DNA of 46,139 bases from Promethearchaeati archaeon. Its GTDB lineage: Archaea; Asgardarchaeota; Heimdallarchaeia; Heimdallarchaeales; Heimdallarchaeaceae. Under the pieces are notes generated by a model. The model worked only from the letters and a program-made list of their open reading frames with translations, was not told where the DNA came from and ran no database searches. Positions 1 to 46,139 of the stretch are shown one piece after another; position 1 is the first letter of the stretch, and every line of letters starts with the position of its first letter. A program made the translations under genes and the position numbers. The DNA is taken from assembly GCA_013166775.1 (NCBI GenBank), contig JABLTJ010000029.1:1-46139 (forward strand). Reading direction: 5' to 3'.

Positions 1-34
1 ATTGTGCAGGCGTTAAAGAAAGCGAATCCTGAAC

Positions 35-754
35 TTGCTGAATTTAGCTGGGAAATTCAGGCGGCACAAAGCAGGGTCAACCTCATCAATTGGCCATGTC
101 AAGTATCCAGACACTAAGTTTGAGGTCTTCTTCGGTAATAGTTTTGATTTTGGTATATCATCTCTCGTAAATCTAGCTAATCTGGATGGAGAAATGAAAT
201 GGATAAAAGGTCCATCAAAATATACCTTTCTAGCATTAAAGAAGTTAGCAACAGTTAAACAGAGAAAGGGAACAATCATTCTAGATGATGGAGAACCAAT
301 GGATTTCAAATTAATGCTAATAGCAATTGGAATAGGCAAATCTCTAGGTGGTGGAATGTTATCTTGTGTACACGCTCATCCCCAAAATGATTTCTTTGAT
401 GTAATGATCTCCAAGGATATGACTAAGTTCCAAACCCTTCTTGGAATTCAAAAAATCTTCAAAGGAGAGCATTTGAACCTTAAAGGTGTTCGTTACAAAT
501 ATGCTAAGAAGGTGGAAGTCGAATTGGAAAGCCCAATTGGAATGGAACATGATGGAGAGATCTATGAAGGCGATGTAAGTGCTCATGTTATTGTTGAACA
601 CATGCCTCAGGCTTACAATATTCTATATAATACTGAACATCCATCAATGTACTGGTTAACTGAGGAAGAACTTGCTGCAGGTAAGAAAGCAGATGGTAAA
701 ACAACTAAGGGAATGACTCATTGGGATGGACGTACCTGGATGGAAAAGAATTAA
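35..754 (+). CDS. Diacylglycerol/lipid kinase family protein (YegS/DAGK-like), C-terminal part only; 5' end missing
   Basis: Motifs FGNSFDFG (N..G.G), GKSLGGGM..HAHPQNDFFDV (GxxxGGG..A.P.DG.xDV) and EHDGE. The N-terminal GGDG ATP-binding domain is absent, and this frame has a stop at 14-16. Confidence 0.75.
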   Translation: MLNLAGKFRRHKAGSTSSIGHVKYPDTKFEVFFGNSFDFGISSLVNLANLDGEMKWIKGPSKYTFLALKKLATVKQRKGTIILDDGEPMDFKLMLIAIGIGKSLGGGMLSCVHAHPQNDFFDVMISKDMTKFQTLLGIQKIFKGEHLNLKGVRYKYAKKVEVELESPIGMEHDGEIYEGDVSAHVIVEHMPQAYNILYNTEHPSMYWLTEEELAAGKKADGKTTKGMTHWDGRTWMEKN

Positions 755-831
755 TTTTTTTTCTTCTCTCTAAATCTTTCATACAATCTAGAATTTCAAA
801 ATTAATTTGTAAAATAAAAAAAAACCCTTGG

Positions 832-1149
832 TTAAACCAAGAATTTCTTCATTTTTTCCCTGTACTCTTCGAATGCTTTTCTTCCATCGTTGGTTAGGCT
901 TGCTAATGTATGTGTTTTCTTTCTAACAATCTTCTTTTCTACTTTTACATACCCAACATTCTCTAATTTAGTTATGTGAGAGGAAAGATTTCCCCACGTT
1001 AGGTCTGTTTCTGCTCTTAGGAAAAGAAAATCTGCTTTCTCTAAAACATACAAATATGACATTATTAATAATCTAGCTGGTTCATGGATTACTTTGTCGA
1101 TTGTACCTAAATCTTTAAGAGATTCACCAATTTTCTTTTCATCTACCAT
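832..1149 (-). CDS. Winged-helix transcriptional regulator (HTH_34, ArsR/MarR-like)
   Basis: IHEPARLLIMSYL..F..L......LTWGNLSSHITKLENVGYV..K signature. Probable start is MVDEKK at 1149 after GGAGGAG; it overlaps the end of the upstream membrane-protein gene. Confidence 0.85.
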   Translation of the reverse strand: MVDEKKIGESLKDLGTIDKVIHEPARLLIMSYLYVLEKADFLFLRAETDLTWGNLSSHITKLENVGYVKVEKKIVRKKTHTLASLTNDGRKAFEEYREKMKKFLV

Positions 1150-1795
1150 CTGCGTTCTCTCCTCCATTTATTGGATACTTCCTGAGGAAAAAGATCAGAT
1201 AGAGTATACCTATTCCCAGAATGATAACTCCAGTTATAATCAAAGGTATTCCGCTGTATTGACGATAATCTAATGTGTGTAATTGTTCATTCACAAACAG
1301 TCCAATTCCCATAAGTATTCCATTGATAATTATTCGGGAATATTTTAGGAAATAAGCTAAAATACTGAAAATAACAATAGGAATTAATCCAAATATTATT
1401 CCAACTCCATAGCTTAACCCATTAAAGGTCAATACCCCAGTAACTGTCAATATTACTGCTAAGATTGTCAGTAGTACCATAGCTGCTGTTACAATTGCTA
1501 AAGCTATTATTCTTGGTTGTTTTTTCCTTCTTAGCTTTACAATTCCAACTCTTGTAAGAGTGAAATACCTTTTTCCAAGTAAGAATGATATGAAACCTAT
1601 AACAAATAGTAAAGGACCTAGCAGTGAGTTCATTGGATTTGGTAAGAAATCATAAACATACGTCCCAATACCAAATGCAATCCATGTAAAACCAAGACAT
1701 AGATCCCATAATCCGTCCTGGAAATAGAGTAAGAAGGTTTTCCTTTCCAATTTATCTAAATCAATAACTGAGTTCATTTCGTTATTATGTGTCAT
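1139..1795 (-). CDS. Multi-pass membrane protein of unknown function, coupled to the wHTH regulator
   Basis: About 6-7 hydrophobic segments and a YFQDGLWD motif. Start moved to MTHNN (1795) because the longer ORF runs through the promoter/operator. Confidence 0.75.
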   Translation of the reverse strand: MTHNNEMNSVIDLDKLERKTFLLYFQDGLWDLCLGFTWIAFGIGTYVYDFLPNPMNSLLGPLLFVIGFISFLLGKRYFTLTRVGIVKLRRKKQPRIIALAIVTAAMVLLTILAVILTVTGVLTFNGLSYGVGIIFGLIPIVIFSILAYFLKYSRIIINGILMGIGLFVNEQLHTLDYRQYSGIPLIITGVIILGIGILYLIFFLRKYPINGGENADGR

Positions 1796-1801
1796 TTTTA
1801 T

Positions 1802-1852
1802 CTCTATGTATACAAAGCACTTTACAATATAAAAGACTTTGCATTGCAAAGT
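1802..1852. promoter_or_regulatory. Tandem 17-bp palindromic operators overlapping the TATA box of the membrane protein-wHTH operon
   Basis: Perfect palindrome ACTTTGCA-T-TGCAAAGT at 1836-1852, an abutting imperfect copy ACTTTACA-A-TATAAAAG at 1819-1835 and a half-site TACAAAGC at 1811-1818. Confidence 0.7.
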
Positions 1853-2052
1853 GTTTTATGTCTCAAAGCCATCTATTTGCTTGCTGTCTTCTTTTGTGGG
1901 TATATTTTCTGTTTAAATTCAAACAAAGCGGGAGAAAAGAAATCTTAAAAGATGTTTCAGAGACTGATGAAGTACTTATTGTTCCATCTGTTAAAGAGTA
2001 ACATTCGCTTCAATCTCAATCTGAAATTAAAAAATATTTGATTTTAATGGTT

Positions 2053-3474
2053 CTACCATCCAACAGCAATTAAAAACATCGAGTATCCTATACTCAAGAT
2101 ACCAAAAGCTAGAGTCAGAGGCAACATTTTTACTATATATTGGAGGAATGAGATTTTATCTCCTTCTCTATTTAGAATCTCTAAAGCCATGAGGATAGTA
2201 ATTGATCCTAGTGGAGTAAGAGCTCCACCGATGTTACCAGATAAAACAAATCCTATCCATAAACCTGTTGCAATCCCTACTGGTAAGGTTTTGAAGATAT
2301 AGGAGAAGATTAAAGCTGCTGATGACCCATTTAGAAAACCCGTTATAGGTAATCCGATCGCTCCGATTATTAGTGCAACTAAAATTTGTCCTCTTACAGT
2401 TGGTGTTCCTGTTCCTAGAACACTTGTTAGTATCTCGGTTAATGGGGCTAGTGCGCCTGAAGCTGTAAGAATACCCATCAGTACAAACAGTGCAACGAAG
2501 AAAACTATCATCTCCCATTCAACACCATCTTCAAGAAAGTGTTTCAAATCAGTTCTAAATAGGAATACTCCAAAGATAGCTGCAATTAACGCTACCAATG
2601 CTACATCGATGGGATTATTCTCAATACTAGTAAGAAGGAATCCAACAAACAATACTCCCAAAAGGATTATTGATTTCCAGATGTTCTTCCTCTCTTCAAT
2701 ACCTGACCAAGGATTGATTCTTCCTAATTGTTCTTTTTTCTCATCTGAAACTTCTATTAGTATATCCTTTCTGAACATGAAGAAGAAATAAGCTGTTGCA
2801 ATGCCAAAGAAGAATATAGCAACTGGAAACATATACACCATAAAGGATAAAAAGTTAACAGGCTTGGTTGCTGCATGAGCTGAATTAGCATAAAGGTTGT
2901 AGAAGATAATATTTGGAAGTGAAGAGACGGGAGTAGGTAATCCACCGATGATCGTGTTTATCCCAACAAATAGAACGAATGGTCTTGGATTGAGATCCAA
3001 TTGCTTTGTTATTACTACTGTTAATGAACCCAATAAGATTATAGCAGAGAGATTATCAAAGAACATTGAAACAAAAAATGTCAATCCTCCAAGAGCTATA
3101 ATTAGTTTTCTTGGATCTCCTTTAGTTAGCTTAACAATAGAAAGTGAAATAAAATCAAAGAAACCAGCTCCTTTAGTCAAAGCTACAATGATGCTTACAG
3201 CAAATATAATTACGATTGCTTCTACATTTATCGTTTTAGCTAATGCTTCCAGGAAACTCTCTGGAACATGTTCATATCCCATATTGTTTTCAAAACCTGT
3301 TTTCCAATCACTAAAAACAATTAAATAAAAAACAGCAACAATTATCGCTCCAGTAACTGTGATTTTTGTTGCATCAATTCCCTCTTTCATTAATAATAGG
3401 ATGGTTCCTAGGACGATTAGTACAATAATTATCATAGCAATTATGTCCAAATCTGGATTTTGTATTAAGCCCAC
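2053..3474 (-). CDS. ArsB/NhaD/SLC13-type (IT superfamily) ion or anion transporter
   Basis: About 12 TM segments; SMFFDN, IGGLPTPVSSLPNII, V(D/E)W..I.FF..LF and GNIGGALTPLGS motifs. Confidence 0.85.
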   Translation of the reverse strand: MGLIQNPDLDIIAMIIIVLIVLGTILLLMKEGIDATKITVTGAIIVAVFYLIVFSDWKTGFENNMGYEHVPESFLEALAKTINVEAIVIIFAVSIIVALTKGAGFFDFISLSIVKLTKGDPRKLIIALGGLTFFVSMFFDNLSAIILLGSLTVVITKQLDLNPRPFVLFVGINTIIGGLPTPVSSLPNIIFYNLYANSAHAATKPVNFLSFMVYMFPVAIFFFGIATAYFFFMFRKDILIEVSDEKKEQLGRINPWSGIEERKNIWKSIILLGVLFVGFLLTSIENNPIDVALVALIAAIFGVFLFRTDLKHFLEDGVEWEMIVFFVALFVLMGILTASGALAPLTEILTSVLGTGTPTVRGQILVALIIGAIGLPITGFLNGSSAALIFSYIFKTLPVGIATGLWIGFVLSGNIGGALTPLGSITILMALEILNREGDKISFLQYIVKMLPLTLAFGILSIGYSMFLIAVGW

Positions 3475-3603
3475 TTAACCACCTATTTACTGCACTATTA
3501 TTTCTTTGATTTTTTTGCGAAATCAAGTTAATCACTTGAATTTCTCTAGGGTTTTACCCTAAAGAATCTTGTTAGCTTATTCTATCATTCTAAGTAAATT
3601 AAG

Positions 3604-5268
3604 CTATTCAAATTCCATTCTGGAAACTTCTTCTTCTTCCTCTTCTTCTTCTTCAGTTACTTCTTCTTTCTTCTCTTCAGGAATCTCCTCTTTTATCTCT
3701 TCGATGACTTTTTCCTTTAGTTCTTTCTTAGGCTCTTTGAGATCCTTTTTGAGTTCGTATTTTATTTCTTCTTTAATCTCTTCTTTGATTTCTTCAAGGA
3801 TTGAATCCTTCAGTTCTTCCATGCTTTCCTCTTTTTTGAGTTCTTTAGAAACCTCTTTCTTTACTTCTTTCTTGGGTTCATCTTTGATCTCTTTCTTCAC
3901 TTCTTTCTTTATCTCTTCAATAACTTCATCTTTGACTTCTTCTTTAATTTCATCTATATCATTCATTTCTACTTCCTCCTCTTTCTCCTCTACTGTTTCT
4001 TTTTCCTCTTCTTTTCCTTTTTCCAGAATTTTTTCCTTCTTTTCTTCTTTGATTTCCTCTTTCTTTTCCTTCTTTTCTTCTTTACCGAGTATGTCCTTTT
4101 TTATTTCTTCTTTTATAGTTTCTTTCATCTCTTCATCAATAACAATCTTTTCTTCTTCCTCTTCCTTTTTCTCATCAGGATCTACTTCAATTTCTTCTTC
4201 CTCATCTCCTTCAGCAATTGCTTTCTCTTCTTCTTTGATTTCCTTTTTTAGGGTGATTTTACGTTTTGCTATAACTATTGGTACAGCTATCTCTGAATCT
4301 TCTAAGAGATCTACAAAAAACCCGTAAAGACTTGAATGTTTAGTTGGCATATATATCATTAATACACCAACATCCTTGCCAAATGTTACTAATTCTTCTT
4401 TGAAAACTTCGACCTGATTTGTTGCAATTAGATGAAAATCAACATAACGAGATGCTTCCTTAAAGACTTGTAGATTAGCTCTTTCAAATCTTTCAAGCTC
4501 TTCTCTGTTTTTATCGATTAGTGCTTCTAATTCCTCTTTTGATTTATCTTCATGATGACTTGGATCTATGTTAATAAGGCAATGAATTTCTCCTTTCTTA
4601 AGAGTGAATTTAAGAGCTTTGGAAACTAAATAACTTATTTGGGTACTGCTACTAAAGAATATACAAGTATTCTTCCACAGGAGATCAATATTTACTTTTT
4701 CACTCTGAACCAACATTATTGGTATATCCTTAACGTCCTCTACTAGATACTCAAAGATATCTCCCATCAAACTAACCTTAGCTTCGTCTTCTTCTTCTTC
4801 CTCTATACTAGCTTTAATTTCTTTTATACCAATAAATGATGAAGGAACAATGATAATGTCGTATTCATTTGATTTCAAGACGTTACTCAGGATAGTTTTT
4901 AGCATTTCAACGTTTTCTACAACTTGCCCTTTTATTTCGAAATCTTCACTTCGAAGATGTTCATAAGCAAATGCTAAAGCATCCTCGTAGCTTTTCTTTG
5001 ATATATTAGCGATTTCAGTATCTTGCTCAGTGTAAAAGCAAATAACATCTATTTTAGAACCAAAATGACGGTTCAGTTCTCCAGCAAGCAATACTGCAGT
5101 TCTAGATTTAGCTGTACCATTTATTATTACCAGAGCTTTCTCTATTTTTGAAGGTTCTGGATTAACAGAAGGAAGCAATTCAGTGAACTTCTGAAGTGTT
5201 TTTTCCAATTGAGCCTTCTGTTTATCTCTATCTTGAATGCTCATTACAATCTCTTCGAATCTTTTCAT
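3604..5268 (-). CDS. Universal-stress-protein-like (tandem USP) protein with a ~200-aa Glu/Lys-rich low-complexity C-terminal tail
   Basis: KALVIINGTAKSRTAVLLAGEL, YDIIIV and LMGDIFEYLVE..IPIMLV resemble the USP fold. The tail is made of EEIK/KKEV-type repeats. Confidence 0.6.
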   Translation of the reverse strand: MKRFEEIVMSIQDRDKQKAQLEKTLQKFTELLPSVNPEPSKIEKALVIINGTAKSRTAVLLAGELNRHFGSKIDVICFYTEQDTEIANISKKSYEDALAFAYEHLRSEDFEIKGQVVENVEMLKTILSNVLKSNEYDIIIVPSSFIGIKEIKASIEEEEEDEAKVSLMGDIFEYLVEDVKDIPIMLVQSEKVNIDLLWKNTCIFFSSSTQISYLVSKALKFTLKKGEIHCLINIDPSHHEDKSKEELEALIDKNREELERFERANLQVFKEASRYVDFHLIATNQVEVFKEELVTFGKDVGVLMIYMPTKHSSLYGFFVDLLEDSEIAVPIVIAKRKITLKKEIKEEEKAIAEGDEEEEIEVDPDEKKEEEEEKIVIDEEMKETIKEEIKKDILGKEEKKEKKEEIKEEKKEKILEKGKEEEKETVEEKEEEVEMNDIDEIKEEVKDEVIEEIKKEVKKEIKDEPKKEVKKEVSKELKKEESMEELKDSILEEIKEEIKEEIKYELKKDLKEPKKELKEKVIEEIKEEIPEEKKEEVTEEEEEEEEEVSRMEFE

Positions 5269-5404
5269 AAAAAAACTTTCCCATAAATATCAAGTAGAAG
5301 AAACTATTCTAAAAGTCTGTGCTTAATGAATTAGACATTCTAGGGGAAAATCAATCCTTAAATGTCTTATTATTTACACAAAATTAAGGAATAAATACTT
5401 TATT

Positions 5405-5962
5405 TTGAAAATCAACAAAGTTTATAGTGCAGTAAGAAAAAAAAACATTATAATGGATATACCTTCGAAATATAAAGAAATAGATGTTTTCAAAGAAGGA
5501 ATACTATTGGGATTGTTCTTCATTTTAATTGGTATATTATTCATTGTCGTACATACTTTCATTCCAATAAACTGGCTGAGTGTATTCGCTGTAATATTCT
5601 TTGCATTAGGATTTGTAATTCTCTTTATGTCTACTTTCATTCCTTATTTGAGTAGAAGACAAAGTAATATTCTATTATTTACTTGGAATGAAATGGTATA
5701 TCTATTTCTTGGATTGCCATTAGTATCAATTTGTCTATTGATACTTCCCGTTTCCATCTATATCCTATTCTTTTCTGGTGATGTAAGTATTGTAGGAATG
5801 TTTTGTTTATATTTTGTTTTAGCTCTACAACTATCATCATTGATTTACACAGGAGTTACAATTTGGTTACATAGAAGGTCCAGTGGTCATCCAATTTCTA
5901 CTAAAATCGATAAAGGATCAATTGAACAATTTCTCTATAAATTACCCTCAGTAGAGGACTAA
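5405..5962 (+). CDS. Hypothetical 4-TM membrane protein
   Basis: Four hydrophobic helices; alternative ATG start at 5453 (MDIPS). Confidence 0.65.
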   Translation: MKINKVYSAVRKKNIIMDIPSKYKEIDVFKEGILLGLFFILIGILFIVVHTFIPINWLSVFAVIFFALGFVILFMSTFIPYLSRRQSNILLFTWNEMVYLFLGLPLVSICLLILPVSIYILFFSGDVSIVGMFCLYFVLALQLSSLIYTGVTIWLHRRSSGHPISTKIDKGSIEQFLYKLPSVED

Positions 5963-6031
5963 AAATTCATGCTTTGACAGTAACGTTTTTTTATGTATCA
6001 ATTTAAGATTGATTGATATTAAGGTGATATA

Positions 6032-7111
6032 ATGCACAAAAAATTGTTTATTCCTGGACCAACCGAAGTAGGTGATGATGTCCTAAAAGCGCAAGCCAGG
6101 TATATGATTGGACATAGAAGTCAAGATTTTACTGATTTATATGACAGCATACTTACTCAATTGCGAGAATTATTCAAGACAGATCAACATATTTTAGTTG
6201 TTGCAGCTTCTGGTACAATATTCATGGATATTACAGCTAGAAACTTAATACGATCTGGAAAGAAAGCCCTTTGTTGTGTCAATGGCTCTTTCTCCTCTAG
6301 AATGTATGATGCAGTAGTAGGAAGTGAAAAAGAAGCTGATAGGCTAGATGTTGAATGGGGAAAGGCTGTAAAACCTGAAATGATTAAAGAGAAACTAGAA
6401 AAAAGCAAATATGATGTAATCACAATCTGTTACAATGAAACAAGTACAGGTGTAAAAGCTCATCTCAAAGAAATTGCTGATGTCTTAAAAGATTATCCTG
6501 AGACTCTTCTAGCTGTTGATGCAGTCTCTTCAATGGGAGGAGATTTGCTTTATCCTGAAGAAATGGGAACAGATCTTGTTTTTGCTTCATCTCAGAAATG
6601 TTTTGCTTTACCACCTGGTTTAGCAGTAGGAGTAGTGTCTCAAAAAGCTCTAGACAGAGCTAATGAAGTAAAAGGTAGAGGACTCTATACAGACCTAGTA
6701 GCAATACTAGGGTACTACGAAAAGAAGAAACAAACACCCTCTACACCTGCAATCTCACTTCTTTATGCTATGGATTTCCAGTTAAAGAAAATGTTGAAAG
6801 AAGGAGCAGAAGGTATATATCAAAGACACAAAGCTATGGCTGATTATACTCACAAATGGGCTTTGGATAGAGGATTCGGATTATTTGCAGAAGAAGGGTA
6901 TAGATCCATTACTGTAACTACTGTTGTTAATACTCTTGGAAAAGATGTAGGTGCTCTGAATAAAGCACTAGGAGAAAAAGGGATGATTCTAGCAAATGGG
7001 TATGGTAAGCTAAAAGATCAAACTTTTAGGATAGGACATATGGGTGATCATACTGTCGAAGATATTAAAAAACTACTGAATTGTATAGATGAAATATGGG
7101 AGCTTAAGTGA
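6032..7111 (+). CDS. Class V PLP aminotransferase (alanine-glyoxylate/serine-pyruvate type; probable archaeal-type phosphoserine aminotransferase)
   Basis: LFIPGPT, GHRS, NETSTGV, VDAVSS, SSQKCFALPPG (PLP Lys) and FRIGHMG motifs; lies directly upstream of serA. Confidence 0.9.
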   Translation: MHKKLFIPGPTEVGDDVLKAQARYMIGHRSQDFTDLYDSILTQLRELFKTDQHILVVAASGTIFMDITARNLIRSGKKALCCVNGSFSSRMYDAVVGSEKEADRLDVEWGKAVKPEMIKEKLEKSKYDVITICYNETSTGVKAHLKEIADVLKDYPETLLAVDAVSSMGGDLLYPEEMGTDLVFASSQKCFALPPGLAVGVVSQKALDRANEVKGRGLYTDLVAILGYYEKKKQTPSTPAISLLYAMDFQLKKMLKEGAEGIYQRHKAMADYTHKWALDRGFGLFAEEGYRSITVTTVVNTLGKDVGALNKALGEKGMILANGYGKLKDQTFRIGHMGDHTVEDIKKLLNCIDEIWELK

Positions 7112-7121
7112 GGTTTTGAAT

Positions 7122-8045
7122 ATGCCAAAAGTAATCTTAACAGATAAATTAAATGATAAAGTTATAGAAATTCTGGAGGAGGCAGGTTTTGAAGTTAAAG
7201 TCGCTTGGGATTTGCCTAAAGATGATCTTCCAAAAATAATTGGAGAGTACGATGCTGTCATAGTAAGAGGGGCAACAAAAGTTCGAGGAGATCTGTTAGA
7301 AAAAGCAGTCAATTTGAAAGTCGTAGGAAGAGCAGGAGTTGGATTGGACAACATAGATTTGGAATCTACAATGGCTCGAGGTATTAAAGTTGTAAATACT
7401 CCAGCTGCTACTACCAATTCCGTCGCTGAATTAGCTCTCACAATGGTTTTATCATCAACTCGTGATGTTGTAAAAGGAACATGTGAAATCAAAGCTAATC
7501 CTGGATCCTTTGGTTCAATGAAGAAAGAACTCTTTTCTAGAGAAATAGATGGTAAAACTTTGGGTTTAATAGGCACTGGTCGAATTGGTACCAGTTTAGC
7601 TGTCAAGTGCAAAGCTTTGGGAATGAATGTAATAGGTTTTGATAAGTATGTTACTGAAAATCCAGTCGTGGAAATGAAAGGTACAATGGAAGATGTTCTT
7701 GAGGAAGCAGATTTTATTAGTCTTCATCTACCTTTGACAGAAGATACTAAACATATGATCAATAAAGAAGTGATAGACAAGATGAAAAAAGGTGCTGTTC
7801 TAATCAATTGTGCTAGAGGAGGAATCGTTGATGAACACGCAGCACATGATGCATTGGAATCAGGACATTTAGGTTATTATTGTACAGATGTTTTTGAAGT
7901 TGAGCCACCAAGTACAGATAATCCTCTATTGCATCACGAAAATGTCATTATCAGTCCACACATTGGAGCTCAAACAGCAGAAGGAAATTACCGAGCTAGC
8001 GTTCAAGCAGCTGAAAGAGTGATAGAATCTTTCAAAGAAATATAA
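7122..8045 (+). CDS. serA: D-3-phosphoglycerate dehydrogenase (D-2-hydroxyacid dehydrogenase family, no ACT domain)
   Basis: RAGVGLDNID, VVNTP, GLIGTGRIG, HLPLT, INCARGG, DVFEVEP and SPHIGAQT motifs; ATG at 7122 after GAGG. Confidence 0.85.
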   Translation: MPKVILTDKLNDKVIEILEEAGFEVKVAWDLPKDDLPKIIGEYDAVIVRGATKVRGDLLEKAVNLKVVGRAGVGLDNIDLESTMARGIKVVNTPAATTNSVAELALTMVLSSTRDVVKGTCEIKANPGSFGSMKKELFSREIDGKTLGLIGTGRIGTSLAVKCKALGMNVIGFDKYVTENPVVEMKGTMEDVLEEADFISLHLPLTEDTKHMINKEVIDKMKKGAVLINCARGGIVDEHAAHDALESGHLGYYCTDVFEVEPPSTDNPLLHHENVIISPHIGAQTAEGNYRASVQAAERVIESFKEI

Positions 8046-8113
8046 TTCATTTTTTTCTCTTCTTTTTCTTTCATTTAGGAAAGTTTTAAGATAAACTAGA
8101 ATTTTATTTTCTC

Positions 8114-9166
8114 ATGAAAGCTGCATTAATTGGTTTAGGAGCTATAGGTACTATAATTGCTGCAGATTTAGCTAAAAATGACTTTCCTCTATATGTAGTC
8201 TGCAAGCATCAAGAGACACTTGATCTAGTAAAGAAACGAGGTTTGAAAGTGACTGGAGTTGATGGAGAGTACATAGTAAAGGAGAACCTTTTCCCAGTCT
8301 TAACTATTGAAGATCTTCCTGAAGAATTAGATTTGATTTTTATGGTAACCAAATTAACAGAATTAGAGGATGCTTTCAAAAGAATTAAAGTGAAATTATC
8401 TAATGATTTTTCTCTGGTTACAATGACAAATGGTGTAATAGAAGAACGACTTAGTGGACTAATCACTAAGAGTCAGCTTATGGGCTGTGTAGTTAGCTTT
8501 GGTGCAACTAAATCTGGTCATGCAGAATCTATTAAAACTTCTTCAGGAGAAATGGTCATTGGTAGAATGGATGGAAAAAAACAAGAATTCGATGATAAAC
8601 TTATAGAACTTCTATCTAACACGGTTCCAACTACTTGGTCTGAAAAAATTATAAACGAAAAATTCACTAAATTACTTATAAACCTGGCAGTAACCTCTTT
8701 TGGGGTAATAAGTGGGATGAAATTAGGCGAAATGCTGGCAAGAAAGAAGACAAGAATTGCTTTCTTGACTGTTATAACTGAAGGAGTTACTGTAGCTAAA
8801 AGAAAAGGTATTCAACTACAGAAGATGAATAACTTGAATATGGAATTCTTAGTATTAACAAGAAAAGAACTGAATGGACTTTCTATCAAACACATCCTGA
8901 AACAAACAATAGTAAAAATCGTTGGAAGAAAATATAAGGATTTGAGATCATCCAGCCTTCAATCAATTGAATCTGGAAGAAAAACAGAATTGGATTTTAT
9001 AAATGGATATCTGATCGCTGAAGGAGAAAAATATGGCGTAGAGACACGCCTTAACTCATATGTTCTTGAAGAAATTCATAAAATAGAAGAAGGGAAGAAA
9101 AAACCATCTTTAAAAGGATTAGAAGAATTAGAGCAAAAAACAATGGAAATTTGGGATTTAAGATAA
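8114..9166 (+). CDS. panE: 2-dehydropantoate 2-reductase (ketopantoate reductase)
   Basis: IGLGAIG Rossmann motif, xNG, KLLIN and SSLQS...GRKTELDFING motifs. Confidence 0.85.
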   Translation: MKAALIGLGAIGTIIAADLAKNDFPLYVVCKHQETLDLVKKRGLKVTGVDGEYIVKENLFPVLTIEDLPEELDLIFMVTKLTELEDAFKRIKVKLSNDFSLVTMTNGVIEERLSGLITKSQLMGCVVSFGATKSGHAESIKTSSGEMVIGRMDGKKQEFDDKLIELLSNTVPTTWSEKIINEKFTKLLINLAVTSFGVISGMKLGEMLARKKTRIAFLTVITEGVTVAKRKGIQLQKMNNLNMEFLVLTRKELNGLSIKHILKQTIVKIVGRKYKDLRSSSLQSIESGRKTELDFINGYLIAEGEKYGVETRLNSYVLEEIHKIEEGKKKPSLKGLEELEQKTMEIWDLR

Positions 9167-9173
9167 TCTTCTC

Positions 9174-10637
9174 TCAGATACACCTATCAACAGCTGATGA
9201 TCCTTTATCATCATATTCAGCTTTAGAAACCCAAAAGTTACGTTCTTCAAAAACCTTCGACCTTGATAGCATCGATCCTCCAATCCAACTAGAAATAAGT
9301 TTGTCATGTTTTGCAGTGATATTAAAAATCATATGATTTGAGACTTTTGCTTTGAAGGATTTTCTGAACCTTTCCATAAAACCTTCATACATCGTACCAC
9401 CCCCCACGAGTAAGATATTTGCATAAAGACTTTTAGCTAATCCTTTATCGCATTTCTGAATTGATTCAATAACGGCATCAGCTAAATCTCCAGGATTACT
9501 CAAAATACTTAGTGGTTCTTCTTCAAATAGAATTTCTGTTGATTTGTATCTGATATCATCCATTTTAACGTGTTTATCTTGAAGAATATTTATGAATCTT
9601 ACATATTTGTCCGATTGCATCAATTTCCTATCTTCTTCTTTGATATTTTGAGAAACATAACAGAGTTCTTCAGACATTAATCGAATGTTTTTGAGCATCT
9701 GATTTTTTTCATGGGGGGAATCTGGAATTACTATGCCTTCTTCTTGTATGTATCTCTCTAGTTGTTTGACAACGTTTAGTCCCCCCTTCTCACGCACACT
9801 CACCCCATGAGAAATAATATAGCATTCATAGATTGGAATTATTCTTGTTGAATTTGCACCTATCCCCACAACAACTCCTGTATCTTGTTCATTAGCATAA
9901 AGTGAGAGAAATTCCCCTAAAGAGAAATATATCTTGGAAATGTTGAAACCATTAAAGAATACTTCTGCCATAACTCGTCTAATTGAGATTGCTGTTTCAA
10001 AACTATTAATATACTTGCATATCTTCTCTTTTCTTAGAAAATCTTTTGCTTTCTCTGGTAAAGAGCTATTATTAATTACATCAAGTCTACCCTTTAAGAA
10101 ATCTGAAAATCTATCTTTGAAATGTTTTTCAACAACCCAAACAGCTGTTTCTAATGGTTTAATTTTAAGTTTCTCAAAAACATGTGAAAGGAATATCTCA
10201 AAAGTAGATTTATCAATTTCTTCACTTTCATCAACTAAACGAAAGATATGGCTGGTTTTCTTTACTTTTTTTTCTATTTCAGTTTTATCTGCATTTTGAA
10301 TAAAAGATTCTCCAGAATCTGTAAAATAAACTGCTGAATCAAAAATATGTCTAGGTTTTTTTTCTCCAGCAAAACCAACTTTAGTTAAAGAAAAGCCAGG
10401 ATCTAAGACAACAATCTTTGGATTTGTAACTTTCTCAACTAATTTAGTAGTGTTAGTTAGTATCTCTTGAATACCTCCAATTCTCATTCGATCATATTCT
10501 TTCAGCATTTTAGAACATTCATCGCAATAATACCCAACTGCTAGCCATTTTCTTTTTTTAGTACCTTTTCTAATGTAAAGTCGAAGCATTACTTTTCCGC
10601 AATGTTTGGGTTTTGATTTCGAATTAATTTGTGTCAT
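9174..10637 (-). CDS. Divergent actin-related protein with an N-terminal zinc-ribbon domain
   Basis: VVLDPGFSLTKVGFAG..P, LSLYA..TGVVV, PIYE, EELCYV, SIQKCD...LYANILLVGGGTMY, SWIGGSML and WVSKAEYDDKG align to eukaryotic actin. The N-terminus has HCGK.M...YCDEC. Probable ATG at 10637 after AGAAGGAAG. Confidence 0.9.
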   Translation of the reverse strand: MTQINSKSKPKHCGKVMLRLYIRKGTKKRKWLAVGYYCDECSKMLKEYDRMRIGGIQEILTNTTKLVEKVTNPKIVVLDPGFSLTKVGFAGEKKPRHIFDSAVYFTDSGESFIQNADKTEIEKKVKKTSHIFRLVDESEEIDKSTFEIFLSHVFEKLKIKPLETAVWVVEKHFKDRFSDFLKGRLDVINNSSLPEKAKDFLRKEKICKYINSFETAISIRRVMAEVFFNGFNISKIYFSLGEFLSLYANEQDTGVVVGIGANSTRIIPIYECYIISHGVSVREKGGLNVVKQLERYIQEEGIVIPDSPHEKNQMLKNIRLMSEELCYVSQNIKEEDRKLMQSDKYVRFINILQDKHVKMDDIRYKSTEILFEEEPLSILSNPGDLADAVIESIQKCDKGLAKSLYANILLVGGGTMYEGFMERFRKSFKAKVSNHMIFNITAKHDKLISSWIGGSMLSRSKVFEERNFWVSKAEYDDKGSSAVDRCI

Positions 10638-10683
10638 CTTCCTTCTTGTAGATGTGTAAATATCCAAGTAAATAAATATTGTT

Positions 10684-10713
10684 GAAGATATATCTTATAT
10701 GTGATATATCTTC
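10684..10713. promoter_or_regulatory. Perfect 11-bp inverted repeat (operator-like) in the divergent actin/DUF1015 promoter region
   Basis: GAAGATATATC-TTATATGT-GATATATCTTC; each arm contains the palindrome GATATATC. Confidence 0.6.
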
Positions 10714-10842
10714 TGTTAATGGTATATCATGGGTTTTAGTTTATAGATTTCAAACTTTGAAACAGAAATCAAGAAAATCGCTGATTTTCATATTCTTATA
10801 CAAAAATTAAAATAGAGTTTCTCATGAAGTTGTTTGATAGGT

Positions 10843-12117
10843 ATGGTAAATATAAAACCATTTAGAGCAATTAGATTTACTGAAAAAGCTGGAAATATCG
10901 AAAACTTGATAGCTCAACCTTATGATAAAATTGATGCAGAAATGCAAAATGAGTATTATGCAAAATCAGCTTACAATTATTGTCGTTTGACTTTACCAAT
11001 TGAAGAGAATAGATATGAAATTTCTAGAGAAAGATTAGTAAAATGGCTAGAGGAACAGATATTAGTCAAAGATGAAGACCCATCAATTTACATCTATTAT
11101 CAAGAATTTGAACTGTTCGGAGAAAAATATGTAAGGAAGGGATTTATTGGAGCTTTACGATTACACCCATTTGATGAAAATATAGTTCTACCTCATGAGA
11201 AGACACACAAAGGTCCAAAGATAGATAGGTTGAACATGCTAAAAACAACAAAACACACTCTGGAAACAGGTTTTATTCTTTATTCAGATCCAGAAAAAAG
11301 AACTCTAGGATTGTTTGATGAAATAGCAGGTGAAATCCCTTTGATAGAAGCGAAAGATGGATTAGGTGTTCTTAATAAAATATGGAAATTGACAGATCCA
11401 GTTAAGATAAGCATAATTCAGGATGTGTTCAAGGATCAACAATTAGTTATTGCAGATGGACACCATCGTTACGAAACAGCTGTGACATATAGAAACATGC
11501 GTAGAGAAAGAGCTGGATTATGGAATGATGATGATGCCTATAATTTCAGAATGACTTATCTCGTTCCTGTTCAAGATGAAGGATTAATTATCTTAGCTAC
11601 TCATCGTTGTTTAACAAAAGTGAAAGTTACTGAAACTAATATGAACGAATTCAGACAATTCTTCGATATGGATGAAATAGGTCAGAATGACATTCCTAAA
11701 TTCCTTGAAAACAATAAAGATAAACATGCTTTCGTCTTTTATCAAAATAACAAAGCAGTTGGAATGACTATGAAACTACCTTCTGATATTAATAGATTTA
11801 CACAAGATGTCAGTGATGATTACAAAGAATTAGATGTAGTTATTCTTCGAGATATGATCTTTCATGGAATAATGGGTTTGGGAGAATTACACATTGATGA
11901 TGATATCTTCTATGAACGATGGTGGAAAGAAGCTCTAGAAGATGTCGATTCTGGTAAATATCAAGTCGCATTTATTCTTAATCCAACAAGTGCAGAACAA
12001 GTCTTAAAAGTTGCTAAAAATCACGAAAGAATGCCTCAGAAAGCTACTGATTTCTATCCAAAGATGATTAGTGGCCTCACAATGCTTAGCTTAGAAGATG
12101 GAGAAAAGATTATCTAA
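10843..12117 (+). CDS. DUF1015 family protein (ParB/Srx-like fold; commonly linked to serC/serA)
   Basis: IKPFRA, PYDKI, PHEKT..PKIDRL, IADGHHRYETA and MPQKATDFYPK motifs. Confidence 0.9.
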   Translation: MVNIKPFRAIRFTEKAGNIENLIAQPYDKIDAEMQNEYYAKSAYNYCRLTLPIEENRYEISRERLVKWLEEQILVKDEDPSIYIYYQEFELFGEKYVRKGFIGALRLHPFDENIVLPHEKTHKGPKIDRLNMLKTTKHTLETGFILYSDPEKRTLGLFDEIAGEIPLIEAKDGLGVLNKIWKLTDPVKISIIQDVFKDQQLVIADGHHRYETAVTYRNMRRERAGLWNDDDAYNFRMTYLVPVQDEGLIILATHRCLTKVKVTETNMNEFRQFFDMDEIGQNDIPKFLENNKDKHAFVFYQNNKAVGMTMKLPSDINRFTQDVSDDYKELDVVILRDMIFHGIMGLGELHIDDDIFYERWWKEALEDVDSGKYQVAFILNPTSAEQVLKVAKNHERMPQKATDFYPKMISGLTMLSLEDGEKII

Positions 12118-12315
12118 CTCTCTTTTTACTCCTTTTCATATTTCCTCCATACTAACATTTTTTTCATTATTATTATTGTAAATATTTAGATAAAGTAAAA
12201 AATGCTTCTACACAAAAGAGTCATCTAAAGTTAACAAACATGAAATTGATAACTGGAATTTCTGAAGATTGACTCAAAAAGTATAAAACAATGAAATAAA
12301 AACAAGAAAGAAGAA

Positions 12316-14415
12316 TTAGAATTCATATTTCTCTAATTCTAATTCTTCACCAAGAAGATAATGACAGAACCACCTATAATTCTGCATTAAAACAGCATAA
12401 CAATCTCTTGCATTAGATATTTCATGCCCATAATTTGGATAGACGAAAAATTCAGTATGAACTCCTTTCTCCTTTAATGCTCTAAATAGTTCATTTGCAT
12501 TTACAACTGGTGTTCTTTGATCTTTCTCCCCATGCTGAATGAGCATTGGTGTTTTAGCTTTCTTGATTCCAGAAATTGGTGCAGTTTTTTCATAAAGTTC
12601 CATTCGTTTCGAGCTGTATGGTGTTCCAGATAACGGCATAGAGTCTCTCATATCAGAACCAATATAGTAATTTCTCCAACTACTAACTCCAGCTCCAACG
12701 CTAACTGCAGTAAATTTATCACTGTGCATAGCTACGAATGCACTTATGAAACCACCTTGACTCCATCCCATACTACCAATTTTTGATTCATCTATATATC
12801 CTTGCTTAACGAGATAATCAATTCCAGTTTCTATATCCCACAAATCACCAACACCTATATTATCTATAAGCAATTCTTTAAACCATTGTCCCTTACCCAG
12901 AGAGCCTCTATAATTTGGTTGCAAAACCAAAATTCCTTTGTTGCATAATGATTTAAATGGATTTGTATGTCTATGTAACGATGAAGCTAAAGAGAGTTCA
13001 GAAATAGAATGAGGGCCACCATGAGGATGTATTAGAAGAGGATATTTCTTTTGTGGATCAAAATTTGATGGTTTGTGTAAAATACCCTCTATTTCTGTTC
13101 CATCTCTGCTCTTCCATCTTATAGATTCAACAATTCCAAAATCCCAATTTGAATATTTAGCATTAATTTTCGCAACATTTATAATTTTTGGACCATTTTT
13201 TGTATTCTTTCTCAGAAATATATCTTCAAGAAATTTTGCAGACTGTCCACTAAAGGATATATTACCATCTACATTAACATCAAATGATCGTTCAATAGAT
13301 AGCCCCTCTAAATCTAATACTTCATAAATTCCTTCTTCATTAAATTTAGCAAGTTCACAACTACTTTCATTATAATAAGATACATATATTCCTGTGTTTG
13401 TCCATTGAGTTCTCAAGGGTTCTTGGTCAAACTTATTAGTTAAACAGAACAAAGAATTCTTAAGATTCTTATCTTCAAGGGAATTTTCATTATTCGCTAG
13501 ATCTAGAATCCATAAATCAGATTGTGTAAGTTCACGGGAGTCTCTTTCCTTAAATGCAATTAAAAGCTTTTTACCATCTGGAGATACACACTTTATATTA
13601 GCTGCAAGTGGTAATTCAATCTTTGTCACTTCACCAATGAAGGAATAGGTTTCAAGTTTTTCATTTTCTTGCTTTAGATTGTTTAATTTTTGTAAAACCT
13701 GATCAGCATTTAGTTTGATTCTATAAAATACTTTTTCTTGAGAAAAATGTATTTCTTTCTTTTTTCTACATGTTAGAAATATAGAATCGAATTTAGGTGA
13801 AACACAGAAAGATTCTATCAAAAAATTCTCATTGAATAATTTTGTTATTTCTAATACAGCATTTGGGAATTTCTTTGTTTCTTCTGGGAAATAGAGATGT
13901 TTATTTTCTTCTATTGATTTAGAAATTTCTATATCTACATAATATAATGCTGAATTCCCAATTTCCTCCTCTACGTGTTTATAAGTTCCAAATTTCTTAT
14001 CCTTATCTTCCTTAGTAGATAGAAAAATAAAGCCATTTCCAAAAACTTCAAACCTTTGCACTGAATTCGAATGGTCTGTTATTCGTGATCCTTCTCCAAA
14101 TTTGTCCTCATAAATGAAAATTTGCCTTTTTTTTGATAATGAATCTTCTCTAATCAAAGCTATAGTATTATCATCTAACCATCTTAGATTTGATGGTGAT
14201 CCACTTTGTACTAGTTTGAATGATTGATCTTTTTCTATATCATAAACGAAACAGTTGCTCTTAATGCTGTTTTCTAAAAGATTGAATTGAGCTGTTGTAT
14301 AAAAGATGTAGCTACTTTTTGGATTTATGCAAGAGTATCCAGTATAAGGAAGAGTTAGAATATTCTTTACTTTAGGTAAGTATTTTTCTTTTTTTACAGT
14401 TTCCATTTTTTTCAT
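12316..14415 (-). CDS. S9 family serine peptidase (prolyl oligopeptidase/acylaminoacyl peptidase-like)
   Basis: HGGP, PNYRGS, GWSQGG nucleophile, HGEKDQR (Asp) and YGH (His); N-terminal beta-propeller-like region. Confidence 0.9.
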   Translation of the reverse strand: MKKMETVKKEKYLPKVKNILTLPYTGYSCINPKSSYIFYTTAQFNLLENSIKSNCFVYDIEKDQSFKLVQSGSPSNLRWLDDNTIALIREDSLSKKRQIFIYEDKFGEGSRITDHSNSVQRFEVFGNGFIFLSTKEDKDKKFGTYKHVEEEIGNSALYYVDIEISKSIEENKHLYFPEETKKFPNAVLEITKLFNENFLIESFCVSPKFDSIFLTCRKKKEIHFSQEKVFYRIKLNADQVLQKLNNLKQENEKLETYSFIGEVTKIELPLAANIKCVSPDGKKLLIAFKERDSRELTQSDLWILDLANNENSLEDKNLKNSLFCLTNKFDQEPLRTQWTNTGIYVSYYNESSCELAKFNEEGIYEVLDLEGLSIERSFDVNVDGNISFSGQSAKFLEDIFLRKNTKNGPKIINVAKINAKYSNWDFGIVESIRWKSRDGTEIEGILHKPSNFDPQKKYPLLIHPHGGPHSISELSLASSLHRHTNPFKSLCNKGILVLQPNYRGSLGKGQWFKELLIDNIGVGDLWDIETGIDYLVKQGYIDESKIGSMGWSQGGFISAFVAMHSDKFTAVSVGAGVSSWRNYYIGSDMRDSMPLSGTPYSSKRMELYEKTAPISGIKKAKTPMLIQHGEKDQRTPVVNANELFRALKEKGVHTEFFVYPNYGHEISNARDCYAVLMQNYRWFCHYLLGEELELEKYEF

Positions 14416-14934
14416 CAGAACGATAAAAACTGGTTTTATAATAAAGAATGGTCACAAGTTGTGATATTTATTTTTTGTATAAACTGGTTAAAATAGGGAT
14501 TTATTTAATTAAAATAACAATTGTGGAAGTACTTGCTCTAGTAAAATCTGCTCTTATTTATTGTTTATCTCAAATGCTTATAATCCCATTATTCCATCTG
14601 GATGACATTTTCTAGAAAGATAATTGGGAAGAAACACAACAAAAATTTATTTTATACTGATTAAAGTTATGGGATTTTATCTTTCCTTTGATTTTATGTT
14701 AATTCCCTGAGTTTAAGGTTAATCTTCCCGTTAAAGTGCAATAATTTGGTTGATGTAAAAATAAAAATGGTTTAACTCTGTTAAGAATTCCAACAAAAAG
14801 CTTCTCTCGAAAAAGCTGGAGATTCACTTACTCAACATGAAAAATAATTTTCAGAGATAGAATGTTGATTAGCTGATTTTTCCATGTTTTTTGTAATAAA
14901 GTCTCTTTAATTTTTCTTTTCTTTTAGAATATTA

Positions 14935-15186
14935 TTATCTTCCAATTTCTTGTTCAATAAAACCTACAATTTCTCCTACAGTATTAAATTCATATAAAAT
15001 ATTTTCAGGCATTATGATATCGAATTCTCGTTCTATAAGAAAAGAGAGGTTAACTAGATCATCTTCGTTCATTCCTAAATCTTCCTGAAAATAAGTATTG
15101 ATTGTGATTTTGCTTTTTCTTACATTTGTTAGTTTCGCAAGGATTTTCTGAAATTTGTAAAAGATAGTCTGATACATTTTCTTCAC
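14935..15186 (-). CDS. Acyl-carrier-protein-like protein lacking the phosphopantetheine-attachment serine
   Basis: I...T.F.EDLG.....V.L...IEREFDI.MP......TVGEIV.FI matches the ACP pattern, but DSL is replaced by NED. The start overlaps the stop of the LLM gene. Confidence 0.7.
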   Translation of the reverse strand: MKKMYQTIFYKFQKILAKLTNVRKSKITINTYFQEDLGMNEDDLVNLSFLIEREFDIIMPENILYEFNTVGEIVGFIEQEIGR

Positions 15187-16118
15187 TACATAATTTTTTC
15201 GTGGAATAGTTTTAGTGGATCTTCTGTAGTTTCTAATTTTCTAACTGTAAAAACCAATCTTTCAATTCCAATTTCATTGATTTGAGTTATTTTTTCTTTA
15301 ATGTCTTCCGGGAACCCTATGATTCGGTTTTTAAGAACTTCCTCTTTTGTAGGTTTTTCCCCTTCTTTATTGCGTCCTATGATTTTACTAATTTCAGTCT
15401 CTAATTCTTCTTGATTATCAACTAAAGTTACATCAGTGAATAAAGAAATTTCAAATTTGTTTGGATTTCTGTCAAAACTGGAAAGTAACTCATTGATATT
15501 GTTAACTTTCAATGCTAGATCTTCGTATTTAGTATAAGGCAGATTTATTCCATCAGCTTCTCTGCAAGCTATCTTTGTCATTCTTTTTCCTAAGGTTCCC
15601 AAGACAATTGGTGGGTAGGGTTTCTGAACTGGTTTAGGAAAGTTTCTGTTATTTTCTAGTATCCAAATTTCCCCTGCAAAATCTGTAGAATCTTCAGTAA
15701 ATAATTTCTTAATAATTGTGAGTGATTCTTCTAGTTCATCTACTCTTCTTTTAGGTGTGGGGAAAGAATAACCGTAAGCTTTGTATTCCTCTTCATACCA
15801 TCCAGCTCCAAGCCAGAGTAAAGCTCTTCCTTTGGAAATATTATCCAAAGTGCTGATTGATTTAGCTAGATGTGCTGGATTCCTAAAGGAATTACAGAGG
15901 ACAATGTGTCCAAGTTTTATTTTTTCCGTTTCTGCAGCTAAAGCACTCATTAACATTAATGCTTCAAGGTAAGGTTCTTTCTTTTCTTGTTTCTCATCAA
16001 AACCAATAAGATGATCGTTTACATGAGCAGAATCAAATCCCATTTTTTCTACTCTGATTGTTAAATCTCTAATTGCTGGATAATTTAGTTCCGATCTAAC
16101 ATAATAGCCAAATTTCAT
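15186..16118 (-). CDS. LLM-class (luciferase-like, probably F420-dependent) oxidoreductase
   Basis: GFDS..VNDH, LAAET..IKLG..V.CN.FRNPA.LAK, TLDNISKGR, LGAGW..EY.AYG and PKPVQKP.PPI motifs. Confidence 0.9.
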   Translation of the reverse strand: MKFGYYVRSELNYPAIRDLTIRVEKMGFDSAHVNDHLIGFDEKQEKKEPYLEALMLMSALAAETEKIKLGHIVLCNSFRNPAHLAKSISTLDNISKGRALLWLGAGWYEEEYKAYGYSFPTPKRRVDELEESLTIIKKLFTEDSTDFAGEIWILENNRNFPKPVQKPYPPIVLGTLGKRMTKIACREADGINLPYTKYEDLALKVNNINELLSSFDRNPNKFEISLFTDVTLVDNQEELETEISKIIGRNKEGEKPTKEEVLKNRIIGFPEDIKEKITQINEIGIERLVFTVRKLETTEDPLKLFHEKIM

Positions 16119-16192
16119 GATTTTAAGAACAATTACGAGTTTATTAATTCTTTGAACTGTATAGAAAAATGAGAAGAAGTGGAAGAAAGGAA

Positions 16193-18142
16193 TTATTTTT
16201 TCTTCCTACTAAAAGCTACCAATAAAATTACCATTACAAAGGGTAAAGGAAACATTTTATTGAATTCTGGAACAACTCCTATGTAACCTGCAGCTTCTAG
16301 CCAATCTTCAGCTTGATTTAAATCTCTTGAATATTGAAATATACCTTCATTGTACCAAAATGACAAATATGGTGGTATTATACTCTGAGATAAATGATAG
16401 TCACCATTATGCAATAAGGTGTTTATTTCTTCCCTATCTATTGTGTAACAGATTGCCTTACGAATAGCACAAGCTTTTGTATATTCTTCTTTTCCAGGTT
16501 CAGTTAGATAGATGTAATTATCAATATCTCCAATTAGAGCTCTTCTCAAGTTGAAAAATAGATACGACATTGACTCATCCAATTCAGAGTGGATTACGAA
16601 TCTAGGATCTGATTCTTGAGCTTCTCTTTCAACAGGAAAATTCGTTATCTCAAAAAGATCTAGTTTTCCTGCCAAATATTCAGCAAGGGCTGATGAAAAA
16701 TCTAGTATCACTCGAATAGATATGGTCTGAAAATCTAAATCTTGAGCTGTTCCATCTATACTTCCAATGCCCATCCAAAATGGGCTTTTCTGAAGAATCG
16801 TAACGGAATTCTTAATGTAGTAATCCAGCATATACTTCCCACAACCGAATACAGATTCACTATATGTTACCCATTGAGGAGTGCTAACAATTTCATCATA
16901 TAATCCGACTGTTTTAACACCTCCATCACTATAGGTTATGGCAGGATTAGTTGAATTGAGGAAAAATTCAGGAAGTAGTGCATAATTCAATGTATCCCAA
17001 AAATTAGAAAAGAAACCTGAAAATATGGTTTGAGTACTGTCATCAATTTCAACCCAGAAGGTTAAAGAATCTACAGAATCAACATAAATGTCACTAATCC
17101 ATTCATGGTAATACGTTTCTTCACTAATGTTTAGATTGCTCCAAGCTAGAAGAGTGAAGACTGCGTCTTTTGCCATAATTTGCTGGTTTGTGCCATCACT
17201 CACTTCAGCTGATTTTAAACCAGACATTAAACTGCCAGGATCTGTAACCTCCCAAACATCTGGGGACGTTTCAGTTAAAAGAGGAGCAGAACTTGATGTC
17301 CTTTCAGTTACATTGAAAGAAGGATTCCAAAATATATTATCTCTTAAAGTGAAACTGAACAAATTTGGATTGCCAATATCTTGTTCCCAATCATTTATTA
17401 TACCAGTATTAACCACTTCACCTCCTGGTGTTATCTGTAACATCGGTTCTGTAACTAAAGAAGAGATTTTTTCACTTGCATCATCATCTTGGAATAAAGG
17501 ATTCATTTCAGACCACATTGCATCGTGGATAATAAACTCGTTTGTAGATACTTGTCCCTCATGCAACCCATTAAATTCCATATAGGGAAGGCAATTCGAA
17601 AGTTGCCATTCTAGATCATATCCTTCCAGATTAGACCAGATAGAAGTATATTTTCTTGCACTGAAAAATGGTAAAGCAGGGACTATTTTATCCATAATTA
17701 GTTGTTGCCAATTATTATAGGCTGTTTGTTTATCACTAAAATCTATGGTTGTTAATCCTAGTTCTAGTAAATCATCACTGAGGTTGCAGTATGGAATGGA
17801 TGATTCAAAACCTGCAATATTCATAAAACCATACTCGTAAAAAGTACTTCTCAGATTTCTGAGATTATGATTAAGATTAACAATAGCTAGATCAAAATCA
17901 TGAGAAATTAATAGGGTCCCTACAAAAACAGACCATTCTTCTAAGATAATATTTACGTCTATACTTATGTCATCTAAATAAATAGCAACATAAGATGCAT
18001 AGTCTGAATGTATACCTCCAGCTTCCGTTTTTAAGATTAAAGTAGCTATTGGATCAGCTGCGAGTGTATTATCTAAAGCTGAAATGCTAAGTGTTCCAAT
18101 ACATATTATAAGAATTAAAGAGACTAGTTGTTTGATTTTCAT
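16193..18142 (-). CDS. Circularly permuted family-5 (Opp/Dpp) ABC solute-binding protein with a signal peptide and PEF-type C-terminal anchor
   Basis: Signal peptide; MNPL...TEPML...FTLRDNIFW, GCGKYML, YLFFN, IRKAICYTIDREEI and A..WLEAAGY motifs; C-terminal VPEF + TM + RKKK. Confidence 0.8.
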   Translation of the reverse strand: MKIKQLVSLILIICIGTLSISALDNTLAADPIATLILKTEAGGIHSDYASYVAIYLDDISIDVNIILEEWSVFVGTLLISHDFDLAIVNLNHNLRNLRSTFYEYGFMNIAGFESSIPYCNLSDDLLELGLTTIDFSDKQTAYNNWQQLIMDKIVPALPFFSARKYTSIWSNLEGYDLEWQLSNCLPYMEFNGLHEGQVSTNEFIIHDAMWSEMNPLFQDDDASEKISSLVTEPMLQITPGGEVVNTGIINDWEQDIGNPNLFSFTLRDNIFWNPSFNVTERTSSSAPLLTETSPDVWEVTDPGSLMSGLKSAEVSDGTNQQIMAKDAVFTLLAWSNLNISEETYYHEWISDIYVDSVDSLTFWVEIDDSTQTIFSGFFSNFWDTLNYALLPEFFLNSTNPAITYSDGGVKTVGLYDEIVSTPQWVTYSESVFGCGKYMLDYYIKNSVTILQKSPFWMGIGSIDGTAQDLDFQTISIRVILDFSSALAEYLAGKLDLFEITNFPVEREAQESDPRFVIHSELDESMSYLFFNLRRALIGDIDNYIYLTEPGKEEYTKACAIRKAICYTIDREEINTLLHNGDYHLSQSIIPPYLSFWYNEGIFQYSRDLNQAEDWLEAAGYIGVVPEFNKMFPLPFVMVILLVAFSRKKK

Positions 18143-18261
18143 TTCCGTTCATCTTGAATAAAATTGTATTGGATTAGAATTATAATATTTAAATCTTTCA
18201 GCACCTTGAAGCTTTCGTACCTATCAAAATATTATTAAAAACCTTGCAAAGATAATAATTT

Positions 18262-18343
18262 AGCTAAGAAAAGATCAATAGTGAGGCTTATTTCGAACTC
18301 TTAGAGCCAGAACCTATAAGTTTCACTGTATGAGATTTTTGCT
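18262..18343 (+). ncRNA. Candidate structured 5' leader (long hairpin) of ssb
   Basis: ATAGTGAGGCTTAT (18278-18291) pairs with ATAAGTTTCACTGT (18316-18329) using G-U wobbles only on the + strand. There is an apical CTC-TTA-GAG hairpin and a TATA-like TTATTAAAA at ~18232-18240. Confidence 0.45.
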
Positions 18344-18375
18344 TGCTCAATAACAAGAAGTAGAAGTGACAAAAA

Positions 18376-18795
18376 TTGAGTGAAATTGATTACACCAAAG
18401 TAGGAGAACTAGCTCCAAATGTAAAAGAAGTAAACCTAGTCGCTAAAGTAGTTGAATTAGGTGAAATTAGAGAAGTTACAAACCGCCAAACAGGTGAAGA
18501 ACACAAAGTAATGGACGTCCTGATTGGTGATGAAACAGGAACAGTTTATTTTTCAGCATGGAATGAACATATCGACAGTGTACAAGAAAACGAAACTTAT
18601 CAATTCAAAAATGCTAAGACAATTCTATTCAGAAGAAACATCAGACTATCTCTTGGCAGAAGTGGCCAAATAGAAGGTGTAAAAGAAAAGATAGACAAAG
18701 TAGAAACCGAGAATAATGTTTCCTCAAAAGAATATGAAGATACTAGAAGATATAAGAGAAGAGGTTCATACCAACAAAGAAGAGATGATTTCTAG
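18376..18795 (+). CDS. ssb: Single-OB-fold single-stranded DNA-binding protein (archaeal SSB/RPA-like)
   Basis: KVGELAP..VNLVAKV, IGDETG.V.F.AW and L.LGR.G motifs; basic Arg-rich C-terminal tail; TTG start. Confidence 0.85.
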   Translation: MSEIDYTKVGELAPNVKEVNLVAKVVELGEIREVTNRQTGEEHKVMDVLIGDETGTVYFSAWNEHIDSVQENETYQFKNAKTILFRRNIRLSLGRSGQIEGVKEKIDKVETENNVSSKEYEDTRRYKRRGSYQQRRDDF

Positions 18796-18850
18796 CTTTT
18801 AAAGAATTATCTCCTTTTTTTTGATTTTTACTATCGATTCAATAATAGAT

Positions 18851-19753
18851 TTATAACTGAGTTTTTAATAATTCGAAAAATTGATTTTTGAAGTTTTCAT
18901 GAGTTTCTATATTTATTGACTTCATATTTTCCCAGCTATTTATCTTTTTGATGACAAATTCTTCAATTTCGCTTCTGTTTTCGAACAAAAAGTAATATTC
19001 TCTTGGGAAGAATACAAGTAATAAACAAGGTTGTTTTCCTCCAAATCTGTAATCAGCTTGATCATCCTTTAGCTGAAATACGAAAGTTTCCATCAAAAAG
19101 TCAGTTTTATCCAGAACTGGGAAAGGTCCAAACAATCCCATTTGATTCTCAAATCCTTGCATAACTCCACTGAAAATGTAAACAGTTACCTTTGTAATCA
19201 ATTCATTTAGATGATCTTTCTTAGCAAAATCAAGCTGATCTGTGGTGATTACTTCTCCACCTAAATAACCATATTTGACGAATGAAATTTGAACAGATTC
19301 TAAGATTTCATCTGATGACTTAGATGATAAAATTCTTGTTTTATCTGTAAGTTTTACATCTCGAATAATCTCTATATATTTCTCTAATTCTTCGTTTTCG
19401 TCTAAGACTGGAATGAATTGAATTTCTAAGAATAAATTGTCTCCATTCTCACTTATAGTTTTTCGAAAGATGTTATGTCTCTGTTTGTCAGAAAAACCTA
19501 TATTAGCAGGACAATCAGGGCATGGTTCATTTTTCCTTTCAGGAATGTAATGCCATCTGTTATAACATTGACGATAAAGAAAAGATCCTACCATCTCTCT
19601 AACTTTCTGGTTTTCATAGATTATTGTTCGATCTGCTTTTTGAACAGATATTCCAAAAGGTAATTCATCTAATATCCATTCAAAATTGCTTTCTTTTTTT
19701 AGAACTTCCCCAAGCTCTACTTCAGATTCCCCGTTAACATTATCTCCTGTCAT
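18851..19753 (-). CDS. PAS-domain sensor protein with an uncharacterised C-terminal domain
   Basis: ILDELPFGISV...IIYEN, CY......PCPDCP and EI...PV.DE......IEIIRDV are PAS features; no kinase or HTH output domain. Confidence 0.75.
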   Translation of the reverse strand: MTGDNVNGESEVELGEVLKKESNFEWILDELPFGISVQKADRTIIYENQKVREMVGSFLYRQCYNRWHYIPERKNEPCPDCPANIGFSDKQRHNIFRKTISENGDNLFLEIQFIPVLDENEELEKYIEIIRDVKLTDKTRILSSKSSDEILESVQISFVKYGYLGGEVITTDQLDFAKKDHLNELITKVTVYIFSGVMQGFENQMGLFGPFPVLDKTDFLMETFVFQLKDDQADYRFGGKQPCLLLVFFPREYYFLFENRSEIEEFVIKKINSWENMKSINIETHENFKNQFFELLKTQL

Positions 19754-19899
19754 CTGCTCAACAGACTATTAATGAATGCAGTTATAAAAATTAATGTTTA
19801 ACAAAATTAAAACTACAATTCATGAGTTTGATATATATTCTAAAAATTGTAACAAGCAACATAATAAATATGAATTTTCGAAGATATATATGAAAGAAA

Positions 19900-20423
19900 A
19901 TGAGCTACGAAGAACAAATAACAAGCATTAGAATGAACAAAGATGAATTCTTTAAATCCTCGAAACATTCTCCGCTTACACCTCAACAGAGAGACATTTT
20001 TCATAATCTAGATTATTATGAACCAAATAAAGAATTCAAGTTCATCGTTGAACTCAAATTATTCAAACAACATGTAAAAGTGAACATCGTTACATCCAAA
20101 GGAAATGTTCAAGAGTATATAAAACATGGTATGTAGAATTTGAAATTGATTCTCAAAAATATTTGCTAACTGTTTTCAAAGATACTGATTCTGATTACTT
20201 CTTTGTTCCATTTAAAGATAAAACAACTGGCAAAGAGACTTACGATGCTGGTAGATATGTAGAGTTGGAAAAAGCAAATGAGAACGAATATGAACTCGAT
20301 TTTAATACATCATACAATCCATATTGTGCTTATAATGAAAATTGGGTTTGTCCATTAACACCATTCGAAAATACGTTGAGTGTGGAAATACTAGCTGGAG
20401 AAAAAAAATTTACAGAACATTAG
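19900..20423 (+). pseudogene. DUF1684 family protein split by a 1-bp frameshift near 20130 (pseudogene or sequencing error)
   Basis: The first half has R..KD.FFK....SPL...F..L.YY. The second half has FVPFKD.T.G.ETY..GRY and DFN..YNPYCAYN..W.CP.TP.EN. Adding one T (ggt tat gta gaa) joins them as HGYVEFEIDSQKYLL. Confidence 0.85.
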
Positions 20424-20517
20424 TTTCTGGAATCTTCTTCAAATTCAACAGATAATAAAAAACTCTGTTCCTAATCTTTTTTTACAAAATTTTATAAGCT
20501 AAAGAAATACTTCATGT

Positions 20518-22104
20518 TTGAAGAAAATGCCAGAACCTAGAAAAATTGACAAACTTCATTTGAGAGGTTTCTATAGGTGGAAGATACAATTTCCTTTTGC
20601 CATTGTTGTTTTCTTAGGTCTTTTCATCCTAGCTGTTTATCTAAAACATATTCTTGGAGATTGGGTTAATTCAGAAGTAGGAACCGCTTTCTATCACACT
20701 TTCCAAGATAATCAAGGAGTTAGTGTTACTTGGTATTTTGAGAATTATGGTGATGCAGAATACTATTATGAGTCTTATCTAGAAAACTTCCGTTATAATA
20801 GATGGAATCCTTATGCTCCTCCTTTGCCATTTGATAGTGAAGACAAATTAGATTTCTATCTCTATGGACCCTTCTTAGTTTATGGATTTGCTTTTATCTC
20901 TCTCTTTGTGGAATTGTTCAATCCTGGTACTTCTTTAGATTTCCTTATTCCTGCATCTATCAAATGGACTGCAATTGTCTTTGATGCTCTTTCAGTCGCT
21001 ATGATCTATCTAATAATAATAGGTCTGAAAACGTTCAAATCTAAGAGAGCAGTAGCACATTTAGCTGGAATTTCTGGAGCATTAGCTTATATTTTCATGC
21101 CTATGAATCTACTCTACATAGATGCATCATATCTTAATATCCCACAAATGACTTTTTTCACTTTACTAGCTCTTTTTCTTTTCCTTAAAGAGAAATATGT
21201 GTTCTCATCAATTGTATTTTCTATAGCATGGCTATCAAAACAAATGCCATTATTTTCGATCATACCTCTGTTTTTCATATTGGGAAAAAAGACGCATTTC
21301 TCCTTCGCTTTAAAGAGATTTCTTATTCCGTTTATTCTCTCAACATTTATTTTTTCAATTCCATGGATTTTTCTAAATCCATTCAAATATTCTATTAGAA
21401 TTATAGGTGCAGGAAGATCCTTATGGTATGCTACTTTAGCAGAAGAAGGAAATAAACACGGAGTAACTTTAGCTCACAGTTTACTATATGGTAATGCTGA
21501 ATTCTTATCAAGAGTCTATGTATACCTGAATGTAGCAATGATTCCATTTCTGATTTTCTATATTTATTCAATTTTCATTGCTCATTTTAATGGAAAGCAA
21601 ATTGCTGAAAATGAAACAAATTTCTATGTATACAACACTTGGTTGATTGTTCTCACACATACATTTCTCTCAAGAGGAGTATACAAGTATTATGATGCTT
21701 TCTTTAATCCATTTCTAGTGATTTCCTCAATTCTACTTATCAACAGATTAGTAAATCTTATCGAATCAAATATAGGGAACGAGAAGAATATCAGAAGAAA
21801 GAAAGTTTTACATATCTTGTCCAAATTAATTTTTCCACTGATTTTCATTCTATCAATTGCATTTATTTATTCTGTTAATTGGGGTATAATGATTTCTTCA
21901 AGATTCTTACATCCTGTTTGGTTACTTCTTCTATTTCTATTTCTCTCAATCTTACTTCCGACACAATATTACAGAGAACTGATGATGCGTGAGAATTACA
22001 AATATTTCTGGAGAGATATAAAATTGATCTTTTCAATGATTTGGTTTAGGGTGAAGAGTACTATAGTGATGATCTGGCAAAAAATTAGTTTCAGAAAAGA
22101 GTAG
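20518..22104 (+). CDS. GT-C fold membrane glycosyltransferase (GT87/PIG-M/PMT-like)
   Basis: About 12 TM segments, an acidic/aromatic first loop (DAEYYY...YLYGP) and P.NL........P..FF.LL.L......S......A..SKQ.P motif. Confidence 0.65.
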   Translation: MKKMPEPRKIDKLHLRGFYRWKIQFPFAIVVFLGLFILAVYLKHILGDWVNSEVGTAFYHTFQDNQGVSVTWYFENYGDAEYYYESYLENFRYNRWNPYAPPLPFDSEDKLDFYLYGPFLVYGFAFISLFVELFNPGTSLDFLIPASIKWTAIVFDALSVAMIYLIIIGLKTFKSKRAVAHLAGISGALAYIFMPMNLLYIDASYLNIPQMTFFTLLALFLFLKEKYVFSSIVFSIAWLSKQMPLFSIIPLFFILGKKTHFSFALKRFLIPFILSTFIFSIPWIFLNPFKYSIRIIGAGRSLWYATLAEEGNKHGVTLAHSLLYGNAEFLSRVYVYLNVAMIPFLIFYIYSIFIAHFNGKQIAENETNFYVYNTWLIVLTHTFLSRGVYKYYDAFFNPFLVISSILLINRLVNLIESNIGNEKNIRRKKVLHILSKLIFPLIFILSIAFIYSVNWGIMISSRFLHPVWLLLLFLFLSILLPTQYYRELMMRENYKYFWRDIKLIFSMIWFRVKSTIVMIWQKISFRKE

Positions 22105-22117
22105 ACAACGGAATAAT

Positions 22118-22912
22118 CTACTCTTCAATTAGATTTCCTTCTTTATCGAAAAACCTATTCTTCCTTAAGCTTCCTGTCATCATTTTCATAAAGAACTTGA
22201 AGGTACCTGAATATTTTATACTTTTACCTGTGCCTTTGATTAATCTCATTTGAGGAACTATTTTCGCTGCTACCGTTTCAGGTCTTTCAACTACCATGTT
22301 AAAGAATTTTTTTGCTTCTGGAGTTGCATTACGAATGAGAAGATCTGTAAGAACCATTCCTGGATAAAGCAGATGAATACCAATTCCAGTATCTTTTGTT
22401 TCTTTTTTTAGTGATTTTAATAACTGAGGCATTGAGCTTTTAGAAGTTCCATAAGCTGCAAGATTTGGTGATGCCATCCCATTGGAACCCATTCCTGCTA
22501 AATTGAAAATATTACCTTTGCCTTGTTTTGTCATTATTTTGATTGCTTCTCTGCAACCATATAATGTTCCAATTACATTTGTTCTTATTGCATTCTCAAT
22601 AGCTTCATCAGAAATATTCACTAAATGATCATATTCAAAACCAGAAGTTCCTGCGTTATTTACCCAGATATCTATCTCACCTAACTTTTCTAATGAAAAA
22701 TCCATCAATTTCTTGATTTCTTCTGATTTTGTTACATCACACAATTGTCCAAAAACTCTTGCTTCAGAGATATCTTCTTTCAATTTAGTTAGAGCGAGGT
22801 TAATGTTTTCTTCACTTCTTGAACTTATAATCACTGAATCACCGAATTTTAGAAATTCTTTAGCTAGGGCAAATCCTATTCCTTTAGAACTACCCGTTAT
22901 TACTACTTTCAT
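22118..22912 (-). CDS. Short-chain dehydrogenase/reductase (SDR)
   Basis: TGSSKGIG, WVNNAG, YGTSK catalytic motif and PGMV.TDLL. Confidence 0.9.
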   Translation of the reverse strand: MKVVITGSSKGIGFALAKEFLKFGDSVIISSRSEENINLALTKLKEDISEARVFGQLCDVTKSEEIKKLMDFSLEKLGEIDIWVNNAGTSGFEYDHLVNISDEAIENAIRTNVIGTLYGCREAIKIMTKQGKGNIFNLAGMGSNGMASPNLAAYGTSKSSMPQLLKSLKKETKDTGIGIHLLYPGMVLTDLLIRNATPEAKKFFNMVVERPETVAAKIVPQMRLIKGTGKSIKYSGTFKFFMKMMTGSLRKNRFFDKEGNLIEE

Positions 22913-22954
22913 TTAATCATCTTCTGAGAAATTTTGTGTGTTTTAAACATTCGT

Positions 22955-23722
22955 TTACTTGCATCTTTTTTTTGCAATTTTTGCAGCAATTGCTCCTGCA
23001 CTGATTCCTCCATCAATGTTAACTACAGCTAGACCAAGAGCACAACTTTGTAACATACTCATCAAAGCAGCTTGTCCTTTTCCCCCATAACCATAACCTG
23101 TGGATATTGGTAACCCAATTACTGGTATATCAACTAAACCTGCAACAACGGTGGGTAAAGCACCTTCCATTCCTGCTGCAACGATCAATACATCAATATT
23201 TTCTTTCTTAAGTTTTTGAAGTGGTTCAAATAATCGATGAATTCCTGCTACCCCAACATCGTTGAAAATAATAGCTTCACATCCCATCATCTCAGCTATT
23301 GCTTTCGCTTCTTCAGCTACAGGTATATCTGAAGTTCCTGCTGTTATTATTCCAATCTTTCCCTCATCAATTTTTGGTCGAAAATCTTTATGCATTATTC
23401 TGCAGAAGTGTTTGTTTGTTCCATATTCAAGTTTATAATAATCTGCAAGTTTTTGAATCTCTTTAACATGTTCTTCCCTAATACGAGATAGTAATACTAT
23501 TGGTTTTTTTTCCAAGACTTTCTTTGCTATACTATATACAGCTTCAGGTGATTTTGTTTCTGAATAGATAATCTCTGGAATTCCTGTTCTTTCCTCTCTT
23601 AACAAATCATAACGTGCAAAATCGCCAACTAGCTCTATTTGATTACTAGATAATCTCTCTTCGGCTTCTTCTAACGATATTTCTCCGGAAACCAATTTTT
23701 CGAGTATCTCTCTTTTACTCAC
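22955..23722 (-). CDS. larB: Nickel-pincer cofactor biosynthesis carboxylase/hydrolase LarB
   Basis: RTGIPEII, TAGTSDIPVAEEA, DVGVAGIHRL, AGMEGALP, GYG..G.AAL..ML.SC and VVNID.G motifs; probable GTG start at 23722 after GGAGG. Confidence 0.92.
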   Translation of the reverse strand: MSKREILEKLVSGEISLEEAEERLSSNQIELVGDFARYDLLREERTGIPEIIYSETKSPEAVYSIAKKVLEKKPIVLLSRIREEHVKEIQKLADYYKLEYGTNKHFCRIMHKDFRPKIDEGKIGIITAGTSDIPVAEEAKAIAEMMGCEAIIFNDVGVAGIHRLFEPLQKLKKENIDVLIVAAGMEGALPTVVAGLVDIPVIGLPISTGYGYGGKGQAALMSMLQSCALGLAVVNIDGGISAGAIAAKIAKKRCK

Positions 23723-24959
23723 AGTGTTCATCCTCCAGATAATACATTTCAATCAACTTTTTCTCTAACTCGATTAAGGGAAGTTTAGTAATTTTCCTGA
23801 TTTTTATCAGATCTTCATATTCAGGTTTTACACCTAGAATCTTGCTATCTAACATTCTTTCTTTAAATCTACATTCAACTATTTGATTTTCGATAGGGAA
23901 CTTCTTGGAAACAATACTTCTTTCTAATTCATATCGTCCAAATCTATTCTCTCTTACACCCAATGTACCAAGTTCTTTCATCATTAGATATGCAATTTCA
24001 GATGCATCTTGCTCTTCACATATTACTCTTAAACACCAGGATGGTCTGCTCTTTTTCATTATTAGAGGATAGTATGCTACATCCAAAGCACCATTTTCTA
24101 GTAAAATTGGCATGATTCCACCTAGCATCTCTCCAGAAACGTCATCCAAATGAGTTTCCAACATTGAAAGATAGTGCTTTTTTGAATCTTCCTCTAACTC
24201 TATTTGAATTATCTTCATTACATTAGCTCTATCAGGTAAATCTTTAGTTCCTGCTCCATAACCGATTTTCTCTATTTTCAAAGGTGGCAACTGTGTAATC
24301 TGTTTTGTTACAAGGTTTGTTAAAATCGCAGCTCCTGTTGGAGTTACCATTTCACCTTTAATTTCATCACTAAAAGAGATGTAGTTTTTTTCTTCTAAAA
24401 TCCTTAGAACAGCAGGAGGAGGAACTGTTACTTTCCCATGAGTTATGGTTATTAATCCACTTCCTGTATTAACAGGTAATCCCAGAATTGGTGCTCCAAT
24501 GAAATTATTTGCTTCTAATAATAATACTGTTCCAAGAATATCGAAAATCGTATCTAAACTAGCGGTTTCGTGTAAATGTAATTTTTCTTCATCTTTTCCA
24601 TGAACCTTAGATTCTGCAGAAATTAATGTTTGGAAAATATCTTTTGCTAGGTTATTTGCTTCATCTGAAGATTGAAGCTTCTGAAGAATTGCATTAAAAG
24701 CTTCCTTGATCTTTATTACATTATTAAAATCTATATCCTTCTCAATTTCTATTTGTATTTTTCCTGCTTTAATTCCTTTCTTGGTTTGTTTATCGAATTT
24801 GTAATTAAAACTTGTATTTAAATTTGAATTAATGATTTTTACAAGATTATCAAGTGGTTCTTTGTTTTCTACTAAATCTAGTAGTGTGGAGAGAAACATA
24901 TCTCCTGAACAGCCAGCTAACCTTGGATCAATCAGTAGTGCTTGTTTCAGTTTGTTCAC
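23715..24959 (-). CDS. larC: Nickel insertase LarC (single uninterrupted ORF)
   Basis: GCSGDMFL, AE.KVHG...H.HE...LD.I.DI, HG..VP.PA, GEMVTPTGAA, GYGAG, ETHLDD, MKK.RP and KPEYED motifs. Confidence 0.92.
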   Translation of the reverse strand: MNKLKQALLIDPRLAGCSGDMFLSTLLDLVENKEPLDNLVKIINSNLNTSFNYKFDKQTKKGIKAGKIQIEIEKDIDFNNVIKIKEAFNAILQKLQSSDEANNLAKDIFQTLISAESKVHGKDEEKLHLHETASLDTIFDILGTVLLLEANNFIGAPILGLPVNTGSGLITITHGKVTVPPPAVLRILEEKNYISFSDEIKGEMVTPTGAAILTNLVTKQITQLPPLKIEKIGYGAGTKDLPDRANVMKIIQIELEEDSKKHYLSMLETHLDDVSGEMLGGIMPILLENGALDVAYYPLIMKKSRPSWCLRVICEEQDASEIAYLMMKELGTLGVRENRFGRYELERSIVSKKFPIENQIVECRFKERMLDSKILGVKPEYEDLIKIRKITKLPLIELEKKLIEMYYLEDEHCE

Positions 24960-25779
24960 CTCTTCCTTTTTTTGGGATGGAAATATTCATAGATCCCTGC
25001 CGGTACCCTTCTAAATCTAATGCTATATAATCAAAACCTAAGTCCTTTAACTTATTAATAATTTTCTCTAATTTCCCTTTCTCAAAGAAATAATGCATAT
25101 CTTGCATTGAAACTTCAATTCTAGCAACATCTCCATGATCCCGAACTCGTAGATTAAAAACTGGAAATGTTGATTTGATAATACTCTCAGCTATATCAAT
25201 TCGATTTAATTTCTCTTCACTTAGCTTATTTCCATAAGGAATTCTTGTTGCTAAGCAGGTTGTAGCAGGTTTATCCTTAACTTCAAGATTAAGTTTTTTA
25301 GCTATTTTCTTTATCTCTTCTTTTGTGATTTTTAGTTTCAGATAAGGGCTTTGAATCCTTAATTCTTTTAGAGCTTCCAAACCTGGTCTGTAATCAGAAA
25401 GATCAGTAACATTAGAACCTTCAGCAATGAAATCATAATTGTATTTTTTAGTTTCTTCTATTATAGTCTGGAAAATTAACCTCTTACAATAATAGCATCT
25501 TCTTGGATCATTTTCTACTACTTCTGGATGTTCAAGTGGATTAACTCCAAATATCTCATATTTTATTTTTGTTCGAGCTAAATAATTCTCTGCATGTTTA
25601 ATTTCTGCTGCAGGTTGGAGTGTAGATTTAACAATAACAGGTAAAACCTTAGAAGCGCTTTGAAGAGCAATTTCTAGAAGGACTGTACTATCTAAACCTC
25701 CTGAGAAAGCAATTATTACTTTTTTATCTAGGAAATACTTCTCAAGTCTACTAATGATATCTTTGGGCATATCTTTCAA
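24928..25779 (-). CDS. larE: ATP-dependent sulfur transferase LarE
   Basis: AFSGGLDS PP-loop, RCYYCK, D..DYRPG, CLATRIPYG, RVRDHG..ARIE and LDLEGYRQGSMN motifs; alternative ATG start at 25770. Confidence 0.92.
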   Translation of the reverse strand: MKDMPKDIISRLEKYFLDKKVIIAFSGGLDSTVLLEIALQSASKVLPVIVKSTLQPAAEIKHAENYLARTKIKYEIFGVNPLEHPEVVENDPRRCYYCKRLIFQTIIEETKKYNYDFIAEGSNVTDLSDYRPGLEALKELRIQSPYLKLKITKEEIKKIAKKLNLEVKDKPATTCLATRIPYGNKLSEEKLNRIDIAESIIKSTFPVFNLRVRDHGDVARIEVSMQDMHYFFEKGKLEKIINKLKDLGFDYIALDLEGYRQGSMNISIPKKGRGEQTETSTTD

Positions 25780-25901
25780 GCTTGAGATATTAAGGACATT
25801 TTTATCTTCTATGTTGTGACAAGAAAAATCCTAATTCAGAGAGAAATTTGTAATTGAAAAAAATAGATTAAGTGTAAAGTCTAAGTCTTCTTGGTTAAGA
25901 G

Positions 25902-26237
25902 ATGGAAAGCAATCTAATATTGACAAAGATTAAAACAGATTTATTGTTTCTCATTCTTTTAAGTTTCGTAGTAGTTTTTGCATATTTTGCAACTCGAAAT
26001 AAACATGCAATACTAAACTGGGGAATTGGAATTTTCAGTGTTATGACACTAGGCGTTGCTTTTAGTAGATTCCGTCAATCTGGTATTCAATTTAACCAAA
26101 AAGCTAGACTTACTACTTGTTCATCCTTAGATGATTTTGAGGATTGGATTGTTATGATTGTAATGATAATTTTTGTTCCATTGATTCCTTTGGATTTTAT
26201 AGTAAAATCAATCTCCTACATTACATCAAAATGGTGA
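25902..26237 (+). CDS. Small hypothetical membrane protein (3 TM)
   Basis: 111-aa ATG ORF with three hydrophobic segments. Confidence 0.6.
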   Translation: MESNLILTKIKTDLLFLILLSFVVVFAYFATRNKHAILNWGIGIFSVMTLGVAFSRFRQSGIQFNQKARLTTCSSLDDFEDWIVMIVMIIFVPLIPLDFIVKSISYITSKW

Positions 26238-26345
26238 CAAACTGAAAGAAAAAAAACTTTTCATTCTATCGACAAAAATAGATAGGCGCTGTATAATTCT
26301 CAAGTATTACGTGAGGTTATAAAAAGGAGGGACCTTCTAACAACT

Positions 26346-27095
26346 ATGCATATTAATGTAGTAACATACATAAGAGTAAGTACTTCAGACCAAGAAAGTG
26401 GAAGAGATACGCAATCAGATGTTATAACAAAGAAAATCAATACTGTTGGTTATAGACACGTACTTAAACAATTCATAGACGAAGATGTATCGGGAGACAG
26501 TCATGTCGAAGAAAGACCAGGATTTAAAGAATTGCTAAACTTCATTGCAACTCATCTTAAAGAGCATCCAGAAAATCCTGTTAGAGAAGTATGGGTACAA
26601 ACAAGAGATAGGATTTCTAGAGTAGTTGATATGCTAGGATATGCATCTGTAGTTTTGAGAACATTAGGTGTTGAAATTAGAGCTACTGAAGAATCTGATG
26701 AAATGCTTGTAACTAGGATTTATGATCTTCTAGGTGAAGAAGAGCTAAAGAAGTATAGACAGAAGCGCATGTATGGAATAAAAAGAAGAATACAGGATCA
26801 AAAAATAATGTCTAGACCACCTTTGGGATATAAAATAATTGAAGGAAAGCTATTGATTGATGAAGAAATGCGACCAAAGCTTATTGAAATTTTTCAAATG
26901 TTTGAAGATAATGTGACTATGTCAACAATCAGTAACAAATTCGAAATCCCAAGGAGTACACTTGCTTATCTAAGAAAAAATCCAATTTACAGAACCGGAG
27001 AATACTACTGGAAAGGTAAAATGGTTTACAAAGTTGAACCTATTATCAAAGAAGGAGACATCGATATTAGAGATGAAGAGGATTTCTATAGTTAA
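26346..27095 (+). CDS. Serine recombinase (resolvase catalytic domain plus a compact recombinase DNA-binding domain)
   Basis: YIRVST (catalytic Ser), D..VSG.....RPGF, DRISR, PPLGY and NPIY.G motifs; AAGGAGG upstream. Confidence 0.88.
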   Translation: MHINVVTYIRVSTSDQESGRDTQSDVITKKINTVGYRHVLKQFIDEDVSGDSHVEERPGFKELLNFIATHLKEHPENPVREVWVQTRDRISRVVDMLGYASVVLRTLGVEIRATEESDEMLVTRIYDLLGEEELKKYRQKRMYGIKRRIQDQKIMSRPPLGYKIIEGKLLIDEEMRPKLIEIFQMFEDNVTMSTISNKFEIPRSTLAYLRKNPIYRTGEYYWKGKMVYKVEPIIKEGDIDIRDEEDFYS

Positions 27096-27170
27096 ATCCT
27101 CGATCTCTTCCCTCAATCACTTTTGTTTAAATTTATTTTATTTAGATTTACAGATTTTATCTTATCAATG

Positions 27171-28382
27171 TTAAAACCAAACACCAATCCAACATGGAAC
27201 TGTTGGAAATATTAGGTTGTCTAACCATTCATCTGGAGTTTTTCCGCTTTCGAGTTCAGTTAAAGATTTGACAGATGCGACACCAACAATGATTTGAGAT
27301 AGCTGATTAATTGTGAGACCCAATATTTGCTCCTCATCAACATCTTCTTTAGAAATTTTTTGAGCATTGCATTTTCCTGCTTTGATTTTAAAATTCCACA
27401 ATCCTTCATTTTCTGGAATGAAACTATCTTTAATTTCAACTAAAAGACTCTTTTCAACATTTTTCTGAAAAATCATTTTTTCAATTATTTTCTTGAGATT
27501 AATTATTCTAATCATAGCTGGCCAATTTGCGATAGAGTGTATAGTATTGAATTCTTTAAGATAAATTAACATCTCTTCCTCATAAGGGAGAGTTATCTTT
27601 ATCTCACTGATATCACTTTCGAAATTTTTAAGGAATGACAAAATAGATTTCTTTGTCTCAATATCTTCATAAGCCCAATCTACTACTTGAATGTGATTTA
27701 CCCATTGTTTATCTTTAGGTTGTTCAAATTTGAATGAAATAAATCCAACTGGTTGATTTTCCTTCTCGAAAATAAAAATCTTGAATTTGGAAGTTTCTCC
27801 TCTAAGAAACCAAGCATCATGTTTACCAATGATCCTAGTGTTTTTGTTAAGAGCATAACTAGCTATTTTATTTAATGCAGCGTAATCTTCTTTTCCTTTA
27901 GATTCTCTAATTGTAATATTTTCATCCACTTTGATTTCCTTGATATTAGAAGGCTTTATCTTATAAAATACTGGTTTTTCAGCAATTTCGTAACCAAATT
28001 TTTGATAAAATTTATGATTAAAAGGCCACAGGGCAGATACTTCATAACCATCAGTATAACTTTTTTTCAGAATATCTAACATTAGTTTTTTCACACATCC
28101 CTTCTTTCTCTGAATTGGGTGTGTCATTACATTTGCGATTCCAGAACATTTGTATAGTTGATCTCGAATGAAAATCTGAAATTCATAAAAACCAGCAGCT
28201 GCAAGAAGAATATCTTCTTCAAATGTTCCTATGAAGTATAAATCTTTTAGATGATTGAGAAATTTAACATTATCTTCAGCTGAATCTTCATGAAAACATA
28301 ATTCAGCTAATTTAGCTGCTTGTTTTAAATCTTCTTTATCCTTTATTTCCTTAGTAATCATGATATCTTGATGGAATTTCAA
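27171..28382 (-). CDS. Eis-like GNAT acetyltransferase with a C-terminal SCP2-like domain
   Basis: GIANV.T.P..RKKG, SALWPF...FY.KFGYE, M.RII and I.D.F.PEN.G.W motifs; C-terminal W.F. Confidence 0.88.
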   Translation of the reverse strand: MKFHQDIMITKEIKDKEDLKQAAKLAELCFHEDSAEDNVKFLNHLKDLYFIGTFEEDILLAAAGFYEFQIFIRDQLYKCSGIANVMTHPIQRKKGCVKKLMLDILKKSYTDGYEVSALWPFNHKFYQKFGYEIAEKPVFYKIKPSNIKEIKVDENITIRESKGKEDYAALNKIASYALNKNTRIIGKHDAWFLRGETSKFKIFIFEKENQPVGFISFKFEQPKDKQWVNHIQVVDWAYEDIETKKSILSFLKNFESDISEIKITLPYEEEMLIYLKEFNTIHSIANWPAMIRIINLKKIIEKMIFQKNVEKSLLVEIKDSFIPENEGLWNFKIKAGKCNAQKISKEDVDEEQILGLTINQLSQIIVGVASVKSLTELESGKTPDEWLDNLIFPTVPCWIGVWF

Positions 28383-28448
28383 GGCTTTTTTATCAAGTTT
28401 ACTATTTTAGATAAATACAAGAATTACTTTGTTCTGAACTTGATTTTA

Positions 28449-28892
28449 CTATTTTATGAAATATCTTCCTGTAAATCGTTCATAGATTCCTGGGAGTTTA
28501 TTATTATCAAGCAAGTATAAAAGCCAAACATGTACTTCAGCTTCAATCTGAACCTCACTTCCTCCTCTGTCTCCTCCACTACCAAAACTTCTATGAAATG
28601 GTCCATAAGGTCCGATACCTGCCATGTAGGATGCTTCAGCTAAAGTAATTGCAGCAAGGTCTTTTAGATATATCTCGTCTGAAATACTAATAAGACACCT
28701 AATAAAAGATCTAACTAACCAAGTCACTTGTTCTGTAATTATATTTCCTACCATAGATTTCGCCATTGATTTCACCATTGATTTCATCATTCTTGACATA
28801 GGCATATTCATTTTGTAATTATCAAAGTTATACCTCTCTAAAGCAAAAGGTAAAAGTAAATCTTCTAGCTCCTTAATTTCTCGTTCACTCAT
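28449..28892 (-). CDS. Hypothetical protein with a Met-rich KSMx repeat
   Basis: 147-aa ATG ORF containing MNMPMSRMMKSMVKSMAKSMVG. Confidence 0.7.
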   Translation of the reverse strand: MSEREIKELEDLLLPFALERYNFDNYKMNMPMSRMMKSMVKSMAKSMVGNIITEQVTWLVRSFIRCLISISDEIYLKDLAAITLAEASYMAGIGPYGPFHRSFGSGGDRGGSEVQIEAEVHVWLLYLLDNNKLPGIYERFTGRYFIK

Positions 28893-29036
28893 ATGTGATT
28901 TATTTTCATTGATTATTTATATTTTATCCAGTGGACACTACTTTAAAATGAAGAGTAAAACAACAACAATATTAGAAGAATTATTGGCTTAAATAACTGA
29001 ACAAAGTTTTTAAAGAAGTTTAATAAAAATTCGACT

Positions 29037-29789
29037 ATGATAACAATTGATGTTGTTTGGGCAGCAGCTCTAGGTTATCTTCTTGGTTCTATTCCAATTG
29101 CTTGGATAGTTGTAAAATTATGGCTAAAAATCGATATACGTACTGTTGGTTCCAAGAATGTAGGTGGAAGAAACGTTATACGAGCTTTTCAAGCACAAGA
29201 AAAACCTAAGAAATTAGCTTATACTGTTGGTATTATAGAAGCTATTCTAGACATGTTAAAAGGATTCTTTGCAATGTGGCTAGCAGTATGGATTTCATAT
29301 ACTTTTAGTAATGGAGATATTTGGGTCGTTGCTTTTGCTGGACCAGCTGCAATACTTGGTCATAATTGGTGTATATGGCTTTGGGGTCCAGGCGGTAAAG
29401 GAGTTGCTTCGACACTAGGAACAATGATATTCTTTAATCCTATATTCCTTCCTCTTTGGCTAGTACTTTACTTTGTATTAGGATCTGCAATTATGTACAG
29501 TGCAATAACCTATCTTGTCAGTTTTGTAGTAATGGGTGTAATTTTCATTTTCTGGGGAACGAATATTTGGAAGTGGATTTCACCTGCGAATTCTTCTCCT
29601 CTAATAGATCTAAACGCTACACCAATTGTTGAGATATTTGGATGGGTAGCATTTGCAACCATGTTAGCTATAACATTGGTTGTACTTAGTCGTCAAGGAG
29701 AAAACTTCCAAAAGATTAAGACTGGCGAAGCAAAGAAAATGAAGCTTTGGAAAATATTCAAAGGAAAAGCAGATGAAGCTCTAAAGTAA
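29037..29789 (+). CDS. plsY: PlsY-family glycerol-3-phosphate acyltransferase homologue (divergent)
   Basis: YLLGSIP, DIR.VGS.NVG..N, D.LKG and GH.W......GGKGVA motifs; motif 3 reads RQGEN instead of RHxxN. Confidence 0.85.
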   Translation: MITIDVVWAAALGYLLGSIPIAWIVVKLWLKIDIRTVGSKNVGGRNVIRAFQAQEKPKKLAYTVGIIEAILDMLKGFFAMWLAVWISYTFSNGDIWVVAFAGPAAILGHNWCIWLWGPGGKGVASTLGTMIFFNPIFLPLWLVLYFVLGSAIMYSAITYLVSFVVMGVIFIFWGTNIWKWISPANSSPLIDLNATPIVEIFGWVAFATMLAITLVVLSRQGENFQKIKTGEAKKMKLWKIFKGKADEALK

Positions 29790-29864
29790 CATTTGTTGTT
29801 TCTTACCTTTTTCTTTCTTTTTTCACAAATTATTTAATGTATCAAAGAATAATGAAATTAACAA

Positions 29865-30266
29865 ATGTCCTTTCCAGAAGAAGATTTTTTTGAATTCATA
29901 GATACATTGCAGAGTGAAAAAAATTCTGTTATTATAGTTGAAGGTATCAATGATAGGAAAGCTCTGGAGTTCTGGGATATTGAAATTCCAATTGAAATTT
30001 TACGTCATCCATGGTTTGAATTTATTGAAAATGTCATGGAGAAATATTCCAAAGATACTCAGATTATTCTATTACTTGATTCTGATCCTCAAGGAAGGAA
30101 ATATCATAAAAAGCTCAAAAATGAATTTAGGAAATATAGTTTCAAAGTTAATTCTGGGTACTGGTTGAAAATACAACGTTATCATATCACTTGTATAGAA
30201 GGATTAACTAGTCAGCAATTTCAAGAACTTAGACTAAGGTATCTTAATCTCAAAGTTGAGGATTGA
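29865..30266 (+). CDS. Small Toprim-domain protein (UPF0292/RNase M5-like)
   Basis: IIVEG.ND..AL, LLDSD.QG (DxD) and IEGL motifs. Confidence 0.85.
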   Translation: MSFPEEDFFEFIDTLQSEKNSVIIVEGINDRKALEFWDIEIPIEILRHPWFEFIENVMEKYSKDTQIILLLDSDPQGRKYHKKLKNEFRKYSFKVNSGYWLKIQRYHITCIEGLTSQQFQELRLRYLNLKVED

Positions 30267-31565
30267 TTAATCAATTGAATATAGGATATCTGTAGTCTTT
30301 TCGATGTCTTCATCTCTTATTGAACAAAATGCTACTCTGATGCCATTTAATCCATTACTCCGGTTTTCAAATGGAACTGTGCCAAGTCCTTTATCCAACA
30401 ATTTCTTGCTGACTTCAGTAGCTGATTTGTTGTTCTTTAGAAGGAAATAACTGAAGAATCCAGAATTATATTCAATAGGAAAAAGTAGTTTGGTTTCCTT
30501 TTCATCTGCTATTCTTTTCATGTTCTTGTATCTATTTGAGAGAATATTGTGAACTATTTTTCTTTCTTGTTGAATTTTAGTTTGTTTGCCATTATCTTCA
30601 AGAACATTAATTATAGCTTCTTGAATTCCACGAGGTGAATTAGATACTGATGATCTAGTTATTTTTGCTAGTACCTCTCTTATAGATGTCTTTTCTTCTT
30701 CATCGATTTCATATCCAAAACCTAATGTTACTGCTCCTAATCTTGCACCATAGGCACAATAACGTTTTGAAGCACCATCCATTTTAACTACAATTACATT
30801 CTCATTCAATCCAACTAAGTGTGGGAAAAGAGAATAATTGATGACATCAGATTCATACACGTATCCTTCATAAGCATCATCAAGCAAAATGATGGTTGGT
30901 GTTGTCACCTCTGAAAGAGATTCCTGAAGAATTTTAACTTGTTCAAAAGAAGGACTTATTCCTGAAGGATTATTTGGGAAATTCAGATAAATACCAAATT
31001 TCTTACCATTATTATCCAATATCTTAATTTTTTCTGCTAAATCTAAGAAACTCAATTGCCCTTCCCCATCTAGCAATTCATAATTTACTTCTTTTAAACG
31101 TTGATTCTTTAGAAGAACATTATCTATGTTTCCCCATCTGGAATTGGGGATTAATAATGAATCATCTCTATCAAGAAAGGCTTCTCCTGCTAAAGATAAT
31201 CCACCAGTTAAACCACATGAAGTTAGTGGTAAGGTTGATAATCTGTCTGTTCTTTCAACGCGATCAGCTGGGAAACTGGCTAGAGTATCTTCTTTCCAAA
31301 GCTTAGCAAATTTAGGCATTCCTCTTATATTAGCGTAAGCGAAAATCTGATCTCCAGACAATTTTCCAAATTCCTCCAATAGGGTTGGAAAAATCAGAAG
31401 AGAACCATCATTATTTCGAGCAGTACCTACAGTTGCATTAATGAAGTTTGGTAAATCCTTTGCCTTCTCTTTGGACTTATTATCCCATCCCTTGGTCCCT
31501 CCGGAAAGATCTATTCTCTCATCTAAATAGAGACTTTTTTTAGAAAGATTTTCATGACTTCTCAT
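30267..31565 (-). CDS. Class I/II PLP-dependent aminotransferase
   Basis: INATVG, NFPNNPSG, DDAYEGY, DGASK....GARLG (PLP Lys) and IRVAF motifs. Confidence 0.9.
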   Translation of the reverse strand: MRSHENLSKKSLYLDERIDLSGGTKGWDNKSKEKAKDLPNFINATVGTARNNDGSLLIFPTLLEEFGKLSGDQIFAYANIRGMPKFAKLWKEDTLASFPADRVERTDRLSTLPLTSCGLTGGLSLAGEAFLDRDDSLLIPNSRWGNIDNVLLKNQRLKEVNYELLDGEGQLSFLDLAEKIKILDNNGKKFGIYLNFPNNPSGISPSFEQVKILQESLSEVTTPTIILLDDAYEGYVYESDVINYSLFPHLVGLNENVIVVKMDGASKRYCAYGARLGAVTLGFGYEIDEEEKTSIREVLAKITRSSVSNSPRGIQEAIINVLEDNGKQTKIQQERKIVHNILSNRYKNMKRIADEKETKLLFPIEYNSGFFSYFLLKNNKSATEVSKKLLDKGLGTVPFENRSNGLNGIRVAFCSIRDEDIEKTTDILYSID

Positions 31566-31618
31566 AATTGAGAATAGGCACTATATCGAGCTTTTAAACA
31601 TTGAGAAATGTACCAAGA

Positions 31619-32146
31619 TTAGTATTGTTTACATCCACATCTGTCTTCAGAGAAGTAATCATCAATTACTTTCGCATGACCTCCCTCATGACCATGTTCA
31701 TCGCCCTTATATCGATAGCTAAAAAGAGATTTAACTGATACAGGATCACCATTAGACCAAAGATAATCTGTAGTATAGCTGAGCTCTTTTTCCGACAATG
31801 AATCTATCTTACTTAGAAGTTCTTTAAATGATTCTTGCCATTCCTCTATTACTTCTTCAAGAGAATAAGAACGCTTAATTGTTATTTTCAAGATATTGAA
31901 ATCAGCTTCTAATTGCTTTATCTTCCTTTGATCTTCAATAAACCAGGGTTTTTCGTTTTTCAAAAGCAAATCAAAAGATTTTATCAGCTCTTTATTCCAT
32001 GATGTTACATGCACTAGAATGTCTTTTACATTCCAATTCCCTTGAATTCTTAGATTCAACATTTCTTCTTTGTGCAATGATTCTACAACAAATTCCATCT
32101 TATCATGATCTTCTGAGAGAAAATCTAGTATCTGCTGTTTTGTCAT
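31619..32146 (-). CDS. DinB-like four-helix-bundle protein (ClbS/DfsB, DUF1706-like)
   Basis: WNVKDILVH..W, FN.......SL.EV and C-terminal HE..H metal-ligand pattern. Confidence 0.8.
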   Translation of the reverse strand: MTKQQILDFLSEDHDKMEFVVESLHKEEMLNLRIQGNWNVKDILVHVTSWNKELIKSFDLLLKNEKPWFIEDQRKIKQLEADFNILKITIKRSYSLEEVIEEWQESFKELLSKIDSLSEKELSYTTDYLWSNGDPVSVKSLFSYRYKGDEHGHEGGHAKVIDDYFSEDRCGCKQY

Positions 32147-32245
32147 TAAAGGATGTATCTACCTTAGTTTTAATAGTTTTCTGGAATAACAGAAAAATAA
32201 AGATTTATTAGCAGATGGTTTTAGAAAGAGGTGTGAGGAATCCAA

Positions 32246-34180
32246 ATGGACGTAGTACTGTTTAAAGGAATTCTGCAAAAATCTTCCGTAAAGTTTGGGC
32301 TATTATCAAAGAAAATGATTCTAAGTTTTGAAAAAGATGGAAAACATCTTCTTCCACGTGACAGAAGTAAACAGCTGATTGAATTACCTTCAGAAATTGA
32401 TTTAAGGAAGATAAAGAAAAATTCCAAAGAAGCATCGAAAGCAATCGAATTTTATCTCAATTATCCAGAATTAGAGAGTACAGCATTTGGTGCGTATATG
32501 ATTGATTATTATATTCAAGAAATGTCAAACAAGGATCAGATTATAGAGGAACTTGATGAAGAAGCAAGAAGTTTCTTTGATCCCCTGATTGAACGCTTTT
32601 TGCAACCTACTTTTCTTAAGAATTCTGCATTTTATCCTAATTATGAAAAAGAATCTAAAGTGATATCGAGATATGCACTTCTTGATTTAGAGCTAGTGTT
32701 TGGGACAGTATTGAGAAATATCGAAGGTCTTCTTTTCAAGGATGAGAAACCTGTTCCCATCTTCCCTTTGAGATATTCAACTCGAGCTGTAACTGAGGAT
32801 GATCTAGATAAACTTGAAGGTATTGTTAAAGAAAGATTAGCTAAATGGTTTAGTTGGAGAACAATCTTGAGGAAAGCTCCTTATTTCTACAACCACATAA
32901 TCCATTGGATTCACCAGATTCTAGAAAAACTGTATCCTGAGGATCAAGAAGTAATAAAAGATATAGTTGAGACTACAGAACGAGCTGAAGTATTTGGCAA
33001 TCCTGATATCTTTGACTCTCTTCAGCAAGGAGAGGACTTCAAAGCTGATGACCTATCTTCAGTTAGTTTAAACAAAAATATATTGTATTATCTATCTTTA
33101 CAATATTTCTTACAAGAAAAGCAATTAACTTTCAAGAAATATAATCAAACAGGTGCATTCGGATATCAGAATATTCTTATCTCAATGGCAAATATATTCA
33201 CTTCATTACCTCTATTCACAAATTTTAATCCTCCATTCGCTATGATTGCTGGAGGATTAATAGAATGGATAGAACAAGGACTTCCTTTCAACGCTATTCG
33301 AGGGAATCAGCAACTTGATCCCTATAATATTATTCCCAATGCTCTAGGTTTCTATCTATCAATTATCAGTAGCAAAATTAAAACTTTAAAAGAAAGAAAA
33401 TTCCTTCTCGCAAAATCATTGGAAAAGATTTTTTCTCCTTCAGTATTCAAGGAAGGTTTGGTTTGGCATAAGCGATCAACTTTAGCTATGCAAGGAAAAG
33501 ATGCTAATGTTGAGAACATAGAGATTACAGATGAAGAAAATCTAGAAAAACTCAAGGAGATTCAAGAATCTCTGGATAAATATGCTAAATCACTAAGATT
33601 AAGAAAAGAAAAACAAGAAGAAATCAAATCGATTGTTGAAAAAATGAATATTATTGACAAAGATTTCGATGAGATGAAGGAAGAAAGAGATAATTTCTTG
33701 AAAATTAATGATAGTTCAAAGGAACTTCTTACCGACTTTCAGAAGGATTTTCTACTTTCAGTACAATTATTTGAGAATGATAAGAAGATTCTTGATTCTT
33801 TCGCAGAATTATTTGATTTTACAAATAAATATATAGTATTAGGAAATGCTAGTTCACTCTATGGTCTCGCGCTTCTTTTCTGGATGATTAGTATTACTAA
33901 TGAAGGTTCATTGAAGTGGCTAACCCAAGCAATTGAAGATAAACCTGATCTTTCCTATGAAAGTAAAATTCTTACTGTAGTTTGTACTATATACAACACC
34001 TCTCTTCAAGGATTGAAAATTAGAGACCACCCATTAATTGAGACTACAGCTCCTACAGTAATTGTTCAAACAGCTCAAAACCTAAGTGAATTTCTAGTTG
34101 CTAAAGATATTTCAGAAGAGGAAAATTACCCATTCTATGATTTATTGATAAAAAATCTAGAAACTGTCTACCCTATGTAA
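32246..34180 (+). CDS. Large hypothetical protein with a central-C-terminal coiled coil
   Basis: 644-aa ORF with GAGG upstream; heptad-like charged segment EENLEKLKEIQESLDKYAKSLRLRKEKQEEIK; no recognised motif. Confidence 0.75.
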   Translation: MDVVLFKGILQKSSVKFGLLSKKMILSFEKDGKHLLPRDRSKQLIELPSEIDLRKIKKNSKEASKAIEFYLNYPELESTAFGAYMIDYYIQEMSNKDQIIEELDEEARSFFDPLIERFLQPTFLKNSAFYPNYEKESKVISRYALLDLELVFGTVLRNIEGLLFKDEKPVPIFPLRYSTRAVTEDDLDKLEGIVKERLAKWFSWRTILRKAPYFYNHIIHWIHQILEKLYPEDQEVIKDIVETTERAEVFGNPDIFDSLQQGEDFKADDLSSVSLNKNILYYLSLQYFLQEKQLTFKKYNQTGAFGYQNILISMANIFTSLPLFTNFNPPFAMIAGGLIEWIEQGLPFNAIRGNQQLDPYNIIPNALGFYLSIISSKIKTLKERKFLLAKSLEKIFSPSVFKEGLVWHKRSTLAMQGKDANVENIEITDEENLEKLKEIQESLDKYAKSLRLRKEKQEEIKSIVEKMNIIDKDFDEMKEERDNFLKINDSSKELLTDFQKDFLLSVQLFENDKKILDSFAELFDFTNKYIVLGNASSLYGLALLFWMISITNEGSLKWLTQAIEDKPDLSYESKILTVVCTIYNTSLQGLKIRDHPLIETTAPTVIVQTAQNLSEFLVAKDISEEENYPFYDLLIKNLETVYPM

Positions 34181-34253
34181 ATAAATCAAAATAAATGAAG
34201 AATTTTTAGTAGAATTAAAAGATTTATAATCCAATCTAATTCTCTTTCTTTCA

Positions 34254-35213
34254 ATGCACTATGTAGCCCAACTTGCAATAAGCATTGTAACAATCTATGG
34301 TGGTATAGGTGCAGGATTCCTTTTCCAGAAATTACCCAAATCAGAGCAAGTAGGTAAATGGATGCTTTTTGCAGGATTGAACATTCTTACACCTCTCATG
34401 CTGATTTTTGTATTTTTAGATCTAGAATCTTTTAACGGAGTAAACTGGGGGTATGTTTTTCTTGTCTGTACTGTTGCAATGTTTATATCAATGATAATAG
34501 ACTGGATAATGATTAGAAAAAAAAACATGACAAAAGCAGCAAAAGGAGCAGAATTAAGTGCTATGGGATTCATGAATGGAATTTTTTATCCATTTCCCAT
34601 AATAATTGGAGTCTTACCTCCTGAACATCAAGCTGAGGGTTTACTTGCTGCTTCTCTATTTTTACTAATCCAGACTATATATCGAAATAGTTTCGGTGTA
34701 TACATTGGCATACACTATGGCTCAACTTCAAGAAAATCATTGCTAAGAATTCTCAGGGAATTATTGCTTTTTCCCCCAACCTTAGGGATGTTTCTTGGTA
34801 TTATTTTACGATTTACAGTAGGTCGGTATGAAAGTAGTGATTTAGTTGCTATATCTGTTTTGAATAATATTACAATGTTCATAATGCTAGCTATAGTGGG
34901 ATTAGGTTTTATATTACCTAGGAAGGAAGAATGGAAGGAAATTCCAATTATCAGAGGAATAATTGCTAGATTCGGAGGAGGATTGTTAACCATTATAATG
35001 ATAATCTTTCTGCCTCTTACTATAATCGCTCAAATACCTTTAATTATTCAGAGTATTGCTCCTCCAGCAGTCAATAATTCTGCTTATGCGAAATTTTTCG
35101 AATTAGATGAAATCTTAACAAGTAGATTCATTACAATATTGACTTTAATTGCATTAATGTTTCTACCAATCGAAATAGCTATATTGATGTGGTGGCAGCA
35201 AATAATACTATAG
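34254..35213 (+). CDS. AEC (auxin efflux carrier/malate permease) family transporter
   Basis: 10 TM segments in two repeats; F.NG.F.PFP, FPP..G and PPAVNN..YA motifs. Confidence 0.82.
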   Translation: MHYVAQLAISIVTIYGGIGAGFLFQKLPKSEQVGKWMLFAGLNILTPLMLIFVFLDLESFNGVNWGYVFLVCTVAMFISMIIDWIMIRKKNMTKAAKGAELSAMGFMNGIFYPFPIIIGVLPPEHQAEGLLAASLFLLIQTIYRNSFGVYIGIHYGSTSRKSLLRILRELLLFPPTLGMFLGIILRFTVGRYESSDLVAISVLNNITMFIMLAIVGLGFILPRKEEWKEIPIIRGIIARFGGGLLTIIMIIFLPLTIIAQIPLIIQSIAPPAVNNSAYAKFFELDEILTSRFITILTLIALMFLPIEIAILMWWQQIIL

Positions 35214-35309
35214 AATATATTGGTGACAACATATAATATGTTAAACACATTTTGGTAGTAACAAGTTTTAATATAGTCATAATTTGCTTTCACCCTAAAG
35301 AAAGATAAT

Positions 35310-35357
35310 CATAAATTGACTGTACCATAAATTGACTGCACTGAAGAGGTTTATGGT
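35310..35357. promoter_or_regulatory. 16-bp tandem direct repeat plus an inverted half-site upstream of the OFOR promoter
   Basis: CATAAATTGACTGTAC (35310-35325) and CATAAATTGACTGCAC (35326-35341); ACCATAAA...TTTATGGT inverted pair; TATA-like TTTTAAATA at 35371-35379. Confidence 0.55.
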
Positions 35358-35424
35358 CATTCAAAACAGTTTTTAAATAACTTTAAAGATGAGCTCATAA
35401 TATCTAGAACTAGAGGAAAATTAA

Positions 35425-37173
35425 ATGAAAAAGGATGTTGTGATCCGTTTTGTTGGTAGTGCAGGAGATGGTCTTGTCAGCTTAGGTACACTCTTTGGAA
35501 GGATACTTAAGAAACATAATCTCAATGTTTTAGGTTTCCGAAGTTATCAATCTGTTATAAGGGGGGGATACAATACTTATCAAATTAGATTTTCACGGGA
35601 TGAGGTTTTATCAGTTGGAGAAGGAGCAGATGTTATCTTCCTACTAAACAAACATGTTGCTAATCTCCATAAATCTGTTGTAAATAAGGGGGCAATGGTC
35701 ATATATGACAGTGATACAATGGATCTTGATGAGTTTGATTACCCAAGTGATATTGTAAAACTTGATATTCCACTGGTATCGATTACTAAAGATATTTCAA
35801 AGCTGAAAATTCTTAAGAATATAGTAGGTTTTGGTGCTATAATACAAATTCTTGGTTTAGATGAAACTTTAACGAAAGAAGTTATATTAGAACAATTTGA
35901 GAGAAAAGGCGAAGAGGTTGTATCTACAAATTATGAAGCTTTAGACAAAGGTGTAAAATTCGCCTTAGAGAACCAATGGCCAATAATTTGGGAGAAACAT
36001 AAATACGAAAAAGCACAACAAATGCTTATTACAGGTAATGAAGCTTTAGCTCTAGGAATGATTTCTGCAGGATTAAAATTCTACAGTGGATACCCAATGA
36101 CTCCTGCAACTTCAATAGTTCACTATTTGACAAAACACCTGCCAAAACTGGGTATGATTGTAAAACAGACAGAGGATGAACTTGCTGCTGTTGGAATGGC
36201 TATAGGTGCTGCTTATACTGGAGCAAGATCAGCTACAGGGACTTCAGGGGGTGGTTTTGCACTAATGACGGAACTTATTGGAATGGCTGGAATTGAAGAA
36301 ATTCCTCTTGTTGTTATTAATTCTCAAAGAGCTGGTCCGTCTACAGGAATGGCCACTAAAACAGCTCAAGCTGATCTTTTTCAAGCATATGGTGCATCAC
36401 ATGGAGAATTTCCGAAAGTAATAATAGCTCCTTGTTGTGTAGATGAATCTTTTCTTGTAGGAAGAGAGGCATTAGAAATCGCAGAAAAATATCAAGTAGC
36501 TGTAATAGTTTTAATGGATTTGTATCTATCAGAGCAAATAGCTACAATCAGAAAACTTGATATGAAAAAGAAGAATCAACGCTACGGTATTGAAAACAAT
36601 CCTAGTGATAAATTTGTTAGATACAAAATTACAAAAACTGGTGTATCTCCTCGAACAATCCCTGGTACTGTTAAAGGCATGCATTTTACAGGATCTAGCG
36701 AAAGAAACGAAGAAGGAACCTCACTAGCTTCAACGTTAGCAGGATTGCCAGAAACGTTACCAATCAGAGAATCAATGGTTGAAAAAAGAATGAGGAAACT
36801 AGAATATATCCAGAAAGAATTCCCTGAACCTAAAATAGTAGGTTCAGATAAAGCTGAAATTACATTAATCACTTGGGGTTCAACAAAGTATATCGTGCAA
36901 GAAGCAATACAAGAATTAATGAATGAAGGAATTGAAGCTAATCAATTACACTTGAAATATCTCAATCCACTTAATTCAGAGAAAGTAATAGAAATCTTAT
37001 CCAAAGCATCCAAAACAATCTGTGTTGAACAGAATTATACCGGACAAATGAGTGATTATCTTAGAATGAAAACTGGAATAAATGCAGATGCTCATTTACG
37101 TAGATGGGATGGAGAACCAATTACGACAACGCAAGTAGTAGAAAAAGTCAAAGAGGTGGTCAAAAATGAGTGA
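35425..37173 (+). CDS. korA: 2-oxoacid:ferredoxin oxidoreductase subunit alpha (fused gamma-alpha)
   Basis: G.AGDG, IRGG, GNEA.A.G, YPMTPAT, EDE.AA, TSGGGF.LM and QRAGPSTG motifs; substrate not determinable. Confidence 0.9.
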   Translation: MKKDVVIRFVGSAGDGLVSLGTLFGRILKKHNLNVLGFRSYQSVIRGGYNTYQIRFSRDEVLSVGEGADVIFLLNKHVANLHKSVVNKGAMVIYDSDTMDLDEFDYPSDIVKLDIPLVSITKDISKLKILKNIVGFGAIIQILGLDETLTKEVILEQFERKGEEVVSTNYEALDKGVKFALENQWPIIWEKHKYEKAQQMLITGNEALALGMISAGLKFYSGYPMTPATSIVHYLTKHLPKLGMIVKQTEDELAAVGMAIGAAYTGARSATGTSGGGFALMTELIGMAGIEEIPLVVINSQRAGPSTGMATKTAQADLFQAYGASHGEFPKVIIAPCCVDESFLVGREALEIAEKYQVAVIVLMDLYLSEQIATIRKLDMKKKNQRYGIENNPSDKFVRYKITKTGVSPRTIPGTVKGMHFTGSSERNEEGTSLASTLAGLPETLPIRESMVEKRMRKLEYIQKEFPEPKIVGSDKAEITLITWGSTKYIVQEAIQELMNEGIEANQLHLKYLNPLNSEKVIEILSKASKTICVEQNYTGQMSDYLRMKTGINADAHLRRWDGEPITTTQVVEKVKEVVKNE

Positions 37174-38056
37174 TGAATATAATTATACGATAAAGGATTT
37201 TGAGAGCTCATTCCGACCTACCTGGTGCAATGGCTGTGGAAATTTTGCTCAATGGAGAGCTATTCGTCAAGCATTAATTGAACTTGAATTACTTCCCGAA
37301 GAAGTGGTTACTGTAAGTGGTATAGGTTGTTCTTCACACATGCCTAATTTCCTGAATGTATTTGGTCTTCAAACTGTTCATGGGAGAGGTATACCAGTAG
37401 CAACAGGAATTAGATTAGCAAATCCTCATCTAACTGTATTAGTTTATGGTGGAGATGGAGATGTATATGGAATAGGGGGAAATCACTTTTTACATGCCTG
37501 CAGAAGGAATGTGGATATTATAACCATTGTTTCTAATAATTTCGTTTATGGTTTAACTACTGGTCAAGCAAGCGCAACAACTCCAGTAGGTACAATAACA
37601 AGAACCACTCCAAGAGGATCAATAGAGAATCCAATTAATCCAATAACTGTAGCGATATCAGCTGGAGCAACATTCGTCGCTAGAGCATTTTCAGGCGATT
37701 TGGAACATCTAACTTATGTAATTAAGGAAGCAATAGCTCATCGTGGTTTTGCATTTGTAGATGTGTTCAGCCCTTGTATAACATTCAATAAAAATCAAAC
37801 CTTCAATTACTTTAGAGAAAGAGTATACAAATTAGAAGAGATAGGACATGATAAGGACGACTACTTTGAAGCTTTAGATTTATCAAATCAACGATTTTTC
37901 AAAGAAAAACTTCCAATTGGAATCTTCTATCAAATAGAAAATAAAACAACATATGAAGAAAGAGATTTTGCACTTAATCAAGGAGTTATACCTGCACATG
38001 CAGATTTAGAATTATCAGATGAGCAAATTGAAGCAATTACTAAGGAGTTTTACTAA
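37166..38056 (+). CDS. korB: 2-oxoacid:ferredoxin oxidoreductase subunit beta
   Basis: WCNGCG, SGIGCS, HGR, GDGD..GIG (TPP binding), N..YGLT.GQ.S and PC.TFN motifs. Confidence 0.9.
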   Translation: MSDEYNYTIKDFESSFRPTWCNGCGNFAQWRAIRQALIELELLPEEVVTVSGIGCSSHMPNFLNVFGLQTVHGRGIPVATGIRLANPHLTVLVYGGDGDVYGIGGNHFLHACRRNVDIITIVSNNFVYGLTTGQASATTPVGTITRTTPRGSIENPINPITVAISAGATFVARAFSGDLEHLTYVIKEAIAHRGFAFVDVFSPCITFNKNQTFNYFRERVYKLEEIGHDKDDYFEALDLSNQRFFKEKLPIGIFYQIENKTTYEERDFALNQGVIPAHADLELSDEQIEAITKEFY

Positions 38057-38092
38057 ATGTATTCGATAGTAATTAATACTTGAGGGAATTAT

Positions 38093-39931
38093 ATGAAAAT
38101 CGAGAAACAAGAGATAAGAAAAATCATAATTTCTGTAGTTTTACTTATTGTTGCAATTACTCTTACTATGACTTTTGCTAAAGGTACAGTAGCTAGTGTA
38201 AATCAAGATGCATCTCTACATGCTTCTTATTTTGATGGTGAAAATCAATATAATAGATCAATCAATTTTACATTTGAACTATTCAAAAACGAAACATATC
38301 CAGAAATAATCAAAACCTATGATTTAGGGTCCAATCTCACTCTATGGCTAGCTTACTCTCCTAAGATTCAAACAGGATACAACAAGCAATTAATAATTAG
38401 AGTTTCAGTCACAGATAGATCAAATTACACAGTCGATCCACTTCCTCGGATTGGTGATTTTAGTATAGAAATTTCGAGTGAATCTGAGGGAGGTTTAAAC
38501 CTTATTCTTCCTGCTTCAACCTTACAACCAGATTATAAAGATCAACAGTGGATTAATTTTACTCTTAGGTTACCATACAAAACTAATATTGTTTTGTCTA
38601 TATTGTTTTTAATCGGAATATTATGGGTCATGGAAACAATTCCACTTGTTGCATCAAGTCTCTTGATACCTGTGATGGGAGTAATTTTTCTAGGTTTAGG
38701 TGCGAAAGGTTTACTTGCACCTTTTGCAGAACCAGTTATTTTCTTATTCCTTGGAGGTTTCATTATCTCTAAAGCAATGAATAAAACTGGTCTAGACAAA
38801 TGGATCTCTCTGAATATTGTACGAATAAGTCCTGATAATCCAAAAATTCTCATGTTATTGATGATGGTAGTTACAGCAGTGCTTTCTATGTTTATGAGTA
38901 ATACAGCTACTGCTGCTACAATGATTCCTATAGCTGTCGCAGTAACGGATAAACTTAAGGTAAACAAGGAAATTGATGAAGAAAAAATCGAAAGATACTC
39001 TAAAGCGTTAATTCTTGGAATTGCATATAGTGCTTCAATAGGTGGAATTGGTTCTGCAATCGGAACTCCCGCAAATCCTATTGCAATTGCTTTATTAAGT
39101 CAATATGCAGGAGTGCAGATTACATTTACAAAATGGTTTGCATTTGGATTACCCATTGTACTATTAATGCTCCCACTTGTTTGGATATACCTTTGGATGG
39201 TATTAAAACCTGAAGTTCCAAAGGAAAGTATTGCTTTTGCAAAAACTGCTGTAAAAAAAGAGCTAGATAACTCTGGTAATTTAAATTGGAAACAAATCTA
39301 TGTTCTATGTGTCTTTCTCTTTGCTTTACTATTATGGTTTTTAGAAGGTATAATCAAGAGATTTCTCTTCCCTACCTTTTCCTCTTCAATTGTGGCAATT
39401 ATAGCAGCTTTTCTTTTATTTATTCCAGCTGTGTTTTCAGATGCTACAGTTCTACAAGGACGCGATGTAAACGATTTGAATTGGAATGCCATACTAATTT
39501 TTGGAGGAGGTTTAACTCTTGGAGTAGTTCTAACAGAATCAGGTGCTGGGGATTTAATCGCATTTTCATTAGCAAAACTCAATATTACGAATAATATTGT
39601 TCTAATTGCTCTAATAGCTGTTGTAAGTATAGTTCTTACATTCATGGCATCCAATACGGGTTCAGCTTCTATTCTTGTTCCACTAGTTATTCCACTTGGA
39701 TTACTATTTCAGATAGATCCCTTGCTTTTAGCAGTTGTAGCTGCTATAGGGTCAAGTATAGACTTTATGCTTCCTCAAGGGACGCCTCCTTCGATGATCG
39801 CCTACAGTACGAATAAATATACTGTTAGAGAAATGGCAAAAATAGGGTCAATTGTTGATATATTAGGATTATTGCTACTTTCCTTTGTTCTTCCATACTT
39901 CTGGAGGTTGCTGGGAATCGTTTCCTTCTAA
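38093..39931 (+). CDS. DASS/SLC13 sodium-coupled di/tricarboxylate symporter with an extra extracellular domain
   Basis: LFLGGF, SMFMSNTAT, YSASIGG.G..IGTP.N, FGGG..LG, SNT and GTPP motifs. Confidence 0.88.
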   Translation: MKIEKQEIRKIIISVVLLIVAITLTMTFAKGTVASVNQDASLHASYFDGENQYNRSINFTFELFKNETYPEIIKTYDLGSNLTLWLAYSPKIQTGYNKQLIIRVSVTDRSNYTVDPLPRIGDFSIEISSESEGGLNLILPASTLQPDYKDQQWINFTLRLPYKTNIVLSILFLIGILWVMETIPLVASSLLIPVMGVIFLGLGAKGLLAPFAEPVIFLFLGGFIISKAMNKTGLDKWISLNIVRISPDNPKILMLLMMVVTAVLSMFMSNTATAATMIPIAVAVTDKLKVNKEIDEEKIERYSKALILGIAYSASIGGIGSAIGTPANPIAIALLSQYAGVQITFTKWFAFGLPIVLLMLPLVWIYLWMVLKPEVPKESIAFAKTAVKKELDNSGNLNWKQIYVLCVFLFALLLWFLEGIIKRFLFPTFSSSIVAIIAAFLLFIPAVFSDATVLQGRDVNDLNWNAILIFGGGLTLGVVLTESGAGDLIAFSLAKLNITNNIVLIALIAVVSIVLTFMASNTGSASILVPLVIPLGLLFQIDPLLLAVVAAIGSSIDFMLPQGTPPSMIAYSTNKYTVREMAKIGSIVDILGLLLLSFVLPYFWRLLGIVSF

Positions 39932-39975
39932 ATCTTTTTCTTTTTTTTATTAGTTGGCAATATAGATCGAGGTAA

Positions 39976-40011
39976 AAGGAGGGAAGGAGGGAAGGAGGTT
40001 ATCTCCCTCCC
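39976..40011 (-). repeat. Triple AAGGAGG(G/T) repeat with a complementary arm (slippable hairpin; CCUCCUU repeats on the minus strand)
   Basis: AAGGAGGG-AAGGAGGG-AAGGAGGT-TAT-CTCCCTCCC. On the minus strand this gives the stem GGGAGGGAG/CUCCUUCCC followed by further CU repeats and UUUU. Confidence 0.7.
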
Positions 40012-40060
40012 AATTCTTAGGAATTATGGCTGACAATATGTGATGTGTTTACAAGTCCGT

Positions 40061-40237
40061 CTAAAGATCTATCATCTTTCTTTTCCAATCTCTTGTTGAT
40101 TTCTTAAGTGTGAGAATTTCTTGTTTTGGATAACCTATTAGATCAACTTTGAGATTAAAAATGCGAAGTCTGGATTGAATAGAAAACAAAGTGTCGATTC
40201 TACTTTTATTTACATAATAAATCTTTGTTGGAGACAT
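40061..40237 (-). CDS. Putative 58-aa basic small protein (not in the ORF track)
   Basis: MSPTKIYYVNKSRIDTLFSIQSRLRIFNLKVDLIGYPKQEILTLKKSTRDWKRKMIDL; TATA-like TTATATAT about 35-40 bp upstream; hairpin/U-tract downstream. Confidence 0.4.
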   Translation of the reverse strand: MSPTKIYYVNKSRIDTLFSIQSRLRIFNLKVDLIGYPKQEILTLKKSTRDWKRKMIDL

Positions 40238-40342
40238 CAATTTGATCAGTCGATTTATATTTTCATAGTCAATATATAAGTATCTTGGTGTGTATATTTG
40301 ATATAATTTGACACAATATTTTAATGCGTTGAAAATATTTTA

Positions 40343-42718
40343 TTATTCAACAAAATTTTCATCTTTTGTAGGTTTAGGCTTTTTACCAGGCCACCAATTC
40401 CATTTTTCTGCAATAGCCATAATGGCAGGAACAAGTATTGTTCTGATTATGAAAGTATCAATTAGCACTGCAATACAAAGCATAAATCCAAATTGAATAA
40501 GAACCATCTCTCTAGCAAGAAGTAGACCAGAGAAAGCTATTGCCATTATTATTCCTGCAAATGAAATTACATTTCCTGTTTTGTATAATCCTTTATGTAT
40601 AGATGCTTTATCTGTAAACCCTTTGTCTCTAAATTCACTAATTCGGCTCAAAAGAAAGATATCATAATCCAATGCTAAACCAATAAGAATTGAAAATGCC
40701 ATTATTGGAGTAATCCAATATAATGCATTCACATCACCTAAAACTGGAATGAGATTTCCGAAAAACGTACTCTTGAATACAACTATTGTTAATCCGTAGA
40801 TCCAAGATAGTGTGATTCCTACTGTTATTATAAGTCTTAATGGGATGAAAACTGATTTGAACATTATTGCAATTATAATATAAACAACAATCAATGTTAC
40901 AATCATCATTATGGGGAACAATTCATACACATTATCAATCGCATCAACCATAGTCGCTGAACCTTCAGCTAGATGGATTTCATAATCCTCAGATTGAAAA
41001 TCATCTAAAATGATTCTTGTTTCTTTTACCCAATTTTCTGCTTTGTCTCCCCAAGGATCAAAGGGAGTTGATATATCAACTAAAATTGTTGAGTTATCAT
41101 AATTTGTATATCTGTCAAAAACAATTCTGTATAATTCACCAAAGGGCGTATAATAGTTTGGATATGAACTGTTTAGAAACGTACGTGCTAAACCGTACCC
41201 TATCCAATACCCACCAGCTCTCATCACAGACGTAAAACTGTCCACATCTGCTTCCGTTTCATTTATCAAAGTTTCCAATAAAAGTATTGATGTTTCATAA
41301 AAATCATCATTTAATATTCCATTTACTTCATCTGATTTAATCACCAAATAGAAAGGTAAAACTTGACCAGGAGAAAAATCTTCAGCTAATGCTTCATATG
41401 CATTTCTAGAATCTGAACCTCTAGGAAGTATCTGCATTAGATCGATAGATCTGTCAAATTTGAAAACTTGGATTGATATGGGAATAGCAGCTGCTAAAAT
41501 AACTAATATAACAATAGGAGCAAATTTAGTAGAAAATTTTCCAATCTTAAACCAGATACTCTTGAATTGCTTCTCTATTTCCCATTTCTTATTATCTTCT
41601 TGAGGTGTCTGTTTTCGTCTTTCCAATTTTTTGTAAAGACTGAATTTCGAAAAGAATTTATCGAAAGTTAATAAGAGGGCAGGGGTTAAAGTAAGATTGA
41701 CTAGCAAAGTAATAATAATTGAGATTGCTGCTCCAATACCTACAGTTGAAAGAAGTTGTAGTGGAAAGAATGCTAATCCTAAATAAGTGATTGCTAAGGT
41801 TACACCACTAACAGAAACTGTGTGACCAGCGTTTTTATTCATCAAAAGTACAGCTTCATTACTAGATTTGTTATTAATTATCTCTTCTCTATACCTAGTT
41901 AACAGAAAGAGAGAATAATCGATTGATAGAGCGATTACTAAACTCATCATTATACTAGGTACAAATGAGAAGATATCCCAAGTTATTGCTATAGGATACA
42001 TTATCAAAAATGAAGTTAGAACACTTAATCCCATTGAAAGAATAGGAATAATCATTAGTTTTATACTTCTTATAACAATCGCTAAAACGAGTAAAGCGAG
42101 AGGGATGACTATGATATCCATTTTTGTCATATCTTCTTCTGTGGCTTCTCTCATCTCAACATACATTACTATGAAACCAGTAAGATACACAGAAATTTCC
42201 TCTTCGTTATACTGAAGTTCAGAAAGTTCTTCTCTTATATAGTCAATAAACAAACCAACATCTGATTTGTGCTCTTCATAATCTAGTTCAATATTTATTA
42301 GCATTGATCTATTTCCTGAAGAAACTAAATCTATGGCTTTTTCGGGATAACCGTAATCTACTAAGATATAATAACTAAGGATTGATAAAATTATATCACT
42401 TTTCTCAAAAGATTCAATAATACTTATAACGTTGTCATGAATGTTTTGCGATTCACTATTTATAATATCATCACTTGGGTTTGAGGTTCTAAGTAAAACA
42501 ATGATGCTTGTTTGGTTAGCAATTGTAGGGAATTCTTGAATCATCACTTTCTCAGCAATTGCACTAGGAGAATCTTCTGGAGGATCAAAAGTAGTAGTAG
42601 TCTCATCCAGAAATCTGGGACCTAACCAAACACCAAAGCCTAGTACTATAACCCACAATATAATAATATAGATTTTATACTTGTTGAGAAACTTCTGATA
42701 GACTTCGATAAGAGACAT
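40343..42718 (-). CDS. MMPL family (RND superfamily) transporter
   Basis: Two repeats of TM + extracellular domain + 5 TM; IDYSLFLLTRYREE, LDYDIFLLSRISE, DTFIIR..LVPA and NWWP motifs. Confidence 0.92.
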   Translation of the reverse strand: MSLIEVYQKFLNKYKIYIIILWVIVLGFGVWLGPRFLDETTTTFDPPEDSPSAIAEKVMIQEFPTIANQTSIIVLLRTSNPSDDIINSESQNIHDNVISIIESFEKSDIILSILSYYILVDYGYPEKAIDLVSSGNRSMLINIELDYEEHKSDVGLFIDYIREELSELQYNEEEISVYLTGFIVMYVEMREATEEDMTKMDIIVIPLALLVLAIVIRSIKLMIIPILSMGLSVLTSFLIMYPIAITWDIFSFVPSIMMSLVIALSIDYSLFLLTRYREEIINNKSSNEAVLLMNKNAGHTVSVSGVTLAITYLGLAFFPLQLLSTVGIGAAISIIITLLVNLTLTPALLLTFDKFFSKFSLYKKLERRKQTPQEDNKKWEIEKQFKSIWFKIGKFSTKFAPIVILVILAAAIPISIQVFKFDRSIDLMQILPRGSDSRNAYEALAEDFSPGQVLPFYLVIKSDEVNGILNDDFYETSILLLETLINETEADVDSFTSVMRAGGYWIGYGLARTFLNSSYPNYYTPFGELYRIVFDRYTNYDNSTILVDISTPFDPWGDKAENWVKETRIILDDFQSEDYEIHLAEGSATMVDAIDNVYELFPIMMIVTLIVVYIIIAIMFKSVFIPLRLIITVGITLSWIYGLTIVVFKSTFFGNLIPVLGDVNALYWITPIMAFSILIGLALDYDIFLLSRISEFRDKGFTDKASIHKGLYKTGNVISFAGIIMAIAFSGLLLAREMVLIQFGFMLCIAVLIDTFIIRTILVPAIMAIAEKWNWWPGKKPKPTKDENFVE

Positions 42719-42853
42719 TTGTTACAAACACACAAATATGCTTTTGCTATTTAAAACTTCCACATTTAACTTAGAATCTAAATAAAGAATAAAAAACACG
42801 CAAAAACTCTTAAAGCAGAATTTAAAGAAATTATTGAATAAGAAGTGATTTAG

Positions 42854-44881
42854 ATGGACACAAAACTGTTTTCTATTAATGATTTATTTCAACTAAAAAC
42901 AATAAACAATGTAAAAATCCTTCCTGATAAAAAGATACTTTTTGAAGAACAAAAAATGAGTGAAAAAGAGAATAAGTATTTTTCTGCTATTTATCGGATT
43001 GATGAGAATGGAGAAAATCTGTTTCAATTCACAGGTGGTTTATCGCAAGATAAATCTATGAAGCTTTCACCTCAGAGGGATAAAATTGCTTTTCTTAGCA
43101 CAAGAGGCGGAGAAAAAGAAAAACCACAAATTTTCATTATGCCAACAGGTGGAGGAGAAGCAATAAGATATACTAAACTACCAAATGGTGTAGATTATTT
43201 CGAGTGGTCTTTAGATGGGAGAAAAATAGTTTTTCAACATAGAGTGAATTTGGAAGAACAAACTGATGAAGATAAAGATAATGATGAAACAAAAGATAAA
43301 GAAACTATGTATTCAGACCTGAAAAGGAAGTTAAAGAAAGTAGCTAAAGAAGAAAAAGAAAAAGAGAAAATCGATCCACGAGTTATTTCTCAAATTGTAT
43401 ATAGACGAGGAACAGTTTTTCTCGATGATCGCTATACTCACCTTTATCTTCTAGATTTAGAATCAAAGGAAATTTCCAGAATTAGCAAGGGAACTTTAAA
43501 CTATTCTACACCTGTCTTTGGTAAGGATTGTAAGAAACTTTATGCGATCAGGCATATAGAAGAAGGACAGATGAATGATCTTTATGACTTTGAACTTTTG
43601 GAAATTGATCTTGAGACTAAGGAAGAAAAAGTACTAAAAACAGTATATGGTTTTGGAGCAAGTCTTTTGATTTCAAAAGATGGGCAATGGTTAGCTTATG
43701 TAAGTGCTGCATCTAAAGAAATAATTTCCACTCAACACAGTGAAATAAGATTACTAAATCTTGAAACAAAAGAAGAGAGATGGGTAAGTGAAGGAATAGA
43801 TAATCATGTATCTCGTCCACTTTTTGATGATGATACTAACTATATTTATTTCACAGTTGACGATTGGGAGAAAAATTCTGTTAGTAGATATAGCTTGGAG
43901 AGGGAGTCAATAGAGAATTTATACTTGAGCGATTCTTTAATTCAATCCTTTGATATCGATAGTGATCGAGGTTTACTAGCAATGAATGTTTCTTCTAAAG
44001 ATGACATTTCACAACTCGTCATTTATGATTATGTGTATAAAGAATCAAGAACAATTTGGCAATCAAATAAGCAGATCTTATCTGAAAGAATAATCGCTGA
44101 AATTGAAGAAATCAGATATAAAGGATATAATGATGTCGAAATTCAAGGATGGATTGTTAAACCACCAAATTTTGATGAAAATAAAAAATATCCAATGATA
44201 GTAGAGATACATGGAGGTCCTCACGCAACTTGGTCACCTCATGAAAGATCTATGTGGTTTGAGTATCAGTATTTAGCTTCACAAGATTATGTTATCTTTT
44301 ACTGCAACCCACAAGGATCAAGCGGTCGAGGATTTGATTTTAGATACATAGTAGCAAATTGGGGGATAAAACCGGCTAATGATATTCTTTTAGGAGTTGA
44401 TGAAGTTATTAAGAAAGGATATGTTGATGAAAACAATCTATTCGTAACTGGAGGATCTTATGGAGGTTACATGACTGCATGGTTAATTGGAACTGATCAA
44501 AGATTCAAAGCTGCTGTCCCCCAAAGAGGTGTCTACAACCTAGTCAGTTTCTGGAGTATAACTGATATCACTAGATTCATTAAAGATGAGATAGAGTACT
44601 TTCCATGGGAAAATCTTAAAGCTATGTGGGATCTCTCACCTATTTCATATGTTGCAAATGTGAAAACGCCAACAAGAATAATCCACTCAGAAAATGATTT
44701 TAGAGTACCAATTGCTCAAGCTGAAGAATTATTTGCTTCATTGTTAAAAGTTGGTGCAGATGCTGAGCTTATACGCTATCCAGAAGAAGGTCATGAATTA
44801 AGTAGATCAGGAAAACCAAAACATGTGAAGGATAGATTAGAGAAAATTTCCAGTTGGTTCAATAAATACAAAGATATGTAG
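42854..44881 (+). CDS. S9 family peptidase (acylaminoacyl-peptidase-like)
   Basis: Propeller repeats (LSP, WSLDG); IHGGPH, GGSYGG, HSENDFR and EGHELSRSG motifs. Confidence 0.92.
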   Translation: MDTKLFSINDLFQLKTINNVKILPDKKILFEEQKMSEKENKYFSAIYRIDENGENLFQFTGGLSQDKSMKLSPQRDKIAFLSTRGGEKEKPQIFIMPTGGGEAIRYTKLPNGVDYFEWSLDGRKIVFQHRVNLEEQTDEDKDNDETKDKETMYSDLKRKLKKVAKEEKEKEKIDPRVISQIVYRRGTVFLDDRYTHLYLLDLESKEISRISKGTLNYSTPVFGKDCKKLYAIRHIEEGQMNDLYDFELLEIDLETKEEKVLKTVYGFGASLLISKDGQWLAYVSAASKEIISTQHSEIRLLNLETKEERWVSEGIDNHVSRPLFDDDTNYIYFTVDDWEKNSVSRYSLERESIENLYLSDSLIQSFDIDSDRGLLAMNVSSKDDISQLVIYDYVYKESRTIWQSNKQILSERIIAEIEEIRYKGYNDVEIQGWIVKPPNFDENKKYPMIVEIHGGPHATWSPHERSMWFEYQYLASQDYVIFYCNPQGSSGRGFDFRYIVANWGIKPANDILLGVDEVIKKGYVDENNLFVTGGSYGGYMTAWLIGTDQRFKAAVPQRGVYNLVSFWSITDITRFIKDEIEYFPWENLKAMWDLSPISYVANVKTPTRIIHSENDFRVPIAQAEELFASLLKVGADAELIRYPEEGHELSRSGKPKHVKDRLEKISSWFNKYKDM

Positions 44882-44887
44882 AACCAA

Positions 44888-45325
44888 TTATTCCAATTCT
44901 TTCCTTATCTTAGTTTCTTTTAATACTGGAGGATTTTGAAATCTTCTTCTTATGCCCTCAGTATATTTTTCCTCTTTTTCAATCATCACAAAGTTTCTGT
45001 TAAGAGCTTTAGCAACATATCCTGTTGTCCCCACTCCAGCTAAGGGATCTAAAATTAAGTCTCCTTCTTTTGAAGTAGATAATATTATTCTACGTAAAAG
45101 CTCTTGAGGTTTCTGTGTTGCATGTAGTTTCTTGCCTTCCTCATCTTTAAGCCGTTCTTTACCTGTACACAAAGGTATTAACCAAAGATTTGCTCCTACC
45201 TTACCAATACCAAATTCTTTTGCTTTCTCTTTATCAAAAAAGTATTTCTTTTCTTCTTTATTTTTCGTTGCCCATATTATACTCTCTGTAGCGTTGGTGA
45301 AACGAACACCTAACCAATTAGGCAT
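44888..45325 (-). pseudogene. C-terminal fragment of a beta-class N6/N4 DNA methyltransferase (CcrM/M.HinfI-like)
   Basis: MPN..G.RFTNA.E.IIWA, C.G.ERLK...GKK.H.TQKP..LL.RII and DP.AG.GTT motifs; no N-terminal DPPY half upstream. Confidence 0.75.
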
Positions 45326-45446
45326 TGAAAGAAAAATATCTATTATTTTTTATTCACAAAGTTTAAATTCCAACAATTATTTTATTTATAGATTCAAGTA
45401 AATTGAATCAGACAATTTCATTTAAAGGATGATGGAGTTATTTAAA

Positions 45447-46139
45447 ATGAAAAAGCTCAAAGCTCTTATAATATGTTTTTTTCTTTTTTTATTTTTGAAT
45501 TTTATTGACACCCAAGCTTTTCCAACATATATACAACAAGGAGATAACTTTGAAACCACTTATGGACTTCCGATACTTATAAGTGATAATCCTGATTATG
45601 GATACCCAGATGAAACTATACAATGGGATAGAATAAATGCTGTTTTCCAGAGTCACTCTAATCTAAGAATCAATTATGGTAATTACAAATTAGCGATTTT
45701 AGACACAGGATTAGATGAACCAACTTGGACACATTTGGCAAGTAAATATCCATATTATTTATTAGAAATAAAACTAATTGACAGCAATGGTAATTACGTA
45801 AGTCGTTATAATGCCTATGATATATGTGATTATAAACATGGTTCAGTCCTTACTAGTTTAGTAGTAGAATTACTAGAGAGAAACGCGGATCAATTCAATG
45901 AGTACGTCTATGGTAGTGTAAATATGTTTATTTGTGCTAAAGATGATTACCAAGGACATCAAGGAAAAATTGATGAAAATCTTGTTGAACAGCAACTTCA
46001 ATGGATAATTAATTTTAACAATTTATACCCCACTGCCCCATTTAAGGTAATATCACTTTCATGGGGAATGACATATTCTGGAACACCAGTTTATTATGAT
46101 GAATTGCAAACTTTGATAAACCAAGGATGCATTGTAGTT
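45447..46139 (+). CDS. Secreted S8 (subtilisin-like) serine protease, truncated by the window end (not in the ORF track)
   Basis: Open frame to the window end: MKKLKALIICFFLFLFLNF signal peptide, LAILDTG (Asp), HGS (His), VISLSWG, and GCIVV just before the expected oxyanion Asn. Confidence 0.8.
   Translation, partial: MKKLKALIICFFLFLFLNFIDTQAFPTYIQQGDNFETTYGLPILISDNPDYGYPDETIQWDRINAVFQSHSNLRINYGNYKLAILDTGLDEPTWTHLASKYPYYLLEIKLIDSNGNYVSRYNAYDICDYKHGSVLTSLVVELLERNADQFNEYVYGSVNMFICAKDDYQGHQGKIDENLVEQQLQWIINFNNLYPTAPFKVISLSWGMTYSGTPVYYDELQTLINQGCIVV

Follow-up and report, generated by a model that had tools for sequence, protein, structure and literature searches.

A gene on the minus strand at 9174..10637 of the 46,139-nucleotide stretch of DNA analysed here (the window) encodes a protein of 487 amino acids in which a divergent actin is fused to a small, basic head that is probably a zinc ribbon. 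Its promoter carries three copies of a GRTATAYC box that are inherited with the gene. On balance we consider it probable, though by no means assured, that this Zn-ribbon-actin is a non-polymerising, self-regulating DNA-binding actin paralogue that acts like a ROK-type one-component regulator.

The gene encodes a third, divergent actin

The preliminary description of this DNA had reported the open reading frame together with a number of motifs, and all of these are present at the coordinates given; the frame lies on the minus strand, with an ATG at 10637 and the stop at 9174. There is an in-frame TTG upstream at 10667, which is not a likely start because it lies only 2 nt from the TATA-like element. 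Residues 75-485 match the Pfam family Actin (PF00022) with an E-value of 7e-55 and 186.7 bits, against a curated cut-off of 27, and the best sequence match of known structure is the HC1 actin (PDB 9wc4, E 2.7e-41). The AlphaFold model has a mean pLDDT of 87.7 and adopts the four-subdomain actin fold, superimposing on actin with Z 41.4 and an rmsd of 2.5 Å over 355 aligned residues. The same genome encodes two canonical Lokiactins, both on other contigs, so that the 487-amino acid protein is a third, divergent copy. Of the two Lokiactin-type genes (G000 C1:257723-258859 and C97:141791-142900), the one on C97 has a modified D-loop and sits on the longer branch.

The fusion is not peculiar to this assembly. 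About 40 full-length orthologues with 37-74% identity have the head, the insert and the body in common, which rules out an assembly chimera or a read-through of two genes. The head-actin junction is also spanned without differences by a contig that the same study obtained from another sample, and dN/dS is 0.13-0.20 in close pairs (i.e. the gene is under purifying selection), both of which exclude the same artefacts.

The actin body

The actin-fold body comprises residues 73-487 (9177..10421, minus strand). We compared its residues by aligning 36 members of the Zn-ribbon-actin family against 13 Lokiactins. The family retains D11, G13, K18, G156, R210, E214, G301 and G302, so that nucleotide binding is plausible. 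It has lost G15, Q137, D154, D157, G158, H161, R177 and K213, together with the G74/H73 region. G15, Q137, D154, D157, G158, H161 and R177 are all invariant across the 13 Lokiactins. In the protein studied here Q137 has become G241, D154 has become G258 and H161 has become R265 when aligned with eukaryotic actin and the Lokiactins, as the preliminary description had stated. Position 137 is variable within the family (Gly in 19, Lys in 10, Glu in 5 and Gln in 1). By contrast, the adjacent position 138 (E242) is Glu in 35 of the 36 members and acidic in all, and position 161 (R265) is Arg in 35 of 36. Judged from the alignment, this near-invariant Glu138/Arg161 pair takes the place of Q137/H161, so the catalytic region is rewired, not merely decayed. 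Normal ATP hydrolysis is likely to have been lost. The term pseudo-ATPase is unproven, because the nucleotide-site residues are kept and the new Glu/Arg pair is present.

The Glu/Arg pair could alternatively belong to an active ATPase with a rewired site, in which E242/R265 serve for Q137/H161 and the protein forms short, DNA-nucleated oligomers on its promoter boxes. MreB and ParM use a Glu, and the conservation of E242 and R265 would fit such an enzyme, as would the retention of D11, K18, G156, E214 and G301/G302. However the Glu is one residue out of register with Q137, the pointed-face contacts are unconserved, and G15, G158, D154, D157, K213, R177 and the G74/H73 region are lost. We therefore regard this as very improbable.

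The two faces of the actin body have evolved differently. On the barbed side Y143, Y166, G168, an aromatic residue at 169, H173, I341, I345, L346, F352, W356 and E361 are retained, although this conservation is partly that of the fold core. The C-terminal RCI ending, also on the barbed side, is common to Zn-ribbon-actin and the Lokiactins of this family. On the pointed side P243/G245, R290 and G268 are lost. The identity to Lokiactin is 0.09 in subdomain 2 and 0.23 in subdomain 4, and rises to 0.54 over residues 338-375. The intact D-loop and the subdomain 4 filament contacts of Lokiactin are not present. The D-loop had been described as missing; it is shortened, yet not wholly absent, for in the AlphaFold model residues 106-110 (10308..10322, minus strand) form a turn of five residues between strands 102-105 and 111-112. 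Subdomain 2 overall is some 4 residues shorter than that of eukaryotic actin. The previously noted insertion of about 40 amino acids is a net addition of 41 between actin E107 and R116. It forms a family-specific helical insert in subdomain 1 at about residues 174-216 (9990..10118, minus strand), standing in place of the Pro-rich loop of actin.

Since the pointed face is scrambled and the barbed face kept, Zn-ribbon-actin is unlikely to build a homopolymer of the F-actin type, and one face would be free for a partner. The non-polymerising part of the earlier proposal of a non-polymerising pseudo-ATPase is thus supported, while catalytic death does not follow. The genome encodes three gelsolin-domain proteins.

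The zinc-ribbon head and linker

The head comprises residues 10-46 (10500..10610, minus strand) and contains the motif RxYIRKG..R.W..GYYCxxC. The four putative metal ligands H12, C13, C38 and C41 are invariant in the head alignment, in agreement with the earlier suggestion of an N-terminal extension with a zinc ribbon; in relatives of the head the first pair of ligands is CxxC or CC. The head is modelled as a beta ribbon, and is probably a zinc ribbon. Residues 7-46 include 13 Lys or Arg and only 2 Asp or Glu. With a conservation of 0.80 the head is the most conserved part of the protein, and it has the lowest dN in nearly all close pairs.

Pfam finds Actin alone in the full protein. Among curated families (Pfam, NCBIfam and PHROGs) the head gives only weak matches below the cut-offs, to GRF, YgiT/MqsA, DUF6487 and TFIIS, and it matches none of the characterised DNA-binding families. 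Fold searches with the head give no match above background: the best structural match is ZCCHC4 (Z 3.3, rmsd 2.8, 44 residues aligned), Foldseek E-values exceed 1, and there are weak resemblances to the MqsA N-domain (E 1.4) and to GRF fingers (Z 2.5-3.3).

The head is connected to the actin body by a variable linker, residues 47-72 (10422..10499, minus strand), with a predicted helix at 47-61 and a conserved L-V-x-[RK] motif. From the model, the helix and motif could be a WH2-like element that fills the protein's own barbed groove. In the model, residues 67 and 92 (the latter equivalent to actin D24) are each assigned to an isolated beta-bridge.

Three boxes in the promoter

Comparison of promoters revealed three boxes upstream of the gene, all on the minus strand, which formed no part of the preliminary description of this protein. 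Box 1 is a 12-bp near-palindrome, ATGATATACCAT, at 10719..10730 with its core at 10721-10728. Box 2 (GATATATC, 10703..10710) lies 18 bp from box 1, and box 3, with the same sequence (10687..10694), lies 16 bp from box 2 and ends 10 bp before a TATA-like element. The latter (TTTATTTA) and the BRE-like conserved AA that precedes it occupy 10669..10683, at a fixed distance from box 3, and their position suggests their function. Three copies of the core GRTATAYC with the 18/16 bp spacing are kept in 17 distinct promoters, and over the same 17 the TATA-like consensus TTTAWWAA and its preceding AA are conserved.

The three-box array is unique within this genome, where single 12-mers occur elsewhere at the background rate. 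No wider regulon was found in this genome, the gene itself being the only visible target, and neither of the two canonical actin genes has a box upstream. Of 399 Asgard genomes, 19 contain the strict triple, each a single time. Eighteen of these have the gene. In the remaining one (G008; L184, C159, about 6190-6303) perfect boxes are followed at once by what is left of the actin gene, its final ~16 codons; this is the scar of an internal deletion, which was probably recent. A larger deletion in G024 has removed the boxes too. The array of three carriers departs from this pattern but still has at least two boxes, and in the sister genus there are further boxes nearer the start codon. In viral contigs the three-box pattern gave 78 matches, nearly all of them coding repeats of 18 bp with no head nearby, and these were rejected.

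The neighbouring genes do not account for the boxes. Upstream lies a divergent DUF1015 gene (10843..12117, plus strand), and serC-like, serA-like and ApbA-like genes (6032..9166, plus strand) converge on the actin gene. Most copies of the gene lie antisense between DUF1015 and ApbA-serA-serC. Three loci (L040, L043 and L047) have other neighbours, from which we conclude that the neighbourhood reflects synteny and not function; the boxes are retained in these other settings, i.e. they travel with the gene. In three genomes of the same genus that lack the gene, DUF1015 lies beside ApbA with no box at the syntenic site, and in a genome with the gene elsewhere the boxes are at the gene with none at DUF1015. 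Since DUF1015 is boxless where the actin gene is absent or elsewhere, the boxes are ruled out as its control sites. No partner gene conserved across the contexts was found, and this is a single gene with a convergent downstream neighbour.

Some further features of the window may be noted. The serC-like, serA-like and DUF1015 genes form a cluster at bacterial serine loci, which here (6032-8045 and 10843-12117) is split by the ApbA and actin genes. At 14935-16118 an acyl-carrier-like (PP-binding) gene translationally adjoins a luciferase-like monooxygenase, an arrangement that is conserved across the genus. At the thresholds used no Pfam match was found for the open reading frames at 20518-22104 (528 aa), 32246-34180 (644 aa), 34254-35213 (319 aa), 18851-19753 (300 aa) and 5405-5962 (185 aa).

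Heads without actin, and their boxes

A search of 1.84 billion representatives with a profile of the head alone found relatives without actin. Some stand alone as proteins of 37-93 amino acids, others are in tandem, and in one fusion the head is joined to an unrelated body of 390 amino acids. They occur mostly among small unannotated ORFs, beside a terminase, a Zot-type ATPase or the end of a tRNA, surroundings that place them on virus-like elements. No second head was found in this genome (the assembly is 88.7% complete). A separate search for heads in viral contigs found none, a search of one metagenome found nothing, and 401 genomes of the Thermoproteota side gave one weak match.

Upstream boxes also occur at genes of these actin-less heads, and thus the box goes with the head and not with the actin. 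A strict box, set beforehand from the actin promoters, lies upstream of 6 of 29 non-actin heads, compared with 3 of 89 controls at the same loci (p 0.007); of 2747 genome windows, 35 have it. The sample is small, some heads are weak matches, and some share a locus or genome. Two or more boxes are present at 7/29 heads, 1/89 controls and 4/2747 genome windows. Among the 64 palindromic hexamers GTATAC ranks first upstream of the non-actin heads (10/29 against 8/89 controls), a pattern that is partly post hoc. Seventeen of the 29 are boxless within 250 bp, some of which are mid-operon or weak matches. This association outside actin is the strongest evidence at the level of sequence that the head reads the box, and suggests that it is a sequence-specific DNA-binding module. 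The earlier description had proposed a nucleic-acid or protein-binding module, and one that binds nucleic acid is probable.

Individual loci illustrate the association. Upstream of the non-actin fusions P0094/P0120 lie four ATGGTATACCAT-type boxes, two of them exact and two approximate. Three GGTATACC boxes accompany a standalone head from a different Heimdall family (L090), a phage-like, terminase-bearing contig (L256) has a head with two boxes, and two heads on a Loki-side element (L087) have one box each. At L060:1-315 a standalone head gene lies directly behind the 3′ end of a tRNA, a possible attachment site, with a box overlapping the start codon. Relatives of the P0094 body carry ECF sigma, AraC-HTH or ArsR-HTH domains in place of the head, so that the head fills the slot of a DNA-binding domain.

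Other heads were encountered in these searches. At L055:228-1550 and L200:2664-3989 the head is fused to an unannotated body of ~390 amino acids; a GyrI-like gene comes next, and four boxes surround a TATA-like element. The start called for P0094 should lie 13 codons further upstream. This fusion is a candidate for a second undescribed one-component regulator. Two paralogous proteins of ~340 amino acids (L089:1498-2517 and L249:487-1512, G039) combine a distant head with a further Cys/His motif and a helical tail, and their upstream boxes read TGTATACA or CGTATAC; the L089 protein has no Pfam match. At the distant heads L083, L089, L241, L247, L249 and L255 the GTATAC cores have other flanks (T..A or C..G), hinting that hairpin residues covary with the sequence of the box. 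On the Loki side, L254/L087 (G215:C31:15000-30000) has two adjacent head genes, small RHH-like genes and several boxes, with a third head 30 kb away, and the region looks like an integrated element. A histone gene (L239:620-829) lies on a contig of small ORFs that resembles a mobile element and also bears a head protein.

If the head did not read the boxes they might be read by an unrelated trans-acting factor, the head being a protein- or RNA-binding zinc ribbon of the MqsA-N/GRF kind and the whole protein a regulator of actin that is itself just one target of the factor. The weak resemblances of the head to the MqsA N-domain and GRF fingers, the retention of the boxes without the gene in G008, and the common occurrence of TATA-like cores in archaeal promoters would all be consistent with this. 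We nevertheless find it improbable. The box occurs before head genes in viral contigs, in other Asgard orders and at non-actin fusions, there is no second array in the genome, and the boxes have vanished along with the gene in three genomes.

Distribution and phylogeny

Every named orthologue is from a genome of the Heimdall group; one carrier, QM1B.68, is labelled Thorarchaeota, probably in error as its contig numbers match those of the same-genus genome G003. The head is present in 18 of 25 genomes of the genus, in 2 of the sister genus and in 1 of another family. Two genomes of the same family that are each a single contig lack it, and across 399 Asgard genomes no other actin bears it. The gene is patchy, repeatedly lost, dispensable and limited to a few genera.

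The family groups as a single clade (100/100) with a long stem. In both trees it falls outside the Lokiactin group, which is the short-branch clade of conserved Asgard actins, and outside that of ARP4. This separate clade, and the two canonical Lokiactins elsewhere in the genome, bear out the view that the protein is not the conserved filament actin of Asgard archaea. The clade lies among other divergent Asgard paralogues, where its placement is tentative, the long stem imposing a long-branch caveat on its origin. ARP4 joined the family in neither unconstrained tree, yet a tree constrained to their union is not rejected, with an AU p of 0.087; the trees were built without ARP1-3, 5, 6, 8, 10, crenactin or MreB, and the second, used for the AU test, also without long-branch rows.

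This bears on whether the protein acts as a general scaffold on chromatin, as an archaeal counterpart, analogous or orthologous, of nuclear ARP4/ARP8. The insertions of nuclear Arps on the actin fold block polymerisation (PMC3510490), and Arp8 binds DNA with its ATP pocket regulating the binding (PMC4191963). The non-polymerising anatomy, the basic N-terminal extension and the insert are all reminiscent of Arp8, and the AU test leaves the union with ARP4 standing. However that grouping is in neither tree, the gene is dispensable and limited to few genera, and its boxes are specific to a single locus, unlike general DNA binding. Arp8 prefers single-stranded DNA and works within INO80, in contrast to the apparent sequence-specific operator of Zn-ribbon-actin, which has a distinct zinc ribbon and its insert elsewhere; orthology with Arp8/Arp4 is no more than a candidate. 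The earlier suggestion of an analogue of chromatin-associated ARPs is thus disfavoured by evidence pointing to sequence-specific binding at one promoter array, and of the explanations considered we give it the least credence. The restriction of a dispensable gene to few genera marks it as a parallel experiment and not as an ancestor of the eukaryotic ARPs.

A possible mechanism

In our preferred reading, a divergent Asgard actin paralogue would have become fused to a small zinc-ribbon DNA-binding module of the kind found on archaeal mobile elements, and the operator of the module would have come along with it. The head would bind the GRTATAYC boxes, with several copies loading on the three-box array beside the BRE/TATA. 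The protein could then control its own transcription, by activation from the BRE-adjacent box and/or by repression at high occupancy; the boxes nearer the start codon in the sister genus could repress. BRE-adjacent sites are typical of archaeal activators (PMC2995911). The actin body would bind nucleotide, and a partner through its barbed groove, which might be a gelsolin-type protein, a Lokiactin subunit or its own linker, and its nucleotide or partner state would gate DNA binding, in the way that Arp8 uses its ATP pocket (PMC4191963) and that Mlc, a ROK repressor, is switched by a sequestering partner (PMC4288165). The role of the actin body is the least certain part of this, and by analogy it is most likely a sensor or an anchor. 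With its own gene as the only visible regulon, the purpose of a body of 415 amino acids is left unexplained.

As there is no target beyond its own gene, autoregulation might merely set the dose of a capper or tether of Lokiactin. The barbed face would dock on the pointed end of a Lokiactin filament while the head holds a parC-like array, linking DNA to the cytoskeleton, and, as in ParMRC, autoregulation would be incidental. Such docking has a precedent in dynactin, where the Arp1 filament is capped by Arp11. The one-sided conservation of the actin surface would be explained, as would the single array per genome, the presence of two Lokiactins and three gelsolin-domain genes, and the occurrence of head relatives on mobile elements. 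Yet the array is locked to the BRE/TATA spacing and has just 2-5 boxes, the insert lies in subdomain 1 near the lateral contacts, and the gene is patchy, repeatedly lost, and missing from two genomes of the family that consist of one contig each. Moreover cdc6, a marker for linkage to the origin, was not seen on the same contig as the gene in four of five fragmented assemblies, and is 84 kb away in the fifth. The filament capper or regulator put forward in the preliminary description is therefore a live rival, which we judge unlikely, and not the reading that we prefer.

Comparison with known systems

Zn-ribbon-actin shares with Lokiactin and Heimdallarchaeial actin (9wc4; PMC9834061) the actin fold, collinear from the phosphate-1 loop to the C-terminus, and the residues of the barbed groove. 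It is only ~27-30% identical, has its own zinc-ribbon head, 41-amino acid insert and D-loop remnant, and has lost Q137, D154 and H161. Lokiactin is universal, whereas Zn-ribbon-actin is patchy and has its own operator array. Divergent Asgard actin-related proteins are known as a class, i.e. asgardactins 02-05 (PMC8850707) and the Loki ARPs (PMC9834061). Zn-ribbon-actin resembles these in being a lineage-restricted, fast-evolving paralogue subject to gain and loss, and differs in its own long-stem clade and unique head.

Three further systems offer parallels. The sugar-kinase domain of ROK proteins belongs to the actin-like ATPase superfamily, and these proteins likewise fuse a DNA-binding domain to a repurposed actin-superfamily domain. 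Among the ROK-family repressors NagC and Mlc, the latter is switched by protein sequestration (PMC4288165). Zn-ribbon-actin is not a member: it has a zinc ribbon and not an HTH, and a true actin body rather than that of ROK, and a metabolic regulon was not found. Ss-LrpB has, in the control region of its own gene, three semi-palindromic sites at regular intervals, and activator sites a few bp upstream of the BRE (PMC2995911), a layout like the present one with its BRE-adjacent site; it is however an Lrp/HTH protein with further targets and no sequence relationship to Zn-ribbon-actin. The type II partition system ParMRC likewise joins an actin-family protein and a DNA-binding module with repeated sites in its own promoter. 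Its ParM, however, polymerises, and DNA binding falls to a separate RHH protein, ParR, whereas Zn-ribbon-actin is one chain encoded on the chromosome, with three boxes, lost polymer contacts and no separate adaptor gene.

Zn-ribbon-actin is therefore a member of the actin family, and neither a Lokiactin nor a ROK protein. A literature search, beyond the reach of which lay most subscription papers, yielded no description of a zinc-ribbon actin or of its head and box; the protein may be present, unnamed, in a published tree. What appears to be new is the coupling of a GTATAC-type box to the head outside actin.

Implications

Asgard actin paralogues have been known as branches of trees, none having an assigned job in the searchable literature. 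Zn-ribbon-actin comes with a predicted binding site. We put forward tentatively, and with less than even confidence, that a true actin paralogue itself binds DNA sequence-specifically and links a site on the chromosome to the state of the actin cytoskeleton (nucleotide, Lokiactin ends or free ligands of the barbed face). It would act as an actin-sensing switch of transcription or as a single-protein tether of DNA to actin, using an undescribed family of GTATAC-binding zinc ribbons from mobile elements. The head would also define a small, uncharacterised module, predicted to bind DNA, whose palindromic site can be predicted throughout the mobile elements of archaea. If the regulator reading is correct, a prokaryotic actin has been repurposed as a DNA-linked regulator independently of the eukaryotic nuclear ARPs, and the actin fold would move readily from cytoskeleton to gene control in a lineage near the eukaryotes.
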